NCBI RefSeq assembly: GCF_003334405.1 | Contig: NZ_QOWM01000005.1 | Direction: 5' to 3' (one strand) | Length of the DNA stretch: 64,000 nt | From: Escherichia coli | Lineage (GTDB): Bacteria > Pseudomonadota > Gammaproteobacteria > Enterobacterales > Enterobacteriaceae | Shown here: one piece after another, positions 1 through 64,000 of the stretch | Layout of the letters: every line of letters starts with the position of its first letter | Numbering within the stretch: position 1 is the first letter of the stretch | Notes under the pieces: generated by a model | Told to the model about the DNA's origin: nothing | What the model saw: the letters and a program-made list of their open reading frames with translations, nothing else | Database searches by the model: none | Translations under genes and position numbers: made by a program

Positions 1-169
1 TCTGGTATTGGGTCAGACGCTGTTTATCCAGCCCACGACCATACAGCAGCCAGCCGCTACGACCTGCGTGGTAATCCAGTGGCATCACTTCATCACCACT
101 TAATGAAAGAGGCAGACCAGGCCATAAAGAGACATCTTCAGGCAGGTCGCACCAGGTAATATTAGGCAT
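1..169 (-). CDS. serB: phosphoserine phosphatase, 5' end only (first 56 codons; gene continues past window start)
   Basis: Minus-strand ATG at 167-169 preceded by AGGAG; translation MPNITWCDLPEDVSLWPGLPLSLSGDEVMPLDYHAGRSGW matches SerB N-terminus; divergent from ytjB. Confidence 0.85.
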   Translation of the reverse strand, partial: MPNITWCDLPEDVSLWPGLPLSLSGDEVMPLDYHAGRSGWLLYGRGLDKQRLTQYQ

Positions 170-274
170 TAAGGCTCCTGTAAAATCGTTCGAAGCAGGG
201 AAAATAACGCATGAGGCTACCTTGTATCCATTGCTTCTGGCAACATTAAGTCTCAAATTTTCAAAGGGTGGAAG

Positions 275-919
275 ATGGCTCGCACAAAACTGAAATTCCG
301 GCTGCATCGGGCAGTGATTGTCCTGTTCTGTCTTGCCTTGTTAGTGGCACTGATGCAGGGGGCGTCATGGTTTAGTCAAAACCACCAGCGACAGCGTAAT
401 CCACAGCTGGAAGAACTGGCCCGCACCCTGGCGCGTCAGGTGACGCTGAACGTTGCACCGCTGATGCGTACCGACTCACCAGATGAAAAACGCATTCAGG
501 CGATCCTCGATCAGTTAACGGATGAAAGCCGCATCCTCGACGCGGGTGTGTATGACGAACAAGGCGATCTTATCGCCCGTTCAGGCGAAAGCGTCGAAGT
601 GCGCGACCGGCTGGCGCTCGACGGTAAAAAAGCAGGCGGCTATTTTAACCAGCAGATTGTCGAGCCAATTGCGGGTAAAAACGGACCGCTCGGCTATCTG
701 CGCCTGACACTCGACACCCATACGCTCGCCACCGAAGCCCAACAGGTGGATAACACCACTAACATTTTACGCCTGATGTTGCTGCTCTCACTGGCAATCG
801 GCGTAGTGCTGACCCGCACGCTGCTACAGGGTAAACGCACCCGCTGGCAGCAATCGCCCTTCCTGTTAACCGCCAGCAAACCGGTGCCGGAAGAGGAAGA
901 AAGCGAGAAAAAAGAGTGA
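275..919 (+). CDS. ytjB: inner membrane protein YtjB (Smp)
   Basis: 214-aa ORF MARTKLKFRLHRAVIVLFCLALLVAL with N-terminal TM segment; sits between serB and lplA. Confidence 0.9.
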   Translation: MARTKLKFRLHRAVIVLFCLALLVALMQGASWFSQNHQRQRNPQLEELARTLARQVTLNVAPLMRTDSPDEKRIQAILDQLTDESRILDAGVYDEQGDLIARSGESVEVRDRLALDGKKAGGYFNQQIVEPIAGKNGPLGYLRLTLDTHTLATEAQQVDNTTNILRLMLLLSLAIGVVLTRTLLQGKRTRWQQSPFLLTASKPVPEEEESEKKE

Positions 920-946
920 CCCATTACTACAAGAAAGGAAATCGTT

Positions 947-1963
947 ATGTCCACATTACGCCTGCTCATCTCTGACTCTTACGACCCGTGGTTTAACCTG
1001 GCGGTGGAAGAGTGTATTTTTCGCCAAATGCCCGCCACGCAGCGCGTTCTGTTTCTCTGGCGCAATGCCGACACGGTAGTGATTGGTCGCGCGCAGAACC
1101 CGTGGAAAGAGTGTAATACCCGGCGGATGGAAGAAGATAACGTCCGCCTGGCGCGGCGCAGTAGCGGTGGCGGCGCGGTGTTCCACGATCTCGGCAATAC
1201 CTGCTTTACCTTTATGGCTGGCAAGCCGGAGTACGATAAAACCATCTCTACGTCGATTGTGCTCAATGCGCTGAACGCGCTCGGCGTCAGCGCCGAAGCG
1301 TCCGGGCGTAACGATCTGGTGGTGAAAACAGTCGAAGGCGACCGCAAAGTCTCAGGCTCGGCCTATCGCGAAACCAAAGATCGTGGCTTCCACCACGGCA
1401 CTTTGCTGCTCAATGCCGACCTTAGCCGCCTGGCAAACTATCTCAATCCGGATAAAAAGAAACTGGCGGCGAAAGGCATTACCTCAGTGCGTTCCCGCGT
1501 GACCAACCTCACCGAGCTGCTGCCGGGGATCACCCATGAGCAGGTTTGCGAGGTCATAACCAAGGCCTTTTTCGCCCATTATGGCGAGCGTGTAGAAGCG
1601 GAAATCATCTCCCCGGACAAAACGCCAGACTTGCCAAACTTCGCCGAAACCTTTGCCCGTCAGAGTAGCTGGGAATGGAACTTCGGTCAGGCTCCGGCAT
1701 TCTCGCATCTGCTGGATGAACGCTTTAGCTGGGGCGGCGTGGAACTGCATTTCGACGTTGAAAAAGGCCATATCACCCGCGCCCAGGTGTTTACCGACAG
1801 CCTCAACCCCGCGCCGCTGGAAGCCCTCGCCGGGCGACTGCAAGGCTGCCTGTACCGCGCGGATATGCTGCAACAAGAGTGCGAAGCGCTGTTGGTTGAC
1901 TTCCCGGACCAGGAAAAAGAGCTACGGGAGTTGTCGACGTGGATAGCGGGGGCGGTAAGGTAA
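947..1963 (+). CDS. lplA: lipoate-protein ligase A
   Basis: 338-aa [28 protein letters not shown], LplA family; RBS AAGGAAA upstream. Confidence 0.95.
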
Positions 1964-1994
1964 CTCGCTGATTAAAATACCAAAGGAAGGGAAT

Positions 1995-2258
1995 ATGATC
2001 GATCTGGAAAACCAGGAGCGGGAGATTATCAATTTAATGTTAAGCCAGCGTATTTCCTGGCTAGCCGCCGTGCGTATCAGGCATAAATTATCGCTTGCTG
2101 AAGTAAGTAAAATGTTAGGTATCTCGATTAATTCTCTAAAACAGATCGAAAAGACGGAACGGCTTAGCTCAAACATCAAAAGCAAAATGGCAGAAATTTA
2201 TGGTTGTCCACCAGAGTTGCTGATATGCCCTTCCTGGATGACGGCTGAACATAAATGA
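1995..2258 (+). CDS. small XRE/HipB-like helix-turn-helix protein (87 aa); possibly the HTH-only remnant of a yjjJ-type HipA-like kinase gene
   Basis: ORF with strong RBS AAGGAAGG 6 nt upstream of ATG; HTH motif LSLAEVSKMLGISINSLKQIEKTER; only 160 bp of AT-rich non-coding DNA follow before the deoD terminator. Confidence 0.6.
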   Translation: MIDLENQEREIINLMLSQRISWLAAVRIRHKLSLAEVSKMLGISINSLKQIEKTERLSSNIKSKMAEIYGCPPELLICPSWMTAEHK

Positions 2259-2353
2259 ATAGATTCGTGAATAGATACTTGAATGGATTTTATTTTCTAT
2301 CCATATGAAAAATAATAGTAAATCTATAAATCAGTTGCTATTGATGAATAGAT

Positions 2354-2386
2354 ACTAAAAAGCCGGAGCAGTCTCCTGCTCCGGCT
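2354..2386 (-). terminator. rho-independent terminator of the deo operon (after deoD)
   Basis: GC hairpin gccggagcag-tctc-ctgctccggc followed on the minus strand by a T-run. Confidence 0.75.
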
Positions 2387-2418
2387 TAACACGACGTTCG
2401 CCTTTCAGCGAAACACAA

Positions 2419-3138
2419 TTACTCTTTATCGCCCAGCAGAACGGATTCCAGTGCGATTTTGATCATGTCGTTGAAGGTGGTCTGACGCTCAGCGGCAGTG
2501 GTCTGCTCGTGAGTGCGGATGTGGTCAGACACGGTGCAGATGGTCAGGGCTTTCGCGCCAAACTCTGCAGCGACGCCGTAGATACCAGCCGCTTCCATTT
2601 CCACGCCGAGGATGCCGTATTTTTCCATCACGTCGAACATTTCGCCGTCCGGAGAGTAGAACAGGTCAGCGGAGAACAGGTTACCCACGCGAGCATCAAC
2701 ACCCAGTGCTTTAGCCGCGTCTACCGCGTTACGCACCATGTCAAAGTCAGCGATAGCGGCAAAGTCATGGTCTTTAAAACGGATACGGTTAACTTTGGAA
2801 TCGGTGCAGGCACCCATACCGATAACGACGTCGCGCAGTTTTACGTGCGGCAGAACTGCGCCACAGGAACCCACGCGGATAATTTTCTTCACGCCGAAAT
2901 CGGTGATCAGTTCTTTGGTGTAGATGGAGCAGGACGGGATACCCATACCGTGACCCATTACGGAAATTTTGCGGCCTTTGTAAGTACCGGTGAAGCCCAG
3001 CATACCGCGAACGTTGTTCACTTCACGGGCATCTTCAAGGAAAGTTTCAGCAATATACTTCGCACGCAGCGGGTCGCCTGGCATCAAAACTACGTCAGCG
3101 AAATCGCCCATTTCTGCATTAATGTGTGGGGTAGCCAT
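2419..3138 (-). CDS. deoD: purine nucleoside phosphorylase
   Basis: 239-aa [39 protein letters not shown]; deoCABD order. Confidence 0.97.
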
Positions 3139-3217
3139 TGTTTTATCCTTATCAACATGTTTTCACCCTCTCCCTGTGGGAGAGGGCCGGGGTGAGGGCA
3201 TCAAGCCGCACCCATTA

Positions 3218-4462
<1,245 letters not shown>

Positions 4463-4492
4463 TCAAATTTAAATGATCAGATCAGTATACCG

Positions 4493-5815
4493 TTATTCGC
4501 TGATACGGCGATAGACAGTTGGTGTGCTTTCCGGTGCTTTATCGGCAAGTTTAATTGCCGCTTTCACCGCTTTCGCCGCTTCCTGCCAGCTGTTTTCGTC
4601 TTTCGCGTGGATAACCGCCAGCGGACGCTGACCGTCTACCTGGTCGCCCAAACGCGCCATATCAGTAAAGCCGACGCTGTAATCAATGGTGTCAGATGCC
4701 TGACGACGACCGCCGCCCATTGCAACCACTGCCATCCCCAGCGCGCGGGTATCCATTTCACTGACAAAACCTTCGGTATCAGCATAGACTGCTTTCGTCA
4801 GCATCGCTGTCGGCAGATACTTCGCGTAGTTCTCAACGAAGTCGGTCGGGCCTTTTTGTGCCGCTACCATACGACCAAAGACTTCTGCCGCTTTACCGTT
4901 GTCCAGCACCGCCTGCAATTTCGCGCGCGCTTCGGCGTCATCTTTCGCCAGTTTGCCGGAGATCAGCATCTCCACGCACAGCGCCATCGTGACATCAAAC
5001 AGACGCGGGTTACGATATTCACCCGTCAGGAACTGCACCGCTTCACGAACTTCAACCGCGTTACCTGCACTGGAGGCCAGTACCTGATTCATGTCGGTGA
5101 GCAGCGCGGTGGTGCGCACGCCAGCGCCGTTAGCCACGCCAACAATCGCTTCGGCAAGGGCTTCAGAGAGTTCGTAGGTCGGCATAAACGCGCCGCTACC
5201 CACTTTCACGTCCATCACCAGCGCGTCCAGACCTTCCGCCAGTTTCTTCGCCAGAATAGAGGCGGTGATCAGCGGGATGGAGTCCACGGTTGCGGTAATA
5301 TCACGGGTCGCGTAGAAACGTTTATCCGCCGGAGCCAGTGAGCTGGTCTGACCGATAATCGCCACGCCGACGTCTTTAATAATTTCGCGGAAACGGTTGT
5401 CATCCGGGAAAATGTCGAAGCCAGGGATGGATTCCAGTTTGTCGAGCGTACCGCCAGTATGACCGAGGCCGCGACCGGAGATCATCGGAATATAGCCGCC
5501 GCAGGCTGCGACCATCGGCCCCAACATCAGCGAAGTCACATCGCCGACGCCGCCGGTGGAGTGTTTATCAACAATCGGGCCATTCAGATGCAGGCTTTTC
5601 CAGTCGAGAACGGTTCCTGAATCTCGCATCGCCATGGTCAGCGAGACACGCTCAGGCATTGTCATATCGTGGAAGAAAATGGTCATCGCGAGGGCGGCAA
5701 TCTGCCCTTCGGAGATAGTGTTGTCGCGAATACCGTTGATAAAGAAACGAATTTCTTCATCGCTTAGCGCATGACCATCACGTTTTTTACGAATAATTTC
5801 TTGTGCGAGAAACAA
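4493..5815 (-). CDS. deoA: thymidine phosphorylase
   Basis: 440-aa [28 protein letters not shown] with TTG start codon. Confidence 0.96.
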
Positions 5816-5825
5816 GGTAACCTCC

Positions 5826-5938
5826 CGAGGAAAAGAGTATGAGGCGGCTTTTGCCGGATGCGTCTACGCCTTATCCGGCCTACGGGTAGATACGTCTCGT
5901 AGGCCTGATAAGCGCAGCGCATCAGGCGTAAAGCATCT
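5826..5938. repeat. REP-type palindromic elements in the deoC-deoA intergenic region
   Basis: gccggatgcg...cgccttatccggcctac and inverted partner cctgataagcgcagcgcatcaggc. Confidence 0.6.
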
Positions 5939-5941
5939 TAC

Positions 5942-6721
5942 TTAGTAGCTGCTGGCGCTCTTACCGTCGCCGTGGCCCAGCGCTTTCAGCAGGCTTGCCA
6001 GCAGGCTGGAAGCACCAAAGCGGTAGTGACGCGCATCAGCCCAGTCAGCACCGAACAGTTCATCTGCGATGGCGAGATATTTCTGCGCATCTTCCGCAGT
6101 ACGCACGCCGCCCGCCGGTTTGAAACCAACGGTTTTTTCTACGCCCATATCACGGATCACTTCCATCATGATGCGCGCGCTTTCCGGCGTCGCGTTCACA
6201 GCCACTTTACCGGTAGAGGTTTTGATGAAGTCCGCACCCGCTTTGATGGAGATTTCAGACGCTTTACGGATCAGCGCTTCGTCTTTCAGTTCGCCGGTTT
6301 CGATGATCACTTTCAGCAGTACATTCGCTGCCGCGCAAGCCTCTTTACAGGCTTTCACCAGGTCAAAACCAACCTGCTCGTTACCCGCCATCAGCGCGCG
6401 GTACGGGAACACAACGTCAACTTCATCTGCACCGTAGGCGATTGCCGCACGGGTTTCTGCCAGCGCGATTTCGATGTCATCGTTACCGTGTGGGAAGTTG
6501 GTTACCGTAGCGATTCGGATTTCCGGGGTGCCCTGCTCTTTCAGCGTTTTGCGAGCAATCGGGATAAAGCGAGGATAGATACAGATAGCGGCGGTATTGC
6601 CGACCGGAGTTTTGGCCTGATGACACAGAGCAATTACTTTCTCGTCGGTGTCGTCGTCATTCAGGGTGGTCAGGTCCATCAATTTCAGTGCACGCAGGCT
6701 GCTTGCTTTCAGATCAGTCAT
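5942..6721 (-). CDS. deoC: deoxyribose-phosphate aldolase
   Basis: 259-aa product from ATG at 6719-6721 ([24 protein letters not shown]); the ORF track extends to an upstream TTG. Confidence 0.95.
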
Positions 6722-6765
6722 TTCATTCTCCTGGCTTGTCGCCAATAAAATTCACCTTGCGAGTT

Positions 6766-6781
6766 TGTTAGTATTCTAACA
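6766..6781. promoter_or_regulatory. DeoR operator O2 at deoP2 (imperfect palindrome tgttagtattctaaca)
   Basis: 16-bp palindrome 45 bp upstream of deoC ATG; exactly 600 bp from the perfect copy at 7366. Confidence 0.7.
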
Positions 6782-6979
6782 TCTACTCCGCAACACACTT
6801 CGATATACATCACAATTAAGGAAATCTACTTACAAGTTTGCATCACTGTAATGCGATCTGGTTCAAATAATTCACTTTCAAATGAATGCGTCAGTGGTGG
6901 CAAACGCATCAGGATCAAAGTGAACATCACGAAACTTCTTACAATGGCGCATCACCTTCGGCATAAAAAGGAACAGAAG

Positions 6980-8530
6980 ATGTCCACTTCTCATGAAAAT
7001 GCACTGCAACAACGTTGCCAGCAAATTGTCACCAGCCCAGTGCTTAGCCCGGAGCAGAAGCGCCATTTTCTGGCACTGGAAGCAGAAAACAATCTGCCTT
7101 ACCCACAGCTGCCTGCCGAAGCCCGCCGCGCGCTGGATGAAGGTGTAATCTGCGATATGTTTGAAGGTCATGCGCCGTACAAACCGCGCTATGTCTTACC
7201 CGATTACGCCCGTTTTCTGGCGAACGGTTCCGAATGGCTGGAGCTGGAAGGCGCGAAAGATCTTGATGACGCACTCTCTCTGCTGACCATTCTTTACCAC
7301 CACGTACCGTCGGTCACATCGATGCCGGTCTACCTGGGGCAACTGGATGCGTTGTTGCAACCGTATGTTAGAATTCTAACACAAGACGAGATCGATATTC
7401 GAATAAAACGTTTCTGGCGTTACCTCGACAGAACCCTGCCAGACGCCTTTATGCACGCCAATATCGGCCCGTCTGATTCGCCCATTACCCGTGCAATCTT
7501 ACGTGCAGACGCAGAGTTGAAGCAGGTTTCACCGAACCTGACCTTTATCTACGATCCTGAAATCACCCCTGATGACCTACTGCTGGAAGTGGCGAAGAAC
7601 ATCTGTGAATGTAGCAAACCGCACATCGCCAACGGTCCGGTGCATGATAAAATTTTCACAAAAGGGGGCTACGGGATTGTGAGCTGTTACAACTCACTGC
7701 CGCTGGCGGGTGGTGGCAGCACGCTGGTACGCCTTAACCTGAAAGCCATTGCCGAGCGCAGCGAATCGCTGGATGACTTCTTTACGCGCACTCTACCGCA
7801 CTACTGCCAGCAGCAGATCGCCATCATCGATGCGCGGTGTGAATTCCTCTATCAACAATCACACTTCTTTGAGAATAGCTTCCTGGTGAAAGAAGGGCTG
7901 ATTAACCCTGAACGTTTTGTGCCAATGTTTGGCATGTATGGGCTGGCGGAAGCGGTTAACTTGCTGTGTGAGAAAGAAGGGATTGCCGCGCGCTACGGTA
8001 AAGAAGCCGCCGCAAATGAAGTGGGTTATCGCATCAGCGCGCAACTGGCGGAGTTTGTCGCCAATACCCCCGTGAAATATGGCTGGCAAAAACGCGCCAT
8101 GTTACACGCACAGTCGGGGATCAGTTCCGATATCGGCACCACGCCGGGCGCGCGTTTACCCTATGGCGATGAGCCAGATCCGATCACCCATCTGCAAACT
8201 GTCGCCCCGCATCATGCTTATTATTATTCCGGCATCAGCGACATTCTGACGCTCGACGAAACCATCAAACGTAATCCGCAGGCGCTGGTACAGCTTTGCC
8301 TCGGTGCCTTTAAAGCCGGAATGCGTGAATTTACCGCCAATGTCAGCGGTAACGATCTGGTTCGCGTTACCGGTTATATGGTGCGTTTGTCGGATTTAGA
8401 AAAATATCGCGCCGAAGGTTCACGCACCAACACCACCTGGCTGGGCGAAGAAGCCGCACGCAACACTCGTATTCTGGAACGCCAGCCGCGCGTGATAAGC
8501 CATGAACAGCAGATGCGCTTTAGTCAGTAA
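6980..8530 (+). CDS. yjjI: YjjI-family glycyl-radical-enzyme-like protein (516 aa)
   Basis: ORF from ATG 6980 ([17 protein letters not shown]); track ORF extends upstream to 6851; 3' end overlaps yjjW by 29 bp. Confidence 0.9.
7366..7381. promoter_or_regulatory. DeoR operator O1 at deoP1 (perfect palindrome tgttagaattctaaca), inside yjjI coding sequence
   Basis: perfect 16-bp palindrome; 600 bp from O2. Confidence 0.75.
7645..7660. promoter_or_regulatory. candidate distal DeoR operator OE (tgataaaattttcaca, 12 of 16 matches)
   Basis: lies exactly 279 bp beyond O1, the spacing I recall for OE; weaker palindrome. Confidence 0.45.
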
Positions 8531-9365
8531 GATTATCCCCTTCTCCTGCGTTGACGGGCCAGGCAGTCGTCTGGCTCTGTTTTTGCAGGGCTGCAATCTG
8601 CGCTGCAAAAACTGTCACAATCCGTGGACGATGGGGCGCTGTAATCATTGCGGAGAGTGCGTGCCACAGTGTCCGCATCAGGCGTTGCAGATTGTTGACG
8701 GCAAAGTGGTGTGGAACGCTGCGGTCTGCGAGCAGTGTGATACCTGCCTGAAGAGGTGTCCGCAACATGCCACGCCGATGGCGCAATCCATGAGCGTGGA
8801 CGAAGTGCTTAGCCATGTCCGCAAAGCGGTGCTGTTTATTGAAGGGATAACGGTAAGCGGCGGCGAAGCCACGACCCAACTGCCGTTTGTAGTGGCGCTG
8901 TTTACTGCTATCAAAAACGATCCGCAACTGCGCCATCTCACCTGTCTGGTGGACAGTAACGGCATGTTGAGCGAAACCGGCTGGGAAAAATTACTCCCGG
9001 TGTGTGACGGCGCAATGCTCGATCTCAAAGCATGGGGTAGCGAATGTCATCAACAATTAACCGGACGCGATAATCAGCAGATTAAGCGCAGCATCTGTTT
9101 GCTGGCAGAGCGCGGCAAGCTGGCGGAACTGCGTTTGCTGGTAATCCCTGGCCAGGTGGATTATTTGCAACACATCGAAGAACTGGCGGCGTTTATCAAG
9201 GGACTTGGCGATGTTCCGGTACGCCTGAACGCGTTTCATGCCCACGGCGTGTATGGCGAGGCGCAAAGCTGGGCGAGCGCCACGCCGGAAGACGTTGAGC
9301 CGTTGGCTGATGCATTAAAGGTGCGCGGGGTGGGCCGGTTGATATTTCCGGCGCTGTATTTGTGA
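8502..9365 (+). CDS. yjjW: glycyl-radical enzyme activating protein (radical SAM, ferredoxin-like Cys clusters)
   Basis: 287-aa ORF with CxxCxxC-type cysteine motifs ([32 protein letters not shown]). Confidence 0.9.
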
Positions 9366-9366
9366 C

Positions 9367-9870
<504 letters not shown>

Positions 9871-9881
9871 CGAAGGGTAAA

Positions 9882-10664
9882 CTACCCACTAACGCTAAAC
9901 AACGCATACGTATTATTAAGCAACACTTCGGCAATCTCATCTTCTGGTTCCGGGCGCAACTCGCAAAGCACGTCAAACACCCGCACAGCCTGTTCCGGTC
10001 GGTTAGGCTGCCCCTGAAAGCCGTTGAGCGGCATATCCGGCGCGTCGGTTTCCAGCAACAACGATGCCAGCGGTAATTTTGCGATGACATCGCGGGTTTT
10101 ACTGGCGCGTGGATAGGTGATAGTACCGCCTACGCCGATTTTGTAGCCCAGCTGTACAAACCGCTCGGCCTGTTGCAGGCTGCCGGAAAAACCGTGAACC
10201 ACGCCAGTGCACGGTAAATCGTGACGTTTAAGATGCATCGCCAGTTTGTCGTGTGTACGCCGGGAATGAAGGATCACCGGCAGATCGTAGCGTTTCGCCA
10301 GTTTCAGCTGTTCGTCGAGTAACCACTGCTGCCTCTCAAATTGCGGATCGTCGCCGAAGAGATCCAGACCGATCTCCCCCACCGCCACCACCTTCGCCGG
10401 ACGCCTTTCCAGCGCCTGCTGTAGCTGATCAAGAGACACATCGCTATGTTTTTCCAACATCCCCGGATGCAACCCCAATGCGGCATACAGCGGTTGATAT
10501 TTTTCCGCTAACGCCTGCACGCGGGCAAAATTTTCCGCCTCTGTCGCCGGAACAATGATCTTGCCTACGCCCGCTTGTGCCGCGCGTTGCAGGCTGGCCT
10601 CTTCATCGCCACTAAACGGCGGGAAATCAAAATGGCAGTGGGTATCGATAAAACGGCAAATCAA
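9882..10664 (-). CDS. yjjV: TatD-family metal-dependent hydrolase/DNase
   Basis: 260-aa ORF MICRFIDTHCHFDFPPF, typical TatD N-terminus. Confidence 0.9.
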   Translation of the reverse strand: MICRFIDTHCHFDFPPFSGDEEASLQRAAQAGVGKIIVPATEAENFARVQALAEKYQPLYAALGLHPGMLEKHSDVSLDQLQQALERRPAKVVAVGEIGLDLFGDDPQFERQQWLLDEQLKLAKRYDLPVILHSRRTHDKLAMHLKRHDLPCTGVVHGFSGSLQQAERFVQLGYKIGVGGTITYPRASKTRDVIAKLPLASLLLETDAPDMPLNGFQGQPNRPEQAVRVFDVLCELRPEPEDEIAEVLLNNTYALFSVSG

Positions 10665-11770
10665 GCCAGATCCTCATTGTTAAATGTCGGGTCGTTCGCC
10701 TGCGGAGCATCGCTCACTTCGGCAACCAGCGTATCGTTGGCGACTGGCGCAGGCGGAATAACGATCGATTCCGGCGTCACCACTGGCACCAGATGGCGGG
10801 TAAGCGGCGCTTTTTCAGTTAATAGCTTGCCAACCGTGGCGAGGAAATAACGACCGCATAAACGCCCAAGTTTATAGTCTTCACGCAGCGCCGGAATCCG
10901 ACTGCCAAGCGCGATACTATGTAATGGTTTCGGTGGATAAATTTCGAATATCCGCAGCTTGCCCGGTGGTTTCTCAATAAATTGCTGAATGTCACGATAG
11001 CTGGTTTCATGATGCTGCACCAGATTGACCAGCGGCTGCAGGCTACTGTCACCCAGCCAGCGTTCCATGCGTTTGAACCACTGCGGCGTGTAGTACATTT
11101 GTGACGGCACAGTGCGGATGACGACCAACGTTTTAGCGCCCTGCCTTGCCGCCTCTTTAACCGGAATCGCATCACTGATCCCGCCATCCAGGTAGTTAAT
11201 GCCTTCCAGCGACACTCCGCTACGATAAAAGCCAGGTATCGCACTGGAGGCGCGAATCACATCCAGCCAGTTTTGTTTGGTTGGTAAAAAGTAATTCGGC
11301 GCGTAGTCATCCTGACGACAGGCGCACATATAAAACGATTTGCCGCTGTCAAACAACCGCGCGGCGGTATCCATTTGCAACGGCATCTGGCTTGCGGTGG
11401 CCTCCACCAGCCAGTCGAGATCGATAAGATTTCCTCCACGGACAAAGCGCAATGGATCGAAAAATTCGCGTTTTGTGGTATAGCACATGATGACTTTGCG
11501 CGCGTAACCGGGCTGATTGCAGATAAACGCCGAGAGGTTCTGCGCCCCGGCAGATGTGCCGAGATAAAGATCGAAAGGATTAAACTGCGCGCGCATAAAC
11601 TCATCCAGCACGCCAGCCGTGAAAATTCCACGCTGTCCGCCGCCTTCGCACACCAGAGCTATTCGTCCAGGCTGGAACGGCCTTAGCGACAACGGCGCAA
11701 TATTACCAAGCGTTACAGGTATTCGCTGCCCCACCTCTGCCTTCCTGTTTTTGTTGTGAAAGAATGACAA
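10661..11770 (-). CDS. yjjU: patatin-like phospholipase family protein
   Basis: ORF with GxSxG motif (LGTSAGAQN); exact start uncertain; overlaps yjjV by 4 bp. Confidence 0.85.
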   Translation of the reverse strand: MSFFHNKNRKAEVGQRIPVTLGNIAPLSLRPFQPGRIALVCEGGGQRGIFTAGVLDEFMRAQFNPFDLYLGTSAGAQNLSAFICNQPGYARKVIMCYTTKREFFDPLRFVRGGNLIDLDWLVEATASQMPLQMDTAARLFDSGKSFYMCACRQDDYAPNYFLPTKQNWLDVIRASSAIPGFYRSGVSLEGINYLDGGISDAIPVKEAARQGAKTLVVIRTVPSQMYYTPQWFKRMERWLGDSSLQPLVNLVQHHETSYRDIQQFIEKPPGKLRIFEIYPPKPLHSIALGSRIPALREDYKLGRLCGRYFLATVGKLLTEKAPLTRHLVPVVTPESIVIPPAPVANDTLVAEVSDAPQANDPTFNNEDLA

Positions 11771-11855
11771 AGTAACGCAATTTATTATTCGCTAAAACCG
11801 CAAAAGCCAGTCCGCTGGACTGGCTTTGGATAAAATTTTCTTAATGGTCTGAAAT

Positions 11856-12017
11856 CTAGGGTCGTTTTCGGCCCATGAACAAACTCACCAGGAACAGAAT
11901 AATCCCGACGACAAAGACAATTTTAGCTGCGCCTGCAGCGGTACCGGCCAGACCACCAAACCCAAGTGCGGCGGCGATTAACGCGATAACCAGAAATATG
12001 ATGCCCCAACGAAACAT
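11856..12017 (-). CDS. ytjA: small membrane protein YtjA (DUF1328, 53 aa)
   Basis: [53 protein letters not shown] from ATG at 12017. Confidence 0.8.
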
Positions 12018-12143
12018 AAGCGTCTCCTTTACCATAGTTAATGTCACCGCTTGATATGAGCGTGAAAATCACTCAATGCGATATTTTTAGTGTGGTGCAC
12101 ATCGCGCCTCCCGACAAAGTTCGGGAGGACGAATTACGACGAA

Positions 12144-12749
12144 TTACTTAGTTTTCAGATCATTTTTAACGCTTTTCACACCATCTACCGCTTTGGCGAT
12201 ACTTTCAGCACGGTCACTTTGTGCCTGAGAATCTACGGTACCGGAGAGCTGAACCACGCCATCGGTGGTTTCAACTTTCACATGACGGGAAGGGACGATA
12301 TCGTCCGCCAGCAGTTTGGCTTTGATTTCACTGGTGGTGGCGGTGTCACCCGCGTAGCCCTTCACCGAGCCTTCTTTAGCGTCGCGAACGTGCAGTTTGT
12401 CGCTGACAGAGGTCACCCCTTCAACGCCTTTCGCCACTTTCACTGCCTCTTCGGCCTGGGCCTGGCTTTCAACGAAACCGCTCAGGGTCACGACTTTTTG
12501 ATCGGTTTTTACAGAGATATCGGTGCTCTTGATGTTGTCATGATCCACCAGGGCCGCCTTCACTTTCGCGGTGATGGCGCTGTCATCCATGAAATTACCG
12601 ACTTTATTCATAGAGCTATCGACTTTTTGCCCTGCGCTTTCATTGGTAGTCTGTGCGTTGTTTTCCGCGTAGGCAGAGCCGGTCGCGACGGCAGAGGTCA
12701 ACATTACAGCCAGCAGAGTTTTCGAAATCTTCAGTCTTGTCATAGTCAT
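12144..12749 (-). CDS. osmY: osmotically inducible periplasmic protein OsmY (two BON domains)
   Basis: 201-aa product [28 protein letters not shown] with signal peptide. Confidence 0.95.
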
Positions 12750-13141
12750 CGATTTATTCCTGTATGTTTGCTCGTAATTTGAGCCTGGCAACACGAGGTT
12801 GCATTGCTGAATAGGGAGAGACTTCACCCTCTACAGAAGTCAATGGTCGCCATCACAAAAGCGATGGGTGATGAATAACGACCATTACAGCCTCTGAATC
12901 AGTTATTAATATCGGTAGAATGACAATCGACGGCTTTAGATACTGATATCTACGCATTGAACGGTATTTAACGCCGTCAGAAATGTCATTACTTTGTTAA
13001 ATATAGATCACAATTTTGAAACCGCTCGGGATATCAGCGAAAACATAAGCAAAAGTGAATGTTTTAAGAACATTCCGTAAGCGGCTAATAAGGAAGGGAA
13101 ATTGACAGGGCGCAGCGGCTACCGCGCCCTGGAGGCAAGAA

Positions 13142-14731
13142 TTAATGCTCGCGGGTCTGGTGGAACTGAACGTCCGGATAACGTTCCTGCGCCAGGCGCA
13201 GGTTGACCATGCTGGTAGCGATGTAAGCGAGGTTATCGCCGCCATCAAGCGCCAGTTGGCTTTCGTTCTTACGCTTGAACTCTTCGAATTTCTTCGCGTC
13301 TGCACATTCTACCCAGCGGGCGGTGGCAACGTTGACTGATTCATATACTGCTTCAACGTTGTATTCGCTCTTCAGGCGCGATACCACCACATCAAACTGC
13401 AGCACACCAACCGCACCAACGATCAGATCGTTGTTGGAGATTGGACGGAACACCTGCACCGCGCCCTCTTCGGAAAGCTGTACCAGCCCTTTGAGTAGCT
13501 GTTTTTGCTTCAGCGGATCTTTCAGGCGGATACGACGGAACAGTTCTGGTGCGAAGTTCGGAATACCGGTGAACTTCATCATCTCACCCTGGGTAAAGGT
13601 GTCGCCGATCTGAATGGTGCCGTGGTTGTGCAGGCCGAGGATATCGCCAGGATACGCTTCTTCAACGTGCGAACGGTCACCCGCCATAAAGGTCAGCGCG
13701 TCAGAGATCACCACGTCTTTCGCGGTGCGCACCTGGCGCAGCTTCATGCCTTTTTCATATTTACCGGATACCACGCGCATAAACGCCACGCGGTCGCGGT
13801 GTTTCGGGTCCATGTTGGCCTGAATTTTAAATACGAAGCCGGTAAATTTGTCTTCGCTCGCTTCTACGGTACGGGTATCAGTCTGACGCGGCATCGGCGC
13901 AGGTGCCCACTCCACCAGGCCATCCAGCATATGATCGACACCGAAGTTACCCAGCGCAGTACCGAAGAATACCGGGGTGATTTCGCCCGCAAGGAACAGC
14001 TCTTTGTCGAACTCGTTAGACGCGCCTTTAACCAGTTCCAGTTCGTCACGCAGCTGCTGTGCCAGATCTTCACCAACCGCAGCATCGAGATCCGGGTTAT
14101 TCAGCCCTTTAACAATGCGGACTTCCTGAATGGTGTGGCCTTTACCGCTCTGATAGAGATAGGTTTCATCTTTATAAAGGTGGTAAACGCCTTTAAACAG
14201 CTTGCCGCAGCCAATCGGCCAGGTGATCGGTGCGCAGCCGATTTTCAGCTCGTTCTCAACTTCATCGAGCAGTTCCATCGGGTCGCGGATATCACGGTCA
14301 AGTTTGTTCATAAAGGTGAGGATCGGCGTGTCGCGCAGACGGGTAACTTCCATCAGCTTACGGGTACGATCTTCAACACCTTTTGCGGCGTCGATAACCA
14401 TCAGGCAGCAGTCCACCGCCGTCAGGGTACGATAGGTATCTTCCGAGAAGTCTTCGTGCCCCGGGGTGTCGAGCAGGTTAACCAGGCAATCGTGATACGG
14501 AAACTGCATCACAGACGTAGTAATGGAGATCCCACGCTGCTTTTCCATCTCCATCCAGTCCGACTTAGCGTGCTGGTTGGAACCACGGCCTTTTACTGTA
14601 CCGGCGGTCTGAATGGCCTGTCCGAACAGCAGCACCTTCTCGGTGATGGTAGTCTTACCGGCGTCCGGGTGAGAAATAATGGCAAAAGTGCGGCGCTTCG
14701 CCACCTCTTGCAAATAAGGAGACAACGTCAT
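13142..14731 (-). CDS. prfC: peptide chain release factor 3
   Basis: 529-aa product [28 protein letters not shown] with GTPase P-loop. Confidence 0.97.
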
Positions 14732-14821
14732 AATTCTTTCTTCTTGAGTAAGCGGCATCGCGCCGCGCTTGTTGAAAACGAAAAATTGCGGCTATTTTAC
14801 CCATCAACGGGGGGGAGGCAA

Positions 14822-15499
14822 TCAGTGTTTACACAGGAGCTGCTCCAGTTCGTGCAACGAAGAAACGGTCCAGGTGGGCGCGATGCCTTCTGGTTGCTCG
14901 CGATGGTGCGCATTCAGCCAGCAGGTCGCAAGCCCGGCGTTGATGCCACCGAGAATATCGGACTCGGCAGTGTCGCCAACCATCAGCACGCGTGAACGGT
15001 CAGGATTGCCCGCCTGTTCCAGCGCATAATCGAAAATTTTCTTATTCGGTTTGGCAACGCCAACTTCTTCGGAAATCACCAGCAAATCGAAATAATCACG
15101 CAAACCCGTGCGTTCCAGACGCACTTGCTGCAAGGCGCTAAAGCCGTTGGTGATGATGCCGATTTTGGCGTTGCCACGAATGGCGTTAAGCAGAGAAACC
15201 GCGCCCGGCAGCGGCGTGCAGATTTCCGCCATCGCATTAATAAAGGCATCGTTAAGCAAGCCTGCTTCAACTTTCAGCCGTTCGGCCCAGCTCTCGAAAC
15301 GCCCGTGCTGAAGCTGTAATGAAGTGATCGCGCCGTTTTGATAATCCACCCACAGTGGCTTGTTAACGGCCTGATAGTCCTGAAAATCTTCAGCGGTAAA
15401 GGTGACGCTGTAATCAAGAAACATCCGCTGCAGGCCGGTGAATGAGTCAAAGGTAAACAGCGTTTCATCGGCATCAAAGAAAATCCAGTCCCACTTCAT
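14822..15499 (-). CDS. yjjG: HAD-family pyrimidine 5'-nucleotidase YjjG
   Basis: 225-aa [18 protein letters not shown] with HAD motif I. Confidence 0.93.
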
Positions 15500-15513
15500 T
15501 ATTCCACCTTGTC

Positions 15514-15960
15514 TTACATACTGATTGGCAACGCCATGATGATGGCGTCTTCGCGACCGTCCGTGGTGGGGTAGTAATTGCGGCGAATCGTCGCCTCGTT
15601 AAAGCCTAAACTTTCGTACAGGGCAATGGCGGCAGCGTTTGAGGCACGGACTTCCAGCCAGAGCGTCGCCACGCCGCGTTTTTCCAGTTCGTCGATCAGA
15701 TGTTCCAGCAGCGCCCTTCCCAATCCCTGACGCTGATAGTCAGGATCGACCGCAATATTGAACAATGTAGCTTCATCCAGCACCACTTGCGTAATCGCAA
15801 ACGCCGCCATTTTGCCGTTTTGCGTTAACTGAAAGTTGAGATAACGCTCGCCCTGGTTGCTGGCAAAGGTTTTTTCACTCCACGGAAAGGCGTGGGCGCG
15901 TTGTTCAATGTGGTAAGCCGCTGGTAAATCAGTCGTTTCGAGGGAAGAAATCGTGTTCAT
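15514..15960 (-). CDS. rimI: ribosomal protein S18 alanine N-acetyltransferase
   Basis: 148-aa [34 protein letters not shown]. Confidence 0.95.
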
Positions 15961-16342
15961 ATGTGCAAATTTGTTGCCATAACGCGGTGCGTGCCGTTGG
16001 GTTTGCCCGTAATTCGGTGAGCGCCGGTGATGCCACCTGAGCGCCTTCCAATGATAGCGGTTCGTCAGTACCCAACCGCCAGCTGTTACAGCGACTGCCT
16101 TGCGGCAGCATCGCGATTTTTTCTGGCGTCAGTTGCAGCACTTGATCGGGACTGACGGTTAATGCGCGCAGAACATCGCTCACTAAAGGATCAGTCAGGG
16201 CGGGAAGATCGTTTGCCACCATCACCAGACGGACGTGTGCCGGGATCGCAATGGCAATCTCCCCCTGCAACGCGCCAGGGCGACGCAGCGACCACTGGGT
16301 AATGCCCAGTTGTTGTAACTGCCAGTCTCGTCGGGATGTCAT
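15929..16342 (-). CDS. holD: DNA polymerase III psi subunit
   Basis: 137-aa ORF MTSRRDWQLQQLGITQWSLRRP; overlaps rimI start by 32 bp. Confidence 0.95.
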   Translation of the reverse strand: MTSRRDWQLQQLGITQWSLRRPGALQGEIAIAIPAHVRLVMVANDLPALTDPLVSDVLRALTVSPDQVLQLTPEKIAMLPQGSRCNSWRLGTDEPLSLEGAQVASPALTELRANPTARTALWQQICTYEHDFFPRND

Positions 16343-16444
16343 AGCGAATCGCTCCTGTTGTCAGGGGCGCAAATATAGCAAATTCGTCGATACCGCGCCA
16401 ACATATGGCTATAATCGCCGCCAGTATCAATTGAGGAGCATTCC

Positions 16445-17476
16445 ATGTCTGCATTTACCCCGGCAAGTGAAGTCTTGCTGCGTCACAGTGATGATTTCGA
16501 ACAAAGCCGTATTCTGTTTGCCGGAGACTTACAGGATGACCTGCCCGCGCGTTTAGATACCGCGGCCAGCCGTGCTCATACCCAGCAATTCCACCACTGG
16601 CAGGTGTTAAGCCGCCAGATGGGGGATAACGCCCGTTTTAGTCTGGTCGCCACGGCGAATGATGTCGCAGATTGCGATACGCTGATTTACTACTGGCCGA
16701 AGAACAAACCGGAAGCCCAGTTCCAGTTGATGAATTTACTTTCTCTGCTGCCGGTGGGGACGGATATTTTTGTCGTTGGCGAGAACCGCAGCGGCGTGCG
16801 CAGCGCCGAGCAGATGCTGGCAGATTATGCGCCGTTGAATAAAGTCGACAGCGCTCGTCGCTGTGGCCTCTATTTTGGTCGTCTGGAAAAACAGCCAGTA
16901 TTTGATGCGGATAAATTCTGGGGCGAATACAGCGTCGATGGCCTGACGATCAAAACGCTGCCGGGCGTGTTTAGCCGCGACGGTCTGGATGTCGGTAGCC
17001 AGTTGCTGCTCTCGACGTTAACTCCGCACACGAAAGGTAAAGTGCTGGATGTCGGCTGTGGCGCGGGGGTGCTTTCAGTTGCCTTTGCGCGCCATTCACC
17101 GAAAATTCGTCTCACCTTGTGCGATGTCTCTGCCCCGGCGGTAGAAGCCAGCCGTGCGACGCTTGCGGCCAACGGTGTTGAAGGTGAAGTCTTTGCCAGC
17201 AACGTCTTTTCCGAGGTGAAAGGTCGTTTTGATATGATCATCTCCAACCCGCCGTTCCACGATGGGATGCAAACCAGCCTGGATGCGGCGCAAACGCTGA
17301 TTCGCGGCGCGGTGCGTCATCTTAATAGCGGCGGCGAGCTGCGAATTGTAGCGAACGCCTTCCTGCCTTATCCGGACGTGCTGGATGAGACATTTGGCTT
17401 CCATGAAGTGATTGCGCAAACCGGGCGTTTCAAGGTGTATCGCGCCATTATGACCCGCCAGGCGAAGAAAGGTTAA
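16445..17476 (+). CDS. rsmC: 16S rRNA m2G1207 methyltransferase
   Basis: 343-aa [31 protein letters not shown] with SAM-binding motif [12 protein letters not shown]. Confidence 0.95.
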
Positions 17477-17485
17477 GTATCCCGC

Positions 17486-17660
<175 letters not shown>

Positions 17661-17707
17661 CTGATGGACATTTTTCCAGCAATTACACCTCCGGCGATAA
17701 TTAACTA

Positions 17708-17735
17708 TTGACGAAAAGCTGAAAACCACTAGAAT
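17708..17735 (+). promoter_or_regulatory. sigma70 promoter of the tRNA-Leu gene (TTGACG - 16 bp - TAGAAT, GC-rich discriminator)
   Basis: hexamers at 17708-17713 and 17730-17735; gcgcctccg discriminator typical of stable-RNA promoters; about 40 bp upstream of the tRNA. Confidence 0.6.
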
Positions 17736-17776
17736 GCGCCTCCGTGGTAGCAATTCTTTTTAAGAATTGATGGTAT

Positions 17777-17863
17777 GCGAAGGTGGCGGAATTGGTAGAC
17801 GCGCTAGCTTCAGGTGTTAGTGTCCTTACGGACGTGGGGGTTCAAGTCCCCCCCCTCGCACCA
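17777..17863 (+). tRNA. tRNA-Leu (anticodon CAG), single copy
   Basis: 87-nt sequence gcgaaggtggcggaattggtagacgcg...ctcgcacca with encoded CCA end, long variable arm and anticodon loop cttCAGgt. Confidence 0.95.
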
Positions 17864-17901
17864 ATTATCTTTACTTCCTTTCTTGTTTCTTCCCTGTTTT
17901 G

Positions 17902-18138
17902 TCATCCCTGATTCAAATTCACTATCATCAGCATGATGCCAGCAATAAGCGCCAGGCACGATGGTAGCAAAATGTAATGCCGCAACTGTTTGTGATACAG
18001 CATCACAGGCGTCAATACTAATCCCATCAGAATGACAATCCGCCACTGATCCGGCGATAAATCCGCATACATCAGCCCTGCAATCAGCAATCCCGGCAGC
18101 AACACTCCCCAGCCACTGCCCAGCATACGTTGCAACAT
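17902..18138 (-). CDS. yjjZ: small Fur-regulon membrane protein YjjZ (78 aa)
   Basis: MLQRMLGSGWGVLLPGLLIAGLMYADLSPDQW from ATG at 18138; divergent from fhuF. Confidence 0.8.
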   Translation of the reverse strand: MLQRMLGSGWGVLLPGLLIAGLMYADLSPDQWRIVILMGLVLTPVMLYHKQLRHYILLPSCLALIAGIMLMIVNLNQG

Positions 18139-18154
18139 GGTTTCATCTCTTTCA

Positions 18155-18262
18155 TTGATAATGATAACCAATATCATATGATAATTTTTATCATTTGCAA
18201 GCCAGAGAAATCCCTTGCTATCGGGTAAACCTATCGCTAGGATTAGCAATCATTATCATTTA
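18155..18262. promoter_or_regulatory. cluster of Fur-box-like sites in the yjjZ-fhuF divergent promoter region
   Basis: gataatgataacc (18157-18169), atgataatttttatcatt (18178-18195), aatcattatcatt (18248-18260) resemble the GATAATGATAATCATTATC Fur consensus. Confidence 0.65.
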
Positions 18263-18278
18263 GATTACTATCCCGATT

Positions 18279-19067
18279 ATGGCCTATCGTTCCGCACCGC
18301 TCTATGAAGATATCATCTGGCGAACGCATCTCCAGCCACAGGATGCTGGGCTTGCACAAGCCGTACGTGCGACGATCGCCGAACATCGTGAACATTTGCT
18401 GGAGTTTATCCGTCTGGATGAACCCGCCCCGCTTCGCGCCATGACGCTGGCGCAATGGTCATCACCGAATACGCTAAGTTCCCTACTGGCGGTCTATTCC
18501 GATCATATCTACCGCAACCAACCAACGATGATCCGCGAGAACAAGCCGCTGATCTCACTGTGGGCACAATGGTATATCGGCCTGATGGTGCCACCATTAA
18601 TGCTGGCGCTGCTGACGCAGGAAAAAGCATTAGATGTGACGCCGGAACATTTCCACGTTGAGTTTCACGAAACCGGACGCGCCGCCTGTTTCTGGGTCGA
18701 TGTGTGTGAAGATAAAAACGCAACACTACATTCGCCGCAGCAGCGAATGGAAACGTTAATCAGCCAGGCGCTTGTTCCGGTTGTGCAGGCACTAGAAGCA
18801 ACGGGAGAGATTAACGGTAAACTTATCTGGAGCAATACCGGTTATTTGATCAACTGGTATCTGACTGAGATGAAACAGCTGCTCGGCGAGGCGACGGTTG
18901 AATCGCTGCGCCATGCCCTCTTTTTTGAGAAAACGCTCACGAACGGTGAAGATAATCCACTCTGGCGTACCGTGGTGCTGCGCGACGGCCTGCTGGTGCG
19001 CCGCACTTGCTGCCAGCGTTATCGCTTACCGGATGTGCAGCAATGTGGCGATTGTACGCTGAAATGA
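18279..19067 (+). CDS. fhuF: ferric-siderophore reductase FhuF (C-terminal 2Fe-2S Cys motif)
   Basis: 262-aa ORF MAYRSAPLYEDIIWRTHLQ ending CCQRYRLPDVQQCGDC. Confidence 0.95.
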   Translation: MAYRSAPLYEDIIWRTHLQPQDAGLAQAVRATIAEHREHLLEFIRLDEPAPLRAMTLAQWSSPNTLSSLLAVYSDHIYRNQPTMIRENKPLISLWAQWYIGLMVPPLMLALLTQEKALDVTPEHFHVEFHETGRAACFWVDVCEDKNATLHSPQQRMETLISQALVPVVQALEATGEINGKLIWSNTGYLINWYLTEMKQLLGEATVESLRHALFFEKTLTNGEDNPLWRTVVLRDGLLVRRTCCQRYRLPDVQQCGDCTLK

Positions 19068-19073
19068 AAGCAC

Positions 19074-19095
19074 TGCCGGGGAAGTAAACCCGGCA
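19074..19095. terminator. hairpin between convergent fhuF and bglJ (probable bidirectional terminator)
   Basis: tgccggg-gaagtaaa-cccggca. Confidence 0.5.
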
Positions 19096-19104
19096 TCATG
19101 CAAA

Positions 19105-19782
19105 TTAATAGGGATGCAACACATTACTTGCTTCGCAATGCCGCATACATAACAGAATATCTGCGGCCTCCAACAACCCTGCATCAGAACTGACGCCCAG
19201 TTTCGACATCACATTAAATTTATGTGCACGGATCGTTTTAATATTGCGTTTAAGCTGCTCGGCAATTTGTGTCATTGAGTAGCCACGCGACATAAAGCGC
19301 AATATTTCTCTCTCCGTCGGGCTTAGCGTCCGGCTTTGGTTAATGTACCACTGATTGTTCAGTCGGTCGGTCGCCTGACGTACACCATTTAATGACAAAA
19401 AGAGTTCCTGATGAAAAATCTCCAGCGTTGACGCTTTACTTAATACACCGTCCAGCGGTGATGGCGACAATGAACCGATCAGCCGAGCTTCAATATCATC
19501 ATCCGCAATAACTAAACGTCGGGTACGCGGAAACTTAATCGCCAGTTCAGTCAGGCAAGATAATCCCTCTCTGCGTTCACTTCTCATGGCAGAAAAAGAA
19601 AAAATGACCGCCGCAAACGAGATCCGCGACATGGCATCCTGAAATGACTCCTGACTGGTATAGGTATGGAGCTTATAAGGGTTACCTGCAAACTTTCTGA
19701 ATAAACTCTCAATACCGATACTGCTCATGACGCATTTTTCTATGAGTGCGACATTTCTCTTCTTAATTCGGCTGTGTTCCAT
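19105..19782 (-). CDS. bglJ: LuxR-family transcriptional regulator BglJ
   Basis: 225-aa ORF with C-terminal LuxR HTH; overlaps yjjQ 3' end by 43 bp. Confidence 0.9.
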
Positions 19783-20465
19783 TCTGCGGCATCTCCATAA
19801 ACAGAAGGCAAGTTAAGTTCTCTTGCACCCTGCGCGCTATTTATCCATGCATACATTTCAGCGTTGCTGTGAATTGCCAGTCGACGCATCGCACTGTTTT
19901 TTTGGGCGCTGATAGTTTTATTACTTTTCTTAAGCAATGAAGCTATCTGGTTGATGCCCCATCCTTTACCTAATAGCCGCAGTACCTTGCGCTCTGAAAG
20001 AGTGAGAATGACGGAGCGATAGCTAAAATCATGAGTTTCAGTCATTGCCGGAGAGGTCAGCATGGCGCTGATACGCTCTGCGTGCGTATTGCCGGAACGT
20101 ACGGTCTTGACCAGATTCTCAATGGGTTCACCATCAGACAATAACGTCGCCGTAGGGCACATGAGCAGTTCTACTGCCTGGGAATACCAGGAGCGTGACA
20201 CCATGAAAACCCAGTGAATTTCCCGATATTGTGAGATTAAAGAATAATAATGTTCACAAACAGAACGTGGATCTTCACTTTCACCGGCTAAATCAGCAAT
20301 GACTAATCCGGAACGACGTAATTGTAATAAGGTAAGGTCCTCCGCAGAGGCGCTGGATATTATTTCATATTCAGGGAAGTGAGTCCTCATGACCTCTTTT
20401 AACCCTGCTTGCATAACAGGTATTTTACTGATAACAATTCCATTTTTGCAGCATCCTGGCAACAT
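19740..20465 (-). CDS. yjjQ: LuxR-family transcriptional regulator YjjQ
   Basis: 241-aa [28 protein letters not shown]; AT-rich upstream region. Confidence 0.9.
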
Positions 20466-21083
20466 ATTTCCTCCACATCCACTGTCTAAAAATCATGATG
20501 GTTTATTCAGGATATTCATTCCTTAAATGTTTCCAGCAAATTAATAGATTAAGCGAATAAATTATCCTTAGCATTCACTTTCATATCAGCATACTCCTGC
20601 TGCACAACAACTCCACAGCATGTGTCAGAAGGTTAGCATCAAATGATAACCTGGTGAAATAGCCTGGAGACATTTAAAATATCTACATTAAGTTGTTAGA
20701 AATACTTAATGAAAAACAGAGTTCTCATTCATTTAATTTATAATTAACTGATATCCCTTCCCGCAGAATGCAAAATCACACAATCAATATTTGTTCAATA
20801 AAATCTGATAGTTTTAACTTGTAAAAATTAAAAAACGCGCCCAGTTATCTTTTATCCTGATTCGTAAAGGCTAAAGAATAAATTCATTATAGTGATAATA
20901 TTCATGTGATAATTTGTTTGCGGCGAGAGATAATTCCCTTTTTATCACCGAGCTTGTCCCGATAACCAGGATTAATCAGCGCAATTTTGATCTTAACCTA
21001 CCGCAAAACTACCGTGCTTCATGATACAAATGGATTCTCATTATCTGAACAATACGCAGCACGTCTATGACAAAGGGCGAGTT

Positions 21084-21854
21084 ATGCAAACTGAGCAACA
21101 GCGAGCCGTAACACGGCTTTGTATCCAGTGTGGATTATTTCTTTTGCAACATGGTGCGGAAAGCGCGTTGGTTGATGAGCTTTCCTCACGACTGGGTCGG
21201 GCGTTGGGGATGGACAGCGTCGAAAGTTCTATCTCTTCGAACGCCATAGTGCTGACAACCATTAAAGATGGGCAATGCCTGACATCGACACGTAAAAATC
21301 AAGATCGCGGCATTAATATGCATGTGGTGACTGAAGTCCAGCACATTGTGATTCTGGCGGAGCACCATCTGCTGGATTACAAAGGCGTAGAGAAACGATT
21401 TAGCCAAATTCAGCCATTACGTTACCCAAGATGGCTGGTAGCCTTAATGGTTGGCCTTTCCTGCGCCTGTTTCTGTAAACTCAATAAAGGTGGCTGGGAT
21501 GGTGCCGTCATCACCTTCTTTGCCAGTACGGCCGCGATGTATATCCGCCAGCTGCTGGCACAACGTCATCTTCATCCACAGATCAACTTTTGCCTTACCG
21601 CTTTCGCCGCCACCACCATTTCCGGATTGCTTTTGCAACTCCCTACTTTCAGCAATACCCCCACCATCGCGATGGCCGCCAGCGTTCTGCTGCTGGTGCC
21701 GGGCTTTCCGTTGATTAATGCCGTCGCCGATATGTTTAAAGGCCACATCAATACCGGACTGGCACGCTGGGCGATCGCCAGTCTGCTGACACTGGCTACC
21801 TGCGTCGGCGTGGTGATGGCACTGACGATTTGGGGGCTACGCGGATGGGTGTGA
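21084..21854 (+). CDS. yjjP: inner membrane protein YjjP (ThrE-like putative exporter component)
   Basis: 256-aa product from ATG 21084 ([17 protein letters not shown]); track ORF starts 21021. Confidence 0.85.
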
Positions 21855-22318
21855 TCGAGTTTCTGTTTACATTGGCGCAGGATATGATCCTCGCCGCCAT
21901 TCCAGCGGTCGGCTTTGCGATGGTGTTCAACGTTCCCGTTCGGGCGTTACGCTGGTGTGCGCTGCTTGGCGCGATTGGTCATGGTTCACGAATGATCTTA
22001 ATGACCAGCGGGCTGAATATTGAGTGGTCAACTTTTATGGCTTCTATGCTGGTCGGCACCATTGGTATTCAATGGTCGCGCTGGTATCTGGCGCATCCGA
22101 AAGTGTTTACCGTGGCGGCCGTTATCCCTATGTTCCCTGGCATATCGGCTTATACCGCAATGATTTCGGCGGTAAAAATCAGCCAGTTAGGTTACAGCGA
22201 GTCATTGATGATTACCCTGTTAACCAACTTTCTTACAGCTTCATCGATTGTTGGTGCGTTATCCATCGGTCTTTCCATTCCTGGATTATGGTTGTACCGC
22301 AAGCGCCCTCGCGTATAA
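21845..22318 (+). CDS. yjjB: inner membrane protein YjjB
   Basis: 157-aa hydrophobic product [26 protein letters not shown]; overlaps yjjP 3' end. Confidence 0.85.
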
Positions 22319-22425
22319 AATTGCCTCGCTTAAAGCACACGGATGAGAGACAGCCTCCTCTCCTCCATGTGTTACTATAAAAGTTATCTCCCTTCTCGTT
22401 CATCGTTCCATATTTGAGAAACAGT

Positions 22426-22965
22426 ATGTCTTCCAGAGTTTTGACCCCGGACGTCGTTGGTATTGACGCCCTGGTACACGATCACCAAACCGTTCTGGCA
22501 AAAGCTGAAGGCGGTGTGGTTGCCGTATTTGCTAACAATGCCCCGGCGTTTTATGCCGTCACGCCTGCACGCCTGGCTGAACTGCTGGCGCTGGAAGAAA
22601 AGCTGGCGCGTCCGGGAAGCGATGTCGCTCTGGACGATCAACTCTATCAGGAACCGCAAGCCGCTCCCGTTGCTGTACCCATGGGGAAATTCGCCATGTA
22701 TCCGGACTGGCAACCCGATGCCGACTTTATCCGCCTGGCGGCGCTATGGGGCGTGGCGCTAAGAGAGCCGGTGACCACCGAAGAACTGGCCTCATTCATT
22801 GCCTACTGGCAGGCGGAAGGTAAAGTCTTTCACCATGTACAGTGGCAACAAAAACTGGCGCGCAGCCTGCAAATCGGCCGTGCCAGCAACGGCGGACTGC
22901 CGAAACGAGATGTGAATACGGTCAGCGAACCTGACAGCCAAATTCCACCAGGATTCAGAGGGTAA
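22426..22965 (+). CDS. dnaT: primosomal protein DnaT
   Basis: 179-aa product [30 protein letters not shown]. Confidence 0.95.
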
Positions 22966-22967
22966 CG

Positions 22968-23705
22968 ATGAAAAACATTGGCGACCTGATGCAACGCCTG
23001 CAAAAAATGATGCCTGCCCATATCAAACCTGCGTTTAAAACGGGTGAAGAACTACTGGCCTGGCAGAAAGAACAAGGGGCGATCCGCTCCGCCGCTCTCG
23101 AACGTGAAAATCGGGCGATGAAAATGCAGCGCACCTTTAACCGCTCCGGTATTCGTCCACTGCATCAGAACTGCTCCTTTGAGAACTATCGCGTTGAGTG
23201 TGAAGGGCAGATGAATGCGTTAAGCAAAGCGCGCCAGTATGTCGAAGAGTTTGACGGCAACATCGCCAGCTTCATCTTTTCTGGTAAGCCAGGAACCGGC
23301 AAAAACCATCTGGCGGCGGCAATCTGCAACGAGCTGCTGCTACGCGGTAAATCCGTATTGATCATCACCGTGGCCGATATTATGTCGGCGATGAAAGATA
23401 CCTTCAGGAATAGCGGTACCAGCGAAGAACAACTGCTTAACGATCTGAGCAACGTTGATCTGCTGGTGATCGATGAGATCGGCGTGCAGACCGAATCGAA
23501 ATACGAAAAAGTGATCATCAACCAGATCGTCGATCGCCGCTCTTCTTCCAAACGCCCAACCGGGATGCTGACCAACAGTAATATGGAAGAGATGACCAAG
23601 TTGCTGGGCGAACGCGTGATGGACCGTATGCGCCTGGGTAACAGTTTGTGGGTGATCTTCAACTGGGATAGCTACCGTAGCCGTGTAACAGGTAAAGAGT
23701 ATTAA
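22968..23705 (+). CDS. dnaC: DNA replication protein DnaC (helicase loader)
   Basis: 245-aa ORF with Walker A GKPGTGKNHLAAAI; 2-nt gap after dnaT. Confidence 0.97.
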   Translation: MKNIGDLMQRLQKMMPAHIKPAFKTGEELLAWQKEQGAIRSAALERENRAMKMQRTFNRSGIRPLHQNCSFENYRVECEGQMNALSKARQYVEEFDGNIASFIFSGKPGTGKNHLAAAICNELLLRGKSVLIITVADIMSAMKDTFRNSGTSEEQLLNDLSNVDLLVIDEIGVQTESKYEKVIINQIVDRRSSSKRPTGMLTNSNMEEMTKLLGERVMDRMRLGNSLWVIFNWDSYRSRVTGKEY

Positions 23706-23750
23706 TCCCCGTTTCTGGCGGTATACTGCGACACAATTCCACCTTGAGTA

Positions 23751-24248
23751 ATGATGATGAAAACTGTTAAACATCTTCTGTGCTGTGCCATTGCCGCCAG
23801 CGCATTAATTTCCACCGGGGTGCATGCTGCGTCCTGGAAAGATGCGCTCTCCAGCGCCGCCAGCGAACTTGGCAACCAAAACAGCACGACACAGGAAGGC
23901 GGTTGGTCGCTCGCGTCATTAACTAACTTGCTTAGCAGCGGGAACCAGGCCTTAAGCGCAGATAACATGAACAACGCCGCAGGCATTCTGCAATACTGCG
24001 CGAAGCAAAAGCTGGCTTCGGTAACCGATGCCGAAAACATCAAGAATCAGGTGCTGGAAAAGCTGGGCCTGAACAGTGAAGAGCAAAAAGAAGACACCAA
24101 CTATCTGGACGGTATTCAGGGTTTGCTGAAAACCAAAGATGGTCAGCAACTCAATCTGGATAACATCGGAACGACTCCGCTGGCAGAAAAGGTGAAAACC
24201 AAAGCCTGCGATCTGGTGTTAAAGCAGGGGCTGAACTTCATTTCCTGA
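23751..24248 (+). CDS. yjjA: periplasmic protein YjjA (signal peptide)
   Basis: 165-aa ORF MMKTVKHLLCCAIAASALISTGVHA. Confidence 0.85.
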   Translation: MMMKTVKHLLCCAIAASALISTGVHAASWKDALSSAASELGNQNSTTQEGGWSLASLTNLLSSGNQALSADNMNNAAGILQYCAKQKLASVTDAENIKNQVLEKLGLNSEEQKEDTNYLDGIQGLLKTKDGQQLNLDNIGTTPLAEKVKTKACDLVLKQGLNFIS

Positions 24249-24501
24249 ACCGCGAAACGCCGCGTTTTAGCTGTTACCCGGCTGACGCGGCTCTCTCCTG
24301 CCCTTTTCCCTGCTCCTGGACGGTTTTCCCCCTGTTACACGGGAAGCGACCGCGATCAAAAAAGTCTGTTTATAAACTAATTCCTAACAACATCGCATTT
24401 TTTTGACACTAGAATTGCAGCAATATGGCGACGCCATTACATTGTGCTTCTCAAAAAGCTTAAACGTTGGCTAAACGGCCCGGTTTAGTGAGGATCGCCC
24501 G

Positions 24502-26793
24502 TTGTCAGAACTACTCTCTTTCGCCCTTTTTCTCGCCTCTGTGCTGATTTACGCATGGAAAGCGGGACGTAACACCTGGTGGTTTGCAGCCACATTAACG
24601 GTGCTGGGGCTATTTGTCGTTTTAAATATCACCCTGTTTGCCAGCGACTATTTTACTGGCGATGGTATTAACGACGCGGTTCTCTATACCTTAACCAACA
24701 GCCTGACCGGTGCTGGCGTCAGCAAATACATCCTGCCGGGTATCGGCATTGTGCTGGGGCTGACAGCGGTGTTCGGTGCGCTGGGCTGGATCCTGCGCCG
24801 TCGTCGTCATCATCCGCACCATTTTGGTTACAGCCTGCTTGCGCTCTTACTGGCGCTGGGTTCAGTGGATGCCAGCCCGGCATTTCGTCAGATAACGGAA
24901 CTGGTGAAATCCCAGTCACGCGACGGCGACCCGGACTTTGCGGCTTATTATAAAGAGCCGTCGAAAACTATCCCTGACCCGAAACTCAACCTGGTTTATA
25001 TCTACGGCGAAAGTCTCGAGCGAACCTATTTTGATAACGAAGCTTTCCCGGATCTCACGCCTGAACTGGGCGCGTTGAAAAATGAAGGCCTGGATTTCAG
25101 CCACACGCAGCAGCTGCCAGGAACGGATTACACGATTGCGGGCATGGTGGCTTCTCAGTGCGGCATACCGCTGTTTGCCCCCTTTGAAGGCAACGCCTCC
25201 GCCTCTGTCTCCAGCTTCTTCCCGCAGAACATCTGTCTGGGCGATATCCTGAAAAACTCGGGTTATCAGAACTATTTCGTGCAGGGCGCGAATCTGCGTT
25301 TTGCCGGTAAAGATGTGTTCCTGAAATCGCACGGCTTCGACCACTTATACGGCTCAGAAGAGCTGAAAAGCGTGGTGGCCGACCCGCACTATCGCAACGA
25401 CTGGGGATTCTACGACGATACCGTTCTCGATGAAGCGTGGAAAAAGTTTGAAGAGCTTTCCCGCTCAGGTCAGCGATTCTCACTGTTTACCCTGACGGTC
25501 GATACCCATCACCCGGATGGTTTTATCTCGCGCACCTGTAACCGCAAAAAATATGATTTTGACGGTAAGCCTAATCAGTCATTCAGCGCGGTAAGTTGCA
25601 GCCAGGAGAACATCGCGACGTTTATCAACAAAATCAAAGCGTCACCGTGGTTTAAAGATACCGTCATCGTCGTCTCTTCTGACCATTTAGCGATGAACAA
25701 CACGGCGTGGAAATACCTCAATAAGCAGGATCGCAATAACCTGTTTTTTGTCATTCGTGGCGACAAGCCGCAGCAAGAGACGCTGGCAGTGAAGCGTAAC
25801 ACGATGGATAACGGCGCGACGGTGCTGGACATTCTCGGTGGCGATAACTATCTCGGACTTGGTCGTAGCAGTTTATCCGGGCAGTCGATGTCGGAAATCT
25901 TCCTCAATATCAAAGAGAAAACATTGGCGTGGAAGCCAGATATCATCCGCCTGTGGAAATTCCCTAAAGAGATGAAAGAGTTCACCATCGACCAGCAGAA
26001 AAACATGATTGCCTTCTCGGGTAGCCATTTCCGTTTGCCGCTGCTGTTGCGGGTTTCAGACAAACGCGTGGAACCGCTGCCGGAAAGCGAATACTCAGCA
26101 CCGCTGCGTTTCCAGCTGGCCGATTTCGCTCCACGCGACAATTTCGTCTGGGTTGACCGTTGCTACAAGATGGCACAACTCTGGGCTCCGGAACTGGCAC
26201 TTTCCACCGACTGGTGTGTCTCGCAGGGGCAGCTTGGCGGTCAGCAAATTGTTCAGCATGTTGACAAAACAACATGGAAGGGCAAAACGGCATTTAAAGA
26301 TACGGTCATCGACATGGCGCGTTACAAAGGCAATGTCGATACGCTGAAGATTGTTGATAACGATATTCGCTACAAAGCCGACAGTTTCATCTTTAACGTC
26401 GCCGGTGCGCCAGAAGAGGTGAAACAGTTTAGCGGGATTTCCCGTCCGGAGTCGTGGGGCCGCTGGTCCAACGCGCAGCTGGGCGATGAAGTAAAAATCG
26501 AGTACAAGCATCCGCTGCCGAAGAAATTTGACCTGGTGATTACCGCCAAAGCATACGGCAATAACGCCAGCCGTCCTATTCCGGTACGCGTAGGCAATGA
26601 AGAACAAACTCTTGTGCTGGGCAATGAAGTGACCACCACCACACTGCATTTCGATAACCCAACCGATGCCGACACACTGGTAATTGTGCCGCCGGAACCT
26701 GTCTCAACCAACGAAGGGAATATCCTCGGACACTCGCCGCGTAAGCTCGGGATCGGCATGGTGGAAATTAAAGTGGTAGAACGTGAAGGGTAA
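24502..26793 (+). CDS. opgB: phosphoglycerol transferase I (OPG biosynthesis)
   Basis: 763-aa ORF starting at TTG ([22 protein letters not shown]); N-terminal TM helices plus sulfatase-like domain. Confidence 0.95.
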
Positions 26794-26804
26794 TTCCTGA
26801 CTGA

Positions 26805-26835
26805 TGTGTAGGTCGCATAAGGTGCGACCTACACA
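26805..26835. terminator. hairpin between convergent opgB and lgoD
   Basis: tgtgtaggtcgcataaggtgcgacctacaca perfect inverted repeat. Confidence 0.5.
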
Positions 26836-26929
26836 CCTTCTACGGCTTACAACACATTATTAAGAAACAAAAAAACAGCGCCCAACACTTCCCCGGACGC
26901 TGCATGGCAACTTTAATAATCTCGCCTTA

Positions 26930-27952
26930 TCAGAAAGTAATTACACCCTTAATCAAATCACGATTGTTAATCACATCGCGCTCGTAGGTTTCTGCCAGCG
27001 TGGCGAACGGATAGCGATGGGTTAACATCATGTCAGCAGTGATTTTCCCTTCCGCCATCAGTCGACCGACTTTAGCGAAATCTTCCGGCGTGGCGTTGCG
27101 GCTGCCCATCATCGTCGTTTCTTTTTTATGGAATTCCGGATCAGAGAACTGCAACTCACCTTTAAACAGGCCGACAAATACCACCGTGCCGCCGTGACGA
27201 ATCAGATTCACGGTGTTATTCATCGCATGTTGATTACCTGTCGCGTCGATCACTTTCTGCGCCAGCGAACCACCAAACTGCGCCCGCAGCTGCGCGTCAA
27301 AATCTTCGGCTGACGGGTCCAGCACGGGCAACTCCAGACGCGTTGCCACATGTTCACGGCGCGCCGGACTGGTATCCGCCACCACCACCTGTGCGCCATC
27401 GGCTTTAGCGATTGCCGCCGCGCCCAGACCGATTGGCCCCGCCCCGACCACCAGCACCTGCTCGCCGGGAGCAATGGCTGCGCGACGCACCGCATGAGCG
27501 CTAATAGCGAAAGGTTCAATCAATGCGGCCGCCTGCGGGTCAATACCGTCTGCGGGCAAAATGTTCGCCACCGGCACGCTCAAATACTCACTAAAACCGC
27601 CATCCTGATGCACGCCGATGACTGAAATTTTTTCACAGCAATTGGTACGACCGCTTTTACACGCTGGGCATTGCTGACAGGCAACATAAGGGATCACAGC
27701 AACTTGCTGACCATTTTTAAGATCAGCAATATTTTTACCCAGCCCAACAATCTCCCCACATATTTCATGGCCTAAAACCCGTGGATAACTAAAAAATGGT
27801 TGATGTCCACCCCAGGCATGAATATCGGTACCGCAAATCCCGACAGACTTAATTTTTATTAATGCTTCATTGTCACCCGGAATAGGTATCTCGCGTTGTT
27901 TCCAGACTAATTCTTTCGGCTGCTGGCAAATTAAAACATTCATCGTAGACAT
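26930..27952 (-). CDS. lgoD: L-galactonate 5-dehydrogenase (Zn-dependent alcohol dehydrogenase family)
   Basis: 340-aa product MSTMNVLICQQPKELVWKQREIPIPGDNEAL with GHEICGEIV zinc motif. Confidence 0.9.
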   Translation of the reverse strand: MSTMNVLICQQPKELVWKQREIPIPGDNEALIKIKSVGICGTDIHAWGGHQPFFSYPRVLGHEICGEIVGLGKNIADLKNGQQVAVIPYVACQQCPACKSGRTNCCEKISVIGVHQDGGFSEYLSVPVANILPADGIDPQAAALIEPFAISAHAVRRAAIAPGEQVLVVGAGPIGLGAAAIAKADGAQVVVADTSPARREHVATRLELPVLDPSAEDFDAQLRAQFGGSLAQKVIDATGNQHAMNNTVNLIRHGGTVVFVGLFKGELQFSDPEFHKKETTMMGSRNATPEDFAKVGRLMAEGKITADMMLTHRYPFATLAETYERDVINNRDLIKGVITF

Positions 27953-28081
27953 GATTCGGCTCTCCATTTTTTGTTGCCTTAGATATCAATGAAAATGAAA
28001 AATGGCAGCGGAACGGAAAATCTGTTTTGTGAAAACACACGCATAAAAATGTTTTAAATCGGGTTTTAATGGACTCACAAG

Positions 28082-29276
<1,195 letters not shown>

Positions 29277-29378
29277 TGAGCGGTAGTAAAGTCCTAAAAC
29301 TTTAACCTGCCGTTAATGTCAACCTTGCGTAATGCACAATTACGTAAACAATTAAAATTATAAATATAGGAGTCCGGC

Positions 29379-30740
29379 GTGGAAAAAGAAAATATCACCA
29401 TCGATCCGCGTTCTTCATTTACTCCATCTTCGTCGGCAGATATTCCCGTGCCACCAGATGGATTAGTTCAACGCAGTACCCGAATTAAACGCATTCAAGC
29501 CACCGCCATGTTGTTATTATTTTTTGCGGCGGTAATCAATTATCTCGACCGCAGTTCGCTGTCGGTAGTAAATTTAACGATTCGTGAAGAATTGGGATTA
29601 AGTGCCACCGAAATCGGCGCTTTGCTCTCCGTGTTTTCACTCGCTTACGGGATTGCGCAACTTCCTTGCGGCCCACTATTGGATCGTAAAGGCCCACGCC
29701 TGATGCTGGGACTGGGGATGTTCTTCTGGTCACTGTTCCAGGCCATGTCTGGCATGGTGCACAGCTTTACGCAGTTCGTGTTGGTGCGTATTGGTATGGG
29801 GATTGGTGAAGCGCCGATGAACCCATGCGGTGTAAAAGTCATTAACGACTGGTTCAACATCAAAGAGCGCGGACGCCCGATGGGCTTTTTCAACGCAGCT
29901 TCTACCATTGGCGTTGCCGTAAGCCCACCGATTCTGGCGGCGATGATGCTGGTGATGGGCTGGCGCGGGATGTTTATTACCATTGGTGTACTGGGGATTT
30001 TTCTCGCCATCGGCTGGTATATGCTCTATCGCAACCGCGAGCACGTAGAACTGACTGCCGTTGAACAAGCTTATCTCAATGCAGGTAGCGTCAATGCCCG
30101 CCGAGATCCGCTCAGTTTTGCCGAATGGCGCAGCCTGTTCCGTAACCGCACAATGTGGGGAATGATGCTCGGATTCAGTGGCATCAACTACACTGCGTGG
30201 CTGTATCTGGCCTGGCTTCCTGGTTACCTGCAAACAGCCTATAACCTGGATTTAAAAAGCACAGGATTGATGGCGGCTATCCCTTTCCTGTTTGGGGCTG
30301 CCGGGATGCTGGTCAACGGTTACGTTACCGACTGGCTGGTCAAAGGGGGAATGGCTCCGATTAAAAGCCGTAAGATCTGCATTATTGCCGGGATGTTCTG
30401 TTCTGCCGCCTTTACGCTGGTCGTACCGCAAGCGACAACATCCATGACAGCGGTTCTGCTGATTGGCATGGCACTGTTTTGTATTCACTTTGCCGGAACA
30501 TCCTGCTGGGGCTTGATCCACGTCGCAGTTGCTTCTCGCATGACGGCGTCGGTGGGCAGTATCCAGAACTTTGCCAGCTTCATCTGCGCCTCTTTCGCGC
30601 CGATCATTACTGGTTTTATTGTTGATACCACCCATTCATTCCGTCTGGCACTAATCATCTGCGGTTGCGTCACTGCGGCGGGTGCACTGACGTACATCTT
30701 CCTGGTTCGTCAGCCGATCAACGCCCCACGGAAAGATTAA
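29379..30740 (+). CDS. lgoT: L-galactonate:H+ symporter (MFS)
   Basis: 453-aa 12-TM MFS ORF MEKENITIDPRSSFTPSSSADIPVPPDGLV. Confidence 0.9.
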   Translation: MEKENITIDPRSSFTPSSSADIPVPPDGLVQRSTRIKRIQATAMLLLFFAAVINYLDRSSLSVVNLTIREELGLSATEIGALLSVFSLAYGIAQLPCGPLLDRKGPRLMLGLGMFFWSLFQAMSGMVHSFTQFVLVRIGMGIGEAPMNPCGVKVINDWFNIKERGRPMGFFNAASTIGVAVSPPILAAMMLVMGWRGMFITIGVLGIFLAIGWYMLYRNREHVELTAVEQAYLNAGSVNARRDPLSFAEWRSLFRNRTMWGMMLGFSGINYTAWLYLAWLPGYLQTAYNLDLKSTGLMAAIPFLFGAAGMLVNGYVTDWLVKGGMAPIKSRKICIIAGMFCSAAFTLVVPQATTSMTAVLLIGMALFCIHFAGTSCWGLIHVAVASRMTASVGSIQNFASFICASFAPIITGFIVDTTHSFRLALIICGCVTAAGALTYIFLVRQPINAPRKD

Positions 30741-30749
30741 TCTCCCTAT

Positions 30750-30783
30750 GCCCGATAACATTTTGCTTATCGGGCATTTTTAT
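30750..30783. terminator. terminator hairpin between convergent lgoT and tsr
   Basis: gcccgataa-cattttg-cttatcgggc followed by attttta. Confidence 0.7.
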
Positions 30784-30788
30784 GGCGA

Positions 30789-32453
30789 TTAAAACGTTTC
30801 CCAGTTCTCCCCGCTATCTGCTACGGCCATTTTACGCGGCGCAGCTGGCGTCACGGTTTTTACCACAGCCGATGTTTCACGCTGATGTTGCTGCTGTTGC
30901 TGAATCCGGAACACTGCCACAGCTTCGGTCAGGCGACTGGCCTGCTCTTCCAGCGCGGCGGCGGCGGCGGCAGATTCTTCCACCAGCGCAGCGTTCTGTT
31001 GAGTTACCCGGTCCATCTCAGCGACCGCTAAGCCAACCTGATCGATACCACGGCTCTGCTCATCAGAAGCAGAAGCTATTTCGCCCATAATGTCCGTCAC
31101 GCGGGTCACAGCACTGACAATCTCCGCCATTGTTTCCCCGGCGCTTTCGACCAGCGTAGAGCCAACATCCACTTTCCCCACCGAGTCTTCAATCAGGCTT
31201 TTAATTTCACGAGCCGCCTGGGCGCTACGCTGGGCCAGATTACGCACTTCTCCCGCAACCACCGCAAAACCGCGCCCTTGCTCACCCGCACGCGCTGCTT
31301 CAACCGCCGCGTTCAAAGCCAGAATATTGGTCTGGAAGGCAATGCCGTCAATTACGCTGATAATATCGGCGATTTTCTGCGAGCTGGTGGAGATATCGCG
31401 CATAGTCTGTACTACGTTATCCACCACTTTGCCGCCACGTTGCGCCGTTTCAGAAGCACTTAACGCCAGGTGGCTGGCCTGGCGCGCATTCTCGGCGTTC
31501 TGTTTCACCGTTGCGGTCAGTTGCTCCATGCTGGCTGCCGTCTCTTCCAGCGAAGCGGCCTGTTGCTCGGTGCGCGAAGAGAGATCGTTATTGCCGGTGG
31601 CGATTTCGCTGGCACCGCTATAAATGGCATTGGCCCCGTTGCGCACATCACCGACGGTACGCATCAGCTCTCCCTGCATATGGCGCAAACTCTCTGCCAG
31701 TTGCCCCATCTCATTAGAGCCATCCACCTCAATCGGTTTCACCAGATCGCCGCCTGCAATATGACGAATGCTGTCAATCAGGCGATTCATTGGCGCTACC
31801 AGCGAGGCTTTAATACCGAACCAGACGGCGAAGATGACCGCCAGTACGACGATCATCACGCCCACCAGAATCCACATCGCCTGGCTGTAGGAGGCATTAT
31901 TATCGCTGACGGCGATATCATAGAGCCGATCGTTTTGCTCCATGTAAGCCACATACTGCTTCTCGAAACCGTCCTGATATCCCTGGGTCGGCTGATCAAA
32001 GAACTCGTTGATTTTGCCTGCACCTAACAGTTGGATCAGCTCCGCCAGCGCATTGTGATAAATATCGTAATTACGTTTGATCTCTGCCGCTGCGGCGGTG
32101 CTCTGACGCGGGTCACGCGGCAACGCTTCGTAATCCGCCCAGTTTTTTTCCGCCTGTTTCAGCGAAATACTGGCACTCTCCATCAGCTCAGCAACGGTTG
32201 AACCGCTACCAATATTATTCTGATCCATCATGTAGCGGATACCCGCGCGGTTGAGGGTGTTACGCGTCTGCAACAACGCGACCCAGCTGCCATTCAGCGT
32301 GGATTGCTGCTGGCGAATGGTTTGTAAAACAGTGAAATTTTCTTTGTCATTCTTTAAGGCATTAAAGAACAGACCGCCTGATGTCAGTTGTAAAAGGCCA
32401 AAAACGGCCAAAACCAGCAGTAAGCTGGTCACAATTTTGATACGTTTTAACAT
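30789..32453 (-). CDS. tsr: methyl-accepting chemotaxis protein I (serine chemoreceptor)
   Basis: 554-aa [24 protein letters not shown] ending NWETF pentapeptide. Confidence 0.95.
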
Positions 32454-32483
32454 GGTTTCTCTTTCCTGTGGACCGATGCAAGA

Positions 32484-32510
32484 TTTTCGGCCAGGAAAGG
32501 AAAAACTTTA
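32484..32510 (-). promoter_or_regulatory. sigma28 (FliA) class 3 promoter of tsr
   Basis: minus strand reads TAAAGTTT - 11 bp - GCCGAAAA, close to the TAAAGTTT-N11-GCCGATAA consensus, about 30 bp upstream of tsr ATG. Confidence 0.65.
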
Positions 32511-32829
32511 TGAATATCCCGCGGAGATTACGCCGAGTAATTTTATTCACACTCTGAATTTAAAAAGCCATTATTTACATAAATTACTCACAATATAAAT
32601 ATGTGATATGAATCACATATTTATCGTCACTTAAACGACGCCTTTGCCGCTCAACCGCAAAACTGACCGCTTACATCCCTAAAATAACCACTCAGTTATT
32701 TACCTTACTTTACGCGCGCGTAACTCTGGCAACATCACTACAGGATAGCGGTCAATTTACCTCCTCAAACGCAACGCAAACCTAGAACGGCTTCGGCCAA
32801 CTATTAATCAATACATGCCAGGTTTTACT

Positions 32830-34980
32830 ATGGATACTAAAAAGATATTCAAGCACATACCCTGGGTGATTCTCGGAATCATCGGTGCATTCTGCCTCGC
32901 GGTAGTTGCATTACGTCGGGGGGAGCACGTCAGCGCCCTGTGGATCGTGGTCGCCTCTGTGTCGGTGTATCTGGTGGCGTATCGCTACTACAGTCTGTAC
33001 ATCGCCCAGAAGGTGATGAAACTCGACCCCACGCGCGCGACGCCTGCGGTTATTAACAACGACGGTTTGAACTACGTTCCGACCAACCGTTACGTGTTGT
33101 TTGGTCACCACTTCGCCGCTATCGCCGGTGCTGGTCCGCTGGTGGGTCCGGTTCTCGCCGCGCAGATGGGCTACCTGCCTGGCACGCTGTGGCTGCTGGC
33201 GGGGGTCGTGCTGGCCGGTGCGGTTCAGGACTTTATGGTGCTGTTTATCTCCTCTCGCCGTAATGGCGCATCTCTTGGTGAGATGATCAAAGAAGAGATG
33301 GGACCAGTACCGGGGACTATCGCGCTGTTTGGCTGTTTCTTAATCATGATCATCATCCTCGCCGTCCTGGCGCTGATTGTGGTTAAAGCCCTGGCCGAAA
33401 GTCCGTGGGGTGTCTTCACCGTTTGCTCAACCGTACCGATTGCGCTGTTTATGGGTATCTACATGCGCTTTATTCGTCCGGGGCGTGTGGGTGAAGTCTC
33501 TGTCATTGGTATCGTGCTGCTGGTTGCCTCTATCTACTTCGGTGGCGTGATTGCTCACGATCCGTACTGGGGTCCGGCACTGACCTTTAAAGACACCACC
33601 ATTACCTTCGCGCTGATTGGCTATGCGTTTGTTTCCGCACTGCTGCCAGTGTGGCTGATCCTCGCACCGCGCGACTATCTGGCAACCTTCCTGAAAATCG
33701 GCGTTATCGTCGGCCTGGCGCTGGGTATCGTGGTGCTGAACCCGGAACTGAAAATGCCTGCCATGACCCAGTACATTGACGGTACTGGCCCGCTGTGGAA
33801 AGGCGCTCTGTTCCCGTTCCTGTTCATCACCATCGCCTGTGGTGCGGTATCTGGCTTCCACGCGCTGATCTCTTCCGGTACGACGCCAAAACTGCTGGCT
33901 AATGAAACCGACGCGCGTTTCATCGGCTACGGCGCAATGCTGATGGAGTCCTTCGTGGCGATTATGGCGCTGGTTGCTGCGTCCATCATCGAACCGGGTC
34001 TTTACTTCGCGATGAACACCCCGCCTGCTGGCCTTGGCATCACCATGCCTAACCTGCATGAAATGGGGGGCGAGAACGCGCCGATCATCATGGCGCAGCT
34101 GAAAGACGTTACCGCACACGCGGCAGCGACCGTCAGCTCCTGGGGCTTCGTGATTTCGCCAGAGCAGATCCTGCAAACCGCGAAAGACATTGGTGAGCCT
34201 TCTGTCCTGAACCGTGCAGGTGGTGCGCCGACGCTGGCGGTAGGTATCGCTCACGTGTTCCACAAAGTGCTGCCGATGGCTGACATGGGCTTCTGGTATC
34301 ACTTCGGTATTCTGTTCGAAGCACTGTTCATCCTGACCGCGCTGGATGCGGGTACCCGTTCTGGCCGCTTTATGCTGCAAGACCTGCTGGGTAACTTCAT
34401 CCCGTTCCTGAAAAAAACCGACTCTCTGGTTGCCGGTATCATCGGTACTGCGGGCTGTGTGGGTCTGTGGGGCTACCTGCTGTATCAGGGCGTGGTCGAT
34501 CCGCTGGGCGGCGTTAAGAGCCTGTGGCCGCTGTTCGGTATTTCCAACCAGATGCTGGCAGCCGTAGCGCTGGTACTGGGCACCGTTGTGCTGATTAAGA
34601 TGAAGCGCACCCAATACATCTGGGTAACTGTTGTTCCGGCTGTATGGCTGCTTATCTGCACCACCTGGGCGCTGGGCCTGAAACTGTTCAGCACCAACCC
34701 GCAGATGGAAGGCTTCTTCTACATGGCAAGCCAGTACAAAGAGAAGATTGCTAACGGTACTGACCTGACGACGCAGCAGATTGCCAACATGAACCACATC
34801 GTTGTGAACAACTACACCAACGCAGGTCTGAGTATTCTGTTCCTGATTGTGGTGTACAGCATCATCTTCTACGGTTTCAAAACCTGGCTTGCGGTGCGTA
34901 ACAGCGACAAACGTACTGACAAAGAAACACCGTACGTTCCAATCCCGGAAGGCGGCGTGAAGATCTCTTCGCACCACTAA
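32830..34980 (+). CDS. btsT: CstA-family pyruvate/H+ symporter
   Basis: 716-aa product from ATG 32830 (MDTKKIFKHIPWVILGIIGAF); track ORF starts 32815. Confidence 0.93.
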   Translation: MDTKKIFKHIPWVILGIIGAFCLAVVALRRGEHVSALWIVVASVSVYLVAYRYYSLYIAQKVMKLDPTRATPAVINNDGLNYVPTNRYVLFGHHFAAIAGAGPLVGPVLAAQMGYLPGTLWLLAGVVLAGAVQDFMVLFISSRRNGASLGEMIKEEMGPVPGTIALFGCFLIMIIILAVLALIVVKALAESPWGVFTVCSTVPIALFMGIYMRFIRPGRVGEVSVIGIVLLVASIYFGGVIAHDPYWGPALTFKDTTITFALIGYAFVSALLPVWLILAPRDYLATFLKIGVIVGLALGIVVLNPELKMPAMTQYIDGTGPLWKGALFPFLFITIACGAVSGFHALISSGTTPKLLANETDARFIGYGAMLMESFVAIMALVAASIIEPGLYFAMNTPPAGLGITMPNLHEMGGENAPIIMAQLKDVTAHAAATVSSWGFVISPEQILQTAKDIGEPSVLNRAGGAPTLAVGIAHVFHKVLPMADMGFWYHFGILFEALFILTALDAGTRSGRFMLQDLLGNFIPFLKKTDSLVAGIIGTAGCVGLWGYLLYQGVVDPLGGVKSLWPLFGISNQMLAAVALVLGTVVLIKMKRTQYIWVTVVPAVWLLICTTWALGLKLFSTNPQMEGFFYMASQYKEKIANGTDLTTQQIANMNHIVVNNYTNAGLSILFLIVVYSIIFYGFKTWLAVRNSDKRTDKETPYVPIPEGGVKISSHH

Positions 34981-34989
34981 CCGTGTTTA

Positions 34990-35016
34990 GCCCCGCTTCG
35001 GCGGGGCTTTGTTCTT
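34990..35016 (+). terminator. hairpin after btsT
   Basis: gccccgc-ttcg-gcggggc followed by tttgttctt. Confidence 0.6.
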
Positions 35017-35029
35017 ATCAGAGTGAACT

Positions 35030-35233
35030 ATGTTTGGTAACTTAGGACAGGCAAAAAAATATCTCGGCCAGGCGGCGAAGATGTTGATTGGCATTCCAGA
35101 CTACGACAACTACGTCGAGCATATGAAGACCAACCATCCCGACAAGCCGTACATGAGCTATGAAGAATTCTTCCGCGAACGCCAGAACGCACGCTACGGC
35201 GGCGATGGTAAAGGCGGTATGCGCTGTTGTTAA
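35030..35233 (+). CDS. yjiX: small protein YjiX (DUF466)
   Basis: 67-aa [51 protein letters not shown]. Confidence 0.85.
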
Positions 35234-35243
35234 TGGAGAGAGC

Positions 35244-36200
35244 ATGAACCCGATTGCAGTTACCCTACTCACCGGTTTTTTAGGCGCGGGCAAAACCACC
35301 CTGCTGCGCCATATTCTTAACGAACAACACGGCTACAAGATTGCCGTGATTGAAAACGAATTCGGCGAAGTCTCCGTTGATGATCAACTGATTGGCGACC
35401 GCGCCACGCAGATCAAAACGCTGACCAACGGCTGCATCTGCTGTTCGCGCTCCAACGAGCTGGAAGACGCACTACTCGACCTGCTGGATAATCTCGACAA
35501 GGGCAATATTCAGTTCGACCGTCTGGTCATTGAATGCACCGGCATGGCCGATCCCGGCCCGATTATTCAGACCTTTTTCTCCCATGAGATTTTATGCCAG
35601 CGCTACCTGCTGGACGGCGTGATTGCGCTGGTGGATGCGGTACATGCCGATGAGCAGATGAACCAGTTCACCATCGCCCAGTCCCAGGTTGGCTACGCCG
35701 ACCGTATTCTGCTGACGAAAACCGACGTCGCAGGCGAAGCAGAGAAACTGCGTGAACGCCTGGCGCGCATCAACGCCCGCGCACCGGTCTACACCGTTAC
35801 CCACGGCGATATCGACCTGGGCCTTCTGTTCAACACCAACGGTTTTATGCTGGAAGAAAACGTCGTCAGCACCAAACCGCGTTTCCACTTTATCACGGAC
35901 AAACAAAACGATATTTCGTCGATTGTGGTGGAACTGGATTACCCGGTAGATATCAGCGAAGTTTCCCGGGTGATGGAAAACCTGCTGCTGGAGTCGGCGG
36001 ATAAACTACTGCGTTACAAAGGGATGCTATGGATTGACGGCGAACCTAACCGCCTGCTATTCCAGGGCGTCCAACGCCTCTACAGCGCCGACTGGGACCG
36101 CCCGTGGGGCGATGAAAAACCGCATAGCACGATGGTGTTTATCGGGATTCAGTTGCCGGAGGAAGAGATTCGGGCAGCGTTTGCGGGGTTGAGGAAGTAA
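35244..36200 (+). CDS. yjiA: COG0523/CobW-family GTPase YjiA
   Basis: 318-aa product MNPIAVTLLTGFLGAGKTTLLRHIL with P-loop and CxCC motif. Confidence 0.93.
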   Translation: MNPIAVTLLTGFLGAGKTTLLRHILNEQHGYKIAVIENEFGEVSVDDQLIGDRATQIKTLTNGCICCSRSNELEDALLDLLDNLDKGNIQFDRLVIECTGMADPGPIIQTFFSHEILCQRYLLDGVIALVDAVHADEQMNQFTIAQSQVGYADRILLTKTDVAGEAEKLRERLARINARAPVYTVTHGDIDLGLLFNTNGFMLEENVVSTKPRFHFITDKQNDISSIVVELDYPVDISEVSRVMENLLLESADKLLRYKGMLWIDGEPNRLLFQGVQRLYSADWDRPWGDEKPHSTMVFIGIQLPEEEIRAAFAGLRK

Positions 36201-36233
36201 TTTTGGATGATGGCCGCCATGTGGCGGCCTGAA

Positions 36234-36536
36234 TTATTTTTTGTTCTGATCGCGCAGCATCGCTTCACGTAAAATTGCGTTCAGGCGAGTTTGATAGCCT
36301 TTACCTGGTCGCTTCAACCATTCCATCACATCAGCATCAATACGCACCGAAGCCTGAGTTTTCAATGGCCGATAAAACTTACCGCGTTCGGCGTTAGACC
36401 ATTGCTCATCGCTGGAAGGTGGGATATCACTGTAATCAATATCTTCGTCGGATTTATTCGCCAGCGCCTTCAGTTCGGCCTCATGCTGCACATCGAGTGT
36501 AGAGGAGGTCCCTCGTTTATGTTTAACCATGCTCAT
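36234..36536 (-). CDS. BrnA-like antitoxin (100 aa, RHH/CopG-like)
   Basis: ORF from ATG 36536 (MSMVKHKRGTSSTLDVQHEAELKAL...VRIDADVMEWLKRPGKGYQTRLNAILREAML); start overlaps the stop of the upstream toxin frame (ATGAGCATGGTTAA). Confidence 0.7.
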   Translation of the reverse strand: MSMVKHKRGTSSTLDVQHEAELKALANKSDEDIDYSDIPPSSDEQWSNAERGKFYRPLKTQASVRIDADVMEWLKRPGKGYQTRLNAILREAMLRDQNKK

Positions 36537-36794
36537 AGCGATTCCTCTCTTTACGATCTGCTTTTCGTGCACTGATGATTCGAATAATTTCATTTCCGCT
36601 TTCGAAACGGATGGTATGCGCAACCAGAATAACCACGATGCCGTAATGTCTGCCAGCGATACTCACCGTTTTCTATGCGTTCTTGCTGTGACAAATGTTG
36701 TGGATCATCAAACAATAACACCGCATCTTCAAAGCGGATGCCATGTTTCACCCGATTACTTTTGGCCTTGTTTTCATCCCATTCAAACTCCATT
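36523..36794 (-). pseudogene. BrnT-like (DUF497) toxin gene disrupted by a 1-nt frameshift near 36640-36650
   Basis: N-terminal frame MEFEWDENKAKSNRVKHGIRFEDAVLLFDDPQHLSQQERIENGEYRWQTL then runs into a stop at 36590; the BrnT-like C-terminus GIVVILVAHTIRFESGNEIIRIISARKADRKERNRYEHG is in a different frame ending at TAA 36523. Confidence 0.65.
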
Positions 36795-36997
36795 GGCATA
36801 ATTGCCATCCCTAATTGTATATACAAAAATGTATCTACAATTATTCTGCAATTATAGCGTTGATGTTGGAAATAGCATCACGTTTCGAATAATCAACCAT
36901 GAAATTGACAATGAGTAAGTTGGACTTGATTCATCCAATAGAATTTCTCGCCTGACATGGCACACTAAACACCTCGCTGTCGGGTAATGACTCCAAC

Positions 36998-37501
36998 TTA
37001 CTGATAGTGTTTTATGTTCAGATAATGCCCGATGACCTTGTCATGCAGCTCCACCGATTTTGAGAACGACAGTGACTTCCGTCCCAGCCTTGCCAGATGT
37101 TGTCTCAGATTCAGATTATGTCGCTCAATGCGCTGAGTGTAACGCTTGCTGATAACGTGCAGCTTTCCCTTCAGGCGTGATTCATACAGCGGCCAGCCAT
37201 CCGTCATCTATACCACGACCTCAAAGGCCGACAGCAGGCTCAGAAGACGTTCCAGTGTGGCCAGAGTGCGTTCACCGAAGACGTGCGCCACAACCGTCCT
37301 CCGTATCCTGTCATACGCGTAAAACAGCCAGCGCTGACGTGATTTAGCACCGACGTAGCCCCACTGTTCGTCCATTTCAGCGCAGACAATCACATCACTG
37401 CCCGGTTGTATGCGCGAGGTTACCGACTGCGGCCTGAGTTTTTTAAGTGACGTAAAACCGTGTTGAGGCCAACGCCCATAATGCGTGCACTGGCGCGACA
37501 T
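36998..37501 (-). CDS. insB: IS1 InsB reading frame (expressed as InsAB' by frameshifting)
   Basis: ORF ending [69 protein letters not shown]. Confidence 0.9.
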
Positions 37502-37695
37502 CCGACGCCATTCATGGCCATATCAATGATTTTCTGGTGCGTACCGGGCTGAGAGGCGGTGTAAGTGAACTGTAGTTGCCATGTTTTACGGCAATGAGAG
37601 CAGAGATAGCGCTGATGTCCGGCAGTGCTTTTGCCGTTACGCACCACGCCTTCAGTAGCGGAGCAGGAAGGACATCTGATGGAAATGGAAGCCAC
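37420..37695 (-). CDS. insA: IS1 protein InsA
   Basis: 91-aa [46 protein letters not shown]. Confidence 0.95.
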
Positions 37696-37750
37696 GCAAG
37701 CACCTTAAAATCACCATCATACACTAAATCAGTAAGTTGGCAGCATTACC

Positions 37751-37846
37751 CGGATTCCATAATGATTCCACGCCCCGTTATGACAAATCTGCCGCCGATC
37801 TTGCCTGGCAAAGGACACTGAAATGGTTCGATAAATATCTCTCCTG
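37751..37846 (+). pseudogene. 3' remnant (31 codons plus stop) of a dienelactone-hydrolase-family gene truncated by IS1
   Basis: frame starting directly at the IS1 boundary encodes [31 protein letters not shown]-stop, which resembles a DLH-family C-terminus. Confidence 0.5.
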
Positions 37847-37965
37847 ATAGGTTTATCTCTTACGGGATTACGTCTTAAACAAGCATGAAAAAATAGCGTG
37901 CGCAAAAGTCGTTCTTTGCCTAAAATATCGCTATATATGGCGATATATAGCGAATAAAGTGAACG

Positions 37966-39225
37966 ATGAATAACCATTTTGGTAAAGGCTTAATGGCGGG
38001 ATTAAAAGCAACGCATGCCGCCACGCTGTTTTTCCCGATGGAGTTGATTTTGTATGATTTTGCCGCGTACCTGTCGACGGACCTGATTCAGCCGGGGATC
38101 ATTAATGTGGTCCGTGATTTTAATGCCGATGTCAGTCTGGCCCCGGCAGCCGTCAGTCTCTATCTCGCGGGCGGTATGGCGTTACAGTGGCTGCTGGGGC
38201 CGCTTTCCGACAGGATTGGCCGCAGGCCGGTGCTGATTACCGGGGCGCTAATATTTACCCTTGCCTGCGCTGCGACAATGTTCACAACGTCTATGACACA
38301 GTTTCTTATCGCGCGTGCAATTCAGGGCACCAGTATCTGTTTTATTGCCACCGTTGGTTATGTCACGGTGCAGGAGGCGTTCGGCCAGACAAAAGGGATC
38401 AGGTTGATGGCGATTATCACCTCCATCGTACTGATTGCGCCGATTATTGGCCCGCTTTCCGGCGCAGCTCTGATGCACTTTGTGCACTGGAAAGTCCTTT
38501 TTGCCATCATTGCGGTTATGGGGTTTATCTCATTTGTTGGCTTACTGCTGGCGATGCCAGAGACGGTGAAGCGCGGCGCGGTTCCATTTAGCGCCAAAAG
38601 CGTCTTGCGCGATTTTCGTAATGTCTTTTGCAATCGGCTGTTCCTCTTTGGCGCAGCAACCATCTCTTTAAGCTATATCCCAATGATGAGTTGGGTGGCT
38701 GTCTCGCCGGTGATCCTGATCGACGCGGGCGGCTTAACAACTTCGCAGTTCGCCTGGACACAGGTTCCGGTGTTCGGCGCGGTGATTGTCGCGAATGCCA
38801 TCGTGGCGCGTTTCGTTAAAGATCCAACCGAACCGCGCTTCATCTGGCGTGCCGTACCCATTCAACTGGTCGGCCTCGCGCTGTTGATTATCGGCAATCT
38901 GCTGTCACCGCACGTCTGGCTGTGGTCGGTGCTGGGCACCAGTTTGTATGCTTTCGGGATTGGTTTGATCTTCCCGACCTTATTCCGCTTTACGCTTTTT
39001 TCCAATAACTTACCGAAAGGGACCGTCTCCGCATCGCTGAATATGGTGATCCTGATGGTGATGTCTGTCTCGGTCGAAATCGGCCGCTGGCTGTGGTTTA
39101 ACGGCGGTCGCTTGCCGTTTCATCTGTTAGCCGTCGTGGCGGGCGTTATCGTCGTTTTCACCCTGGCAGGATTGCTTAATCGCGTGCGCCAACATCAGGC
39201 TGCCGAGCTGGCGGAGGAGCGGTGA
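37966..39225 (+). CDS. mdtM: MFS multidrug efflux transporter MdtM
   Basis: 419-aa ORF with MFS motif [16 protein letters not shown]; N-terminal residues and true start not verified. Confidence 0.88.
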
Positions 39226-39265
39226 TTTTTGCGCGATCCTGCCGTCAGGCTCTATTCTTAACGTT

Positions 39266-40546
39266 ATGAATAAACTCATTGAACTCAGACGCGCCAAAAT
39301 GTTGGCGCTCTCTTTACTGCTTATCGCCGCTGCTACCTTTGTCGTTACGCTGTTTTTGCCGCCCAATTTTTGGGTGAGCGGCGTGAAGGCGATTGCTGAA
39401 GCGGCGATGGTCGGCGCGCTGGCGGACTGGTTTGCGGTGGTGGCGCTGTTTCGCCGCGTGCCGATTCCGATCATTTCTCGTCATACGGCGATTATCCCGC
39501 GTAATAAAGACCGGATTGGCGAAAATCTCGGCCAGTTCGTGCAGGAAAAATTTCTCGATACCCAGTCGCTGGTGGCATTGATTCGACGTCACGAACCGGC
39601 GTTGTTGATTGGCAACTGGTTTAGTCAGCCGGAGAACGCCCGCCGCGTTGGTCAGCATCTGTTGCAGATCATGAGCGGTTTTCTTGAACTGACCGATGAT
39701 GCGCGTATTCAGCGCCTGCTTAAGCGCGCGGTCCATCGGGCGATTGATAAGGTCGATCTTTCCGGCACCAGTGCGTTGATGCTGGAGAGTATGACCAAAA
39801 ACAATCGTCATCAGGTGCTGCTGGATACGCTGATCGCACAGTTGATCGCCCTTCTCCAGCGCGATAAATCGCGCAAGTTTATTGCCCAGCAAATTGTTCG
39901 CTGGCTGGAGAGCGAGCATCCGCTGAAAGCCAAAATTTTGCCTACTGAATGGCTGGGCGAACATAGCGCGGAGTTGGTTTCTGACGCGGTGAATTCTTTG
40001 CTTGATGATATCAGCCGCGATCGTGCGCATCAGATCCGCCATGCATTTGATCGCGCCACCTTTGCCCTGATCGACAAGTTGAAAAACGATCCGGAAATGG
40101 CAGCGCGAGCCGATGCCGTAAAAAGTTATCTGAAAGAAGATGAAGCTTTTAACCGCTATCTCAGTGAATTGTGGGGGGATTTACGGGAATGGCTGAAAGC
40201 GGATATCAACAGTGAAGATTCTCGTGTGAAAGAACGTATCGCGCGGGCGGGTCAATGGTTTGGCGAAACGTTAATTGCCGATGATGCCTTGCGGGCATCG
40301 TTAAATGGTCACCTGGAACAAGCCGCGCACCGCGTCGCGCCTGAGTTTTCCGCATTCCTGACGCGCCACATCAGCGATACAGTAAAAAGCTGGGATGCTC
40401 GGGATATGTCGCGGCAAATCGAGTTAAATATCGGCAAAGATCTGCAGTTTATCCGTGTCAACGGTACGCTGGTTGGCGGTTGTATTGGGCTAATTTTATA
40501 TTTGTTGTCGCAGCTCCCGGCCTTGTTCCCCCTCAGCAATTTTTAG
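39266..40546 (+). CDS. yjiN: DUF445-family inner membrane protein YjiN
   Basis: 426-aa [34 protein letters not shown]. Confidence 0.85.
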
Positions 40547-40661
40547 AAATCCATGAAAAACTAAGTGGCTAACCGCGAGAGAGATCAAATAAACCACACT
40601 AAAAGAATGGTAATAATGTGGCCTCTTTTCATTATCTCCCGTGGTACGGGGAAGGAAAATC

Positions 40662-43769
<3,108 letters not shown>

Positions 43770-43836
43770 CAGGCTGGCATATTTCACCTTTTTGTTATTA
43801 ACTTGTTAACAACAAAAATGACATACAAGGTTAAAC

Positions 43837-45015
43837 ATGCCTTCGTCCTCGCATCCCGTAGAACGCTTTTCTTTCAGCACCGCGCTTTTCGGGATGCTGG
43901 TTCTGACCTTAGGTATGGGATTAGGTCGCTTCCTTTATACGCCTATGTTGCCCGTCATGATGGCGGAAGGGGCGTTTTCATTTAGCCAGCTCTCGTGGAT
44001 TGCCAGCGGCAACTATGCGGGGTATCTGGCTGGCAGTCTGCTATTTTCGTTTGGCGCATTTCACCAGCCGTCGCGCCTGCGCCCATTTCTGTTGGTTTCT
44101 GCCCTGGCGAGCGGGTTGTTGATCCTCGCAATGGCATGGTTGCCGCCATTTATTCTGGTGTTATTGATTCGCTTCCTGGCGGGTGTCGCCAGCGCCGGTA
44201 TGCTGATTTTTGGTTCGACGCTGATTATGCAGCACACGCGCCATCCTTTTGTGCTGGCAGCTTTGTTTTCTGGCGTTGGCATTGGCATTGCACTGGGCAA
44301 CGAATATGTTCTGGCAGGCCTGCATTTTGCCTTCTCCTCGCAAACGTTATGGCAAGGCGCCGGGGCGCTTTCTGGCATGATGCTGATTGCACTTACGCTT
44401 TTAATGCCCTCGAAAAAACACGCCATCGCACCAATGCCATTGGCAAAAACGGAGCAACAGATAATGAGCTGGTGGTTACTGGCTATTCTGTACGGCCTGG
44501 CGGGATTTGGTTATATCATCGTCGCGACTTACCTGCCGCTCATGGCGAAAGATGCAGGCTCACCATTGTTAACCGCCCATCTCTGGACGTTAGTCGGCTT
44601 ATCAATTGTGCCAGGCTGCTTTGGCTGGCTATGGGCAGCAAAACGTTGGGGGGCTTTGCCTTGCCTGACGGCGAATTTGCTGGTGCAGGCTATCAGTGTG
44701 CTGCTTACTCTCGCCAGCGACTCTCCTCTCTTGCTTATCATTAGTAGTATCGGTTTTGGCGGTACCTTTATGGGCACGACATCTCTGGTGATGACTATCG
44801 CCCGCCAACTGAGCGTTCCGGGAAATCTCAATCTTTTAGGCTTTGTGACGCTCATTTACGGCATTGGACAAATCCTCGGCCCGGCGCTGACCAGTATGCT
44901 CGGCAATGGAACATCGGCGCTTGCCAGCGCCACTCTCTGCGGCGCGGCGGCGTTGTTTATTGCTGCGCTTATCAGCACAGTGCAATTATTTAAGCTACAA
45001 GTGGTCACTTCATGA
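43837..45015 (+). CDS. yjiJ: MFS transporter YjiJ
   Basis: 392-aa multi-[37 protein letters not shown]. Confidence 0.88.
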
Positions 45016-45027
45016 GGGAAGTTTCCC

Positions 45028-45582
45028 TTACCACTCAAGAAACTCAACCGCAACCGTTGATGTCAGCCAGACCCCGTTTTCCGCTTGCCAGAAAGGGAGG
45101 CCTCGTTTCGCCATTTCCTGTGCTTTGACGGTTAAAATAACCGGCGATCCGTGTCTTGCTCCCACTTTGCGTGCCGTTGCTTCATCAGCAGAGAGATGTA
45201 CGTAGTGACGCTCACCTGCAATCAGCCCCTGTTTTTTTATCTCGTCAAGGAAACGGCTTGCCGTACCGTGGTAGAGAAACTGTGGCGGTGTTTTTTCGGC
45301 AAAGGAAATAGCGACCTGCGAAGTCGAATGCCCCTGAACCGCGCGGATGCACCTACCATCACTGGAATAACTAAAACGCTTTTTATCGCTGGTGGCAACC
45401 ACAGTATCCAGCAATGCACGGGTTAACCGCTTGCCCGCTTTTTGGGCACAAAGTATGAGCTTATCGATATCCGCCCATCCTTCACGGTCCAGTACGATAC
45501 CAATCGCCTCCGGTTTGTGTCGGAGGACAAAACTTAAAAACTTGCTCGTATCCGCCAGCTCTTTTTCGTTGTACTTTGCCAT
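45028..45582 (-). CDS. kptA: RNA 2'-phosphotransferase (Tpt1 family)
   Basis: 184-aa [32 protein letters not shown]. Confidence 0.93.
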
Positions 45583-45819
45583 CGCGTTTTCGTCCCTGGA
45601 TTATCTGTTTTTTATTTACTATGTCATTGTCACTGGGTTTATGAATTTTCTGCAACTCAATCCTGCGTAGAACCTTTTCCACACAGCGTAATTTTACCGC
45701 TATGCAAAAAACGCATAGTCAGAAACATACTTGCATTTTCCCCATACCCACATGGCTGATAAGGTTTTTCAGCTCCAGGAATTTTCCTGGCTCAAGCAAC
45801 ACACAAACACAAAAAAACA

Positions 45820-46515
45820 ATGGGGATTGTTATGACACAACAAGGGGATGCTGTAGCCGGGGAGCTGGCGACAGAAAAAGTGGGCATTAAAGGGTATCTG
45901 GCTTTTTTTCTCACCATAATCTTTTTTTCCGGTGTTTTTTCCGGGACAGACAGTTGGTGGCGCGTTTTTGATTTTTCCGTTCTGAACGGATCGTTTGGGC
46001 AACTGCCTGGTGCGAACGGAGCCACCACCTCGTTTCGCGGCGCGGGTGGCGCGGGGGCTAAAGATGGCTTTCTCTTTGCGCTGGAGCTGGCACCGTCAGT
46101 CATTCTCTCTCTGGGGATTATTTCAATTACCGATGGTCTTGGCGGATTACGCGCCGCGCAGCAGTTAATGACGCCAGTGCTAAAACCGTTGTTGGGCATT
46201 CCAGGGATCTGCTCGCTGGCGCTGATCGCTAACCTGCAAAACACCGATGCCGCCGCAGGTATGACCAAAGAGCTGGCGCAGGAAGGTGAAATTACCGAAC
46301 GCGATAAAGTGATTTTCGCCGCATATCAAACCAGCGGTAGCGCCATTATCACCAACTACTTCTCTTCCGGCGTCGCGGTGTTTGCCTTTCTGGGCACGTC
46401 CGTAATCGTACCTTTAGCAGTCATCCTGGTGTTTAAATTTGTCGGAGCCAACATTTTGCGCGTCTGGCTTAACTTCGAAGAACGTCGCAACCCAACGCAA
46501 GGAGCGCAAGCATGA
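45820..46515 (+). CDS. yjiH: nucleoside-recognition (Gate) domain membrane protein YjiH
   Basis: 231-aa ORF; exact start uncertain; overlaps yjiG start by 4 bp. Confidence 0.85.
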   Translation: MGIVMTQQGDAVAGELATEKVGIKGYLAFFLTIIFFSGVFSGTDSWWRVFDFSVLNGSFGQLPGANGATTSFRGAGGAGAKDGFLFALELAPSVILSLGIISITDGLGGLRAAQQLMTPVLKPLLGIPGICSLALIANLQNTDAAAGMTKELAQEGEITERDKVIFAAYQTSGSAIITNYFSSGVAVFAFLGTSVIVPLAVILVFKFVGANILRVWLNFEERRNPTQGAQA

Positions 46516-46973
46516 CAACTCAGGTCCGCAAAAACGTCATGGATATGTTTATCGATGGTGCGCGCCGTGGCTTTACTATCGCCACGACCAACCTGCTGCC
46601 AAACGTGGTGATGGCGTTTGTCATCATTCAGGCGCTGAAAATTACCGGCCTGCTCGACTGGGTGGGGCATATCTGTGAACCCGTAATGGCGCTGTGGGGA
46701 TTACCCGGTGAAGCGGCAACCGTCCTTTTAGCCGCATTAATGAGTATGGGTGGCGCAGTCGGTGTTGCCGCCAGTCTGGCAACCGCTGGCGCATTAACCG
46801 GTCACGATGTCACCGTTTTACTGCCCGCGATGTATTTAATGGGCAACCCGGTGCAAAATGTCGGTCGCTGCCTGGGGACAGCCGAAGTGAATGCCAAATA
46901 TTACCCGCATATCATTACGGTCTGCGTGATTAACGCATTGCTGTCGATCTGGGTTATGCAGCTTATTGTTTAA
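46512..46973 (+). CDS. yjiG: SpmB-like inner membrane protein YjiG
   Basis: 153-aa ORF MTTQVRKNVMDMFIDGARRGFTIATTNLL. Confidence 0.88.
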   Translation: MTTQVRKNVMDMFIDGARRGFTIATTNLLPNVVMAFVIIQALKITGLLDWVGHICEPVMALWGLPGEAATVLLAALMSMGGAVGVAASLATAGALTGHDVTVLLPAMYLMGNPVQNVGRCLGTAEVNAKYYPHIITVCVINALLSIWVMQLIV

Positions 46974-46985
46974 CAAGGAGTTACC

Positions 46986-48158
46986 ATGATTGATTATACC
47001 GCAGCCGGTTTTACCCTGCTGCAGGGAGCGCATTTGTATGCGCCGGAAGATCGGGGAATTTGCGATGTCCTCGTCGCTAACGGCAAAATTATCGCCGTTG
47101 CCAGTAATATCCCTTCTGACATTGTACCGGACTGCACGGTTGTCGATCTCAGCGGGCAGATCCTCTGCCCAGGTTTTATTGATCAACACGTCCATTTGAT
47201 TGGCGGTGGCGGCGAAGCAGGTCCCACGACGCGCACGCCGGAAGTGGCGTTAAGTCGTCTGACGGAAGCAGGCGTCACGTCAGTGGTTGGTCTGCTGGGC
47301 ACCGACTCTATCTCTCGCCACCCGGAATCCCTGCTCGCCAAGACCCGTGCGCTCAATGAAGAAGGCATCAGCGCCTGGATGCTGACCGGCGCTTATCATG
47401 TCCCTTCCCGCACTATTACGGGTTCCGTGGAAAAAGACGTGGCGATTATCGATCGCGTGATTGGCGTGAAATGCGCCATCTCTGATCACCGTTCTGCCGC
47501 ACCGGACGTTTATCACCTGGCTAATATGGCGGCGGAATCCCGCGTTGGCGGTTTGCTCGGCGGTAAACCTGGCGTCACCGTGTTCCACATGGGCGACAGC
47601 AAAAAGGCGTTACAGCCTGTCTATGACCTGCTGGAAAACTGCGATGTGCCGATTAGCAAGTTGCTGCCGACCCACGTTAACCGCAACGTTCCGTTGTTTG
47701 AGCAGGCGCTGGAGTTCGCGCGCAAAGGCGGCACCATCGATATCACCAGCAGCATTGACGAACCAGTCGCCCCTGCCGAAGGTATTGCCCGCGCCGTTCA
47801 GGCGGGTATTCCGCTGGCACGCGTCACCCTCAGCTCCGACGGCAACGGTAGCCAGCCGTTCTTCGATGACGAAGGGAATTTAACCCATATCGGTGTTGCC
47901 GGTTTTGAAACGTTGCTGGAAACCGTGCAGGTGCTGGTCAAAGATTATGATTTCAGTATCAGCGATGCCCTGCGCCCGCTCACCAGTAGCGTAGCCGGTT
48001 TCCTTAACCTGAGCGGGAAAGGCGAAATTCTGCCAGGCAATGACGCAGACTTACTGGTCATGACGCCAGAATTACGCATTGAGCAGGTATACGCTCGCGG
48101 CAAGCTGATGGTCAAAGACGGCAAAGCCTGCGTGAAAGGAACGTTTGAAACGGCATAA
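46986..48158 (+). CDS. iadA: isoaspartyl dipeptidase
   Basis: 390-aa amidohydrolase ORF with CPGFIDQHVHLIGGGGE. Confidence 0.95.
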   Translation: MIDYTAAGFTLLQGAHLYAPEDRGICDVLVANGKIIAVASNIPSDIVPDCTVVDLSGQILCPGFIDQHVHLIGGGGEAGPTTRTPEVALSRLTEAGVTSVVGLLGTDSISRHPESLLAKTRALNEEGISAWMLTGAYHVPSRTITGSVEKDVAIIDRVIGVKCAISDHRSAAPDVYHLANMAAESRVGGLLGGKPGVTVFHMGDSKKALQPVYDLLENCDVPISKLLPTHVNRNVPLFEQALEFARKGGTIDITSSIDEPVAPAEGIARAVQAGIPLARVTLSSDGNGSQPFFDDEGNLTHIGVAGFETLLETVQVLVKDYDFSISDALRPLTSSVAGFLNLSGKGEILPGNDADLLVMTPELRIEQVYARGKLMVKDGKACVKGTFETA

Positions 48159-48222
48159 ACGGTTGTCAGCCGCCCGAATGGACGTAGAATGCCCGCAAGG
48201 GCGGCTGACAGAGTAAAACGTA

Positions 48223-49134
48223 ATGGATGACTGTGGTGCGGTTTTGCATAATATTGAAACTAAATGGCTTTATGATTTTCTGACCCTGGAAAAATGCCGC
48301 AATTTTTCCCAGGCAGCAGTCAGTCGCAACGTCTCGCAACCGGCATTCAGCCGCCGCATCCGTGCGCTGGAACAGGCGATTGGCGTTGAATTGTTTAACC
48401 GCCAGGTGACGCCGCTGCAACTCTCGGAACAAGGTAAAATATTCCATTCGCAGATCCGCCATCTGTTGCAACAGTTAGAGAGCAACCTTGCAGAACTCCG
48501 TGGTGGCAGCGATTACGCGCAACGCAAAATTAAAATAGCCGCTGCACACTCTCTTTCCCTCGGGCTGTTACCGTCCATTATCAGCCAGATGCCGCCGCTC
48601 TTTACCTGGGCAATTGAAGCTATTGATGTCGATGAAGCGGTCGATAAACTGCGTGAAGGGCAAAGTGACTGTATTTTTTCCTTTCACGACGAAGATTTGC
48701 TGGAAGCGCCGTTTGACCACATTCGCTTATTTGAATCTCAATTGTTCCCTGTCTGCGCCAGTGACGAACACGGAGAAGCACTTTTTAACCTCGCGCAGCC
48801 ACACTTTCCGTTACTGAATTACAGCCGCAACTCCTACATGGGGCGATTGATTAATCGCACCCTGACGCGCCACAGTGAGTTAAGTTTCAGCACCTTTTTT
48901 GTCTCTTCGATGAGCGAGCTTTTAAAGCAGGTTGCCCTCGACGGCTGTGGGATTGCCTGGCTGCCGGAGTACGCCATCCAACAAGAAATTCGCAGCGGGC
49001 AGCTCGTTGTACTGAATCGGGACGAACTGGTGATCCCGATTCAGGCCTATGCATACCGAATGAATACCCGCATGAATCCAGTTGCCGAACGCTTCTGGCG
49101 TGAACTGCGCGAGCTGGAGATTGTACTTAGCTGA
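48223..49134 (+). CDS. hypT: LysR-family hypochlorite-responsive regulator HypT (YjiE)
   Basis: 303-aa ORF with N-terminal LysR HTH. Confidence 0.9.
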
Positions 49135-49519
49135 CATTCTCGAGCGTCGCACTACGCCAACCGCCATTATCCCAGACCAGATCAAACGTTAGCGGTTCAT
49201 CGTCGTGGTACAGCATTATCTCAAGGCTGATCGCCAGCGTGTGGCTGTACGCTTCTTTCAGATTGACCTGCAACGCCGCAATCCGTGGCTCATGAAATAA
49301 CAGTGCAGAACGCAGCTGACGGCAATACCAGCTCTGGAGATGTTTGTCGCTCTGGTTATGCACTTGCCACTCGGGCATGCCTGAAACAAGTAATGACGGT
49401 AATGCCGAATGAGGAGAATTAAAAAGAGTGAGGAGATCGCTACATATTGATTTACGCAGCGATGACGTTTTATTGCCTGAAATTTCAGGTAAAACAGCCT
49501 GACGTGATTGGCGCATCAT
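49127..49519 (-). CDS. iraD: anti-adaptor protein IraD (RssB inhibitor)
   Basis: 130-aa product [30 protein letters not shown]; overlaps hypT 3' end by 8 bp. Confidence 0.9.
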
Positions 49520-50191
49520 TTTGCGCACTCCTGACGTTTAGCAACATATGCGGCTTGCCCTGAACACCGGGCACCACTGTATTGATGCTCATTTTCCATA
49601 GCCATTCCCTTTTGTTCATTACATCCATGTCAGTCTGAGACAGGCCTGAATCCTGTCAGCAAAGTATAAAACCTTACTTGCCTATGAATATCTACTGACT
49701 TTTCAGGAAAAAAGTCATGATTTGATAAAAATCATCAAACTCAAAAAAAAACCGCTAGTATATTCTGAATATTCCGAATAGTTACGTAGATGAAAATACT
49801 TGTCACCACCGCTACTTAATTCCGGTGTGAAATTATTTATTTCCGCATAATCAGCCATGTATTATTTGAAACAATTAGTTTGTAAATAATATAAATTGAT
49901 AACATATCAAATACATCAAAAATACCATTCACAGGCATTATTAATATAGACATCAATATAGCAACATCAAATTCCAATTAGTAATAAGATATGCTTTTAA
50001 ATTGCATGAAAATAATTTCAAATGAGCGTTTTTTGATACTTTAGAGTGTTTCCTACCCTTTAATATCACCGTGTAGAGTTGATATCACTACAACAGAAAC
50101 ATGCATGTCATTTGTTTACTTCTCATTTTACTACAGAAAAATTTATCTATTTTTCTAAACATCAGTGAAATACTCATAAAAGGTAACTATT

Positions 50192-51022
50192 ATGTCTATG
50201 CCATTAAGCAATACCCTTCAGAGCCAAATTATTACAGATAATCACTTCCTTCATCATCCAAAAGTCGACAGTGAGTTAACACGTAAATATGAACGTGCAC
50301 GCCTGGATACGGAAAATATCTATCTTCTGCCTCTTGCTCGTGGCAATAACCATAATTACGATGGAAAAAGCGTTGTCGAAATTAGAAAACTTGATATTAG
50401 TAAAGAGTCCTGGCCATTTAATTATGTGACAGAAGCATGCAGAGAATCCGATGGTATTACAACAACAGGACGTATGCTCTATCGAAACTTGAAAATCACC
50501 TCAGCTTTAGACGAAATATATGGTGGCATATGTAAAAAGGCGCATGCTGCTACAGAATTAGCAGAAGGTTTACGGCTAAATTTATTTATGAAGAGCCCTT
50601 TCGATCCTGTTGAGGACTATACAGTTCATGAAATAACATTAGGCCCTGGTTGCAATGTTCCAGGTTACGCCGGAACCACGATAGGATATATTTCAACCCT
50701 TCCAGTTTCTCAGGCAAAAAGATGGACCAATGAGCAGCCAAGAATTGATATCTATATTGATCAGATAATAACTGTCTCAGGGGTAGCAAATTCTTCCGGA
50801 TTCGCCCTTGCCGCATTACTTAATGCTAATATTGAGATGGGAAATGACCCAATCATTGGTATAGAAGCCTATCCTGGTACCGCGGAGATCCATGCAAAAA
50901 TGGGATATAAAGTTATCCCCGGTGATGAAGATGCGCCACTCAAACGCATGACTCTGCAACCGTCATCTCTTCCAGAACTGTTTGAATTAAAAAATGGTGA
51001 ATGGAATTATATTGGTAAATAG
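50192..51022 (+). CDS. yjiC: uncharacterised protein YjiC (276 aa) on an AT-rich islet
   Basis: ORF MSMPLSNTLQSQIITDNHFLHHPKVDSELTRKYERARLDTENIYLLPLARG preceded by about 660 bp of AT-rich non-coding DNA. Confidence 0.85.
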   Translation: MSMPLSNTLQSQIITDNHFLHHPKVDSELTRKYERARLDTENIYLLPLARGNNHNYDGKSVVEIRKLDISKESWPFNYVTEACRESDGITTTGRMLYRNLKITSALDEIYGGICKKAHAATELAEGLRLNLFMKSPFDPVEDYTVHEITLGPGCNVPGYAGTTIGYISTLPVSQAKRWTNEQPRIDIYIDQIITVSGVANSSGFALAALLNANIEMGNDPIIGIEAYPGTAEIHAKMGYKVIPGDEDAPLKRMTLQPSSLPELFELKNGEWNYIGK

Positions 51023-51122
51023 CAACTGAGAAGAATGAGTACTAATATTCAGGTTATACAGATATTTAAACAATACCCTGCAATTTACAAAGCAATACTC
51101 ATTGCGACTTCTTAATTTAAGA

Positions 51123-51151
51123 AAGCGCAAGGAACGTTTACCCTTGCGCTT
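51123..51151. terminator. hairpin between convergent yjiC and uxuR
   Basis: agcgcaagg-aacgtttac-ccttgcgct flanked by A/T-rich runs. Confidence 0.5.
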
Positions 51152-51162
51152 ATTATAATAAG

Positions 51163-51936
51163 TCAGACGTCGACTTTATCCAGCGGCCATGAATCAAACA
51201 GATAGCCGTCAAAATAAATATCGTCAACGTTCGAGAATTCCAGCAGACGTTGCTTAACGTTTTCCAGATGCTGCCACATTGCCAGCTTCGCCGCTCGGGC
51301 ATCTTTTTTGATTAACGCGGCGAGGATCTGTTTGTGATCGCCCAACCACTCTTTGCGATACAGGCTGTCATCCAGATGGCTGTGCAACTGGATCCACATT
51401 GGATTGTTTTCCCGCCACTGCCAGGACTGACGGAATAACTCCACCAGCATGCTGTTATGCGTTGCTTCGGCAATGGCGAGATGGAACTGCATATCACCGC
51501 TTTCGCTGCTACCCGGCGCGCTGGAAGCCAGTTCACGCTCTTCCAGTTGCAATGCCTGACGCATTTTGACGATATCTTCGCGGGTAGCCTGCAAAGCGGC
51601 AAATTCCGCGATGTTACTTTCCAGTAACTGACGCGCCTGTAACAGCTCAAAAGGACCCGCATCATTACAGACGTTGGCATCCGAACTGTCTGTGTTGTGG
51701 CTGCCTGAGCTATCAAGAACATAGATACCGGCACCCCGGCGCACTTCCACCAGCCCTTTGATCTCCAGCATGATCAGCGCTTCACGTACCACCGTCCGCG
51801 TGACATCAAGCATTTCTGCAATTTCACGCTCCGGCGGCAGCCGTTCGCCAGGATTGTACGGCGTCTTTATGATCAGATCGCGGATCATCGCCCCGACTTC
51901 CTGGTAAGGTCTTTGCGCAGAGGTGGCAGATTTCAT
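51163..51936 (-). CDS. uxuR: GntR-family repressor of hexuronate utilisation
   Basis: 257-aa ORF MKSATSAQRPYQEVGAMIRDLIIKTPYNPGERLPPEREIAEMLDVTRTVVREAL. Confidence 0.95.
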   Translation of the reverse strand: MKSATSAQRPYQEVGAMIRDLIIKTPYNPGERLPPEREIAEMLDVTRTVVREALIMLEIKGLVEVRRGAGIYVLDSSGSHNTDSSDANVCNDAGPFELLQARQLLESNIAEFAALQATREDIVKMRQALQLEERELASSAPGSSESGDMQFHLAIAEATHNSMLVELFRQSWQWRENNPMWIQLHSHLDDSLYRKEWLGDHKQILAALIKKDARAAKLAMWQHLENVKQRLLEFSNVDDIYFDGYLFDSWPLDKVDV

Positions 51937-51962
51937 GGTGTTGTGTCCGTTAGGTGCGGTTA

Positions 51963-52020
51963 ATCAAATTTTTGCCGGATGCGGCGTGAACGCCTTATCC
52001 GGCCTACAACGGGCAATTTT
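51963..52020. repeat. REP element between uxuR and uxuB
   Basis: tgccggatgcggcgtgaacgccttatccggcctac. Confidence 0.75.
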
Positions 52021-52150
52021 ACGGCCCCTGTTAATCTCAAACTATACCATTAGCACTGGAAGTTGGCACGTACAGGTGGGCAAAAAAACGAAAACTGGTC
52101 AACCAAATATCAGTTTGATTGACCAGTAAGTCTGTAGGGTAATCAGTTAG

Positions 52151-53611
52151 TTACAGCGCAGCCACACACTCGCGCGCACCGCGTTCGCACAGCTGCTGAT
52201 ATGCCGCCGTCACCGCGCCAACAAAGTCGGCATTCTGCGGCAGATCATCGGCAAAAATACCGCTCAGGCCTAGCAGCGCTTTCACGCGGTCTGCGCCCTG
52301 ATACTGCGCGTTAATCTTCTGGAACTCGGCCAGCATCGGGTCGACCACGTCAATGGCATTACCCTGCTCATCCACGCCCTGGGTGTAACGCATCCAGCCA
52401 GCCACGCCCAGCGCCAGGTGACGCCAGCTGCCGCCGTTTTGCAGGTGCAGACGCACCGGGTCCAGCAGACGCTGCGGTAACTTCTGGCTGCCGTCCATCG
52501 CAATCTGCCAGGTACGGTGACGCAGAGACGGGTTGCTGAAACGCTCGATCAGCAGCGTCGCATAGGCGTTCAGGTCCGTACCTTCCGGCATCGACAGCGT
52601 TGGCGCTTGTTCCTGCATCATCAGGGCAAAGGCCGCTTTGCGATAATCCGGGTTAGTCATGGTGTCGGCAATAGTTTCATAGCCGCCGAGGTAACCGAGG
52701 TACGCCAGGAAAGAGTGGCTACCGTTCAGCATACGCAGCTTCATCATTTCGAACGGCACAACGTCTGCAACGAACTGTGCGCCCACTTTATCCCAGTCCG
52801 GGCGACCATTAACGAAATTATCTTCAATCACCCACTGACGGAACGGTTCGCAGGCAATGGCGCACGGGTCGTAAACGCCCAGCTGGTCAGCAATTTCCTG
52901 TAAGGTTTCTGGCGTCGCCGCCGGAACGATGCGGTCAACCATGGTGCACGGGAAGGTGACGTTCTCTTCAATCCATGCCGCTAGCTGCGGGTCACGCGCC
53001 TGAGCCAGCCCCAGTACCGCGACCTTCGCCACATGACCGTTTTCACGCACGTTATCGCAGGACATCACCGTAAATGCTTTCAGCCCTTTTTCACGACGCA
53101 GACGCAAGGCTTCGACGATGTAACCAATCGCGGACTTCGGCGCAGTCGGGTTTTCCAGATCGTGCTTGATCAGCGGGTTATTGAGATCCAGTTGACCGCT
53201 TGCCGCATCAGCGCAGTAGCCTTTTTCCGTGACCGTCAGAGAGACAATCGCCGTTTGCGGACGCGCCATCGCGTTGAGAATACCTTCGCAGCCGTCGATT
53301 TCCGGGTGCAGCGCTTCTTTCATCGAACCGATAATTTTCAGCTCGGTGCTTTCCGCGCCTTTTTCCGCCACGGTGTACAGCAGTTGCTGTTTTTTCAGGT
53401 TTTCGATCAGCACGCGGTCGTTGCCTGGCATCAGGTTAACTTCGCAGATACCCCAGTCGCTGTCGGTGCTTTCCAGCAGATGATGGGTGTACAGCGCCTG
53501 GTGCGCACGGTGAAACGCCCCGCAACCGAGATGCACAATGCGTGATTCCAGACGAGAATGATCCCATGACGGGCGGGCAACCGGCAGATTGCTGTCAACA
53601 ATAGTAGTCAT
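52151..53611 (-). CDS. uxuB: D-mannonate oxidoreductase (fructuronate reductase)
   Basis: 486-aa ORF MTTIVDSNLPVARPSWDHSRLESRIVHLGCGAFHRAHQ. Confidence 0.95.
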   Translation of the reverse strand: MTTIVDSNLPVARPSWDHSRLESRIVHLGCGAFHRAHQALYTHHLLESTDSDWGICEVNLMPGNDRVLIENLKKQQLLYTVAEKGAESTELKIIGSMKEALHPEIDGCEGILNAMARPQTAIVSLTVTEKGYCADAASGQLDLNNPLIKHDLENPTAPKSAIGYIVEALRLRREKGLKAFTVMSCDNVRENGHVAKVAVLGLAQARDPQLAAWIEENVTFPCTMVDRIVPAATPETLQEIADQLGVYDPCAIACEPFRQWVIEDNFVNGRPDWDKVGAQFVADVVPFEMMKLRMLNGSHSFLAYLGYLGGYETIADTMTNPDYRKAAFALMMQEQAPTLSMPEGTDLNAYATLLIERFSNPSLRHRTWQIAMDGSQKLPQRLLDPVRLHLQNGGSWRHLALGVAGWMRYTQGVDEQGNAIDVVDPMLAEFQKINAQYQGADRVKALLGLSGIFADDLPQNADFVGAVTAAYQQLCERGARECVAAL

Positions 53612-53691
53612 CGTAAACTCCAGAATCCGTCTTCAGAGAGTGACGGCAAGGAAGAAGGAACCGGCACGGCGCGCAGCCATGCCGGTGGATA

Positions 53692-54876
53692 TTAACGGCT
53701 AAAGAAAGCGCGCTGGATCGCCAGTTCGACACCGCGAACTTCGGCCAGGCCTTTCAGACGACCAATTGCGGAGTAACCTGGGTTGGTTTTCTTCTTCAGG
53801 TCGTCCAGCATCTGATGACCGTGGTCCGGACGCATCGGGATCAGGTCTTCTTTGCCTTCCGCTTTACGACGGTGTTCTTCTTCAACAATCGCTTTCACCA
53901 CTTCGTACATATCAACGTCACCGTTCAGGTGCGCCGCTTCGTGGAAGGTTTTCGGGTTATCTTCACGCATGGTGGAGCGCAGATGGGTGAAGTAAATACG
54001 CGGACCGAACTGCTTGATCATATCAACCAGATCGTTGTCAGCACGCACGCCGTAGGAACCGGTGCACATGGTGAAACCGTTCGCCATGCTATTTACGGTA
54101 TCAACCATCCACTGCATATCTTCAATGGTAGAAACAATGCGCGGCAGGCCGAGGATTGGGCGCGGCGGATCGTCCGGGTGAACAGCCATACGCACGCCAA
54201 CTTCTTCGGCAACCGGAATAATCGCCTTCAGGAAGACGGCAAAGTTTTCGCGCAGTTTGGCTTTGTCGATATCTTTGTACAGCTCCAGGTGCTTACGGAA
54301 CTGGTCGAGGGTGTACCCTTCTTCCGCGCCCGGCAGACCGGCAATGATGTTACGGGTCAGACGCGCTTTGTCTTCGTCGCTCATAGTGGCGAAGCGTTCA
54401 GCTGCCTGAGCAATTTCTTCTTCGGTGTAATCCGCTTCCGCACCTGGGCGTTTCAGGATATGCATTTCGAATGCAGCGAATTCGATCTGGTCGAAGCGCA
54501 GAGCTTTGGAGCCGTCTGGCAGCACGTATTCGAGGTCAGTACGGGTCCAGTCGAGCACCGGCATGAAGTTGTAGCACACGGTGCGAATACCGCACTGCGC
54601 CAGGTTGCGCAGAGTCTGCTGATAGTTAGCGATCCACTGCTCATAGTTGCCAGTGTGGGTTTTGATATCTTCGTGAATTGGCACGCTTTCTACGACAGAC
54701 CACACCAGGCCTGCATCTTCAACGATAGCCTTGCGTTTGAGGATCTCTTCTACGGACCATACTTCACCGTTCGGGATATGGTGCAAAGCGGTAACCACGC
54801 CAGTCGCGCCCGCCTGACGGACATCAGCTAAAGAAACCGGATCGTTTGGGCCGTACCAGCGCCAGGTCTGTTCCAT
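53692..54876 (-). CDS. uxuA: D-mannonate dehydratase
   Basis: 394-aa product from ATG 54876 ([23 protein letters not shown]); track ORF extends to 54912. Confidence 0.96.
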
Positions 54877-55215
54877 GATTTTTCCTCTTTCACATAGTGG
54901 GTTCCACAGCAAAGAGACGCGGAACCCTGGAGTTGTTTAGGTATCCGGATGAACAACCAGACCGCAGCCGTGGCGTTGCATCGGATGAGATGGCGTATAA
55001 GTTCTACCTTTTGGTAAGACATGTCAACCCGAATTCTGAAATTGGTTAACCACATCACAAGAATTTCACTCTCCTGGTTGTTGCTGCAAATTGCAGCAAA
55101 AGGTAATCGATGGTTATTGATCAGAGGATGTGACATTCATCGCAACAATGGTTGACCAATTTACATAACATGTCGCCCAAAATAACAACGGTTCAACCAG
55201 GTAAGGTAAAACGTT

Positions 55216-56559
55216 ATGCATGTGCTTAACATTCTCTGGGTGGTATTCGGCATTGGTCTGATGCTGGTACTGAATTTGAAGTTCAAAATCAATTCAATGG
55301 TGGCCTTGTTGGTGGCGGCGCTGTCCGTCGGGATGCTGGCGGGCATGGATTTGATGTCGCTGCTGCACACCATGAAAGCGGGCTTCGGCAACACGCTGGG
55401 GGAACTGGCTATCATCGTGGTGTTCGGTGCGGTCATCGGTAAATTGATGGTCGACTCCGGCGCGGCTCACCAGATAGCGCATACGCTGCTGGCACGTCTC
55501 GGTCTGCGTTATGTACAGCTGTCGGTGATTATCATCGGCCTGATTTTCGGTCTGGCGATGTTCTATGAAGTGGCCTTTATCATGTTAGCACCGCTGGTTA
55601 TTGTTATTGCCGCCGAAGCTAAAATTCCGTTCCTGAAACTGGCGATCCCGGCAGTAGCAGCTGCCACTACCGCACATTCACTGTTCCCACCGCAGCCGGG
55701 TCCGGTGGCGCTGGTGAATGCTTATGGCGCGGATATGGGGATGGTTTATATCTATGGCGTACTGGTGACGATCCCAAGTGTCATCTGCGCAGGTCTGATC
55801 CTGCCGAAGTTCCTCGGCAATCTTGAGCGCCCAACGCCATCATTCCTGAAAGCAGATCAACCGGTAGATATGAATAATCTGCCCTCTTTCGGCGTTTCGA
55901 TTCTGGTGCCGTTGATCCCGGCGATCATTATGATCTCTACCACCATCGCCAATATCTGGCTGGTAAAAGATACCCCTGCGTGGGAAGTGGTTAACTTTAT
56001 CGGTTCCTCGCCGATTGCAATGTTTATTGCGATGGTGGTTGCATTCGTACTCTTTGGCACCGCGCGCGGGCACGATATGCAGTGGGTAATGAACGCTTTT
56101 GAAAGCGCGGTGAAAAGCATTGCAATGGTGATTCTGATCATCGGTGCAGGTGGCGTGCTGAAGCAGACCATCATCGACACCGGCATCGGCGACACCATCG
56201 GCATGCTGATGTCCCACGGCAATATCTCGCCCTACATCATGGCATGGCTGATCACCGTACTGATTCGTCTGGCGACGGGTCAGGGTGTGGTTTCAGCGAT
56301 GACCGCCGCCGGGATTATCAGTGCAGCAATCCTTGATCCAGCAACTGGTCAGCTGGTTGGCGTGAATCCGGCGCTGCTGGTACTGGCGACGGCTGCGGGT
56401 TCCAACACCCTCACCCACATTAACGATGCCTCATTCTGGTTGTTCAAAGGTTACTTTGACCTGTCAGTAAAAGACACGTTGAAAACCTGGGGTCTGCTGG
56501 AGCTGGTCAACTCCGTGGTTGGGCTGATTATTGTGCTGATTATTAGCATGGTAGCGTAA
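55216..56559 (+). CDS. gntP: GntP-family permease (fructuronate/gluconate transporter)
   Basis: 447-aa multi-[28 protein letters not shown]; divergent from uxuA. Confidence 0.93.
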
Positions 56560-56570
56560 AAGAGCACCTG

Positions 56571-56690
56571 AGCCTGCCATTGGCAGGCTCTGTTCGGATT
56601 GTCGGTAAAGTGCGCTTTGTTTATGCCAGATGCGACGCTGACGCGTCTTATCTGGCCTACAAAGGGCTAACGTGCAGGTTTTAGCTTCAG
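56571..56690. repeat. terminator hairpin plus REP-like palindromes between gntP and fimH
   Basis: agcctgccattggcaggct hairpin, then gatgcgacgctgacgcgtcttatctggcctac. Confidence 0.6.
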
Positions 56691-56731
56691 GTAATATTGC
56701 GTACCTGCATTAGCAATGCCCTGTGATTTCT

Positions 56732-57634
56732 TTATTGATAAACAAAAGTCACGGCAATAATCGATTGCACATTCCCTGCAGTCACCTGCCCTCCGGTACG
56801 TGCGTAATTTGCCGTTAATCCCAGACTTACCGCCGAAGTCCCTACTGCTCCTAACGATACCGTGTTATTCGCTGGAATAATCGTACCGTTGCGCGTCAAC
56901 TGTACGCCGACGCCCTGTGCAGGTGAAAACGACGCGGTATTGGTGAAAATCGAGTTGCCCGCATCTGCGGTTGTGCCGGAGAGGTAATACCCCAGGTTTT
57001 GGCTTTTCGCACAATAAACGGTAAGAGGAATCGGCACTGAACCAGGGTAGTCCGGCAGAGTAACGGTGACATCACGAGCAGAAACATCGCAGCCGCCAGT
57101 GGGCACCACCACATCATTATTGGCGTAAATATTCCACACAAACTGGAAATCATCGCTGTTATAGTTGTTGGTCTGTCGCAAAATAAGCACGGCAATTAAT
57201 GAGCCAGCTTTAATCACCACCCCGCCCGCACTGCTCACAGGCGTCAAATAAAGCGCCACCGGCCACGGCTTATCCGTTCTCGAATTATAAACAACCCGCG
57301 GCGTTTCACTGGTGGTCGGAAATGGATAGCTACTGCCACTATATTTTACGGTCCCGGAAAAATTAGATAACACGCCGCCATAAGCCGAGCCTCGTTGCAG
57401 TGTGACATAATCTGTAATGGTTTCCGGGTAATCGTTATGGCAAAAGATTTGCGTCGAAAGATCCACGACCAGGTTTTGCCCCACATTCACGGCGGGCGCA
57501 AGGTTTACATAAACATTGGCGCTGCCACCGCCAATAGGGATAGCGGTGCCATTGGCGGTTTTACAGGCGAATGACCAGGCATTTACCGACCAGCCCATCA
57601 GCAGTACAGCAAACAGGTTAATAACTCGTTTCAT
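56732..57634 (-). CDS. fimH: type 1 fimbrial adhesin (mannose-binding tip)
   Basis: 300-aa product MKRVINLFAVLLMGWSVNAWSFACKTANGTAIPIGGG. Confidence 0.97.
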   Translation of the reverse strand: MKRVINLFAVLLMGWSVNAWSFACKTANGTAIPIGGGSANVYVNLAPAVNVGQNLVVDLSTQIFCHNDYPETITDYVTLQRGSAYGGVLSNFSGTVKYSGSSYPFPTTSETPRVVYNSRTDKPWPVALYLTPVSSAGGVVIKAGSLIAVLILRQTNNYNSDDFQFVWNIYANNDVVVPTGGCDVSARDVTVTLPDYPGSVPIPLTVYCAKSQNLGYYLSGTTADAGNSIFTNTASFSPAQGVGVQLTRNGTIIPANNTVSLGAVGTSAVSLGLTANYARTGGQVTAGNVQSIIAVTFVYQ

Positions 57635-57653
57635 TACAATCATCTCTTCGGCT

Positions 57654-58157
57654 TCAGCTGTAGGTATAGGTGATGCTAATCACTGCCTGAATGGTTCCCT
57701 GAGTGGCTCCGCCATTTACCGTCAATGCTCTGACCTGTAACGGGAAGTGCGCTGATTGTGAGGAATCATCCACCTGAACTGTTTTGGTTGCGCCACTATT
57801 CAATGTGTTGCCACTGTCATCCTGTAGCTCTAACTGGATGTTTTGCGCGGTCCCCTGGTTTTTATAATATCCGGTACTGTCGGCTGCCCCGCTGAAGCTG
57901 GCAGTGACCCTCGACGTTCCCACCGGACAATTAGTCAACTCAAGCGCAACATCATGCCAGGCCGATGCCGCCCCGGCAGACATCAGACTGAAAGAATAAA
58001 GATCGCCGAGATCTACCGTGGCATTGGTGGTGGAAACCGTGCACGGTTTGGCGACGACCTTACCGTTCACCGTGATGGTGACATCGGCTGCCTGTATCGT
58101 CGCACTTGCGAGCGCCAATATTGCCGCCAATACATACCCACGTTTGCACCATTTCAT
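57654..58157 (-). CDS. fimG: type 1 fimbrial minor subunit FimG
   Basis: 167-aa ORF MKWCKRGYVLAAILALASATIQAADVTITVNGKVVAKPCTV. Confidence 0.95.
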   Translation of the reverse strand: MKWCKRGYVLAAILALASATIQAADVTITVNGKVVAKPCTVSTTNATVDLGDLYSFSLMSAGAASAWHDVALELTNCPVGTSRVTASFSGAADSTGYYKNQGTAQNIQLELQDDSGNTLNSGATKTVQVDDSSQSAHFPLQVRALTVNGGATQGTIQAVISITYTYS

Positions 58158-58169
58158 GAGCCTCTCCAG

Positions 58170-58700
58170 TTACTGATATTCAAGAGTGAAGGTAGCCGTG
58201 GCATTGATATGCCCCGCAGTGACAGGCACCTGTGTCGCCATTAGCCGGGCGTAAAAATTCAGCGTATTTGGTTTACCCGGCGTCAGGGTCGTCCACGAAA
58301 TCGCGGACGATGGGGCATTAATGGGTATCTGATTTTGTTGCTCATTCAGAAGCTGTATTCCCAGTCCCGCAACCGCTGACACCGTATTTTCAAGTGCAAG
58401 CAGGTTGGCATTGTGGCTATCTGCAACACCGGTAAACCCAACTTTTACGGCAGAAACGGCATTACCACAGGGTGACAGCAAAATACGAAATGGAACGACA
58501 GGAGTCGTCGCGCCAATGTTGTTAAATTGCTTCGCCGCGTTTTCCATCAGATCAACAGTAAAATTGGTTGATTCAGCGGCCACACTACAGCCGTTATCTC
58601 TGACATAGCCGCGGATAGTAATCGTGCTATCCGCAGCCAAAGCGTGACTTACCGCCAGCCACAAAAAAGCGCACAGAAGATAAAAAGGTTTGTTTCTCAT
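58170..58700 (-). CDS. fimF: type 1 fimbrial minor subunit FimF
   Basis: 176-aa product [33 protein letters not shown]. Confidence 0.95.
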
Positions 58701-58709
58701 CACGCCCCC

Positions 58710-61346
58710 TTAACGACATTCAGCTGATAGCTGAGTTAATAACTGCTGCTGACTCTCTGGTGGCAGTTGATAATTGGCGACACAGTGAGCATTTTCCTCT
58801 TCTCCCCATTTCACCTGAACTTTTCCCGCTAAAGGCATTCCGCTGAGGTAAACCTGACCATTATCCGCAACAATGCCGCTACTCTGGCTACTCTCTGATG
58901 TCACCATCGCCCCAAACGGCAGCGGCTTATTATTGTGGGTTAGCGTCATGAGCAGTTTTATCCCAACGCGCGCTTTAAACTCTGCTCGCACGATCGCCCC
59001 ACGGGTGGGAACAACGTTAGCGACCGCGTTATCTAAATCGACGTTATCAGCCAGGGTATTGGTATCCAGCGCTACTCTGTTCTCCCGATATTCAGTGGCA
59101 TAAGGCAGCACGGCATAACCGCGCCAGTCGGTACGCACCCCCGTCTGGTTTTCGACTTTTGCATCTTTTGCGCCAGGCGCTTTAACAAGCACCACCGTAT
59201 CGTTTAACGGCTGCCCCAGCGTTACGCCATTGGCATGAGCCAGTACCCCACCGCTGACTCCGTAATAGAGCTGCTTAATATCATCGCTATGGCTGTAACC
59301 GATGTTGGCATTGCCGTAACCACCGCGATAATTCAGCGTGGCGTAGCCTGTACTTCCGCTATTACCATCACCTCCCCCGGCGTAACCGGTTTGCACGCTA
59401 TAGCTGAGGTTGTTGTCTTCCAGCAACGTACCGTATACACCGACCAGATTGGTCATCCGACCGTTGAGATCGTGTGACATGCTGTAACTGGCACTGGCAT
59501 GTCGCCACTGAGATTTACTGTCAGAACGCAGCCAGTGGCTGAAAGGAATATTGACGTTAAGCGCTAACATCTGATCCCGTCCTTTTTGCCAGGCGTTTTT
59601 CGTCAGGCTATAGCTGAGCGTCCAGTTGATATCTTCGAATGCAGTATTTAAACCAGCCTGGAATTGCTCATCGACATTACTCGTTCCCCAATAAGTTTGA
59701 TGGCTACCACTCAAATACAGTGTTGATGTGCGCCCGAGTTGCTGAGTAACGGTGAGTTGTAATTTCCCGCGTTTGTTATAAGCGAGATTGTAATAGTCGG
59801 TGAATTTCGGCTTAACCTGAATAACACCATCCTGTGTTTCGATGTTGTAGCCATTCATTCGACTGTATGTTGTATCAGCGAAATTAAAATATCCGCTGGT
59901 CGAATAACGGTAACCCACTAACTGAATATTCGTGCCTGATTCATTGAGCGATTTGTTATAGAGAAAACGCACCGATTGTCCGTCATGCTGACTGTCATCG
60001 GGAAGTGTGGAATTAGCCTGCGTCATATCCACAGACAGAGCGCCCAGTGCCCCCATGTTTTTCCCGATACCGAAATTAAACGCACGATAACGATCCGCCA
60101 GTTGCGTTCCACCATATATTGTCCAGCCAGCCGGAAGGCCGTGGAGTAATGTACTCTGGAAAAAGCGGGGTTTTTCCTGCTGCGCATTTCCACTACGGTA
60201 TTCTCCTGCCGTAATGGAATAACGAGTATGCCCTTCACGTTGCAAAAGCGGGACTGACGAATAGGGTACGGTAAAGATCTGCGTGCTGCCGTCAGCCTCT
60301 TTAATCGTTACCTGCAAGTCACCACTATTACCTGCGGCATAGATATCGTTGATGGTAAAAGGCCCCGGCGGCACCGTACTATTATAAATGTCATACCCAT
60401 TTTGTTTAATAGTGACCTGTGCAGTACCACGAGCAATACCGTGGATCACCGGAGCAAATCCTCTTTGGCTATCGGGTAACATATTGTCATCTGAGGCCAA
60501 TTGTGCGCCGCGAAAGTTAATACCATCGAAAATATCGCCCTGGGTATAACCATCACCCAGCGTCAGCCGGGAACGTAACGGAATTATGTCTCGCTCAAGC
60601 CAGGTATTGATATGCTGCCATTTATTTTTGCTACCTGATGAACTGTCGCTACTGTTATAACTCCAGGTGGTATTGTCGCGTAAACGCCACGCACCAATAT
60701 TTAACCCACTCTGTAGGTTTAAATATGCATAATGGCTGTTACCCCCAATCCGATTCTGTACACTATTTCCGCTGAAATTATAATTGAGCAATCCGGCATT
60801 AATACCAGGATCCCATAACTCAGGAGGAATATAACCACGCGCGCGATTACTCATAAATGCCTGAGGGATCGTCAGGTTGAGTCGCTGCTGACCAACATCC
60901 AGATGCGCAGTAGCGTCATGGATCATTGAGGTTAATGGCACGCAGGCATCATCCGCCAGCAGATTCATACCGGAGACAGAAGCCGTATTCAGCTCCATAC
61001 TTGCAAGTTGCGCGCGTGTCAGGCAGGGAACAATCCCTTGTTCACTGTCGCCCGTATTAAATGTGACATCACGCGTTGCCATATAACCATTATTCAAATA
61101 GATATCGACACGATACGTCCCTGGCGGTAATTCTTGCCCATTTTCAAAACGCGATAAATCGGCCACAGCCTGGGGATCATCCGCTAAAAAGCGCGGATTA
61201 AAATAGAGTTCGGCAGATGACAAAGGTGCCTGTGCGGCAAAAGCACAGGCGACAAAGAGCCGGACAAAAAAACCAGCCAAACGATGCTTACGAATATGCA
61301 AGCATTGTGTGTTTCGCTGGTAAAGTCTTAAATTCAGATATGACAT
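58710..61346 (-). CDS. fimD: type 1 fimbrial outer-membrane usher
   Basis: 878-aa ORF. Confidence 0.97.
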   Translation of the reverse strand: MSYLNLRLYQRNTQCLHIRKHRLAGFFVRLFVACAFAAQAPLSSAELYFNPRFLADDPQAVADLSRFENGQELPPGTYRVDIYLNNGYMATRDVTFNTGDSEQGIVPCLTRAQLASMELNTASVSGMNLLADDACVPLTSMIHDATAHLDVGQQRLNLTIPQAFMSNRARGYIPPELWDPGINAGLLNYNFSGNSVQNRIGGNSHYAYLNLQSGLNIGAWRLRDNTTWSYNSSDSSSGSKNKWQHINTWLERDIIPLRSRLTLGDGYTQGDIFDGINFRGAQLASDDNMLPDSQRGFAPVIHGIARGTAQVTIKQNGYDIYNSTVPPGPFTINDIYAAGNSGDLQVTIKEADGSTQIFTVPYSSVPLLQREGHTRYSITAGEYRSGNAQQEKPRFFQSTLLHGLPAGWTIYGGTQLADRYRAFNFGIGKNMGALGALSVDMTQANSTLPDDSQHDGQSVRFLYNKSLNESGTNIQLVGYRYSTSGYFNFADTTYSRMNGYNIETQDGVIQVKPKFTDYYNLAYNKRGKLQLTVTQQLGRTSTLYLSGSHQTYWGTSNVDEQFQAGLNTAFEDINWTLSYSLTKNAWQKGRDQMLALNVNIPFSHWLRSDSKSQWRHASASYSMSHDLNGRMTNLVGVYGTLLEDNNLSYSVQTGYAGGGDGNSGSTGYATLNYRGGYGNANIGYSHSDDIKQLYYGVSGGVLAHANGVTLGQPLNDTVVLVKAPGAKDAKVENQTGVRTDWRGYAVLPYATEYRENRVALDTNTLADNVDLDNAVANVVPTRGAIVRAEFKARVGIKLLMTLTHNNKPLPFGAMVTSESSQSSGIVADNGQVYLSGMPLAGKVQVKWGEEENAHCVANYQLPPESQQQLLTQLSAECR

Positions 61347-61412
61347 TATTCCTCCGGTTTAAAATCACCCGGCAGTCAATTCTTTTTATTCAGGCGAAAA
61401 ATTCCCCCTGCG

Positions 61413-62138
61413 TTATTCCATTACGCCCGTCATTTTGGGGGTAAGTGCGCCATAATCATTTATTGTTCGGTAAGTAATATTGCTTCCTGCATCAGAAGGC
61501 AATTTAACCGTGCTTTCGCCCATTGGAGGCACCAATGCATTTTCAAGAACCCGGGTTCCGGCATTCAACTCTGTTACCGTCAGGTAATAGGGTGTCGGGT
61601 TAATCAGAGTCAGAGAATTCGCGCTACGACGAAATCTTAATTTTTCTGCGGCCTGATCGGGTGGCAACGCTAATTTAGCCGGGCGATAGTACAGTTTAAT
61701 GCGGCTGATAATTGCGAGCTGTAGCGTATTCTCAGTCAATTTTGATTTATCCATTGACGGAATCGCTTTAACGTTCATCCAGAATAAACTTTCCCGATCC
61801 TGTGGCAATTGGTTATTTGTTGCATCAAGAATACGTAAGGTATTCTCTTTTTTTCCCTTCATCGCAAACAGAGGTGGCGTCACGATAAAACGACCATCCT
61901 TTACACCATCGGCATTTTCCACCCATGATTGAATTAAATAGGTGCTATTTTCATCATTATTTGTCACGGCAAGTTGCACTTGTTTTTGCCCTGCCGGATA
62001 AATTACGCGAGTCGCACCTAAGGCCACTCCCGCTTCGGCGCGTCCGGCAACCATCATTGCCATGAACATCAGGATACCTGCCAGCAAGCAGAATGTTATT
62101 TCCTGCGATTTCCTTACATTGACGTTTTTATTACTCAC
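61413..62138 (-). CDS. fimC: type 1 fimbrial periplasmic chaperone
   Basis: 241-aa ORF MSNKNVNVRKSQEITFCLLAGILMFMAMMVAGRAEAGVALGATRVIYPAGQKQ. Confidence 0.97.
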   Translation of the reverse strand: MSNKNVNVRKSQEITFCLLAGILMFMAMMVAGRAEAGVALGATRVIYPAGQKQVQLAVTNNDENSTYLIQSWVENADGVKDGRFIVTPPLFAMKGKKENTLRILDATNNQLPQDRESLFWMNVKAIPSMDKSKLTENTLQLAIISRIKLYYRPAKLALPPDQAAEKLRFRRSANSLTLINPTPYYLTVTELNAGTRVLENALVPPMGESTVKLPSDAGSNITYRTINDYGALTPKMTGVME

Positions 62139-62174
62139 TGTCCTGTTCCTGTTATCACATTATCTGCTGAACAA

Positions 62175-62714
62175 TTACTGATAGGTTAAAGAGAACCAGG
62201 CCTGGGCATTGGCGATGCCGCCAGTAACCCGACGCCCGGTAGCACGATATTTGGCGATGAAATGTAGCGAAGTAGAGCCTGAGTAAAGCCGTTTCCAGTT
62301 TGCTGGAGGACGATTAATCGGTACGAGGTTTCCTTCATCATCAAACAACGCTACGCCAATATTGGTGGCTATCCCTGGCCCCTCTCCCACGGAAAGCACA
62401 TCTGGATTTTTACCATCCGCGACACCGTGAAACGCCACACCCACACGTTCACTCACCACCGTGCTACATTCCCGTAAATGAATAACAAAAGGCACCGGTG
62501 CGCTATCTTCCCCTACCGCATGAAACCGGTTACTGCTGATTTGCCCCATATTGACCGTCATTTGTTTATCACCGGCTTCAATCCGGCAAGTTTCCGCAAT
62601 AATGACGCCCTGAAATTGCATATTTCCGCCGGGCAGCGTGGTGTTCCATTTATTTCCGGCCAGAGCAAACATTGGCAGCAACGACGCTAATAGAAATAAT
62701 CTCTTCCTTTTCAT
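62175..62714 (-). CDS. fimI: fimbrin-like protein FimI
   Basis: 179-aa product from ATG 62714 ([43 protein letters not shown]); track ORF extends to 62846. Confidence 0.85.
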
Positions 62715-62778
62715 CGTTATTTTTATCGCACAAGGGTGGGCATCCCTGCCCGTAATGACGTCCCTGAACCTGGGTAGG

Positions 62779-63333
62779 TTATTGATACTGAACCTTGAAG
62801 GTCGCATCCGCATTAGCAGCACCCGGGGTTGCCTCGCCGATTGCATAATAACGCGCCTGGAACGGAATGGTGTTGGTACCGTTATTCAGGGTTGTTTGTG
62901 CACTAAATGTCGCACCGTCCAGCGTCAGCTCATTTCCTGTTCTGTCCAGTATCTGCACACCAACATTTGTTGCGCTACCCGCAGCTGAACTCTGCAGAGC
63001 CAGTACTTTAGGATGAGCACTGTCAATCGCAGTCCCCAAGAAGGCAACAGCGGCTTTTGTGGCAACACTGGTATCGCAATCATTCAGCTGAATGTTAAAA
63101 CCGACAGCAGAGCTGGTTGCTCCAGTCTGCTTCAGACTAGCGGTACGAACCTGGCCCAACTGAACGGTTTGATCAACAGATCCTGCATCAACTGCGCAAG
63201 CGGCGTTAACAACTTCCCCTTTAAAGTGAACGGTCCCACCATTTACCGTCGTGGGTGTAGTTTCAGCCAGAGCCGCTGTAGAACTCAGGGACAGAGCCGA
63301 CAGAACAACAATTGCCAGAGTTTTAATTTTCAT
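62779..63333 (-). CDS. fimA: type 1 fimbrial major subunit (a non-K-12 allele)
   Basis: 184-aa [51 protein letters not shown]; RBS aaaggaaagc. Confidence 0.95.
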
Positions 63334-63452
63334 ACTGCTTTCCTTTCAAAAAACTATTTCTAAATCGACATGGGCAGTCGTTCCGTACACTTTGTTTTGT
63401 CAACGAGTTTGACTGCCAACACTGCACAGTTTCCCCCCAAAAGATGAAACAT

Positions 63453-63767
63453 TTGGGGCCATTTTGACTCATAGAGGAAAGCATCGCGCACAAACTTTTT
63501 CAGTTTATTTGTTGGCTTTATATTCTATTGTTATCTTTATTTATAGATTTTTATATTGCATGAGGTGGTTTTTGGAGAGAAGAATGAGGAAGTTGCTTCG
63601 AGACACAGAAACGTTAGCTTTACATTTAGCGGAGGTGATGTGAAATTAATTTACAAGAGAAATGATTTACATATCAAACAGTTAGATGCTTTTTGTCGTT
63701 TTATAATATTTTTATGCTTGAGAAAAAATACGTAACTTATTTATGATATGGACAGTTTTGGCCCCAA
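63453..63767. other. fim invertible element (fimS) bounded by 9-bp inverted repeats TTGGGGCCA / TGGCCCCAA
   Basis: ttggggcca at 63453-63461 and tggccccaa at 63759-63767, about 315 bp apart, between fimE 3' end and fimA. Confidence 0.9.
63718..63748 (+). promoter_or_regulatory. fimA promoter inside fimS (TTGAGA - 18 bp - TATGATA), reading on the plus strand away from fimA
   Basis: only good sigma70-like hexamer pair in the element; -10 ends about 10 bp before the fimE-proximal repeat; fimA is on the minus strand at lower coordinates. Confidence 0.5.
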
Positions 63768-63814
63768 TTGTCTTGTATTTATTTGTTTTTTACCTTTACT
63801 ATCAATAAGTTAAA

Positions 63815-64000
63815 TTAAACCTCTTCTCTTTTTAATTTTTCGTTTATAAGATTATTTCTTTCCCATAATCCGGCAAAACGAGCAGCATTACTGGCGGTAT
63901 AACGCACAGTATGGCGAATATTTCGATGCCCGAGATAATCCTGAATTAAACGGGTATCTGCACCACGCTCCGCCAGTTCATAACCGCAAGCATGCCTTAA
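63815..64000 (-). CDS. fimE: fim switch recombinase FimE, 3' end only (gene continues past window end)
   Basis: minus-strand frame ends ...RFAGLWERNNLINEKLKREEV-stop at 63815-63817; tyrosine-recombinase C-terminal motif HTVRY. Confidence 0.85.
   Translation of the reverse strand, partial: LRHACGYELAERGADTRLIQDYLGHRNIRHTVRYTASNAARFAGLWERNNLINEKLKREEV

What the first reader, a model, noticed from the sequence alone, without database searches (positions are those of the whole stretch)
1964..2418. yjjJ (HipA-like kinase) slot between lplA and deoD holds only an 87-codon HTH ORF
K-12 has the roughly 440-codon HipA-family kinase gene yjjJ between lplA and deoD, as I recall. Here the interval is 455 bp. 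It contains one well-formed ORF (1995-2258, RBS AAGGAAGG) encoding an XRE/HipB-like helix-turn-helix protein, then 160 bp of AT-rich DNA with two copies of gaatagatact (about 2269-2279 and 2347-2357), then the deoD terminator. The ORF is either a free-standing HipB-like regulator whose kinase partner was deleted, or the N-terminal HTH domain of a yjjJ-type gene truncated by deletion. I could not settle the orientation of yjjJ in K-12 from memory, so both readings stay open.
Basis: partly seen in the sequence, partly recalled or inferred. Interest (0 to 1): 0.45.

Follow-up and report, generated by a model that had tools for sequence, protein, structure and literature searches.

The report
Small regulator gene replacing hipH kinase
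Between lplA and deoD this E. coli carries the common form of a two-form locus: a small, unrelated DNA-binding gene sits where K-12 has the HipA-like toxin kinase yjjJ/hipH, yet the kinase's upstream control DNA is still there.

Summary
lplA (947-1963, +), an 87-codon ORF (1995-2258, +), an AT-rich repeat region and the deoD terminator fill a 455-bp interval that in K-12 holds the 444-codon yjjJ/hipH.

Neither proposed reading holds as written. hipH lies on the opposite strand, with its start on the deoD side. ORF87 shows no sequence similarity to YjjJ or to HipB. It is a generic XRE-family HTH protein.

The locus has two forms. 4058 of 5426 complete E. coli genomes carry ORF87 and 1348 carry hipH. 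In this form, 286 bp of low-GC DNA replace 1329 bp of hipH coding sequence.

The hipH upstream region is retained. It has four TGAATAGAT repeats (three tandem at a 12-bp period, one distal) and the TTTTCA-18-TC(C/T)ATT promoter geometry. The same array accompanies both cassettes in several enterobacterial genera and also lies upstream of hipH homologues only 35-39% identical. HipH proteins with a different HTH recognition helix have a different upstream repeat, so I infer the array is the HipH operator.

ORF87 is a real gene (dN/dS about 0.15-0.3), but its function is not shown. My best guess is a local repressor that faces the retained promoter. This is a moderately interesting new member of known kinds.

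The parts
947..1963 (+). lplA (lipoate-protein ligase), left border of the slot. Homology with the K-12 form ends at its stop codon.
1964..2249 (.). Allele-specific segment of 286 bp, about 41% GC. It occupies the place of 1329 bp of hipH/yjjJ coding sequence in K-12-type genomes and shows no similarity to it.
   Evidence: blastn breakpoints; alignments; GC content
1983..1990 (+). Shine-Dalgarno-like AAGGAAGG, 4 nt upstream of the ORF87 ATG. Only 31 nt and no terminator separate lplA from ORF87, so co-transcription with lplA is likely (inferred).
1995..2258 (+). ORF87: an 87-aa XRE/Cro-C1-family helix-turn-helix protein with an N-terminal helix (residues 4-18) and a five-helix HTH core (22-76). 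RefSeq names it 'helix-turn-helix domain-containing protein' (WP_000566155.1 in an identical locus).
   Evidence: dN/dS is 0.15-0.3. Orthologues sit in the same slot in other genera.
2250..2252 (-). CAT, the position that aligns with the hipH start codon (ATG on the minus strand) of K-12-type loci. Here it is also His86 of ORF87. Homology between the two alleles resumes at this point.
2256..2288 (.). Three tandem 9-bp repeats at a 12-bp period: R1 2256-2264 TGAATAGAT (its TGA is the ORF87 stop codon), R2 2268-2276 TGAATAGAT, R3 2280-2288 TGAATGGAT. I infer these are HipH operator sites.
2282..2311 (-). Retained hipH-type promoter geometry on the minus strand: -35-like TTTTCA (2311..2306), an 18-nt spacer, and -10-like TCCATT (2287..2282, inside R3). 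This is the same geometry as the K-12 TTTTCA-18-TCTATT RpoD promoter reported from genomic SELEX. It points leftward, antisense to ORF87 and lplA.
   Evidence: PMC3946193. Activity in this strain was not tested.
2345..2353 (.). Distal repeat R4, TGAATAGAT, directly next to the deoD terminator. It lies roughly 45-55 nt upstream of the predicted leftward transcription start.
2360..2387 (-). deoD intrinsic terminator: a 12-bp stem, a 4-nt loop, and a T-run on the minus strand.
2419..3138 (-). deoD (purine nucleoside phosphorylase), right border of the slot.

Best explanation
Window 1964-2418 is the majority allele of a two-form chromosomal locus.

Shown:
- In the minority allele (K-12, E. albertii, about 25% of E. 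coli) the slot between the convergent genes lplA and deoD holds hipH/yjjJ. This is a HipA-family Ser/Thr kinase with its own N-terminal HTH, transcribed leftward from a promoter just downstream of the deoD terminator.
- In this allele the hipH coding sequence (1329 bp) is replaced by 286 bp of unrelated, lower-GC DNA. That DNA carries an oppositely oriented 87-codon XRE-family HTH gene. It is a replacement, not a truncation.
- The hipH 5' control region has been kept: four TGAATAGAT repeats and the TTTTCA-18-TC(C/T)ATT promoter geometry.
- ORF87 is a real protein-coding gene under purifying selection. It is found only in this slot, in several enterobacterial genera.

Inferred:
- The repeats are the operator bound by the HipH HTH for autoregulation. 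They accompany hipH down to 35% protein identity, and a different HipH recognition helix goes with a different repeat.
- ORF87 is co-transcribed with lplA and meets the retained promoter head-on.

Most likely mechanism (a guess, roughly 30%): ORF87 is a small dimeric repressor that acts locally on the retained hipH control region. It would take over the autoregulatory role HipH had, and so limit antisense transcription into ORF87 and lplA.
For: Allele structure:
- Homology breakpoints fall exactly at the lplA stop codon and at the hipH ATG.
- blastn, blastp and tblastn find no similarity between the two cassettes.

Frequencies: 4058 of 5426 genomes carry the ORF87 allele and 1348 of 5426 carry yjjJ. 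The sum is 5406, as expected if they are mutually exclusive.

Outgroups: most Enterobacteriaceae have an empty 50-110-bp slot.
- hipH sits in this slot, in this orientation, in E. albertii, Citrobacter sp., Kosakonia, Pseudocitrobacter, Leclercia and Silvania.
- ORF87 homologues sit in this slot, in the plus orientation, in Escherichia, UBA3516, Superficieibacter, Salmonella and others.

The repeat array:
- It is present in all full-length hipH loci and most ORF87 loci, and absent from empty or other-cargo slots.
- The 9-mer cores are 91% identical across lineages, against 51% for the spacer. ORF87-type arrays are as conserved as hipH-type arrays.
- hipH homologues at 35-39% identity on prophage-like contigs, including one from a 64%-GC host, have 3-4 tandem (A/T)TCTATTCA repeats just upstream of the ATG. 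HipH proteins with an (N/T)R(M/P/T)TL(S/A)RLV helix instead have TTCGTAAC..TAATTCGT sites.

Promoter: the geometry is conserved in both alleles. It matches the RpoD-SELEX promoter TTTTCA-18-TCTATT between deoD and yjjJ (PMC3946193). Reg-Seq reports two repressor sites at PyjjJ (PMC7567609).

ORF87:
- Pfam HTH_3, E=1.2e-6.
- AF2 pLDDT 88 with a Cro/C1 fold.
- dN/dS 0.15-0.3 within E. coli and across genera.
- GC 41.7% against 53-58% in the flanks.
Against: - No experiment shows what binds the repeats. ChIP-exo with tagged YjjJ found no binding sites in K-12 (bioRxiv 10.1101/2021.06.10.447994). Reg-Seq assigned one PyjjJ repressor site to MarA.
- An XRE dimer and the unrelated HipH HTH recognising the same direct repeats is a priori unlikely.
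- ORF87 is intact in lineages where the array and promoter have collapsed to one repeat or degenerated (Salmonella L275, L083). Its recognition helix does not change there. Coupling between ORF87 and the array is therefore not obligatory.
- ORF87 is frameshifted or truncated in some lineages: E. coli PKF4 and S1-CAM-04-C, S. enterica subsp. indica, and a Klebsiella sp..
- Mutual exclusivity is inferred from counts, not checked genome by genome.
- Activity of the retained promoter in ORF87-type strains is untested.
Confidence: 0.6

Rival explanations
1. Orphan antitoxin or anti-addiction reading. ORF87 is an XRE antitoxin-like protein that neutralises or represses HipH. It would be kept in strains that lost hipH, or selected because it blocks re-acquisition of hipH.
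For: - HipB, an XRE protein, rescues YjjJ toxicity when overexpressed (reported in PMC9948734).
- ORF87 is XRE-family and is found only at the hipH locus.
- The hipH operator array is retained next to it.
- Its nearest relatives outside the slot are about 125-133-aa proteins with a C-terminal HTH that look antitoxin-like.
Against: - No locus has both genes. hipH is monocistronic in all 19 loci inspected and in the literature (PMC8262856).
- The two genes occupy the same coordinates on opposite strands.
- There is no specific similarity to HipB and no HipB operator.
- ORF87-type genomes appear to have no hipH to neutralise.
Confidence: 0.12
2. The repeats are sites for a host-encoded factor, for example an OmpR/PhoB-type response regulator that binds direct repeats, MarA, or H-NS. 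They would be sites for neither HipH nor ORF87. They would be conserved because they control a promoter that matters for lplA or deoD expression through convergent transcription.
For: - The array is conserved in ORF87 loci that lack HipH.
- H-NS binding and a constitutive RpoD promoter were reported in this spacer (PMC3946193).
- A MarA assignment was made by Reg-Seq.
- ChIP-exo was negative for YjjJ.
- yjjJ-lplA is listed as a convergent excludon (PMC12288877).
Against: - The repeat motif follows the HipH recognition-helix type rather than the host. A 64%-GC contig with an SQPTVSR helix keeps TCTATTCA repeats. Contigs of 62-65% GC with a different helix have a different motif.
- The array is absent from empty slots and from slots with other cargo.
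Confidence: 0.15
3. ORF87 is a hitch-hiking gene that is losing or has lost its function. The array would persist in E. coli only through recombination with hipH alleles, or because too little time has passed for it to decay.
For: - Frameshifted or truncated copies occur in several lineages, and many short variants appear in protein databases.
- The tandem repeat copy number is unstable.
- The array has been lost in Salmonella and in L083.
Against: - dN/dS is 0.15-0.3 even at saturated dS between genera.
- The full-length 87-aa protein is conserved in at least five lineages at the same slot.
- Among ORF87-type lineages of different genera, the 9-mer cores are 92-96% identical while the spacers are 55-66%.
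Confidence: 0.12
4. Truncated yjjJ: the ORF is the N-terminal HTH domain of a yjjJ-type gene shortened by deletion.
For: Only positional: it lies in the yjjJ slot and encodes an HTH.
Against: - It is on the opposite strand to yjjJ, and the yjjJ N-terminus is on the deoD side.
- The best blastp alignment is 4 of 6 residues at E=0.21, and blastn finds no match.
- tblastn with YjjJ finds nothing in ORF87 loci.
- The domain families differ.
Confidence: 0.01

Closest known systems
yjjJ/hipH locus of E. coli K-12 (HipA-family kinase HipH; Gerdes et al. 2021, PMC8262856; Gratani et al. 2022, PMC9948734)
   Same: - Same chromosomal slot between lplA and deoD.
- Same upstream control region: four TGAATAGAT repeats, TTTTCA-18-TC(T/C)ATT promoter geometry, and the deoD terminator.
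- The flanks are 90-100% identical.
   Different: - There is no kinase gene here. The 1329-bp hipH coding sequence is replaced by 286 bp of unrelated DNA.
- The resident gene is on the other strand and is an XRE-type HTH protein, not a protein with a HipA_C domain.
HipB antitoxin / hipBA operon
   Same: A small protein of about 88 aa with an XRE-superfamily HTH, at a locus linked to a HipA-family kinase. HipB can counteract YjjJ toxicity (cited in PMC9948734).
   Different: - No detectable sequence similarity, and no HipB among PDB sequence or fold matches.
- No adjacent kinase.
- No TATCC-N8-GGATA operators.
- ORF87 converges on the promoter region rather than being transcribed from it.
Small Cro/C1-type regulators (CylR2, restriction-modification controller C proteins such as C.BclI and C.AhdI, SinR N-domain, P22 c2, CapH N-domain)
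   Same: The fold is the same: Foldseek probability 1.0, TM 0.6-0.77 normalised to the target, rmsd 1.4-2.1 Å over 53-60 residues. Pfam matches HTH_3 and HTH_19. The size is that of a stand-alone dimeric repressor.
   Different: - Sequence identity is only 16-30%.
- ORF87 has an extra N-terminal helix (residues 4-18) and a conserved C-terminal CP(S/Y)WM tail.
- The family is narrow: the enterobacterial lplA-deoD slot only.
- Its target DNA is unknown.
Chromosomal presence/absence and cassette-replacement polymorphisms of toxin-antitoxin genes at conserved intergenic hot spots
   Same: - Alternative cargos sit between two highly conserved core genes.
- Sequence divergence is raised right next to the junctions.
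- The distribution across phylogroups and genera is patchy.
- The same slot carries other cargo in other genera: RAYT transposase, fimbrial-like genes, REP arrays.
   Different: The two cargos share a conserved regulatory array that survives the swap, and both forms recur across genera.

Membership tests
XRE / Cro-C1 HTH (Pfam HTH_3, clan HTH) | Significant match to the HTH_3 profile over the whole domain | tested here: met
   HTH_3 E=1.2e-6, residues 23-76 against model positions 1-55 of 55. HTH_19, HTH_31 and HTH_25 also match. PADLOC HTH_VI E=4.5e-6 and phrog_7241 E=8e-11.
XRE / Cro-C1 HTH (Pfam HTH_3, clan HTH) | Five-helix globular fold with helices 2-3 forming the HTH | tested here: met
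   AF2 pLDDT 88.4. Helices at 22-29, 34-41, 45-54, 59-69 and 73-76, plus an N-terminal helix at 4-18. The top Foldseek PDB hits are all Cro/C1-type domains.
XRE / Cro-C1 HTH (Pfam HTH_3, clan HTH) | Sequence-specific DNA binding, usually as a dimer | not testable with these tools
   Needs EMSA or footprinting.
HipB antitoxin | Specific sequence similarity to HipB beyond the generic XRE level | tested here: not met
No HipB appears in the top 50 fold matches.
HipB antitoxin | Encoded in an operon with, and immediately upstream of, a HipA-family kinase | tested here: not met
   There is no kinase in the interval. tblastn with YjjJ finds no homologue within the stretch fetched for any ORF87-type locus. 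Up to 4 kb of flank was fetched where the contig allowed, and some Logan contigs are only 1.4-2 kb.
HipB antitoxin | TATCC-N8-GGATA operators in its own promoter (feature recalled from the hipBA literature) | tested here: not met
   No match with up to 2 mismatches lies in 1964-2418. There are 13 matches elsewhere in the window, against 18 expected by chance.
HipH / YjjJ kinase (truncated member) | HipA_C kinase domain, or sequence homology to any part of YjjJ | tested here: not met
   YjjJ has HipA_C at residues 200-429, E=1e-20; ORF87 has none. The best blastp alignment is E=0.21 over 6 residues, and blastn finds nothing.
HipH / YjjJ kinase (truncated member) | Same strand and same 5' end as hipH at this locus | tested here: not met
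   hipH is on the minus strand with its ATG at the deoD side. ORF87 is on the plus strand and ends where hipH begins.
hipH control region (promoter plus repeat array) | Tandem (A/T)TCTATTCA repeats at a 12-bp period, abutting the position of the hipH start, plus one distal copy | tested here: met
   Window copies are at 2256, 2268, 2280 and 2345. The R1-R3 block is 39 of 41 nt identical to K-12. The same layout is seen in 7 chromosomal hipH loci, and tandem repeats of the same core lie upstream of the ATG in 5 groups of viral-contig hipH loci.
hipH control region (promoter plus repeat array) | TTTTCA-17/18-TC(T/C)ATT promoter geometry pointing toward the cassette | tested here: met
   The window has TTTTCA-18-TCCATT on the minus strand. 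K-12 has TTTTCA-18-TCTATT, as reported in PMC3946193. Promoter activity was not tested.
hipH control region (promoter plus repeat array) | Repeats bound by the HipH N-terminal HTH | not testable with these tools
   Supported only by covariation of the repeat motif with the recognition helix. ChIP-exo in K-12 was negative. The AF2 model of the HipH N-domain has low confidence (pLDDT 43-55).
Type II toxin-antitoxin module | Adjacent toxin gene co-transcribed with the HTH protein | tested here: not met
   The neighbours are lplA and deoD only. No other ORF is conserved. The minus-strand ORFs after the retained promoter are in different frames in different genera (my reading of the sequences).

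The most novel reading that the evidence does not exclude
hipH and ORF87 are two long-lived, mutually exclusive alleles that compete for one chromosomal slot across Escherichia and other Enterobacteriaceae. On this reading ORF87 has evolved to bind the HipH operator array, so the XRE allele silences the toxin-kinase promoter. It would act as an anti-addiction or immunity allele, or as the controller of an lplA antisense 'excludon'. That would be one operator served by two unrelated DNA-binding domains, maintained as a polymorphism shared between species.
Probability: 0.2. Interest if true: 0.6.

Novelty: new member of a known kind. Interest (0 to 1): 0.4.

Why it matters
K-12 is the reference strain for YjjJ/HipH biology, yet three quarters of complete E. 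coli genomes, including B/BL21, O157:H7 and this B1-like strain, have no hipH. They carry an uncharacterised XRE gene in its place, so results on HipH in K-12 do not transfer to most strains.

The comparison also gives a concrete, testable prediction for an open question raised by Gerdes et al. 2021, namely how HipH is controlled and what its HTH binds. The prediction is four TGAATAGAT direct repeats overlapping the promoter and 5' UTR, with a different motif in the HipH subfamily that has a different recognition helix.

The shared control region flanked by two unrelated cassettes is a compact natural system for studying cassette replacement, orphaned operators and convergent transcription with lplA.

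Nothing here is categorically new. The protein is an ordinary XRE fold, and presence/absence polymorphism of toxin genes is common.

Tried and rejected
1. Truncated yjjJ. Rejected on strand, position and lack of similarity.
2. Specific HipB relationship. Rejected.
3. Known RNA in the interval. Rfam at E<=10 gave only sub-threshold noise (CyaR 21 bits against 47 needed).
4. The TGAATAGAT array as a widespread phage element. A scan of viral contigs gave 89 loci in 52 families. A scrambled 9-mer of the same composition gave 74 loci in 59 families. The general occurrence is therefore background from 12-bp tandem repeats. Only the 4 loci that also encode a hipH homologue are meaningful; the control loci had none. 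A second scrambled control could not be run.
5. A conserved small ORF or peptide on the minus strand downstream of the retained promoter. The window and UBA3516 each have a 27-codon ORF, but in different frames and with unrelated sequences, so I rejected it (my reading).
6. The repeat motif near the closest non-slot relatives of ORF87 (P0081, locus L084). None found.
7. ORF87 on plasmids or phages. The only hits were mislabelled chromosome-size 'plasmids' and 31-40% identical generic regulators.
8. AF2 of full-length YjjJ, to classify its N-terminal HTH. Residues 1-55 have pLDDT 43-55, so this is inconclusive.
9. The generic sigma-70 scan found no minus-strand promoter in 1700-2600. The promoter geometry rests on comparison with the published K-12 SELEX promoter.
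10. The 13-nt inverted repeat 1984-1996 / 2223-2235 (the RBS pairing with the ORF's 3' part) is not preserved in other E. coli alleles by eye. I did not pursue it.
11. Resemblance of TCT(A/G)TTCA to TorR boxes (CTGTTCATAT, recalled from memory). Noted as a lead only, not tested.
12. Literature searches for the motif, for HipH operators and for locus tags or accessions of ORF87 found nothing relevant.
Full report
**1. What is in the sequence**

lplA is 947-1963 (+) and deoD is 2419-3138 (-), which leaves 455 bp between them.
- The only well-formed ORF is 1995-2258 (+). It has 87 codons, an ATG start, and AAGGAAGG at 1983-1990.
- Downstream lies a stretch of 24% GC (2256-2356).
- The deoD terminator hairpin follows at 2360-2387.

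The 'two copies of gaatagatact' belong to a four-copy 9-bp repeat, TGAATAGAT.
- Copies lie at 2256, 2268, 2280 (variant TGAATGGAT) and 2345. The first three are tandem at a 12-bp period.
- The three exact copies are the only ones in 64 kb. 0.42 are expected by chance, and 0 of 100 shuffles reached 3.

**2. Comparison with K-12**

In a K-12-type genome (L001) the order is lplA(+), yjjJ(-), deoD(-) in window orientation.
- The yjjJ stop abuts the lplA stop.
- Its ATG lies 166 bp from the deoD stop.

So yjjJ/hipH is on the strand opposite to ORF87, and its N-terminal HTH is encoded at the deoD side.

Pairwise blastn places the homology breakpoints exactly.
- On the left, homology ends at the lplA stop codon (window 1963).
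- On the right, it resumes at window 2250-2252. This CAT aligns with the reverse complement of the yjjJ ATG.
- Between these points, 286 bp here correspond to 1329 bp in K-12, with no nucleotide similarity on either strand.

ORF87 and YjjJ share no protein similarity. The best blastp hit is 4 of 6 residues at E=0.21. This refutes the 'truncated yjjJ' reading. The locus shows a replacement, not a deletion.

**3. How common each form is**

Of 5426 complete E. coli genomes, 4058 carry at least 80% of the 455-bp interval and 1348 carry yjjJ.
- The sum is 5406, so the two forms behave as mutually exclusive alleles. This rests on counts and was not checked genome by genome.
- ORF87-type strains include E. 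coli B, O157:H7, O111, O145 and HUSEC2011.
- yjjJ-type strains include K-12, and NRG857c according to PMC7232551.
- K-12 is therefore the minority state.

Identity to K-12 falls close to the junctions.
- The last 70 bp of lplA are 90% identical.
- Window 2250-2349 is 66% identical.
- Window 2350-2449 is 93% identical.
- Further out, identity is 97-100%.

ORF87 alleles within E. coli differ by dS of 0.2-0.29. This fits old alleles or repeated import by recombination.

**4. What the ORF encodes**

- Pfam gives HTH_3 at E=1.2e-6 over the full model, plus HTH_19, HTH_31 and HTH_25.
- NCBIfam gives nothing above its cut-offs.
- PHROGs phrog_7241, 'transcriptional regulator', matches at E=8e-11.
- PADLOC HTH_VI matches at E=4.5e-6.
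- AF2 with a 17-sequence alignment gives pLDDT 88.4. The model has an N-terminal helix (residues 4-18) followed by a five-helix Cro/C1 core.
- The best Foldseek PDB matches are dr_2454, CylR2, C.BclI, CapH-N, SinR-N, P22 c2 and DdrO. HipB is not in the top 50.
- phmmer against the PDB found only CylR2, at E=0.44.
- No TATCC-N8-GGATA site lies in the interval.

'XRE-like' is supported. 'HipB-like' in any specific sense is not.

**5. Is it a real gene?**

Close homologues (above 70% identity) occur only in Escherichia: E. coli, Shigella, E. marmotae and Escherichia sp. E1130.

A search of 1.84 billion cluster representatives found a very small family. Beyond Escherichia there is one 44%-identical 87-aa protein (P0079). 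After that come 125-133-aa proteins with a related C-terminal HTH, and then generic XRE hits.

Every more distant ORF87 homologue whose context I could read sits in the same lplA-deoD slot in the same orientation:
- UBA3516 (L019) and Superficieibacter (L021).
- L083.
- A Salmonella enterica isolate (L275) and an unnamed Enterobacteriaceae contig (L277).

Pairwise dN/dS is mostly 0.15-0.33, even where dS is saturated. The gene is therefore under purifying selection.

It is not indispensable. Disrupted copies occur in several lineages:
- Frameshifts in E. coli PKF4 and S1-CAM-04-C.
- A frameshift in S. enterica subsp. indica.
- A truncation by an inserted merR-like/CDF block in a Klebsiella sp..

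ORF87 is 41.7% GC, against 53-58% for the flanks and 53.8% for K-12 yjjJ. It is absent from true plasmids and phages.

**6. The slot across Enterobacteriaceae**

I scanned one genome per species with LplA and obtained 80 loci.
- Most genera have an empty slot of 50-110 bp: Salmonella type strains, Citrobacter, Klebsiella, Enterobacter, Kluyvera and others.
- hipH sits in the slot, in the K-12 orientation, in E. albertii (95% aa), Citrobacter sp. Cu233 (60%), Kosakonia pseudosacchari (62%), Pseudocitrobacter (69%), Leclercia (62%) and Silvania (61%).
- hipH remnants occur in Phytobacter and Kosakonia.
- E. whittamii has an 83-bp gap that keeps only part of the distal repeat, so it is a deletion derivative.
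- Other species carry different cargo: a RAYT-type transposase, fimbrial-like proteins, a lipoprotein, a membrane protein, and REP arrays.

The slot is a general insertion hot spot, and hipH and ORF87 are two recurrent occupants.

**7. The repeat array belongs to hipH and survives the swap**

Between the window and K-12 the intergenic DNA is a mosaic.
- The 41 bp holding R1-R3 are 39 of 41 identical.
- About 53 bp of spacer are essentially unalignable.
- R4 plus the terminator are nearly identical.

Across genera the same layout is seen. Two or three tandem copies abut the cassette and one distal copy lies 65-77 bp away.
- It is present in all full-length hipH loci.
- It is present in the ORF87 loci of Escherichia, UBA3516/L277 and Superficieibacter.
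- It is present in several remnants.
- It is absent from empty or other-cargo slots.

The cassette boundaries relate to the array in a fixed way.
- The hipH ATG lies 3 nt (4 nt in the Phytobacter remnant) from R1.
- The ORF87 stop codon TGA is the first three bases of R1.

Over all pairs of nine loci the 9-mer cores are 91% identical and the spacers 51%. ORF87-type arrays are as conserved as hipH-type arrays.

**8. Evidence that the array is the HipH operator**

A pattern scan of viral contigs for two adjacent repeats found 89 loci.
- A scrambled control found 74.
- After collapsing redundancy the counts are 52 and 59 families. The motif is not generally enriched in phages.
- Four of the 89 loci encode a full-length HipH homologue (35% identity) with the repeats 17 nt upstream of its ATG. 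None of the control loci does.

A search with a HipH family alignment gave 21 further loci. Their upstream regions were then read.
- HipH proteins whose HTH helix reads SQ(A/P)T(F/I/L/V)SR all have 3-4 tandem (A/T)TCTATTCA repeats at a period of about 12 bp just upstream of the start. These are K-12, L255/L259, L261, L272 and L254. L254 comes from a 64%-GC contig.
- HipH proteins with (N/T)R(M/P/T)TL(S/A)RLV (L262-L267, 62-65% GC) instead have a TTCGTAAC(N)TAATTCGT-type site next to the start and a second copy about 125 nt upstream.

The motif thus follows the protein's recognition helix, not host composition. I infer that the repeats are bound by the HipH HTH for autoregulation.

This is inference only.
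- ChIP-exo with tagged YjjJ found no sites.
- Reg-Seq reports two repressor sites at PyjjJ, one attributed to MarA.
- The AF2 model of the HipH N-domain has low confidence.
- No HipH structure has been solved.
- I found no paper describing a HipH operator.

**9. The retained promoter**

Genomic SELEX with RpoD holoenzyme placed a constitutive promoter in the deoD-yjjJ spacer. It points toward yjjJ, has the form TTTTCA-18-TCTATT, and is bound by H-NS (PMC3946193).

The geometry (A/T)TTTCA-17/18-TC(T/C)ATT was found by pattern search in seven loci: four of the five ORF87-type loci and three of the seven hipH loci listed.
- By eye it also fits Superficieibacter (an ORF87-type locus) and Pseudocitrobacter (a hipH locus).
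- The second hexamer lies inside the promoter-proximal repeat.
- In the window it is TTTTCA (2311..2306), 18 nt, then TCCATT (2287..2282), on the minus strand.
- If active, it starts transcription near 2275 and reads antisense through ORF87 into lplA.

In K-12, yjjJ-lplA is listed as a convergent excludon (PMC12288877). Activity in ORF87-type strains has not been tested.

**10. How it most likely works**

Shown:
- The allele structure.
- ORF87 as a constrained XRE-fold gene.
- Retention and conservation of the hipH control region.

Inferred:
- HipH binds the repeats.
- ORF87 is co-transcribed with lplA. The gap is 31 nt here and 8 nt in Superficieibacter, with no terminator.
- The retained promoter faces ORF87.

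My committed guess is that ORF87 is a small repressor acting on this retained control region. It would replace HipH autoregulation and limit antisense transcription into ORF87 and lplA. I give this about 30%.

Three facts count against it.
- Two unrelated HTH domains would have to read the same direct repeats.
- ORF87 stays intact where the array has collapsed to one hybrid repeat by R1/R4 deletion (Salmonella L275) or has degenerated (L083). Its recognition helix is unchanged there.
- The 12-bp unit count varies within E. coli.

The rivals are a host factor binding the repeats, an orphan anti-HipH protein, and a decaying hitch-hiker gene. They are set out separately with their tests.

**11. 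Novelty and verdict**

The protein is an ordinary XRE fold. RefSeq already annotates it as 'helix-turn-helix domain-containing protein'. Presence/absence polymorphism of toxin genes is common.

As far as my searches went, three points are not in the literature:
- K-12 hipH is the minority allele of a two-form locus that recurs across genera.
- The alternative allele keeps the hipH control region.
- The TGAATAGAT array is a strong candidate HipH operator that covaries with the recognition helix.

I rate this a new member of known kinds, of moderate interest (0.4).

Noticed in passing
window 3139-3217 (deoB-deoD intergenic): This gap is 79 bp here and 56 bp in K-12, and only 54% identical over 3150-3248. 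The extra DNA is a GC-rich palindromic element...caccctctccctgtgggagagggccggggtgagggc.... It is the same kind of repeat that fills the lplA-deoD slot in some Enterobacter and Lelliottia species (L060, L067). From memory it looks like a BoxC-type repeat.
   Followed up: no
L003-L082, position about 5015 onward (lplA-deoD slot in 80 Enterobacteriaceae species): The slot is an insertion hot spot. Besides hipH and ORF87 it holds a REP-associated tyrosine transposase (L030, L079), fimbrial-subunit-like genes (L031, L055), a lipoprotein (L028), a 209-aa membrane protein (L061), a 406-aa secreted protein (L065) and REP/BIME arrays (L071, L060).
   Followed up: partly
L090 (E. coli XJ5.2) and hit H1 (E. 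coli CFSAN051542): IS elements have landed in the same intergenic region. In XJ5.2, IS1A and IS200C lie between yjjJ and deoD. In CFSAN051542, an IS1B interrupts an ORF87-type interval otherwise 100% identical to the window.
   Followed up: no
L262-L267 (viral contigs, 62-65% GC), 20-170 nt upstream of hipH homologues: A second putative HipH operator type, TTCGTAAC(N)TAATTCGT / ACGTAACACTATTCGT. One copy is next to the start codon and one is about 125 nt upstream. It goes with a different HTH recognition helix.
   Followed up: partly
window 1984-1996 and 2223-2235: A 13-nt inverted repeat, 92% complementary, pairs the ORF87 ribosome-binding site and start codon with a segment near the ORF's 3' end. 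It could sequester the RBS in the mRNA. It does not look preserved in other E. coli alleles.
   Followed up: partly
L275 and L280 (Salmonella enterica), 1760-1790: In Salmonella the array has collapsed to a single hybrid repeat joined directly to the terminator-proximal flank. This is as expected from recombination between R1 and R4, and it removed the promoter. ORF87 is intact in one isolate and frameshifted in subsp. indica.
   Followed up: yes
viral contigs L091-L179: TGAATAGATAA carries stop codons in all three frames (TGA, TAG, TAA). In the viral contigs, tandem 12-bp arrays of the TGAATAGAT core often sit immediately before a ribosome-binding site or next to a terminator. A scrambled control shows the overall frequency is background.
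   Followed up: yes
L084 3147-3647 (Logan contig): The closest non-slot relative of ORF87 is P0081, 129 aa with a C-terminal HTH. It follows a 35-codon ORF and lies next to a DUF2357/PDDEXK_7 gene. This may be a small toxin-antitoxin-like or defence-associated pair.
   Followed up: no

Follow-up and report, generated by a model that had tools for sequence, protein, structure and literature searches.

Three 16-bp sites in a 64-kb stretch of Escherichia coli DNA (the window) are very probably the natural DeoR operators of the deoCABD operon, and two of them, O1 and OE, lie together with the promoter deoP1 inside the divergently transcribed gene yjjI, where they are kept by selection acting at the DNA level. 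Binding of DeoR at the sites is taken from the K-12 literature of the 1980s; our own identification is made at the level of sequence. The genes concerned are the following.

5942-6721, minus strand: deoC, the first gene of deoCABD, 259 aa by translation and annotated as deoC by RefSeq in the matching regions of K-12 and other E. coli.
6980-8530, plus strand: yjjI, encoding a YjjI-family glycine radical enzyme of 516 aa, as judged from its translation, RefSeq, codon periodicity and homologues with Pfam PF11230.
8502-9365, plus strand: yjjW, encoding a glycyl-radical activating enzyme according to the open reading frame list and RefSeq, with 29 nt shared with the end of yjjI.

The divergent arrangement of yjjI and deoC and the yjjI start at 6980, both part of the original prediction, agree with these coordinates and with what RefSeq gives for K-12 and other E. 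coli. The intergenic gap measures 257 bp in K-12 and 258 bp in the window, and the gene boundaries are otherwise those of RefSeq. Complete E. coli genomes match the window with 99.0-99.6% identity, none of those listed being identical to it. A search for solved structures of YjjI relatives found none. In an Rfam search of positions 5500-9400, the only match was the REP-derived naRNA4, downstream of yjjW.

The three operators are located as follows.

6766-6781, unstranded: O2, TGTTAGTATTCTAACA, reading TGTTAGAATACTAACA on the deo strand; at deoP2, whose extended -10 element it contains, and identical to the published O2.
7366-7381, unstranded: O1, TGTTAGAATTCTAACA, a perfect 16-bp palindrome at deoP1, whose extended -10 element it contains; yjjI codons 129-134 (taT GTT AGA ATT CTA ACA).
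7645-7660, unstranded: OE, TGATAAAATTTTCACA, reading TGTGAAAATTTTATCA on the deo strand; yjjI codons 222-227 (caT GAT AAA ATT TTC ACA).

Direct inspection of the window located all three sequences exactly where they had been predicted, with the predicted spacings of 600 bp (7366 - 6766) and 279 bp (7645 - 7366); O2 and OE are 878 bp apart. O2 does lie upstream of deoC, although 44 nt rather than the 45 bp first given separate it from the deoC ATG. Exactly two sites in the window match TGTTAGAATTCTAACA with three or fewer mismatches, at 6766 (one mismatch) and 7366 (none), against 0.19 expected from shuffled sequence. The palindrome TGTTAGAA.TTCTAACA is matched at 16 of 16 positions by O1, 15 of 16 by O2 and 12 of 16 by OE. 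OE has four mismatches to TGTTAGAATTCTAACA, a level that only one further site in the window shares, at 50979, and by sequence match alone it is not significant and could be due to chance; its support comes from its exact 279-bp offset and from extreme conservation at synonymous sites. OE is also not absolutely fixed within E. coli, as the variant TGTGAAAATTTTATTA occurs in ETEC H10407.

The same sequences stand in the same order beside the same genes in K-12 MG1655 (O1 at 4616664-79, O2 at 4617263-78 and OE at 4616385-400), the same locus in a close relative, with spacings there of 599 bp between O1 and O2 and 279 bp between O1 and OE. The window has 600 bp rather than 599 bp between O1 and O2 because of a 1-bp insertion, an extra A at position 6965, in the run of A residues that directly precedes the yjjI ribosome-binding site. 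In K-12, the DeoR operators and looping of deo are reportedly the subject of work by Dandanell and Hammer in 1985, Valentin-Hansen and colleagues in 1986, Dandanell and colleagues in 1987 and Amouyal and colleagues in 1989, and the 1986 and 1987 papers are said to place OE 279 bp beyond O1. DeoR palindromes are given in the literature as TGTTAGAA-TTCTAACA and TGTTAGAA-TACTAACA (PMC5326754), the former corresponding to the site at 7366 and the latter to that at 6766 read as its reverse complement, and a single repressor is described as locking deoP1 and deoP2 across 599 bp (PMC3334521), a distance equal to the K-12 spacing. These published sequences and this spacing bear out the predicted identities of O2, O1 and OE. 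Natural looping by DeoR, a hexamer or octamer, acts over distances of up to ~900 bp (PMC4217526), a range that fits the 878 bp between O2 and OE. The operators and deo looping are thus already known, a textbook system that was correctly recognised in the original prediction, and little changes for deo biology itself. The original K-12 work predates the annotation of yjjI, and we found in it no treatment of O1, OE or deoP1 as intragenic.

On the deoC strand, O1 and O2 both read TGTTAGAAT, an extended -10 element (TGnTAGAAT) reading toward deoC. The promoter features around them are these.

6773-6778, minus strand: -10 hexamer of deoP2, within O2.
7373-7378, minus strand: -10 hexamer of deoP1, within O1.
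6799-6814, unstranded: CRP-1 site of deoP2, TGTGATGTATATCGAA on the deo strand, under the ETEC CRP ChIP-seq peak for yjjI/deoC and kept in the intergenic alignment.
6852-6867, unstranded: CRP-2 site of deoP2, TTTGAACCAGATCGCA on the deo strand, likewise kept in the alignment and ~92-93 bp from the predicted yjjI start.
7399-7418, minus strand: block upstream of the deoP1 -10, CGCCAGAAACGTTTTATTCGA, with a weak -35 and an A/T-rich, UP-like stretch; it overlaps yjjI codons 141-146, among them the rare CGA and ATA.

The 53 bp from CRP-1 to CRP-2 match what we take to be the deoP2 arrangement, and setting the two sites at -40.5 and -93.5 presumably puts the predicted deoP2 start at 6766; by analogy, the predicted deoP1 start would fall near 7366. 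The 7399-7418 block, with its weak -35 and UP-like stretch, probably belongs to deoP1. Neither deoP1 nor deoP2 was flagged by a consensus promoter and terminator scan, owing to their weak -35 elements.

That O1 and OE are embedded in the yjjI coding sequence, as had been proposed, is borne out by codon-position periodicity and by homologue coverage. Across yjjI codons 2-128 and 147-221, variability is 0.38-0.39 at third positions versus 0.03-0.10 at positions 1 and 2, and distant YjjI-family proteins, 35-57% identical, can be aligned starting from around residue 6-20. The N terminus of yjjI is therefore coding, which places O1 (at +386) and OE (at +665) within the gene, along with the deoP1 core promoter. 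A mis-annotated yjjI start was considered and rejected on the same periodicity and coverage.

A genome scan for YjjI gave 80 species-level loci from Escherichia to Proteus, and 75 loci with a readable position, extending from Escherichia to Hafnia and Edwardsiella, have deoC divergent from and upstream of yjjI. O1 occupies exactly +386 of yjjI in all 75 of these deoC-adjacent species (53 perfect, 18 with one mismatch and 4 with two), OE at +665 is identical to that of E. coli in 63 of the 75, and O2 is present at the equivalent position with 1-5 mismatches in 74 species. The distance between O2 and O1 ranges from 567 to 675 bp and is most often 598-604 bp. Strict helical phasing between O1 and O2 was set aside, since no clear steps of 10.5 bp are visible in the distances observed (567-568, 589-592, 596, 598-604, 612, 626 and 675 bp). 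In a codon alignment of 69 of the 75 species, the lowest synonymous diversity of any six-codon window in yjjI falls at OE (0.005) and O1 (0.025), compared with a gene mean of 0.44. Third-position variability takes values of 0.007 and 0.027 for the pair O1 and OE, versus ~0.38 in their flanks, and of 0.053 in codons 141-146. When the 1.55-kb gene is ranked by conservation in 16-nt windows, the first three are 7404-7419 (the top window, at 0.989, in the block just upstream of the deoP1 -10), OE and O1. A lack of conservation in related genomes had been named in advance as evidence that would count against the prediction; the sites proved instead to be the most conserved DNA in yjjI. Part of the conservation of O1 may reflect its role as the deoP1 -10 rather than its role as an operator.

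This constraint reaches into codon and residue choice. The block spanning O1 and deoP1 holds the only CGA codon of yjjI, one of its two AGA codons, one of its two ATA codons and one of its three CTA codons, all rare codons in E. coli. Residue 131 is encoded by AGA or AAA in core Enterobacteriaceae, giving Arg or Lys, versus Gly in Hafnia and Edwardsiella, where the codon is GGA and causes one mismatch in O1; residues 223-227 read DKIFT, versus DAVFG in Proteus. Residue 131 has changed from Gly to Arg or Lys, and residues 223-227 from DAVFG to DKIFT. Four Proteus species, which have no deoC within 4 kb of yjjI, carry VG[ENS]LT and DAVFG at the operator positions; the codons there vary freely, and the match to the operators is broken by 6-12 mismatches. 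The residues encoded by the operators are lineage-specific, and both positions belong to segments that vary among 17 diverse YjjI homologues. On this comparative evidence, the operators are accommodated at permissive places in YjjI and dictate local codons and residues only where yjjI abuts deoC; the comparison shows O1, OE and deoP1 to be held through selection on the DNA itself and not on the protein.

Besides O2 and the CRP/CytR region, the conserved intergenic elements are GGATCAAA, nearly invariant in 71 intergenic sequences, and TACAAT or TACACT, which every aligned species has 21 bp downstream of ATCAA. They define a predicted promoter for yjjI.

6905-6918, plus strand: predicted FNR site, with only the right half kept, within GGATCAAA (6912-6919).
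6940-6945, plus strand: predicted -10 hexamer TACAAT, giving a start near 6952.

Of the FNR consensus TTGAT-N4-ATCAA, which a class II promoter would carry centred near -41.5 from its start, only the ATCAA half is kept here. An FNR ChIP peak has been assigned to yjjI along with FNR-dependent expression, the yjjI start being listed as 'not known' (PMC3688515); after conversion from older K-12 coordinates, this peak falls at ~6887 in the window. In both E. coli and Salmonella, co-expression further links yjjI to anaerobic FNR/Nar genes. The promoter looks like a class II FNR type in which only the promoter-proximal half-site is kept, with a start near 6952. Such a promoter would lie within the O1-O2 loop, facing deoP1 over ~415 bp, and would share CRP-2, at about -93, with deoP2.

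Given this geometry, O1 and OE might primarily control yjjI-yjjW, with DeoR acting as an intragenic roadblock or loop repressor and the deoP1 role being secondary. The sites stand at +386 and +665 of yjjI, the O1-O2 loop encloses the predicted yjjI promoter, and the pairing of yjjI and deoC with embedded operators is stable across ~25 genera. We nonetheless consider a primary role in yjjI control very improbable: O1 coincides with a -10 element pointing toward deoC, a promoter-like upstream block is frozen alongside it, and deo repression is the role that classical genetics gives to all three sites. Moreover, yjjI-yjjW pairing is retained in distant relatives (two such homologues adjoin a radical-SAM activase but not deoC), and yjjI-yjjW pairs elsewhere are found without the operators.

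OE, four mismatches from O1, could in principle be a conserved CRP-like site or an internal promoter element rather than a DeoR site. Its deo strand begins with the CRP half-site TGTGA, its plus strand reads TGATAAAAT, which resembles an extended -10, and the single promoter-like match returned by the consensus scan (7626-7653) overlaps it. The scan count is at chance level, however (one match versus 1.3 expected), and the CRP ChIP-seq peak inside yjjI in ETEC maps near O1 and not near OE. The OE half-site is acceptable for DeoR, since two Citrobacter loci (L014 and L023) have TGTGAAAA as a variant half-site of O1, and in Enterobacter and related genera the usual half-site of O2 is TGTGAG. Full deo repression is said, in papers of the 1980s, to be lost on mutation of OE. 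As far as a title can attest, the deo/DeoR literature itself names three operators. Assignment of OE to something other than DeoR is, on these grounds, very improbable.

The notion that the intragenic palindromes are conserved for reasons of yjjI's own (protein, mRNA structure or codon preference) and resemble DeoR sites incidentally has a negligible probability, even though they lie within a real coding region, are able to form mRNA hairpins and neighbour a KRFWRY block that is in part conserved as protein even in Proteus: synonymous third positions are among those frozen and rare codons are used, the encoded residues vary across the YjjI family, Proteus without an adjacent deoC has other residues and free codons there, and in sequence and spacing the sites equal the DeoR operators of the literature.

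The mechanism of these operators is known from the literature. Multimeric DeoR binds the 16-bp palindromes, each covering the -10 region of its promoter, and joins them in single or double DNA loops of ~600 bp (O1-O2), 279 bp (O1-OE) and ~880 bp (O2-OE); both deo promoters are shut at once because DeoR holds the operators in loops. Deoxyribose-5-phosphate, known from the literature to release DeoR in K-12, would be expected to do so here. Transcription from deoP1 would then yield an RNA with a ~646-nt leader antisense to the 5' UTR, the promoter and the first 387 coding nt of yjjI, while DeoR at +386 and +665 would stand in the path of RNA polymerase on yjjI-yjjW. Because of the antisense deoP1 transcript, the enclosed promoter and the DeoR bound in the polymerase path, the repression or induction of deo could interfere with anaerobic expression of yjjI, and vice versa.

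Coupling of the deo repression loop to yjjI-yjjW transcription is architecturally plausible, given that the predicted yjjI promoter would lie inside the O1-O2 loop and converge on deoP1. We put forward only tentatively, as a possibility that we doubt, the stronger reading that the deo control region and yjjI-yjjW form one coupled switch. When DeoR is bound, the O1-O2 loop would enclose the FNR-dependent promoter and elongation would be blocked at +386 and +665; when DeoR is released by deoxynucleoside catabolism, deoP1 would fire antisense across the yjjI promoter and 5' end; and anaerobic transcription of yjjI would in turn occlude deoP1. Our literature search returned no paper treating both DeoR and yjjI and no data on DeoR or deoP1 dependence of yjjI expression. 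A search for DeoR and deoC ChIP returned no genome-wide DeoR data, the one gSELEX paper mentioning only the DeoR-family protein UlaR. The long linkage, with operators frozen across ~25 genera, could mean that YjjI acts in anaerobic nucleoside or deoxyribose metabolism.

Intragenic operators and promoters are a known kind of phenomenon. The lac O2 operator inside lacZ and gal OI inside galE are auxiliary operators within an open reading frame that loop with a promoter-proximal operator, and the sites in yjjI resemble them in being auxiliary looping operators inside a coding sequence. In lac and gal, however, the operator lies in the first gene of the regulated operon, whereas here two operators and a whole promoter lie in another gene of opposite orientation, so that the deo transcript is antisense to its host gene. 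The PurR operator inside purB illustrates how DeoR at +386 and +665 might act on yjjI: bound PurR impedes elongation, and a roadblock is the demonstrated function there, whereas for yjjI it is only a possibility. The predicted yjjI start (~6952, plus strand), facing deoP1 (~7366, minus strand) over ~415 bp, likewise recalls the convergent-promoter interference between pR and pL of coliphage 186, with the reservation that the yjjI start is only predicted. What is new here is the set of frozen synonymous sites, rare codons and altered residues, the Proteus control and the predicted convergent FNR promoter, a solid but incremental addition.

The locus is a clean case from nature in which regulatory DNA takes precedence over the choice of codons, and even of amino acids, in the gene next to it. 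It also suggests a caution for genome recoding, in that replacing the AGA codon at yjjI residue 131 would be expected to break O1; 57-codon designs swap out all AGA codons, and the main text describing them makes no mention of deo (PMC13287592). For the unstudied, FNR-induced genes yjjI and yjjW, the arrangement supplies a concrete and cheap hypothesis of regulation. Finally, it offers a possible explanation for the intragenic CRP ChIP-seq peak next to O1.

The DeoR operators O1 and OE, both inside yjjI (6980-8530, +), are separated by 279 bp in every species compared (L003-L078, loci of other genomes), because the coding sequence between them is free of indels. Over the same loci, the distance from O1, at deoP1, to O2, at deoP2, is distributed by species as 567-568 bp (n = 6), 589-592 bp (n = 6), 596 bp (n = 5), 598-604 bp (n = 52) and 612 bp (n = 1), and is longest in Hafnia (626 bp) and Edwardsiella (675 bp). 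These two genera have an intergenic region of about 460 bp and a degenerate O2 with 4-5 mismatches. In the window, the O1-O2 distance is 600 rather than 599 bp owing to one additional A relative to K-12 at 6965, in an A-run between the predicted yjjI start and the ribosome-binding site; this A is also missing from the best-matching complete E. coli genome (1401 query bases versus 1400).

Three further elements were located in this region:

6852-6867, the CRP-2 site of deoP2, placed symmetrically between the divergent deoP2 and the predicted yjjI promoter
7370-7372, AGA, codon 131 of yjjI, inside O1
7865-7880, TTCTTTGAGAATAGCT, yjjI codons 296-301 (FFENSF), a fourth stretch in which synonymous diversity is low (0.10)

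The distance from CRP-2 to the deoP2 start (6766) is 93.5 bp, and that to the predicted yjjI start (~6952) is about 92.5-93.5 bp; from this near-equidistant placement we infer that a single CRP dimer might serve both promoters. In CRP ChIP-seq data from ETEC H10407 (PMC4287617), yjjI contains a second peak. It lies 544 bp from the one at deoP2, and the weak site predicted for it, CGTACCGTCGGTCACA, is equivalent to window 7306-7321, near O1. Allowing for the motif window of that study (±50 bp), the peak falls ~15-70 bp from the O1 centre. The signal could be a genuine weak CRP site downstream of deoP1; alternatively, it could reflect P1 DNA that is brought to P2 by the DeoR loop and cross-linked there to CRP.

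The same strain carries an OE variant, TGTGAAAATTTTATTA (L085 5129266-5129281; equivalent to window 7645-7660), that changes Asp223 of YjjI to Asn, and OE is thus polymorphic within E. coli, though near-invariant between genera. Read on the yjjI strand (+), OE is TGATAAAAT, which resembles an extended -10 element. Paired with TCGCCA, which lies 16 bp upstream, OE gives the sole σ70-like match (7626-7653, +) in a scan of 6600-7800, a chance-level count, and resemblance to extended -10 elements is common to all DeoR half-sites. The 7865-7880 block lies 220 bp beyond OE and is conserved among the core Enterobacteriaceae; Hafnia, Edwardsiella and Proteus do not share it. The left part of the block, TTTGAGAAT, is like either a DeoR half-site or a -10 element.

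Given the position of codon 131, any genome design that removes every AGA codon would necessarily alter O1 and the deoP1 -10. The 57-codon E. coli (PMC13287592) exemplifies such a design, and its main text makes no mention of the deo genes.

Just downstream of yjjW, 9404-9482 (-) matches Rfam naRNA4, a REP-derived nucleoid-associated RNA (74 bits). Window 1-25000 has a median of 26 matching places per E. coli genome, indicating that repeated elements (IS or REP) are present, and the window may stem from an Escherichia lineage that is Shigella-like or rich in IS elements. Collinearity with 80% or more of positions 1-25000 is seen in just 524 of 5426 genomes.

Follow-up and report, generated by a model that had tools for sequence, protein, structure and literature searches.

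Genomic environment of the tRNA-Leu(CAG) gene

The window, i.e. the whole 64-kb stretch of DNA that was analysed, is part of the E. coli chromosome, and the 22 kb surrounding its tRNA gene are up to 99.4% identical to complete E. coli genomes. The gene order, yjjG-rimI-holD, rsmC, the tRNA, yjjZ, fhuF and bglJ, is that of annotated genomes, and both the open reading frames and the annotations place the tRNA gene at the position of the leuQPV locus, between rsmC and yjjZ/fhuF (Table 1). According to ARAGORN, this gene is the sole tRNA gene of the 64-kb window, an 87-nt tRNA-Leu whose cloverleaf displays the anticodon CAG and which is also recognized by the Rfam tRNA model RF00005 with 48.5 bits, compared to a gathering score of 29. 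The 3' CCA is encoded, the gene ending in …CGCACCA. Besides, the 20-mers at the two ends of the gene are each found at a single place in the window and never on the opposite strand, and a search with them detected no second copy, whole or partial, before yjjZ or elsewhere in the 64-kb window. A preliminary description of this DNA had pointed to a single 87-nt tRNA-Leu(CAG) gene with no further tRNA before yjjZ; ARAGORN (a count of one), Rfam and the 20-mer search all agree with it.

The stable-RNA-type promoter that had been proposed upstream of the gene is indeed present, with its sigma-70 elements intact. It consists of a -35 hexamer TTGACG (17708-17713), a 16-nt spacer and a -10 hexamer TAGAAT (17730-17735), with 10 of the 12 hexamer positions matching the consensus, and the -10 hexamer is directly followed by the GC-rich discriminator GCGCCTCC (17736-17743). 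FIS and stringent control are associated with the leuQPV promoter, which is mentioned here as background and is not used as evidence. As shown by alignment, the window and K-12 do not differ between position 17659, located 49 nt before the -35 hexamer, and the tRNA 3' end, and the leader of the window is the leuQ leader of both K-12 and the three-copy genome TBE6. Downstream of the gene, the trailer (ATTATC…) matches the leuV trailer of K-12 as well as the sequence CCAAUUAUC given for leuV in PMC2190699.

The intergenic region between rsmC and the promoter contains a REP pair that is 33 nt longer than its K-12 counterpart and that includes an Rfam naRNA4 match on the minus strand (17555-17637); a similar copy is found inverted at 56623-56682. 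Further upstream, between yjjW and yjjV, a tandem array of 4.8 × 101-bp BIME/REP units (9377-9864) gives four to five Rfam naRNA4 (CssrE) matches. The yjjW-yjjV intergenic region measures 314 nt in the genome T16R versus 517 nt in TBE6, so that the copy number of this BIME array varies as well. On the other side of the tRNA, an IS5-family transposase gene (28228-29208, minus strand), ISKpn26-like according to the TBE6 annotation, lies between lgoD and lgoT, and the lgoR regulator gene is absent from the window and TBE6 but present in T16R, GF124.3 and Sakai.

Table 1. Features of the window at and around the tRNA-Leu(CAG) gene
Feature	Position	Strand	Basis or remark
rsmC, 16S rRNA m2G1207 methyltransferase, upstream neighbour	16445..17476	+	343-aa ORF; annotation in matching genomes
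REP/BIME elements, rsmC to tRNA promoter	17480..17640		K-12 alignment; Rfam naRNA4 match
Haplotype switch interval, TBE6-like on the left and T16R-like on the right	17578..17893		last left marker 17577, first right marker 17894
leuQ-operon promoter, -35 to discriminator	17708..17743	+	hexamer matches; identical in K-12
Region from discriminator to mature 5' end, containing the 5' leader	17744..17776	+	leuQ-type (…GAATTGATGGTAT)
tRNA-Leu(CAG), 87 nt	17777..17863	+	ARAGORN, Rfam, K-12 comparison
leuV-type trailer ATTATCTTTACTTCC…, convergent with yjjZ	17864..17901	+	matches K-12 leuV trailer
T16R-like tract of ~8.5-9.1 kb in a TBE6-like frame	17894..26433		right end between 26433 and 27035
yjjZ (DUF1435), convergent downstream neighbour	17902..18138	-	coordinates from the GF124.3 annotation, 100% identical here; in-frame ORF
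fhuF, siderophore-iron reductase	18279..19067	+	262-aa ORF; annotation

Comparison with the K-12 leuQPV operon

In K-12 MG1655 (NC_000913.3), the same site, rsmC - tRNA - yjjZ - fhuF, is occupied by leuQ, leuP and leuV (b4370, b4369 and b4368, respectively) in tandem, so that the preliminary description was correct in giving K-12 three near-identical tandem copies. The tRNA of the window is identical to K-12 leuQ and leuV over its 87 positions, and differs from leuP at position 48 only, where leuP carries the substitution C48T that distinguishes it from the other two genes. Instead of three tandem genes separated by spacers of 28 nt and 33-34 nt, the window possesses one gene: leuP (T48) is gone, and the leuQ-leuP spacer AAAACCACGTTGATATTGCTCGCACTGG and the leuP-leuV spacer AACGAGGCGATATCAAAAAAAGTAAGATGACTGT are both missing from the window.

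The remaining gene combines the promoter and leader of leuQ with the trailer of leuV. What is missing corresponds to exactly one register from the start of leuQ to the start of leuV, 235-236 bp in length (236 bp in K-12 and TBE6, 235 bp in the genomes T16R and 26561). In this context, leuQ and leuV form perfect direct repeats of 89 nt, made of the 87 nt of the gene and one shared base on each side. From this comparison, the locus is probably the E. coli leuQPV operon in which a single gene is left of the tandem array of three tRNA-Leu(CAG) genes. As a side observation, the last copy of T16R (leuV, 9914-10000 of the T16R record) carries T48, the mark of leuP in K-12 and TBE6, which suggests that the tandem copies undergo gene conversion.

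Distribution of the single-copy arrangement in E. coli

The contiguous single-copy arrangement of the window (leuQ leader, one tRNA, leuV trailer) is found in 481 of the 5426 complete E. coli genomes (8.9%), as counted with a 301-base junction query that covers the promoter, the tRNA and the trailer and that had to match in one contiguous place. In the same line, an evenly spaced sample of 60 records retrieved with the K-12 array as query contains 54 with three annotated tRNA-Leu genes and five with one. Two other counts are less informative. The presence of the K-12 array at ≥80% coverage in 5397 genomes was left out because joined pieces lift single-copy genomes to 88% coverage, which makes this threshold non-discriminating, and a wide query of 1801 bases undercounts, owing to REP variation and to the rules for joining pieces. 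Taken together, about 90% of E. coli genomes carry three copies at leuQPV, and the two-copy genomes that exist are few. Genome-wide, the 87-nt tRNA is matched 1 to 10 times per complete E. coli genome, the median being four.

Many O157:H7 strains are among the single-copy genomes, together with the reference Sakai, in which the gene is annotated as leuQ (ECs_R0127). A single-copy leuQPV locus is hence a common, already known and annotated polymorphism, which reference genomes have displayed from O157:H7 Sakai onwards. The evolution of E. coli tRNA genes is reportedly the subject of work by Withers et al. (2006). Variation by plus or minus one copy was described in general terms by McDonald et al. 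2015 (PMC4539685), whose main text does not mention leuQPV. By itself the present finding is of little weight, but the locus offers a small and convenient natural case of a tandem tRNA array whose copy number has changed recurrently.

Like the window, the O157:H7 genomes (Sakai and dozens more complete genomes) have one tRNA-Leu(cag) gene between rsmC and yjjZ, but on another flanking haplotype. Over 2 kb, the flank of O157:H7 shares 97.5% identity with the window, whereas T16R and 26561, both three-copy, reach 99.9% over 5.9 kb of the right flank, which argues for an independent contraction in O157:H7; on these flank identities, the allele of the window and that of O157:H7 do not share common descent. 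A second single-copy genome, GF124.3 (NZ_CP172173.1), matches the window at 100% identity over 17690-19700, but about 20 SNPs separate the two over the final 570 bp of rsmC, and they diverge in the right flank past 24 kb. With respect to the window, the SNP patterns of GF124.3 (one copy) and of 26561 (three copies) coincide at every variable site between 16.9 and 28 kb. Since GF124.3 matches the three-copy 26561 throughout, its contraction is probably a separate event as well. Regarding the window itself, none of the 5426 complete genomes combines its flanks with one copy, from which its contraction appears to be private to this sequence. On the basis of these flanking sequences, at least three contractions would have taken place, one each in O157:H7, GF124.3 and the window sequence.

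Haplotype mosaic around the tRNA gene and proposed origin of the probable contraction

The tRNA gene lies at a boundary between two haplotypes. When compared to TBE6, the window shows three differences over the 9865 bp that precede the tRNA on the left, and 134 over the 12 kb that follow. The SNP table indicates that it is of the TBE6 type up to 17577 and of the T16R type from 17894 to at least 26433, with about six differences from T16R in 9 kb, and that TBE6-like sequence (at most three differences per 10 kb) covers both 8.0-17.58 kb and 27.0-37.7 kb. A T16R-like tract is thus inserted in a TBE6-like frame, and the invariant interval of 316 bp in which the haplotype switches on the left side holds the promoter and the tRNA. 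On either side, the nearest haplotype (TBE6 to the left, T16R to the right) is three-copy. A chimeric assembly switching between strains at repeats is unlikely as an origin of this mosaic, the right end of the tract (26433-27035) being located inside lgoD, where there is no repeat.

Homologous recombination or replication slippage between the 89-nt repeats of leuQ and leuV would lead to the loss of one register. Given the three-copy parents on both sides and the switch within the 316-bp tRNA interval, unequal homologous recombination is the likely cause of the contraction. The most economical single event would be an out-of-register crossover between leuQ and leuV at the end of the imported ~9-kb tract. 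In its most specific form, this proposal states that the inter-strain event that imported the T16R-like tract also made the contraction, by pairing donor leuV with recipient leuQ, which we put forward as a tentative possibility. An unrelated intrachromosomal deletion between the 89-nt repeats, either RecA-dependent or by slippage, is nearly as likely as the out-of-register crossover at the tract end. Haplotype switches are spaced at about one per 8-10 kb, and at this density the chance that a boundary falls within the tRNA interval by coincidence is estimated at roughly 5-7%; the location of the junction at the array could also simply reflect an invariant stretch that is a favoured site for crossovers. 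If contraction by inter-strain exchange were general, the dosage of tRNA genes in E. coli would repeatedly change at the places where homologous-recombination tracts end. If true, the repeated independent drops from four to two (O157:H7, GF124.3, the strain of the window and others) may have been selected in slow-growth niches rather than being neutral.

Alternatively, homologous recombination with a donor resembling GF124.3, itself single-copy, may have brought in the single-copy allele ready-made. Such an import would account for the fact that GF124.3 has one copy, is 100% identical to the window over the 2 kb mentioned above, and stays nearly identical to about 24 kb. It nevertheless appears unlikely, as the window follows the three-copy T16R at 24017-24113 and 25326-26433, also matches T16R at 19240, and shares no SNP with GF124.3 alone. 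For the same reasons, i.e. the T16R type beyond 24 kb and the lack of a shared private SNP, the 100% match to GF124.3 was dropped as a proof that a real allele had been inherited. Ready-made import is in any case a sub-variant of contraction, the copy number being real in both.

Possible assembly collapse, and ancestral state

The preliminary description had left two alternatives for the single gene, contraction by recombination between repeats or collapse of the repeats during assembly, and the pair was well chosen: the leuQ leader, the leuV trailer and the 235-236 missing bp fit either. In the case of a collapse, the strain would have three (or two) copies, and the assembler would have crossed the 87-89-nt repeat once, dropping the two short unique spacers. 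The product would be exactly the leuQ-leader/leuV-trailer sequence that is observed. In addition, the nearest haplotypes on both sides have three copies, and none of the 5426 complete genomes combines the flanks of the window with one copy, the best match reaching 98.8% over 1801 bases. Against these points, finished genomes frequently carry genuine single-copy alleles (8.9% overall, Sakai among them), and such alleles appear sporadically on three-copy backgrounds, as illustrated by GF124.3 versus 26561. Furthermore, the contig is unbroken across the IS5-family element and the 4.8 × 101-bp BIME array described above, which suggests a long-read or finished assembly, and assemblies of this kind do not collapse a 323-bp array. 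An assembly artefact is consequently quite unlikely in our view, and a real contraction is strongly favoured. The share of 481 in 5426 genomes and the case of Sakai therefore make the contraction the likelier of the two alternatives, and an unremarkable one. More generally, a one-copy call at this locus should not by default be regarded as an assembly error, given that a single copy is found in about 9% of the finished genomes of E. coli.

As regards the direction of the change, a junction scan with one genome per species of Enterobacteriaceae detected two tandem junctions, equivalent to three copies, in Citrobacter, Enterobacter, Klebsiella, Kluyvera, Leclercia, Pluralibacter, Salmonella enterica subsp. 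arizonae and the E. coli representative. Since three-copy arrays are this widespread in the family, three copies are the ancestral state and one the derived state. The converse reading, in which one copy is ancestral and K-12 and its relatives grew to three, draws on the bare copy-number difference and nothing more, and is rejected as exceedingly improbable in view of the many three-copy genera, the three-copy E. coli species representative, the ~90% of E. coli with three copies, and the three-copy state of the nearest relatives of the window on both flanks. In the same scan, a lone tandem tRNA-Leu(CAG) junction was present in E. albertii NBRC 107761 (type strain) and in Escherichia sp. ESNIH1; the copy number of the array, or the sequence of its junctions, may vary in these other species too.

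Expression and gene dosage

Since the promoter, leader, tRNA and trailer are all intact, the gene of the window should be expressed as a monocistronic precursor. The leuQPV operon of K-12 is processed by RNase P, and the leuV trailer acts there as an unstructured Rho-dependent terminator (Mohanty and Kushner, PMC2190699). No intrinsic terminator was found on the plus strand after the tRNA of the window, and its trailer is predicted, as for K-12 leuV, to be a region of Rho-dependent termination. By analogy with K-12 (PMC2190699), the 5' end would be made by RNase P, through removal of the leader, and the 3' end by exonucleolytic trimming. Unlike in K-12, the internal separation of tRNAs by RNase P would not be needed with a monocistronic transcript.

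The tRNA-Leu(CAG) reads CUG, the most used codon of E. coli, and belongs to the most abundant tRNAs. Besides leuQ, leuP and leuV, leuT is the fourth gene for this tRNA (tRNA-Leu1) in K-12; leuT lies outside the window. Genome-wide, two matches to the tRNA are found in GF124.3 and four in K-12. We infer a tRNA-Leu(CAG) gene dosage of two instead of four for the strain of the window, provided that leuT is present elsewhere in its genome.

A related reduction was engineered by Raval et al. 2023 (PMC9981150), who deleted leuVPQ in MG1655. Deletions of multi-copy tRNA genes were found to be costly in rich media and beneficial in poor ones, and the copies that remained compensated only in part (PMC9981150). 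The engineered deletion lowers the dosage of tRNA-Leu(CAG) at the same locus as in the window, but it left leuT as the only gene for this tRNA, whereas the window retains one copy that is predicted to be expressed. As one copy is kept, the loss of two genes should act in the same direction as the leuVPQ deletion, with a milder effect. By this analogy, the dosage of the window suggests a cost to fast growth in rich medium and a neutral or beneficial effect in poor medium. A natural halving from four to two could in this way slightly lower the maximal growth rate in rich conditions and cut the maintenance cost in poor ones (PMC9981150).

The genome-wide number of tRNA-Leu(CAG) genes also varies outside leuQPV. 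The O157:H7 genomes (e.g. NZ_AP018488.1 and NZ_CP038412.1) contain three genome-wide matches to the 87-nt tRNA, versus two in GF124.3; with one copy between rsmC and yjjZ, they therefore carry an extra tRNA-Leu(CAG) copy elsewhere. Finally, eight matches in total among the complete genomes lie on plasmids; an exact copy is located at 248292-248380 of the 294-kb plasmid NZ_CP170379.1 of strain 1428_w1_hybrid, the chromosome of which carries three tRNA-Leu(CAG) matches.

Follow-up and report, generated by a model that had tools for sequence, protein, structure and literature searches.

Two Fur operators of unequal strength between the divergent genes yjjZ and fhuF of Escherichia coli, and the probable composite origin of their intergenic region

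The intergenic region between the divergent genes yjjZ and fhuF of Escherichia coli belongs to the Fur-box operator class according to all criteria open to in silico testing. We analyzed this region within a 64-kb stretch of E. coli DNA (called the window) and have high confidence that it holds two Fur operators that are separate modules, each lying over the core promoter of the adjacent gene, and that Fe2+-Fur, when abundant, turns off both genes. The composite origin of the region is well supported by a comparison of 80 species loci.

Fur control of fhuF and yjjZ is already known; previous work includes footprints, ChIP mapping, and measurements in many strains. The claim made in a preliminary description of this DNA thus adds nothing to the biology as it stands, but it confirms that reading a sequence without tools can be enough to recognize a genuine regulatory site. 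The modular, fused origin of the region is the only new element and makes a modest point of comparative genomics.

Fur-box matches between yjjZ and fhuF

The intergenic region is exactly the 140 bp between the two start codons, as the preliminary description had it, with the A of the yjjZ start codon at 18138 on the minus strand and the A of the fhuF start codon at 18279. Its A+T content is 67%, versus 49% for the 64-kb window. The coordinates of the features discussed below are collected in Table 1. The gene coordinates of the whole window match those of NZ_CP172173.1 (strain GF124.3); bases 17700-19200 are 100% identical to this strain and ~97% identical to most other complete genomes. FhuF has a C-terminal CC-x10-C-x2-C motif and scores 478 bits against the NCBIfam equivalog NF007932 (siderophore-iron reductase; cut-off, 300). 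YjjZ is a hydrophobic DUF1435 protein without an NCBIfam match; published work found yjjZ induced 23-fold in cytosolic Salmonella.

Table 1. Coordinates of the genes, promoters, Fur boxes, and footprints at the yjjZ-fhuF locus (window positions, except for the GGDEF gene, which is given in the coordinates of species locus L020)
Feature	Position	Strand	Remarks
rsmC	16445-17476	+	Neighboring gene
tRNA-Leu(CAG), single	17777-17863	+	Between rsmC and yjjZ
yjjZ CDS	17902-18138	-	78 aa, DUF1435; ORF and RefSeq annotation of identical record; K-12 b4567
yjjZ-fhuF intergenic region	18139-18278		140 bp
fhuF1 high-affinity Fur-protected region	18150-18202		Mapped from K-12 footprint; 53 bp
Two overlapping 7-1-7 boxes, 6 bp apart	18156-18170 and 18162-18176		2 mismatches each; contain the 19-mer 18157-18175
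yjjZ sigma-70 promoter	18165-18200	-	-35 TTGCAA 18200-18195, -10 TATGAT 18178-18173, TSS 18165; promoter scan and mapped published TSS
Best Fur box, TGATAATTTTTATCA	18179-18193		1 mismatch to 7-1-7
Junction of yjjZ-proximal and fhuF-proximal modules	18203-18211		Not conserved; ~1.3 kb including the GGDEF gene here in most other genera
fhuF sigma-70 promoter	18215-18249	+	-35 TTGCTA 18215-18220, 17-nt spacer, -10 TAGGAT 18238-18243, TSS 18248/18249
fhuF2 low-affinity Fur-protected region	18232-18285		Mapped from K-12 footprint; spans fhuF -10, TSS, and 5' UTR
Weak Fur box, TAGCAATCATTATCA	18244-18258		3 mismatches to 7-1-7; fhuF -5 to +10
fhuF CDS	18279-19067	+	262 aa, ferric-siderophore reductase; ORF and annotation
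bglJ, yjjQ		-	Neighboring genes, near the intergenic region
GGDEF gene, Salmonella enterica subsp. arizonae	L020:316-1380	fhuF strand	Same position in 69 other loci (L007-L082)

Fur sites were scored as mismatches to the consensus under three models (19-mer, 7-1-7, and hexamers) and not with the published weight matrix of Chen et al., whose bit scores are cited here for the identical K-12 sequence only. The 19-mer Fur consensus GATAATGATAATCATTATC is matched with 2 mismatches on the plus strand at 18157-18175, versus 0.01 such matches expected in shuffles of the window. This is the sole site in 64 kb with ≤3 mismatches to the 19-bp Fur box; the runner-up, 18180-18198 with 4 mismatches, also lies inside the intergenic region. 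At ≤3 mismatches, the 7-1-7 box TGATAATNATTATCA has 11 matches in the window, and the 4 intergenic ones start at 18156 (2 mismatches), 18162 (2 mismatches), 18179 (1 mismatch), and 18244 (3 mismatches). The 140 bp contain 8 GATAAT-like hexamers versus 1.8 expected at the window-wide rate.

The matches fall into two clusters, 18156-18193 and 18244-18258, which are ~50 bp apart. Between them lie the -35 element and spacer of the fhuF promoter, the sequence of which is not Fur-like; the ~40 bp from 18203 to 18243 contain no 7-1-7 match even at ≤5 mismatches. The preliminary description had spoken of one dense cluster, in which three overlapping matches fill the region. The three strings that it quoted are present, gataatgataacc at 18157-18169, atgataatttttatcatt at 18178-18195, and aatcattatcatt at 18248-18260, and the Fur matches here stand above chance in shuffles (P ~0.0002). 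However, the strings lie 8 bp and 52 bp apart without overlapping, together they account for 44 of the 140 bp, and the supposed single cluster is in fact two operators of unequal strength with two separate published footprints.

Could an A+T-rich divergent promoter merely mimic the Fur consensus and remain unbound? The consensus is itself A+T-rich and degenerate, and the region exceeds the window in A+T. However, composition-keeping shuffles almost never match what is observed: in 20,000 dinucleotide-preserving shuffles of the 140-bp region itself, the probability was 0.0002 for a 19-mer with ≤2 mismatches, 0.00125 for a 7-1-7 box with ≤1 mismatch, and 0.00025 for at least 4 boxes. Moreover, the boxes are at least 90% conserved over more than 20 genera while the neighboring bases drift, and the published footprints have already refuted the idea of an unbound region, against which ChIP-exo and Δfur data also speak. 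We consider the probability of a chance resemblance to be negligible. The Fur matches are genuine and not a by-product of base composition.

Just past the weak box, the fhuF 5' UTR at 18259-18272 (TTTAGATT) is as conserved across genera as the box. It lies inside the low-affinity footprint and holds further hexamer-like units, for example, ACTATC at 18267, and the Fur array probably extends into it. There is no clear Shine-Dalgarno sequence upstream of the fhuF ATG. Elsewhere in the window, an isolated 7-1-7 match with 2 mismatches is found at the 3' ends of hypT/iraD (49723-49737; TGATAAAAATCATCA), and a run of Fur-like matches with 3 to 4 mismatches in the divergent region between tsr and btsT (33338-33361). 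Both are probably due to chance; the Fur-like matches outside the intergenic region, of which these are examples, lie within coding regions, at their ends, or at the tsr/btsT promoter region and do not cluster.

A reading of the intergenic region as an RNA element was dropped, as an Rfam scan of 17400-19200 (E ≤ 1) gave no family match inside it and identified only the tRNA-Leu and a REP-derived naRNA4 upstream. The latter corresponds to REP/BIME-type palindromic repeats 3' of rsmC at 17461-17637 (Rfam naRNA4, RF02564; 65.4 bits against a gathering threshold of 59.5), which yield spurious ORFs in the six-frame list. The tRNA-Leu array between rsmC and yjjZ varies in copy number: there is one copy here and in O157:H7 Sakai, two copies are present in other strains, and K-12 has three tandem tRNA-Leu genes, leuQ-leuP-leuV, at the same spot.

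Fur binding, promoter layout, and regulation

The fhuF/yjjZ Fur region of K-12 (Chen et al. 2007; EcoCyc, RegulonDB) is the same locus with the same flanking genes. Chen et al. 2007 (PMC2189734; NAR 35:6762) scanned this region and then footprinted it with DNase I, and they also demonstrated Fur binding in vitro by gel shift. They predicted two separate clusters, with 16.1, 20.8, and 22.3 bits versus 14.6 and 9.3 bits, and reported two footprints, the high-affinity fhuF1 (K-12 4603763-4603815) and the low-affinity fhuF2 (K-12 4603680-4603733). Their figure legend gives the translation starts of fhuF (4603686) and yjjZ (4603827) and the transcription starts of fhuF (4603717/4603716). We transferred these coordinates by the rule window = 18279 + (4603686 - K-12 coordinate), which is fixed by the 141-bp spacing of the start codons common to both sequences. 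The strongest site of Chen et al., 4603779 with 22.3 bits, then falls on 18186, the exact center of the 1-mismatch box, and the two footprints together occupy ~100 of the 140 bp. For the exact allele in the window, Fur binding and repression are predicted from the sequence, and the published data come from K-12 and other strains.

In vivo data agree with the footprints. A ChIP-exo peak of MG1655 at 4603779-4603794, corresponding to 18171-18186, was present in iron-replete cells only (PMC10164565 supplement). The core Fur regulon of nine E. coli strains comprises 36 genes, with yjjZ and fhuF both among them (PMC10164565). In these strains, the log2 fold change between Δfur and wild type is 5.5 to 11.3 for yjjZ and 2.0 to 8.5 for fhuF (PMC10164565 supplement), and yjjZ tops the core-regulon list as the gene most strongly repressed by Fur (PMC10164565). 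A strong operator on yjjZ and a weak one on fhuF agree with the larger derepression of yjjZ in most strains. The yjjZ transcription start was mapped to MG1655 position 4,605,777 in a genome-wide in vitro transcription study; there was no transcription of yjjZ in the wild type, and the start was seen only in Δfur cells or in vitro (PMC10301672). Published work also placed yjjZ in the direct Fur regulon of the uropathogenic strain CFT073, found that iron represses a PyjjZ-gfp fusion in Salmonella, and used the Fur-repressed fhuF::lacZ as the reporter of the classic Fur titration assay. Hence, the iron- and Fur-dependent repression of both genes that the preliminary description expected is borne out by footprints, iron-replete ChIP-exo, and Δfur derepression (PMC2189734, PMC10301672, PMC10164565), and both box clusters are conserved across species. 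Another MG1655 ChIP-exo row listed for fhuF, 4593337-4593349, was not used; it lies ~10 kb off the gene in those coordinates (PMC10164565).

Both clusters overlap a core promoter. The three strong boxes extend from -28 to +10 of yjjZ and cover the spacer, the -10 hexamer, and the start; the overlapping pair at 18156-18176 accounts for -11 to +10 and is conserved at ≥90% identity in 73 species loci, and the best box occupies the promoter spacer from -28 to -14. We count 16 nt in this spacer versus 18 nt in PMC10301672. At fhuF, the weak box covers -5 to +10. The hexamers of the fhuF promoter were inferred from the sequence, and its transcription start was mapped from the legend of Chen et al.; the distance between the -10 element and the start is short (4 to 5 nt), and both the -35 and the -10 are kept across genera.

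This arrangement suggests how the two operators could work. At the strong operator, with three boxes over the yjjZ promoter, Fur would block the binding of RNA polymerase, as expected from this classical promoter-occlusion layout, which would explain why yjjZ is among the most tightly Fur-repressed genes of E. coli. The weak operator, with one core box, extends over the edge of the fhuF -10, the start site, and the first part of the transcript. It would repress less tightly, and fhuF would therefore respond to small drops in active Fur. Fur is easily titrated off fhuF, a sensitivity that fits a weak operator on this gene and that such an operator may simply explain. The occlusion mechanism and the pairing of each operator with "its" gene are presumed here from the layout.

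Regulators other than Fur might dominate, OxyR in the case of fhuF or sigma-S and others in the case of yjjZ, with the weak Fur box of fhuF being secondary. OxyR is reported to repress fhuF, RegulonDB contains four OxyR elements there, and a weak candidate, an OxyR-like pattern that agrees with the consensus at 13 of 20 positions, lies over the fhuF core promoter at 18220-18256. However, by the same consensus 17 sites in the window are equal to or better than this one. The other regulators act on top of Fur control rather than in its place, and fhuF is derepressed 4- to 360-fold in Δfur strains (PMC10164565). It is highly improbable that another regulator takes the dominant role.

The yjjZ-fhuF region can be compared with the enterobactin regions fepA-fes, fepB-entC, and fepD-entS, a comparison that rests on the literature. 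In these, which Chen et al. cite as footprinted (PMC2189734), two divergent genes under iron control are likewise separated by a short intergenic stretch, with Fur boxes lying over the promoters and Fe2+-Fur repressing transcription both ways. Unlike the shared operator described in the literature for the fep/ent regions, yjjZ-fhuF has two dedicated clusters of very different affinity, and unlike these regions, its operators are separated by a gene in most relatives. The strong cluster by itself resembles the aerobactin operator of iucA (Escolar, de Lorenzo) in being made of overlapping hexamers and 7-1-7 units with 6-bp spacing; its hexamers are GATAAT at 18157, GATAAC at 18163, AATATC at 18170, GATAAT at 18180, and TTTATC at 18187. 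As in extended operators of the iucA type, the strong footprint (53 bp) exceeds one dimer site. In contrast to the iucA operator, the strong yjjZ cluster is shorter and serves a DUF1435 gene.

Probable modular origin of the intergenic region

A scan for FhuF with one genome per species gave 80 loci from Escherichia, Citrobacter, Salmonella, Enterobacter, Klebsiella, Raoultella, Kosakonia, Lelliottia, Leclercia, Kluyvera, and other genera. In 70 of these loci, yjjZ and fhuF are ~1.4 kb apart and enclose a 354-aa ORF with a GGDEF domain (Pfam PF00990, E = 5.8e-47; also NCBIfam), which in every case shares the strand of fhuF. Direct adjacency of yjjZ and fhuF is confined to the four Escherichia species (140 bp) and to six Leclercia/Silvania loci (153 to 166 bp); the GGDEF gene is absent from all Escherichia among the 80 loci.

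The Fur boxes stay with their genes. On the yjjZ side, 72 of 73 loci have two to three boxes ≤70 bp from the start codon. On the fhuF side, a single weaker box with ≤3 mismatches is found within 75 bp before the ATG in 73 of 80 loci, and the best boxes on this side (≤4 mismatches) start mostly 35 to 41 bp upstream of the ATG; among 174,327 control positions taken downstream in these loci, not one matched at ≤3 mismatches. When the locus is split, the strong cluster remains with yjjZ and the weak box with fhuF. Over 73 to 80 species loci, identity to the window is ~90% or more at 18157-18197, in the fhuF -35 element, and at 18238-18266, and within the latter 18248-18266 is at least 90% conserved. 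Conservation collapses between about 18203 and 18211, and the junction between the modules was placed there from conservation profiles and a multiple alignment. A breakpoint search by global alignment with one long gap in 11 species was set aside; its positions were scattered over 18184-18231.

Two independent modules have most likely been fused in the compact arrangement of Escherichia, because 70 of the 80 species have the GGDEF gene between yjjZ and fhuF, with the clusters staying with their own genes. Two independent losses of the GGDEF gene, one in Escherichia and one in Leclercia/Silvania, would be the parsimonious reading under the accepted phylogeny of the family, since the closest relatives of each lineage lacking the gene do have it and the junction lengths differ. 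We infer loss rather than gain by parsimony from the Enterobacteriaceae family tree. Likewise, the strong site presumably belonged ancestrally to yjjZ, and fhuF's own operator would be the weak one.

In the species that have it, the GGDEF gene diverges from yjjZ across the strong Fur cluster and might itself be iron-regulated. The Salmonella gene is probably STM4551; our search of the literature on its control by Fur or iron returned only reviews and no direct link.

The compact region could also be read as one cooperative operator, in which Fur polymerization or a contact between the clusters makes the repression of fhuF depend on the strong, yjjZ-proximal cluster. The two clusters fit into 140 bp, with 65 bp separating the box centers at 18186 and 18251. 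Fur was reported to lengthen its footprints at higher concentration (PMC2189734), a single ChIP-exo peak of W3110 is attributed to both yjjZ and fhuF (PMC10164565 supplement), and a cooperative operator would fit the naming by Chen et al. of both sites as fhuF sites, both clusters being assigned to the fhuF promoter (PMC2189734). However, 70 of the 80 species have only the weak box at fhuF, with the strong cluster 1.4 kb off past another gene, and because these species keep only the weak box at fhuF, this box appears sufficient for the conserved role. Also against cooperation, the stretch between the clusters is free of Fur boxes, the published footprints are two separate regions, and the cluster spacing is off by 13 to 26 bp in the independent Leclercia/Silvania fusions, so that phasing is not conserved. 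With a ~50-bp gap, two footprints, and clusters that are 1.4 kb apart in most species, the region is not a single shared bidirectional operator. We regard a cooperative operator as unlikely and favor two separate operators, each dedicated to its adjacent gene.

The fusion may have had a consequence for fhuF. In Escherichia, the loss of the GGDEF gene would have brought the strong yjjZ operator to -46 to -98 of fhuF, which is where the strong footprint lies relative to the fhuF transcription start, and cooperative loading of Fur from this position may now partly set the iron threshold of fhuF. This rewiring is a speculative possibility that we doubt. If it were true, the "fhuF1 high-affinity site" would be an acquired upstream element and not part of the ancestral fhuF operator. 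The refined picture of two unequal operators may help those who use fhuF as a Fur reporter or model Fur occupancy, and the locus provides a natural system for testing the mutual influence of neighboring Fur operators.

Variation within E. coli and other features of the window

The intergenic 140 bp are present at ≥90% identity in 5425 of 5426 complete E. coli genomes and at ≥95% identity in all but 6. Compared with K-12, 137 of the 140 bases are identical, and the substitutions are at 18140, 18207, and 18240; 18141-18206 is identical, and neither the strong cluster nor the core weak box has a substitution. The fhuF-proximal half, including the weak footprint, is identical to that of O157:H7 Sakai. 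The difference at 18240 is inside the weak footprint and the fhuF -10 hexamer, which reads TAGGAT with the G found here and TATGAT with the T of K-12; the T of K-12 at 18207 creates an extra GATAAA hexamer. The window version of 18225-18290 occurs exactly in at least 3670 of the 5426 complete genomes and is the commoner E. coli form. As judged from sequence comparison, the K-12 -10 allele (T at 18240) is the derived one, because G is the usual base at this position in other genera, and it is nearer to the consensus.

Two further differences from reference strains were seen in the window. An IS1A is inserted between lgoD and lgoR (28105-28802), where Sakai has no such insertion. Between yjiA and mdtM (36844-38468), the window has only a BrnT/BrnA toxin-antitoxin pair, an IS1 pseudogene, and a dienelactone-hydrolase fragment; the K-12 map presumably shows the mrr-hsdRMS-mcrBC "immigration control region" at this position, and Sakai has hsdM and hsdR between the same two genes.

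Follow-up and report, generated by a model that had tools for sequence, protein, structure and literature searches.

An AT-rich control region with divergent core alleles between yjjQ-bglJ and yjjP of Escherichia coli

On the chromosome of Escherichia coli, a gap of 618 bp separates yjjQ, on the minus strand, from yjjP, on the plus strand (20466–21083; coordinates refer to the window, the whole stretch of 64,000 nucleotides that was analysed). The first-pass annotation had described about 620 bp of AT-rich DNA controlling two divergent units, and the exact values, 618 bp at 33.8% GC as against 51.2% for the window, agree with that description. Such a region raises the question of what it controls, which property of its DNA would do the work, whether its composition betrays a foreign origin, and how far its sequence is held constant within the species. 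It is not a rarity: a 951-bp query over the gap finds a match in 5425 of 5426 complete E. coli genomes, and its identity to strain W5-6 is 100%.

The locus and its regulation

The gene order, as given by RefSeq for W5-6 and K-12 MC4100, is rsmC, tRNA-Leu, yjjZ, fhuF, bglJ, yjjQ, gap, yjjP, yjjB, dnaT, dnaC, yjjA, opgB. Open reading frames in the window and the RefSeq annotation of matching genomes place fhuF beyond bglJ and dnaT-dnaC beyond yjjB, the context of the orthologous locus. The K-12 region has the same genes in the same order, with a 618-bp gap and a 43-bp overlap of yjjQ and bglJ, as in the window. The genes on either side of the gap are as follows.

19105–19782, minus strand: bglJ, 225-aa open reading frame, annotated by RefSeq in W5-6 and K-12; LuxR/GerE-type transcription factor, second gene of the yjjQ-bglJ operon
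19740–20465, minus strand: yjjQ, annotated 241-aa open reading frame; LuxR/GerE-type transcription factor, first gene of the operon
21084–21854, plus strand: yjjP, divergent, ThrE-family membrane protein; annotated start ATG at 21084
21845–22318, plus strand: yjjB, by annotation the partner of yjjP, whose end it overlaps by 10 bp

Both regulators contain a Pfam GerE domain, at residues 153–206 of YjjQ (E = 1.1e-7) and residues 152–203 of BglJ (E = 2.4e-12). BglJ scores 383 bits against the NCBIfam BglJ equivalog (cut-off 176), and YjjB 323.6 bits against NCBIfam PRK09917 (cut-off 249). Translation of yjjQ begins at the ATG at 20465–20463 on the minus strand, and the 3′ 43 bp of the gene (19740–19782) overlap the start of bglJ, as verified codon by codon, leaving no room for a separate promoter-free gap. 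The overlap and the LuxR type of both genes had been read correctly from the outset. In K-12 the two genes are co-transcribed (PMC5025477).

On the other side of the gap, an in-frame ATG at 21021 would give a 277-aa form of YjjP but is probably not the start. The annotated start at 21084 is preferred because Escherichia sp. E1V33 lacks an intact reading frame from 21021, because AAGGG sits 8–12 nt upstream of 21084, and because similarity to proteins of other genera starts at residue 1 of the 256-aa form. The "555-bp" intergenic region of a 2008 abstract is presumably 20466–21020, the gap up to the older ATG at 21021. Stratmann, Madhusudan and Schnetz reportedly found in 2008 that H-NS binds the centre of this region, distal to both promoters; LeuO is said in the same work to bind the centre, positions distal to the yjjQ promoters, and one site overlapping the yjjP promoter.

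A substantial literature bears on this regulation. Passages in later papers, citing Stratmann et al. (2008), state that in K-12 both yjjQ-bglJ and the divergent yjjP are under repression by H-NS, against which LeuO acts (PMC5025477, PMC3950696); other such passages state that LeuO de-represses yjjQ-bglJ in K-12 (PMC5025477, PMC4264507). In an hns stpA mutant, expression of the operon would otherwise occur (PMC3950696), and bglJ and leuO, owing to their repression by H-NS, need constitutive alleles for their action to be seen (PMC2646131). By genomic SELEX with K-12, one H-NS site and one site for the RpoD holoenzyme of RNA polymerase were assigned to the spacer between yjjP and yjjQ (PMC3946193). 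Under laboratory conditions, induction of the native operon by LeuO yields too little BglJ to close the feedback loop (PMC5025477).

An H-NS-silenced control region with LeuO as anti-silencer, as proposed in the first-pass annotation, is thus documented in K-12, and the window carries the same locus. This regulatory reading is right and has been known since 2008 (Stratmann et al., J Bacteriol 190:926); because the regulation has been described for that long, recognition of the locus adds nothing new. The points added here are modest and comparative, namely the apparent ancestry of the cassette, a core that seems to be constrained in composition only and has divergent alleles, and natural IS1 deletions. 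In all likelihood the gap is a shared control region of yjjQ-bglJ and yjjP-yjjB, silenced by H-NS and antagonised by LeuO.

The mechanism may be pictured as follows. The very AT-rich and TpA-rich DNA of the gap would bind H-NS, nucleating it in the AT-richest core through AT content and TpA steps. From there H-NS might spread or bridge to both promoter-proximal flanks and would keep both divergent units nearly silent under laboratory conditions. LeuO, a LysR-type regulator, would bind the same region and restructure or displace the H-NS complex, whereupon yjjQ-bglJ would be de-repressed; BglJ, paired with RcsB, would then activate leuO, bgl and other loci; for leuO and bgl, activation by BglJ-RcsB has been shown in K-12. 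The locus is a node of the H-NS/LeuO/BglJ-RcsB circuit, which controls cryptic and virulence-associated genes of E. coli.

The closest parallels lie within the same circuit. The promoter regions of the bgl operon and of leuO are likewise AT-rich regulatory DNA, silent in the laboratory, and repression of these loci is relieved by an hns mutation, by LeuO or by an IS insertion (PMC2646131, PMC5025477, PMC3950696). The bgl operon differs in that a further H-NS site lies downstream of its promoter, whereas the gap between yjjQ and yjjP controls two divergent units. A second parallel is the spacer between nanC and fimB, which is long and AT-rich and binds RNA polymerase and H-NS in vitro, as does that between yjjP and yjjQ (PMC3946193). 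The fimE-fimA region in the window has a GC trough comparable to that of the gap. The nanC–fimB and fim spacers, however, have specific regulators of their own, and fim has an invertible switch; a repeat search of the gap between yjjQ and yjjP found no inversion or repeat system.

Base composition, A-tracts and curvature

For GC content, the gap ranks among the poorest 1.1% of 618-bp windows, and its AT content lies well over the genome average, as is the case for H-NS-silenced promoters. The GC minimum, 25–26% in windows of 150–200 bp, is found around 20700–20915, and TpA steps amount to 8.8% in the gap versus 4.5% in the window. The AT-richness noted earlier for yjjQ and bglJ themselves is borne out: the genes have 45.0% and 45.1% GC, with GC3 values of 43% and 47% as against 57–63% in neighbouring genes, and the 1361-bp cassette that they form falls in the lowest 6.5% for GC among windows of equal length.

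Comparable GC troughs occur within the window only at about 49.3–50.7 kb (yjiC/iraD) and 63.2–64 kb (fimE-fimA). The former, at about 49330–50740 and spanning yjiC, iraD and hypT, is richer in AT than any other stretch of the window, GC falling to 28.8% in the 618 bp from 49661, and IS1 is present there in some genomes. The latter, the fimE-fimA region with the fim switch (about 63170–64000), has 33% GC; IS1 is found there in some genomes, and 2638 genomes match at 90–95% identity.

AT-rich DNA may also be curved, and a rival account holds that silencing works mainly through intrinsic curvature, such that phased A-tracts rather than AT content recruit H-NS. H-NS has indeed been described as a binder of curved AT-rich DNA (PMC3946193), and AA/TT steps are phased at 10.8–10.9 bp in 20866–21065 (sub-windows 20866–21015 and 20916–21065), a signal reached by at most 1% of shuffles, uncorrected for 10 sub-windows. 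This is, however, the only phased stretch. Phasing at 10–11 bp is absent over the whole gap, where 32% of shuffles reach the observed power, and in the AT-richest core, where 17–41% do so. Tracts of A or T occur at the frequency expected from composition: the gap holds 12 runs of at least 4 nucleotides, compared with 9.7 ± 2.8 in composition-matched shuffles, and 5 runs of at least 5, compared with 3.2 ± 1.6. The A-tracts named in the first-pass annotation do exist, but neither in excess over composition nor in phase overall, and the profile of curvature and AT content that it proposed confirms AT-richness but confines phasing to 20866–21065. The gap does not have the enriched and phased A-tracts of intrinsically curved DNA, and we regard curvature as an improbable main cause of silencing.

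The reading preferred here is that AT content and TpA steps recruit H-NS. The sequence TCGATAAATT, taken as the H-NS high-affinity motif, finds its best match in the gap at 8 of 10 positions, no better than in shuffles.

History of the yjjQ-bglJ cassette

The low GC content of yjjQ and bglJ had been taken to suggest an acquired regulatory cassette. Taken further, this idea would make the region together with yjjQ-bglJ a recently acquired small genomic island, its AT-richness inherited from the donor and its silencing by H-NS a response to xenogeneic DNA only. Two features of the locus lend themselves to such an account: the base composition is deviant, both in the cassette (45% as against 51% GC for the window) and at its third codon positions, and about 1.2 kb separate the 3′ end of bglJ from a tRNA-Leu gene. 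H-NS, moreover, is credited with a preference for foreign AT-rich DNA (PMC2646131, background).

The distribution of the cassette speaks against recent import. A scan for YjjP, with one genome per species, left 80 loci from Enterobacteriaceae, and in 75 of them homologues of YjjQ (47–97% identity) and BglJ (35–98%) lie divergently upstream of yjjP; the five exceptions comprise four loci that end early upstream and one (L036) with a BglJ match alone. Genera with the cassette include Escherichia, Citrobacter, Salmonella (arizonae, diarizonae), Klebsiella, Raoultella, Enterobacter, Lelliottia, Leclercia, Kluyvera, Kosakonia and Phytobacter, among others. Presence is thus neither patchy nor strain-specific, whether judged by nearly all of the 80 loci or by the 5425 of 5426 complete E. 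coli genomes that carry the region.

Nor is the deficit in GC peculiar to E. coli. In nearly every locus the cassette lies below its flanks (43–53% versus 50–59%), and the first 400 bp upstream of yjjQ have 25–44% GC in nearly all loci, for genomes of about 50–57%. The other marks of a genomic island are missing: no integrase, transposase or other mobility genes and no direct repeats flank the cassette, and the tRNA-Leu gene is not adjacent to it but is kept apart by yjjZ and fhuF. Recent acquisition is accordingly very unlikely. Because the cassette is syntenic in nearly all sampled genera, any acquisition would predate their divergence; of the earlier suggestion, AT-richness stands, whereas recent acquisition does not.

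Comparison of these loci indicates instead that the sampled genera of Enterobacteriaceae inherited the cassette, with the AT-rich region upstream of it, from a common ancestor. The persistent AT-richness would be better explained by a maintained composition than by recent foreign origin. Across genera, alignment of the region upstream of yjjQ is confined to the start codon with its ribosome-binding site and to a few short blocks shared with Citrobacter and Salmonella; beyond those blocks, the cross-genus alignment revealed no conserved operators upstream of yjjQ.

Core and flanks of the gap

Within E. coli the gap is not uniform. Seven strains were compared: the window, K-12, 19A14, 2013C-4361, O157:H7 SS52, O25b:H4 and UPEC-455U. 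Three parts can be distinguished by their variation.

20466–20699, minus strand: yjjQ-proximal part; mean pairwise difference 1.0% among the seven strains; 2 of 234 bp (0.9%) differ from K-12
20700–20960, no strand: core; mean pairwise difference 7.3%, maximum 9.9%, among the seven strains; 22 of 261 bp (8.4%) differ from K-12
20961–21083, plus strand: yjjP-proximal part; mean pairwise difference 0.7% among the seven strains; 1 of 123 bp (0.8%) differs from K-12

Over the whole gap the window and K-12 differ at 25 of 618 bp (96.0% identity), and both promoter-proximal parts are about 99% identical. The yjjQ-proximal part probably holds the yjjQ promoter or promoters, the 5′ untranslated region and regulator sites, and the yjjP-proximal part falls within the only significantly phased AA/TT stretch. 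The core, at 29.9% GC in the window and 27.6–32.3% across the seven strains, is likely to be the zone in which H-NS nucleates.

At third codon positions the difference is 1.5% for yjjQ and 5.0% for yjjP. Set against these values, the 7.3% difference in the core suggests that the core drifts at a roughly neutral rate, and the flanks appear to be under purifying selection. A similar pattern is seen in other Escherichia species, where the flanks are largely conserved and the centre, with insertions and deletions, is barely alignable. It seems that the core acts through its composition rather than through a specific sequence. A core whose composition is kept while its sequence drifts is relevant to the question of sequence versus composition in H-NS silencing.

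The core allele of the window is in the minority, being matched at 99% identity or more in 220 of 5421 genomes (about 4%); 4643 genomes match at 90–95%. Because this allele is 8.4% removed from that of K-12, the strength of silencing could differ in the window strain. Despite the divergent core allele, the regulation itself is presumably the same as in K-12.

The following elements were located in the gap.

20470–20474, minus strand: Shine-Dalgarno sequence GGAGG of yjjQ, read from the sequence
20561–20589, minus strand: predicted sigma-70 promoter of yjjQ, CTGATA, 17-nt spacer, GATAAT, from a consensus scan
20636–20650, plus strand: predicted MarA site (marbox) GCATCAAATGATAAC, an exact match to the site predicted in ETEC H10407
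20709–20737, plus strand: predicted promoter toward yjjP, ATGAAA, 17-nt spacer, TTTAAT, located by reading the sequence
20906–20934, plus strand: second predicted promoter toward yjjP, GTGATA, 17-nt spacer, GATAAT, from a consensus scan

The Shine-Dalgarno sequence is the most widely shared of these: GGAG is invariant in all 15 aligned genera, and 14 of the 15 have G as the fifth base. For yjjQ the pair CTGATA-17-GATAAT, and for yjjP the pair ATGAAA-17-TTTAAT, are promoters predicted in an earlier study (PMC3946193); the former was found independently by the consensus scan. Both hexamers of each are invariant in the seven E. coli strains, and the block AAGGATAA at the predicted yjjQ promoter is shared with Citrobacter and Salmonella. 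The predicted positions are presumably correct. A strong MarA peak was seen by ChIP-seq between yjjP and yjjQ in ETEC H10407, and a marbox was predicted under it (PMC5684230). None of 300 shuffles reaches the marbox match found here, and the site is invariant in the seven strains.

Repeats in the gap are limited to two 14-nt inverted pairs, likely to be chance matches in AT-rich DNA, and direct repeats are absent. One of the pairs, TTAAATGTTTCCAG at 20523–20536 and CTGGAGACATTTAA at 20664–20677, is 93% complementary, and between its two arms lie the predicted yjjQ promoter and the MarA site; this pair too may be due to chance in DNA so rich in A and T.

The nearby fhuF is an iron-regulated gene. 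Because of this neighbour, and because bglJ rises in serum (PMC4145685), a Fur box was looked for in the gap; the candidate was rejected, since its best match, 14 of 19 bases, is reached by 8% of shuffles.

By E. coli standards the gap is unusually long, and in 23 of the 80 loci, from Klebsiella, Raoultella, Kluyvera, C. amalonaticus, C. sedlakii and others, the space between yjjQ and yjjP is occupied by a 2.6-kb pobR-pobA pair (for example L060, 3641–5723). PobA, a 4-hydroxybenzoate 3-monooxygenase, scores 651 bits on TIGR02360, and its partner is an AraC-type regulator. A remnant of this pair was considered and rejected, as tblastn found no similarity to PobR or PobA in the E. coli gap even at E = 10. 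That the gap owes its length to a hidden gene, whether for a small protein or a small RNA, or to decayed remains of genes such as pobR-pobA is therefore extremely unlikely: several open reading frames of 21–36 aa are present, but none lies in a conserved stretch and those in the core are not preserved, an Rfam search up to E = 1 gave no match, a terminator scan gave no terminator-like site, and the core changes about as fast as third codon positions, with insertions and deletions in other Escherichia species. A control region for two divergent units remains the preferred account of the gap.

Natural structural variants are also found. Among the matches listed, at least two complete natural E. 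coli genomes have an insertion in the gap, in each case an IS1 immediately upstream of yjjP accompanied by a deletion. In the cat isolate PS3Tanimalfeces2 (L003, 5792–7733) yjjQ and the gap are lost in their entirety, together with the 5′ part of bglJ and the first codons of yjjP; in the isolate of NZ_OY754834 (chromosome GPT21-003_1; L089, 1674–3956) yjjQ lacks its 5′ part and only about 200 bp of the gap are left. Natural isolates in which IS1 has removed the core exist. The yjjQ gene of UPEC-455U/190220, a strain from a patient with recurrent urinary infection, carries the annotation of a pseudogene with a frameshift (L088, 240–966).

The IS1 deletions of the two isolates resemble the adaptive insertions seen during evolution in the mouse gut, where IS insertions in the gap were recurrent and beneficial and yjjP expression rose about 2-fold (PMC5094792). 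The yjjPB pair has been termed a succinate exporter (PMC7236211, PMC13192267). It is conceivable, though we think it rather unlikely, that the gap consists of two conserved promoter modules around a 260-bp core constrained in composition only, with core alleles 7–10% apart, and that these alleles and the removal of the core by IS1 could set thresholds of silencing, notably releasing the yjjPB exporter. If so, threshold-setting alleles and deletions would parallel, in nature, the IS insertions for which there was selection in the mouse gut.

The surroundings of the locus show variation of their own. The stretch 16000–25250 has no full-length match among the complete genomes compared, and its part 16000–19000 has a best match of 98.8%; because a full-length match is lacking, it appears that the window strain is absent from those genomes or that the stretch is a mosaic of different E. 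coli lineages. W5-6, identical over 20300–21250, shows scattered differences from the window as well as a different tRNA-Leu region. In the window there is one tRNA-Leu(CAG) gene (17777–17863), as against three in tandem (leuV, leuP, leuQ) in K-12 and W5-6, and directly upstream of it lies a REP-like match to naRNA4 (65 bits, 17555–17637), with 17461–17637 also flagged. Only 507 of 5426 complete genomes are colinear over 16000–19000, which indicates that the copy number of the tRNA-Leu array varies among strains. Finally, fhuF (18279–19067) has 46 differences from K-12 in 789 positions (94.2% identity), compared with 98–99.7% identity in neighbouring genes, and this points to a locally divergent fhuF allele.

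Follow-up and report, generated by a model that had tools for sequence, protein, structure and literature searches.

The gene for the serine chemoreceptor Tsr, in the 64 kb stretch of Escherichia coli DNA analyzed here (the window, taken at its full length), is preceded on the minus strand by a sequence that is almost certainly a class 3 (late) flagellar promoter, read by FliA (σ28) RNA polymerase. The motif is real and is the already documented FliA (σ28) promoter of E. coli tsr: the assignment is correct and has been published for K-12, and only the comparative evidence that we add in its support is new. The features found are those of a class 3 σ28 promoter, namely a −35 match, an 11-bp spacer, a composite −10 element, the matching strand and placement, and conservation among relatives.

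Results

The tsr coding sequence occupies positions 30789..32453 on the minus strand and encodes a serine chemoreceptor (MCP-I) of 554 amino acids; E. coli records of identical sequence annotate this open reading frame as tsr and give it the same start codon. Many complete E. coli chromosomes match the region at 100% identity. Their annotation lists the genes in the order lgoT, tsr, btsT, with btsT beginning at 32830 on the strand opposite to tsr. The length of 554 amino acids is shared by most RefSeq E. coli, whereas 551 amino acids are annotated in K-12 MG1655 (1656 nt); the difference appears to be located in a glutamine-rich stretch near the C-terminus (QQQQHQRE here). In E. coli PCN061 (NZ_CP006636.1), an IS1A element lies inside the stretch matching window positions 32300–32900 (601 nt), and this match overlaps an open reading frame annotated as 'Tar ligand binding domain-containing protein', which suggests an insertion disrupting tsr or the tsr promoter.

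Upstream of tsr, the minus strand reads ...ggatattcaTAAAGTTTttcctttcctgGCCGAAAAtcttgcatcggtccacaggaaagagaaaccATG. The −35 element, TAAAGTTT, lies at 32510..32503 and agrees with the σ28 consensus at 8/8 positions. It is followed by an 11-nt spacer (ttcctttcctg, 32502..32492), whose length is kept among relatives but whose sequence is not, and by the −10 element, GCCGAAAA (32491..32484), which agrees with GCCGATAA at 7/8 positions. The latter is composed of an extended −10 GC (32491–32490), a CGA core and, at 32486, a non-consensus A; it ends 30 nt before the tsr ATG (32453..32451, minus strand). The initial annotation had placed the two elements at 32503–32510 and 32484–32491 with 11 bp between them, and motif, spacing and coordinates are borne out exactly on the minus strand. 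Measured against the σ28 consensus TAAAGTTT-n11-GCCGATAA (Koo 2009, as quoted in PMC2859248), the tsr site retains 15 of the 16 specified bases, and its sole mismatch, T→A, is at 32486, base six of the −10 octamer.

When at most one mismatch was allowed, the tsr site was the sole match on both strands of the window, and no match was obtained in 100 dinucleotide-preserving shuffles; by our own arithmetic, about 1.5e-3 matches are expected per window at this threshold. With up to three mismatches, the tsr site was again the only match in the window. Chance alone gives about 0.66 matches at that level, so what matters is how close the match is.

For comparison with relatives, tsr orthologues were gathered using a degenerate pattern for the first nine codons, without the promoter as a criterion, and E. 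coli loci from the complete-genome set were added. The sample thus comprised 22 tsr loci beside the window: four further E. coli, one other Escherichia species, two Salmonella enterica subspecies, nine Citrobacter, two Pseudocitrobacter and four Kluyvera. A Pelosinus match, a chance hit of the pattern in a 15-codon open reading frame, was left out of the sample. The best σ28 match scored 15/16 with an 11-nt spacer in 22/22 loci; in every one of them, the −35 element was TAAAGTTT and the −10 element was GCCGA[A/C]AA, ending 28–32 nt before the ATG. The invariant columns of the alignment were TAAAGTTTT, GCCGA, AA and the purine-rich ribosome-binding block, while the loci differed in the flank upstream, in spacer sequence and in the initial portion of the untranslated region (UTR). 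Judging from this alignment, the pattern of conservation is the expected footprint of a two-block sigma-factor site with fixed spacing. The tsr frame itself breaks after about 30 codons in Citrobacter koseri NCTC10786 and Kluyvera genomosp. 3 YDC799, by frameshift or assembly error; the upstream σ28 promoter is intact in both.

Within E. coli, the sequence beyond the promoter falls into three unrelated contexts, which cover 5187 of the 5197 genomes having any match. The btsT-adjacent form, to which the window and K-12 belong, was found in 2757 genomes; a form that has hpaR, the end of the hpa (4-hydroxyphenylacetate) cluster, beside tsr was found in 2071; and a form with a hypothetical 180-codon open reading frame, as in O157:H7, was found in 359. 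The homology shared by the three contexts starts just 2–4 nt upstream of the −35 element. Since homology stops at about 32514, no UP element, activator site or σ70 promoter farther upstream could serve as conserved control of tsr, and by this comparison a conserved upstream σ70 promoter or activator site for tsr is ruled out. The tsr promoter, unchanged beside three different neighbors and in five genera, illustrates what would be a self-contained, sufficient cassette of about 60 bp. The flank of the hpaR-adjacent form, CACCTTTTCATAAAG, resembles the Pseudocitrobacter flank, CACCTTTTCTTAAAG, a likeness that hints that the hpa-adjacent arrangement may be older than the others.

The transcription start is predicted at 32476–32478 on the minus strand, 6–8 nt downstream of the −10 element, which gives a 5′ UTR of about 23–25 nt. 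Hollands et al. placed a CRP site 132.5 bp upstream of the K-12 tsr promoter (PMC2859248), and mapping this figure onto the sequence points to a start at C 32478; from the CRP site to the promoter, K-12 is one base longer than the window. The numbering of Pseudomonas aeruginosa fliC, in which the −10 octamer spans −15..−8 (PMC12784957), leads to 32476 when applied here. No mapped 5′ end for tsr or for the expected coordinates was found in the supplements of Cho 2014, the ROSE paper and Cappable-seq. Between the start and the ATG, sequence and alignment identify a purine-rich ribosome-binding region, AGGAAAGAGAAA, at 32456..32467 on the minus strand. The GGAAAGAGAAA block is near-invariant in the five genera, whereas the stretch of UTR that separates it from the −10 element is variable.

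The tsr promoter of K-12 shares with the window the locus, the gene, both octamers, the 11-nt spacing and the 30 nt that separate the −10 element from the ATG. Across the 28-mer, a single spacer base differs (A in K-12, T at 32493 here), and the window lacks 1 nt relative to K-12 at a site outside the promoter, about 40 nt before the −35 element. FliA ChIP-seq in K-12 showed a peak 94-fold above threshold, centred on TAAAGTTTTTCCTTTCCAGGCCGAAAAT upstream of tsr (Fitzgerald et al. 2014, PMC4183435, Table 2), and in the same study the normalised tsr RNA-seq signal fell significantly from 630 in the wild type to 9 in the fliA deletion (PMC4183435). Microarray data agree in direction, with tsr changing −5.4× in a fliA mutant and +3.1× upon FliA induction (Zhao et al. 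2007, PMC1935009). In vitro, reconstituted σ28 holoenzyme alone selected the yjiY(btsT)–tsr spacer in genomic SELEX (Shimada et al. 2017, PMC5493296). Furthermore, tsr is not among the FlhDC-bound sites of K-12 (n = 11), and the absence of such a site at tsr leaves control by FliA only, that is, class 3 (late). The placement of tsr in the late flagellar class, as proposed in the initial annotation, is therefore supported by FliA binding, fliA-dependence and the lack of an FlhDC site in K-12; FliA-independence and a transcript start elsewhere, which that annotation had set as the opposing outcomes, are contradicted by the K-12 expression data. From the near-identical K-12 allele, we infer that tsr would depend on FliA in the window strain as well. 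The signal remaining in the fliA deletion (9 of 630) may leave room for a trace of FliA-independent transcription.

The promoter of tar-tap-cheRBYZ (meche), a canonical class 3 operon headed by a chemoreceptor gene, has the same TAAAGTTT - 11 nt - GCCGATAA-type architecture as that of tsr and is bound by FliA at the motif TAAAGTTTCCCCCCTCCTTGCCGATAAC (PMC4183435). The two differ in that the tar −10 element is full consensus, with T as its sixth base, whereas tsr has A, or C in most Citrobacter; moreover, tar is the first gene of an operon, whereas tsr is a single gene located far from the flagellar regions. In this last respect tsr resembles aer and trg, which are likewise unlinked, σ28-dependent chemoreceptor/aerotaxis genes with a fragment that CRP binds in vitro (PMC2859248). 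However, the elements of aer and trg are poorer (aer, TAAAGATA-n11-GCCGACAT) and need CRP at −49.5, whereas those of tsr are near-consensus (PMC2859248).

Several other sites were observed around the locus. In the 48-bp gap between the convergent genes tsr and lgoT, a hairpin, ATGCCCGATAA-gcaaaatg-TTATCGGGCAT (30748–30777), carries a T-run on its plus-strand side. The plus strand at 30732–30759 reads AAAGATTAATCTCCCTATGCCCGATAAC, one SNP away from the weak 'tsr/yjiZ convergent' FliA ChIP site, 3-fold above threshold (Fitzgerald 2014, PMC4183435). Part of the terminator stem, CCGATAA, thus also serves as a poor σ28 −10 element. At 40427–40454 on the minus strand, GGATAAACTGCAGATCTTTGCCGATATT corresponds, with one SNP, to a weak intragenic FliA site in K-12 yjiN. 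The distance from this site to the tsr promoter is about 7.9 kb here versus about 25.5 kb in K-12, from which it follows that the strain is without about 17.6 kb present in K-12 between tsr and yjiN; the missing DNA is presumably the variable mcr/hsd/mrr region. Upstream of btsT, the plus strand carries a direct repeat, GCCGCTCA - 13 nt - ACCGCTTA, at 32646–32674. We take the repeat GCCGCTCA/ACCGCTTA to resemble the LytTR-type binding repeat of BtsR (YehT) in the yjiY/btsT promoter.

Discussion

The tsr promoter could in principle be something other than a σ28 promoter acting alone. If an upstream σ70 promoter, such as TTTATA-18-AATAAT at 32599..32570, drove a substantial share of tsr transcription, the σ28 motif would be secondary. 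We consider this very improbable. The tsr strand does hold one 9/12 hexamer pair and a few 8/12 pairs, and the small remainder of tsr RNA in the K-12 fliA deletion (9 versus 630, PMC4183435) could be read in the same sense. However, no TTGACA-(16–18 nt)-TATAAT better than chance was found upstream of tsr; the best was the 9/12 site at 32599..32570, a looser scan of the tsr strand added three 8/12 sites, and the number of σ70-like sites was at shuffle level (2 found versus 1.1 ± 1.1). These counts agree with the initial annotation, which had seen no comparable σ70 promoter in the interval. All of the σ70-like sites lie in the non-conserved part: about 47% of E. coli genomes carry unrelated DNA in place of the sequence beyond about 32514, and this sequence is not conserved in the other genera either, which places any such σ70 promoter outside the conserved control of tsr. 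In K-12, moreover, deletion of fliA removes more than 98% of the tsr RNA (PMC4183435). The sites at 32599..32570 (9/12) and 32566..32540 (8/12) may still act as minor promoters in btsT-adjacent strains.

Less probable still is a σ28 promoter that needs CRP as a co-activator in the manner of aer and trg, through the perfect CRP palindrome TGTGAttcataTCACA at 32602–32617 in the btsT–tsr spacer. The consensus TGTGA-n6-TCACA is present there, and tight binding of CRP to the tsr fragment was seen in vitro, but the authors of that work reported no detectable effect of CRP on tsr expression (PMC2859248). The activating site lies at −49.5 in aer and trg, compared with 132.5 bp upstream in K-12 tsr and about 131.5 bp in the window; near −49.5 of tsr no CRP site was found, the only one being the palindrome, about 131–132 bp upstream of the predicted start. 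The hpaR-adjacent and O157-type genomes (about 47% of E. coli) lack the palindrome upstream of tsr. It faces the divergently transcribed btsT and is more plausibly a site of the btsT promoter. An Rfam 'Pistol' match over the palindrome (scan of 30500–33000, E ≤ 1) was rejected as a chance hit, with 20.4 bits against a gathering threshold of 34.5 and E = 0.91. As for the motif being a chance match without promoter function, its probability is negligible: at three mismatches such a match is expected in 64 kb (mean 0.66), but the real match has one mismatch, a level reached in 0/100 shuffles. In addition, the motif precedes a chemotaxis gene by 30 nt in the right orientation, does not vary among five genera, and in K-12 binds FliA both in vivo and in vitro (PMC4183435, PMC5493296).

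For the promoter read by FliA, the mechanism would be as follows. FliA–RNA polymerase would recognize TAAAGTTT at −35 and, 11 bp further on, the composite −10 element GCCGAAAA. By analogy with solved σ28 complexes (PMC12784957), region 4 would read TAAAG of the −35 element, whereas the A at −11 would be flipped by regions 2 and 3, which would also recognize the extended −10 GC together with the G at −12. Initiation near 32477 would then yield a tsr mRNA that is monocistronic and has about 24 nt of 5′ UTR, and neither an upstream activator nor a σ70 promoter would be needed. FlgM keeps FliA inactive until the hook–basal body is completed. Through this hold on FliA, tsr would be co-expressed with flagellin, motor proteins and the other chemotaxis genes.

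One position of the −10 octamer, its sixth, deserves separate comment. In none of the 22 loci from five genera is the base equivalent to 32486 the consensus T, although the position has switched between A and C: A is found in E. coli, Salmonella, Kluyvera, Pseudocitrobacter, C. koseri and C. sedlakii, and C in the other Citrobacter and in Escherichia sp. E1V33. In the numbering of the σ28 structure, which places the octamer at −15 to −8 (PMC12784957), the tsr mismatch falls at −10, outside the named contacts, and this fits the strong ChIP signal. It is conceivable, though rather unlikely, that selection, rather than accidental tolerance, holds a non-T base at this position and so keeps tsr below maximal σ28 strength; the sample of 22 loci is small. 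If this were true, the sub-consensus base could serve to adjust the ratio of Tsr to Tar receptors or to time tsr expression within class 3.

Past the correct annotation of the promoter, the finding carries little significance; what it means for this strain is that the textbook wiring is kept, in which completion of the flagellar basal body precedes any synthesis of the serine receptor.

Follow-up and report, generated by a model that had tools for sequence, protein, structure and literature searches.

The window is a 64-kb stretch of Escherichia coli DNA, and all coordinates given here are positions in it. The gene yjiA occupies 35244..36200 on the plus strand; residues 1-318 of K-12 YjiA align by tblastn with 35244-36197 at 99% identity, and the stop codon lies at 36198-36200. 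The body of mdtM follows from 38014 and yjiN from 39266. This order of the flanks is the same in K-12 and 89-3156, and the variable segment that yjiA and mdtM/yjiN enclose is the immigration control region (ICR). Between the yjiA stop codon and an ATG at 37966 the interval measures 1.77 kb (about 1.8 kb), whereas the yjiA-mdtM interval of K-12 spans 19,389 bp and holds mrr, hsdRMS, symE/symR, mcrBC, yjiV/T/S/R, rpnD and ytiE. The initial annotation had described this K-12 content correctly, and the two K-12 genes are far from lying within 2 kb of each other, the finding it had named as fatal to its reading. In the window the interval contains, in order, brnA (intact), brnT (frameshifted), an IS1 of 768 bp and the final 31 codons of a gene for a hydrolase, so that every element listed in the initial annotation was found in its place.

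The BrnA/BrnT remnant and the IS1 element

The K-12 and window sequences diverge directly after the yjiA stop codon. A GC-rich, terminator-like hairpin, GGCCGCCATGTGGCGGCC (36212..36229), was detected by a consensus scan between the convergent genes yjiA and brnA. The latter (36234..36536, minus strand) is an intact gene for a 100-aa antitoxin, with residues 37-93 matching Pfam BrnA_antitoxin (PF14384, E=3.1e-17); identical coding sequences are named BrnA by PGAP in the relatives' sequences L001, L007 and L009. The neighboring brnT (36523..36799, minus strand) is a pseudogene. Alignment with the common allele reveals an 11-bp deletion between 36646 and 36647, by which the frame is lost after about residue 50 of 95, and the copy in the window does not encode an intact toxin. 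The undamaged allele encodes 95 aa, of which residues 7-88 match PF04365 (E=4.7e-24); among PDB entries it matches the close solved homologue 7vd7 (E=4e-52) and the BrnT structure 3u97 (E=1.6e-4). NCBIfam gave no family for BrnA, BrnT or YghW, and the BrnA and BrnT assignments were obtained from Pfam. The same deletion occurs in 24 of 5,426 genomes and is labelled 'frameshifted' in their annotation. The pair resembles the type II toxin-antitoxin system BrnT/BrnA of Brucella abortus (PF04365/PF14384) in both Pfam domains and in the position of the toxin gene upstream of, and overlapping, the antitoxin gene, but differs from it in the frameshifted brnT. Because brnT is dead, brnA is an orphan antitoxin gene; the pair had been called degraded, which applies only to the toxin gene.

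Upstream of brnT an intergenic residue (36800..36982) corresponds to positions 20611-20793 of the strain MS14384 sequence (L006), where it ends 13 bp before the start of a type IV restriction endonuclease (REase) gene. The full-length cassette of MS14384 consists of yjiA-brnA-brnT, the Mrr-like type IV REase gene, type I hsdM/S/R, symE, yjiS, yjiR and rpn, followed by mdtM. The window shares with it the left end, from yjiA through brnA, brnT and the spacer up to TCGCTGTCG, at 96-97% identity, but lacks the stretch of about 11.6 kb that extends there from the REase gene as far as the promoter of mdtM. The MS14384 gene order thus assigns the brnAT flank to an ICR cassette other than that of K-12, in line with the earlier suggestion of an exchanged island.

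The spacer is followed by an IS1F-like IS1 of 768 bp (36983..37750, minus strand), which is 99-100% identical to annotated IS1F copies. IS1 elements are typically about 768 bp long, with imperfect terminal inverted repeats of about 23 bp and insA/insB' reading frames connected by an A6C frameshift site. The element in the window has the ends GGTAATGACTCC... and ...GGCAGCATTACC and the frameshift site TTAAAAAAC. Its insA (37420-37695) is intact with an ORF of 91 aa, while insB contains an internal TAG at 37208-37210, where strain STEC383 has TGG, leaving no intact InsAB'; PGAP remarks 'programmed frameshift; internal stop'. With these reading frames the element cannot make its own transposase. 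An identical TAG-bearing IS1 is also inserted in tssD of strain ET791, and therefore defective copies are still mobilised in trans; for the same reason the TAG was dropped as a phylogenetic marker. The flanks TCGCTGTCG and CGGATTCCA differ, and therefore no target-site duplication of 8-9 bp is present, as already stated in the initial annotation.

Restriction or other defence genes were found at the locus neither by tblastn nor by PADLOC. In tblastn searches of the 64-kb window no match was obtained for Hsd, Mcr, Mrr, SymE or the MS14384 REase, and among all ICR proteins of K-12 and MS14384 only YjiA and MdtM matched. PADLOC gave no matches for the junction proteins, including BrnA and BrnT. 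The earlier statements that the locus holds no Hsd, Mcr or Mrr system and no intact novel system are borne out. A permissive Rfam search of 35900-38300 delivered nothing credible, the sole match being drz-agam-1 below threshold (E=0.31).

A yghX-yghW copy fused to mdtM

The sequence between IS1 and the mdtM body (37751-38020) is a single 270-bp copy of the distant yghX-yghW locus, comprising the 3' end of yghX, the promoter and ribosome-binding site of yghW, and yghW codons 1-18. The copy starts with the last 31 codons and the stop codon of yghX (37751..37847, plus strand), a gene for a YghX-family dienelactone hydrolase, and is here 98-99% identical to native yghX of K-12, UTAK-6 and UMNK88. 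A full-length hydrolase of this family has about 295 aa, and the full native YghX protein matches NF041440; the 31-codon stump is annotated by PGAP as a partial dienelactone hydrolase. Alignments to the native locus identify 37848..37965 (plus strand) as the yghX-yghW intergenic region. It includes the captured promoter, TTGCCT (37916-21) and GGCGAT (37939-44) with a spacing of 17, and a palindrome at 37929-37952. The published form of the constitutive sigma-70 promoter of yghW reads TTGCCT-17-GACAAT (PMC3946193). A simple promoter scan missed this published promoter and flagged only 9/12 matches, one of them a hybrid at the IS1 end.

A three-way alignment of the window, K-12 mdtM and native yghW, compared column by column, places yghW codons 1-18 at 37966..38020 (plus strand). 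The crossover from yghW to mdtM lies within the 7-bp microhomology CATGCCG (38014-38020) and is in frame at mdtM codon 10, with H17-A18 of YghW equivalent to H8-A9 of MdtM. The resulting yghW'-'mdtM ORF (37966..39225, plus strand) encodes 419 aa and matches the full-length NCBIfam MdtM equivalog NF011932 over residues 15-414 with 853 bits, above the curated cutoff of 700. By tblastn it is 97.8% identical to K-12 MdtM over MdtM residues 8-410. The native mdtM promoter, 5' UTR and N-terminus are absent; the upstream 215 bp and codons 1-18 derive from yghX-yghW. A single codon change, GCG>GAG at 38041-38043 (A17E in MdtM), is private to the window and absent from all 661 carriers of the chimera.

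Two points of the initial annotation have to be modified here. The ATG at 37966 had been given as the mdtM start, but it belongs to yghW, and homology to K-12 MdtM begins only with residue 8 at 38014; PGAP places the start at the internal ATG 37993, giving 410 aa. The 31-codon stump is indeed present and ends at 37847, but it is not the leftover of an unrelated island gene: it is part of the copy of a core locus that is fused to mdtM. Native yghX-yghW lies about 1.4 Mb from mdtM. Strain UMNK88, which carries the chimera, has both genes intact and free of IS1 at their native locus, and therefore the 270 bp are a duplicate.

From the arrangement of these signals we infer that mdtM is now transcribed and translated from those of yghW, with start codon and expression deduced likewise, and that MPRFFTR at the N-terminus would be replaced by 16 other residues. 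The fusion is hidden by current annotation, in which the pieces are named only 'mdtM' and 'partial dienelactone hydrolase'. No relevant paper was found in the literature on yghW together with mdtM.

Distribution and probable origin of the collapsed allele

The survey sample consisted of 5,426 complete E. coli genomes. The left junction of brnAT with IS1 is present in about 1,100-1,113 of them, about a fifth, and the chimera joint (yghW'::'mdtM) in 661-664 (12%), while another 451 genomes have IS1 adjoining the native mdtM upstream region. At this locus brnT is present in 1,781 of the genomes. The initial annotation considered the junction the most accessory part of the window and missed that the allele is common, occurring in about 20% of E. 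coli. The flank haplotype in yjiX-yjiA is shared by the window and the chimera-bearing sequences L001 and L007 with STEC383 (L009), which has the simple junction; the only exception is position 35895, where L001 and L007 differ.

The interval is very probably an allele of the ICR of E. coli (defence hotspot #36) that has collapsed, no longer functions and holds no system. The locus of K-12 is a known hypervariable defence island (PMC12707154); the text of the hotspot paper mentions neither yjiA nor mdtM. The window allele lies in the same position as the K-12 ICR, beginning directly behind the stop codon of yjiA and with mdtM and yjiN on its far side, but according to tblastn the window lacks all ICR and framework genes of K-12 (yjiT, yjiS, yjiR, rpnD and ytiE). 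A naturally restriction-less allele of the same locus was described for E. coli C, which, as far as the reviews summarise Sibley and Raleigh (2004), has an 'empty' ICR located between yjiS and yjiA, retains a remnant of type I hsdR and is 13 kb shorter than K-12 (PMC3874153, PMC12707154). By the same summaries the window differs from it in also lacking yjiS, yjiR and rpn, in the IS1 that marks the deletion and in the replaced 5' end of mdtM.

The ancestor carried the cassette seen in MS14384, with brnAT, the Mrr-like type IV REase, type I hsdMSR, symE, yjiS, yjiR and rpn. IS1 lies 13 bp upstream of the former REase start, and about 11.6 kb to its right has been lost. Such a loss without a target duplication is what an IS1-promoted adjacent deletion, or else recombination between two copies of IS1, typically leaves behind, and it upholds the earlier view of an island eroded by IS activity. 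The simplest product, in which IS1 borders the upstream DNA of native mdtM some 260 bp ahead of the ATG, survives in the 451 genomes. In none of the 5,426 genomes was IS1 found simply inserted before the REase gene with a duplication of 9 bp; a synthetic query of IS1 end, target duplication and REase start yielded no such ancestor, only an independent IS1 inside brnT of strain Ec-91.

In the window version the mdtM promoter region and codons 1-7 are replaced by the 270-bp duplicate, one joint of which lies exactly at the IS1 end and the other in frame at the 7-bp microhomology. Because the flank haplotypes are common to both, the chimeric allele probably derives from the simple allele; the order of events is suggested by parsimony and these haplotypes. 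The most likely route, to which we give about an even chance, consists of two steps. A microhomology-joined tandem duplication of the segment of about 1.4 Mb from mdtM to yghW would have created the yghW'::'mdtM join, and an IS1-promoted deletion would have taken away the first copy, stopping 270 bp short of this join. IS1-promoted adjacent deletions are an established phenomenon, and genes fused to foreign promoters at the join points of tandem duplications were reportedly observed by Anderson and Roth in 1978. The window resembles these cases in an IS end joined to new DNA without target duplication and in a short-homology, in-frame joint with a foreign promoter. It differs from them in that no duplication intermediate is seen and its route is deduced: the 5,426 genomes include neither one bearing an mdtM-yghW duplication nor a chimera joint with a longer yghX piece. 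This route requires two rare events, a 1.4-Mb duplication and then, quickly, a precise IS1 deletion.

A single step would suffice if the simple allele had been converted by import of a 270-bp yghX'-yghW' patch through homology-facilitated illegitimate recombination, the donor (another cell or the sister chromosome) carrying IS1 in native yghX and recombining at one end with the resident IS1 and at the other at CATGCCG. A left joint exactly at the IS1 end and a right joint at 7 bp of microhomology are what one-sided homology anchoring would leave; IS1 is present in many copies in these genomes (up to at least 40 pieces), and the IS1 of the chimera type and that of the simple type differ by 2-3 SNPs. 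Such import is nevertheless rather unlikely, as an IS1::yghX junction outside the chimera occurs in no genome (664 junction carriers against 661-662 chimera carriers) and native yghX of UMNK88 is intact and without IS1. E. coli is also not known to be naturally transformable at appreciable rates. The initial annotation implied a simpler history, in which one IS1 deletion within the island made the whole structure, the stump being left from a resident accessory gene and mdtM being native from 37966. The missing ICR genes and the IS1 without target duplication agree with it, but stump and supposed mdtM start are 98-99% identical over 270 bp to a core locus about 1.4 Mb away that is intact in a carrier, MdtM homology begins only at residue 8, and IS1 beside the native mdtM upstream region exists as a separate allele; we consider this history highly improbable.

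A reading of the remnant as a minimal but still working defence locus, in which BrnTA serves as an abortive-infection toxin-antitoxin module, draws on brnT and brnA both being intact in most carriers and on a 2025 review counting brnAT among the ICR toxin-antitoxin systems (PMC12707154). It is hardly credible for the window, where the frameshift excludes toxin activity; neither protein was matched in PADLOC, and no evidence of an anti-phage role of BrnTA was found. Multicopy IS1 can break or collapse short-read assemblies, and a short junction that merely masks a full ICR had been named as a second objection to the initial annotation. This has next to no probability, since between 661 and about 1,113 independently closed genomes show the same left junction, IS1 and right junction, more than 1,100 for the junction itself, with continuous flanking haplotypes.

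Recombination between the resident IS1 and an IS1 in native yghX is not supported, as native yghX of UMNK88 is intact and IS1::yghX junctions occur only together with the chimera. Excision and reintegration was rejected: it predicts that the native locus carries an IS1 and that a reciprocal chimera, mdtM'::yghW, exists, neither of which is present in UMNK88.

Shine-Dalgarno variants and significance

For defence biology the locus has little weight: it is a scar of an ordinary kind, located in a known hotspot of defence genes and without a novel system, and about one fifth of complete E. coli genomes have an IS1-collapsed, restriction-free ICR. As the 'framework' genes yjiS, yjiR and rpn are missing from the collapsed ICR as well, the allele is useful to know for users of yjiA, yjiS or mdtM as hotspot anchors. 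The only unusual part of the scar is that mdtM was given the promoter and first codons of the distant yghW. This promoter-capture fusion is modestly interesting and of more use than the defence aspect, as a natural, widespread in-frame fusion with a promoter swap by illegitimate recombination beside an IS.

The Shine-Dalgarno sequence of the window is AAAG (37956-59) as against native GAGG, and nearly all chimeric copies have it mutated to AAAG, AAGG, GAAG or GGGG. The recurrent weakening of the captured site suggests that expression was tuned down afterwards. We tentatively consider an adaptive capture, in which mdtM lost its promoter context with the ICR collapse and came under the control of the constitutive promoter and the 7-nt Shine-Dalgarno sequence of yghW; selection against too much of a membrane transporter would then have weakened this sequence and the -10 hexamer again and again. 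If this is true, 12% of E. coli genomes would have an MdtM altered in level, regulation and N-terminus, and efflux, bile-salt tolerance and alkaline-pH tolerance could be affected. GAGG, AAGG, GAAG, AAAG and GGGG form an existing allelic series with which the tuning of expression could be tested for a membrane transporter captured in this way.

The native site still reads GAGG in 5,360 of the 5,426 genomes, at 5,370 places in all. AAAG was counted 430 times, AAGG 106 times and GAAG 145 times, and GGGG was seen in UMNK88. The sum of AAAG, AAGG and GAAG slightly exceeds the number of chimeras, and therefore some variants must belong to native loci; some could also stem from conversion of one gene copy by the other.

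Content of the yjiA-mdtM interval

The window departs from K-12 at the first base past the stop codon of yjiA, which ends at 36200 (ORF list and raw sequence). In MG1655 the yjiA-mdtM interval, the immigration control region (ICR) or 'hotspot #36' (PMC12707154), comprises 19,389 bp with mrr, hsdR/M/S, symE/symR, mcrB/C, yjiV, yjiT, yjiS, yjiR, rpnD and ytiE, whereas its restriction genes are missing from the window. A tblastn search of the whole 64-kb window with all K-12 ICR proteins and those of the second cassette type matched only YjiA and MdtM, in agreement with the initial annotation, which had proposed that Hsd, Mcr and Mrr would be absent from this locus. In K-12 yjiA and mdtM are more than 2 kb apart. 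The short interval is not an assembly collapse, as the brnAT-IS1 left junction is found in about 1,100-1,113 of the 5,426 complete genomes of E. coli. A type I system occurs in only 36% of enterobacterial ICRs (PMC12707154).

A GC-rich hairpin (36212-36229) is followed by brnA (36234-36536, minus strand), a 100-aa ORF from the ORF list assigned to Pfam BrnA_antitoxin (E=3e-17), and by the broken ORF of brnT (36523-36799, ORF list and raw sequence). The intact brnT allele is assigned to BrnT_toxin (E=5e-24) and matches the solved BrnT structures 7vd7 (E=4e-52) and 3u97 (E=1.6e-4). In the window 11 bp are missing between 36646 and 36647, which shifts the frame after approximately residue 50; the description of the toxin-antitoxin pair as degraded therefore holds for brnT but not for brnA, which is intact. 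No repeats flank the deletion, which 24 complete genomes also carry. Among the complete genomes, brnT adjoins yjiA in 1,781. The IS1 element (768 bp, 36983-37750) is flanked by TCGCTGTCG and CGGATTCCA, which confirms the reported lack of a target-site duplication. In its insB, bases 37208-37210 read TAG, as against TGG in strain STEC383.

The left end, yjiA-brnA-brnT, is common to the window and strain MS14384, which carries a full-length ICR cassette of the brnAT type. Next after brnT, MS14384 encodes a 388-aa Mrr-like type IV enzyme (PADLOC mREase_IV/PDC-S02), followed by type I hsdM, hsdS and hsdR, and by symE, yjiS, yjiR, an rpn gene and mdtM. In the window IS1 stands instead of the genes from the REase to rpn, starting directly past TCGCTGTCG, 13 bp before the GTG start codon of the MS14384 REase. 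Together with the listing of brnAT as one of three ICR toxin-antitoxin systems in a 2025 review (PMC12707154), this supports the proposal that the island was exchanged and then eroded by IS1. The initial observation is confirmed, and its interpretation finds support. An IS1 deletion of an ordinary kind has left its scar in what is the best-known defence hotspot of E. coli; about 20% of complete genomes carry this scar, and no defence system, novel or intact, is encoded there.

The chimeric yghW'-'mdtM gene

Past IS1, a plus-strand ORF tail ending at 37847 and a 419-aa MFS transporter ORF starting at 37966 had been annotated as the stump of an unrelated gene and mdtM. A gene tail is present, but both belong together: the 215 bp past IS1 match yghX and the yghX-yghW spacer of the distant hyb-gpr locus, and in the alignment the match continues through the ATG at 37966 to 38020, i.e. 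includes yghW codons 1-18. Stump and mdtM start are a single imported piece. In a three-way alignment that includes K-12 mdtM, the crossover falls within the 7-bp CATGCCG (38014-38020) common to yghW codons 17-19 and mdtM codons 8-10, with the joint in frame. The predicted protein consists of YghW(1-16), HA and MdtM(10-410), with MPRFFTR of MdtM exchanged for 16 YghW residues, and still reaches 853 bits with the MdtM equivalog model (cutoff 700). In UMNK88, a carrier of the chimera, both genes of the native yghX-yghW locus are intact and IS1-free; the 270 bp are therefore a duplicate, with 98-99% identity to native copies. For yghW a constitutive sigma-70 promoter has been published, TTGCCT-17-GACAAT (PMC3946193); it lies in the copied spacer and reads TTGCCT-17-GGCGAT in the window. 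New here is the chimeric gene with its promoter swap and evolving ribosome-binding site, of which no account was found in the literature searched.

Six chimeric and three native copies were compared over the 270 bp, which are nearly invariant in the chimeric copies except at two spots. One is the 4-nt loop (37939-37942) of a palindrome, which makes up bases 1-4 of the -10 hexamer. The palindrome, CGCTATATAT-N4-ATATATAGCG (37929-37952, perfect over 10 bp), lies just upstream of the Shine-Dalgarno sequence; its hypervariable loop reads GACA, GGTG or AACA in native and GGCG, GACA or GTAG in chimeric copies. The other spot is the Shine-Dalgarno sequence itself (37956-37958). GAGG stands in all three native copies, where it belongs to GAGGTGA, 7 nt that match the anti-Shine-Dalgarno; the six chimeric copies have AAAG (three), AAGG, GAAG and GGGG. 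In exact-seed 40-mer searches of 5,426 genomes, AAAG was found in 430 genomes, AAGG in 106, GAAG in 145 and GAGG in 5,360, the last at only 5,370 places, so that essentially no chimeric copy (about 661) has the native Shine-Dalgarno. The native locus retains GAGG in 98.8% of genomes. Three or four separate changes, if not more, lie within 3 nt, versus one or two in the rest of the 270 bp; this clustering speaks for selection on how the captured pump is translated. The mutated Shine-Dalgarno of the chimeric copies suggests that translation of chimeric mdtM was tuned down repeatedly. Conversion between the two yghW copies may contribute to the variants, as hinted by GAAG at two places in two genomes and by 66 genomes without the native GAGG 40-mer.

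A promoter-like hybrid, TTGGCA-18-AATGAT (37737-37766), is oriented towards chimeric mdtM, with its -35 inside the right-end terminal repeat of IS1 and its -10 in the yghX stump; judged from these motifs, it might add IS1-end-driven transcription. A private C>A at 38042 changes MdtM Ala17 (K-12 numbering, TM1) to Glu. The key acidic residue D22, aligned with MdfA E26, follows five residues later. A17E occurs in none of 661 other chimera carriers; it may alter function or be a sequencing error.

Alleles and origin of the scar

Three related alleles have the left junction in common. In allele (i) (451 genomes) IS1 adjoins native mdtM upstream sequence, about 260 bp from the ATG, allele (ii) is the chimera (661-664 genomes), and allele (iii) comprises further IS1 rearrangements, e.g. 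SCU-172. Some allele (i) genomes have intact insB, e.g. STEC383, which combines it with the 11-bp brnT deletion. Chimeric alleles share the yjiX-yjiA flanking haplotype of STEC383, which suggests that the chimera arose from allele (i). The best match to the window over 35000-39500 reaches 99.7%. Both deletion carriers examined differ from the window on the right, with intact IS1 and either native mdtM upstream (STEC383) or a further IS1 rearrangement (SCU-172). As no complete E. coli genome combines brnT deletion and chimera, the window allele is a recombinant mosaic of known parts.

The left joint of the chimera is an exact IS1 terminus, pointing to a joint made by transposase or IS1 homology; the 7-bp microhomology at the right joint indicates illegitimate recombination. 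We favour a two-step route. A tandem duplication via the microhomology would have copied the segment from mdtM to yghW (about 1.4 Mb in K-12), with yghW'::'mdtM as join point, and an IS1-promoted deletion would then have removed the first copy up to 270 bp short of the join. On this route native yghX-yghW should be intact, as it is in UMNK88. The main rival is one-step import of a patch from a donor whose native yghX contained IS1, with IS1 homology as the anchor, but the IS1-yghX junction was not found outside the chimera in complete E. coli genomes; nor was an intermediate of either route found in these. The insB of the resident IS1 is dead. In ET791, however, tssD/hcp is interrupted (sequence L019, 1501-2268) by an IS1 100% identical to that of the window, internal stop included, so that the defective variant has moved, presumably through transposase provided in trans.

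Further IS elements

Past the brnAT-IS1 junction, SCU-172 (sequence L010, 6400-8600) carries a DUF2686 (yjiC-like) fragment, a second IS1A, then ytiD and iraD, pointing to another IS1-mediated deletion or inversion, by which the genes from mdtM to yjiH were removed or displaced. Ec-91 has an independent IS1 with intact transposase inside the 5' end of brnT (sequence L018, 2868-3565) and still has its genes for the type IV REase and for type I RM; the brnT-REase spacer thus looks like a repeated IS1 target. Elsewhere in the window, an IS5 (28082-29277) stands in place of lgoR between lgoD and lgoT, where about 1 kb present in UMNK88 is absent; the element has a 326-aa InsH ORF (28228-29208, minus strand) and shares about 93% identity with the UMNK88 IS5.
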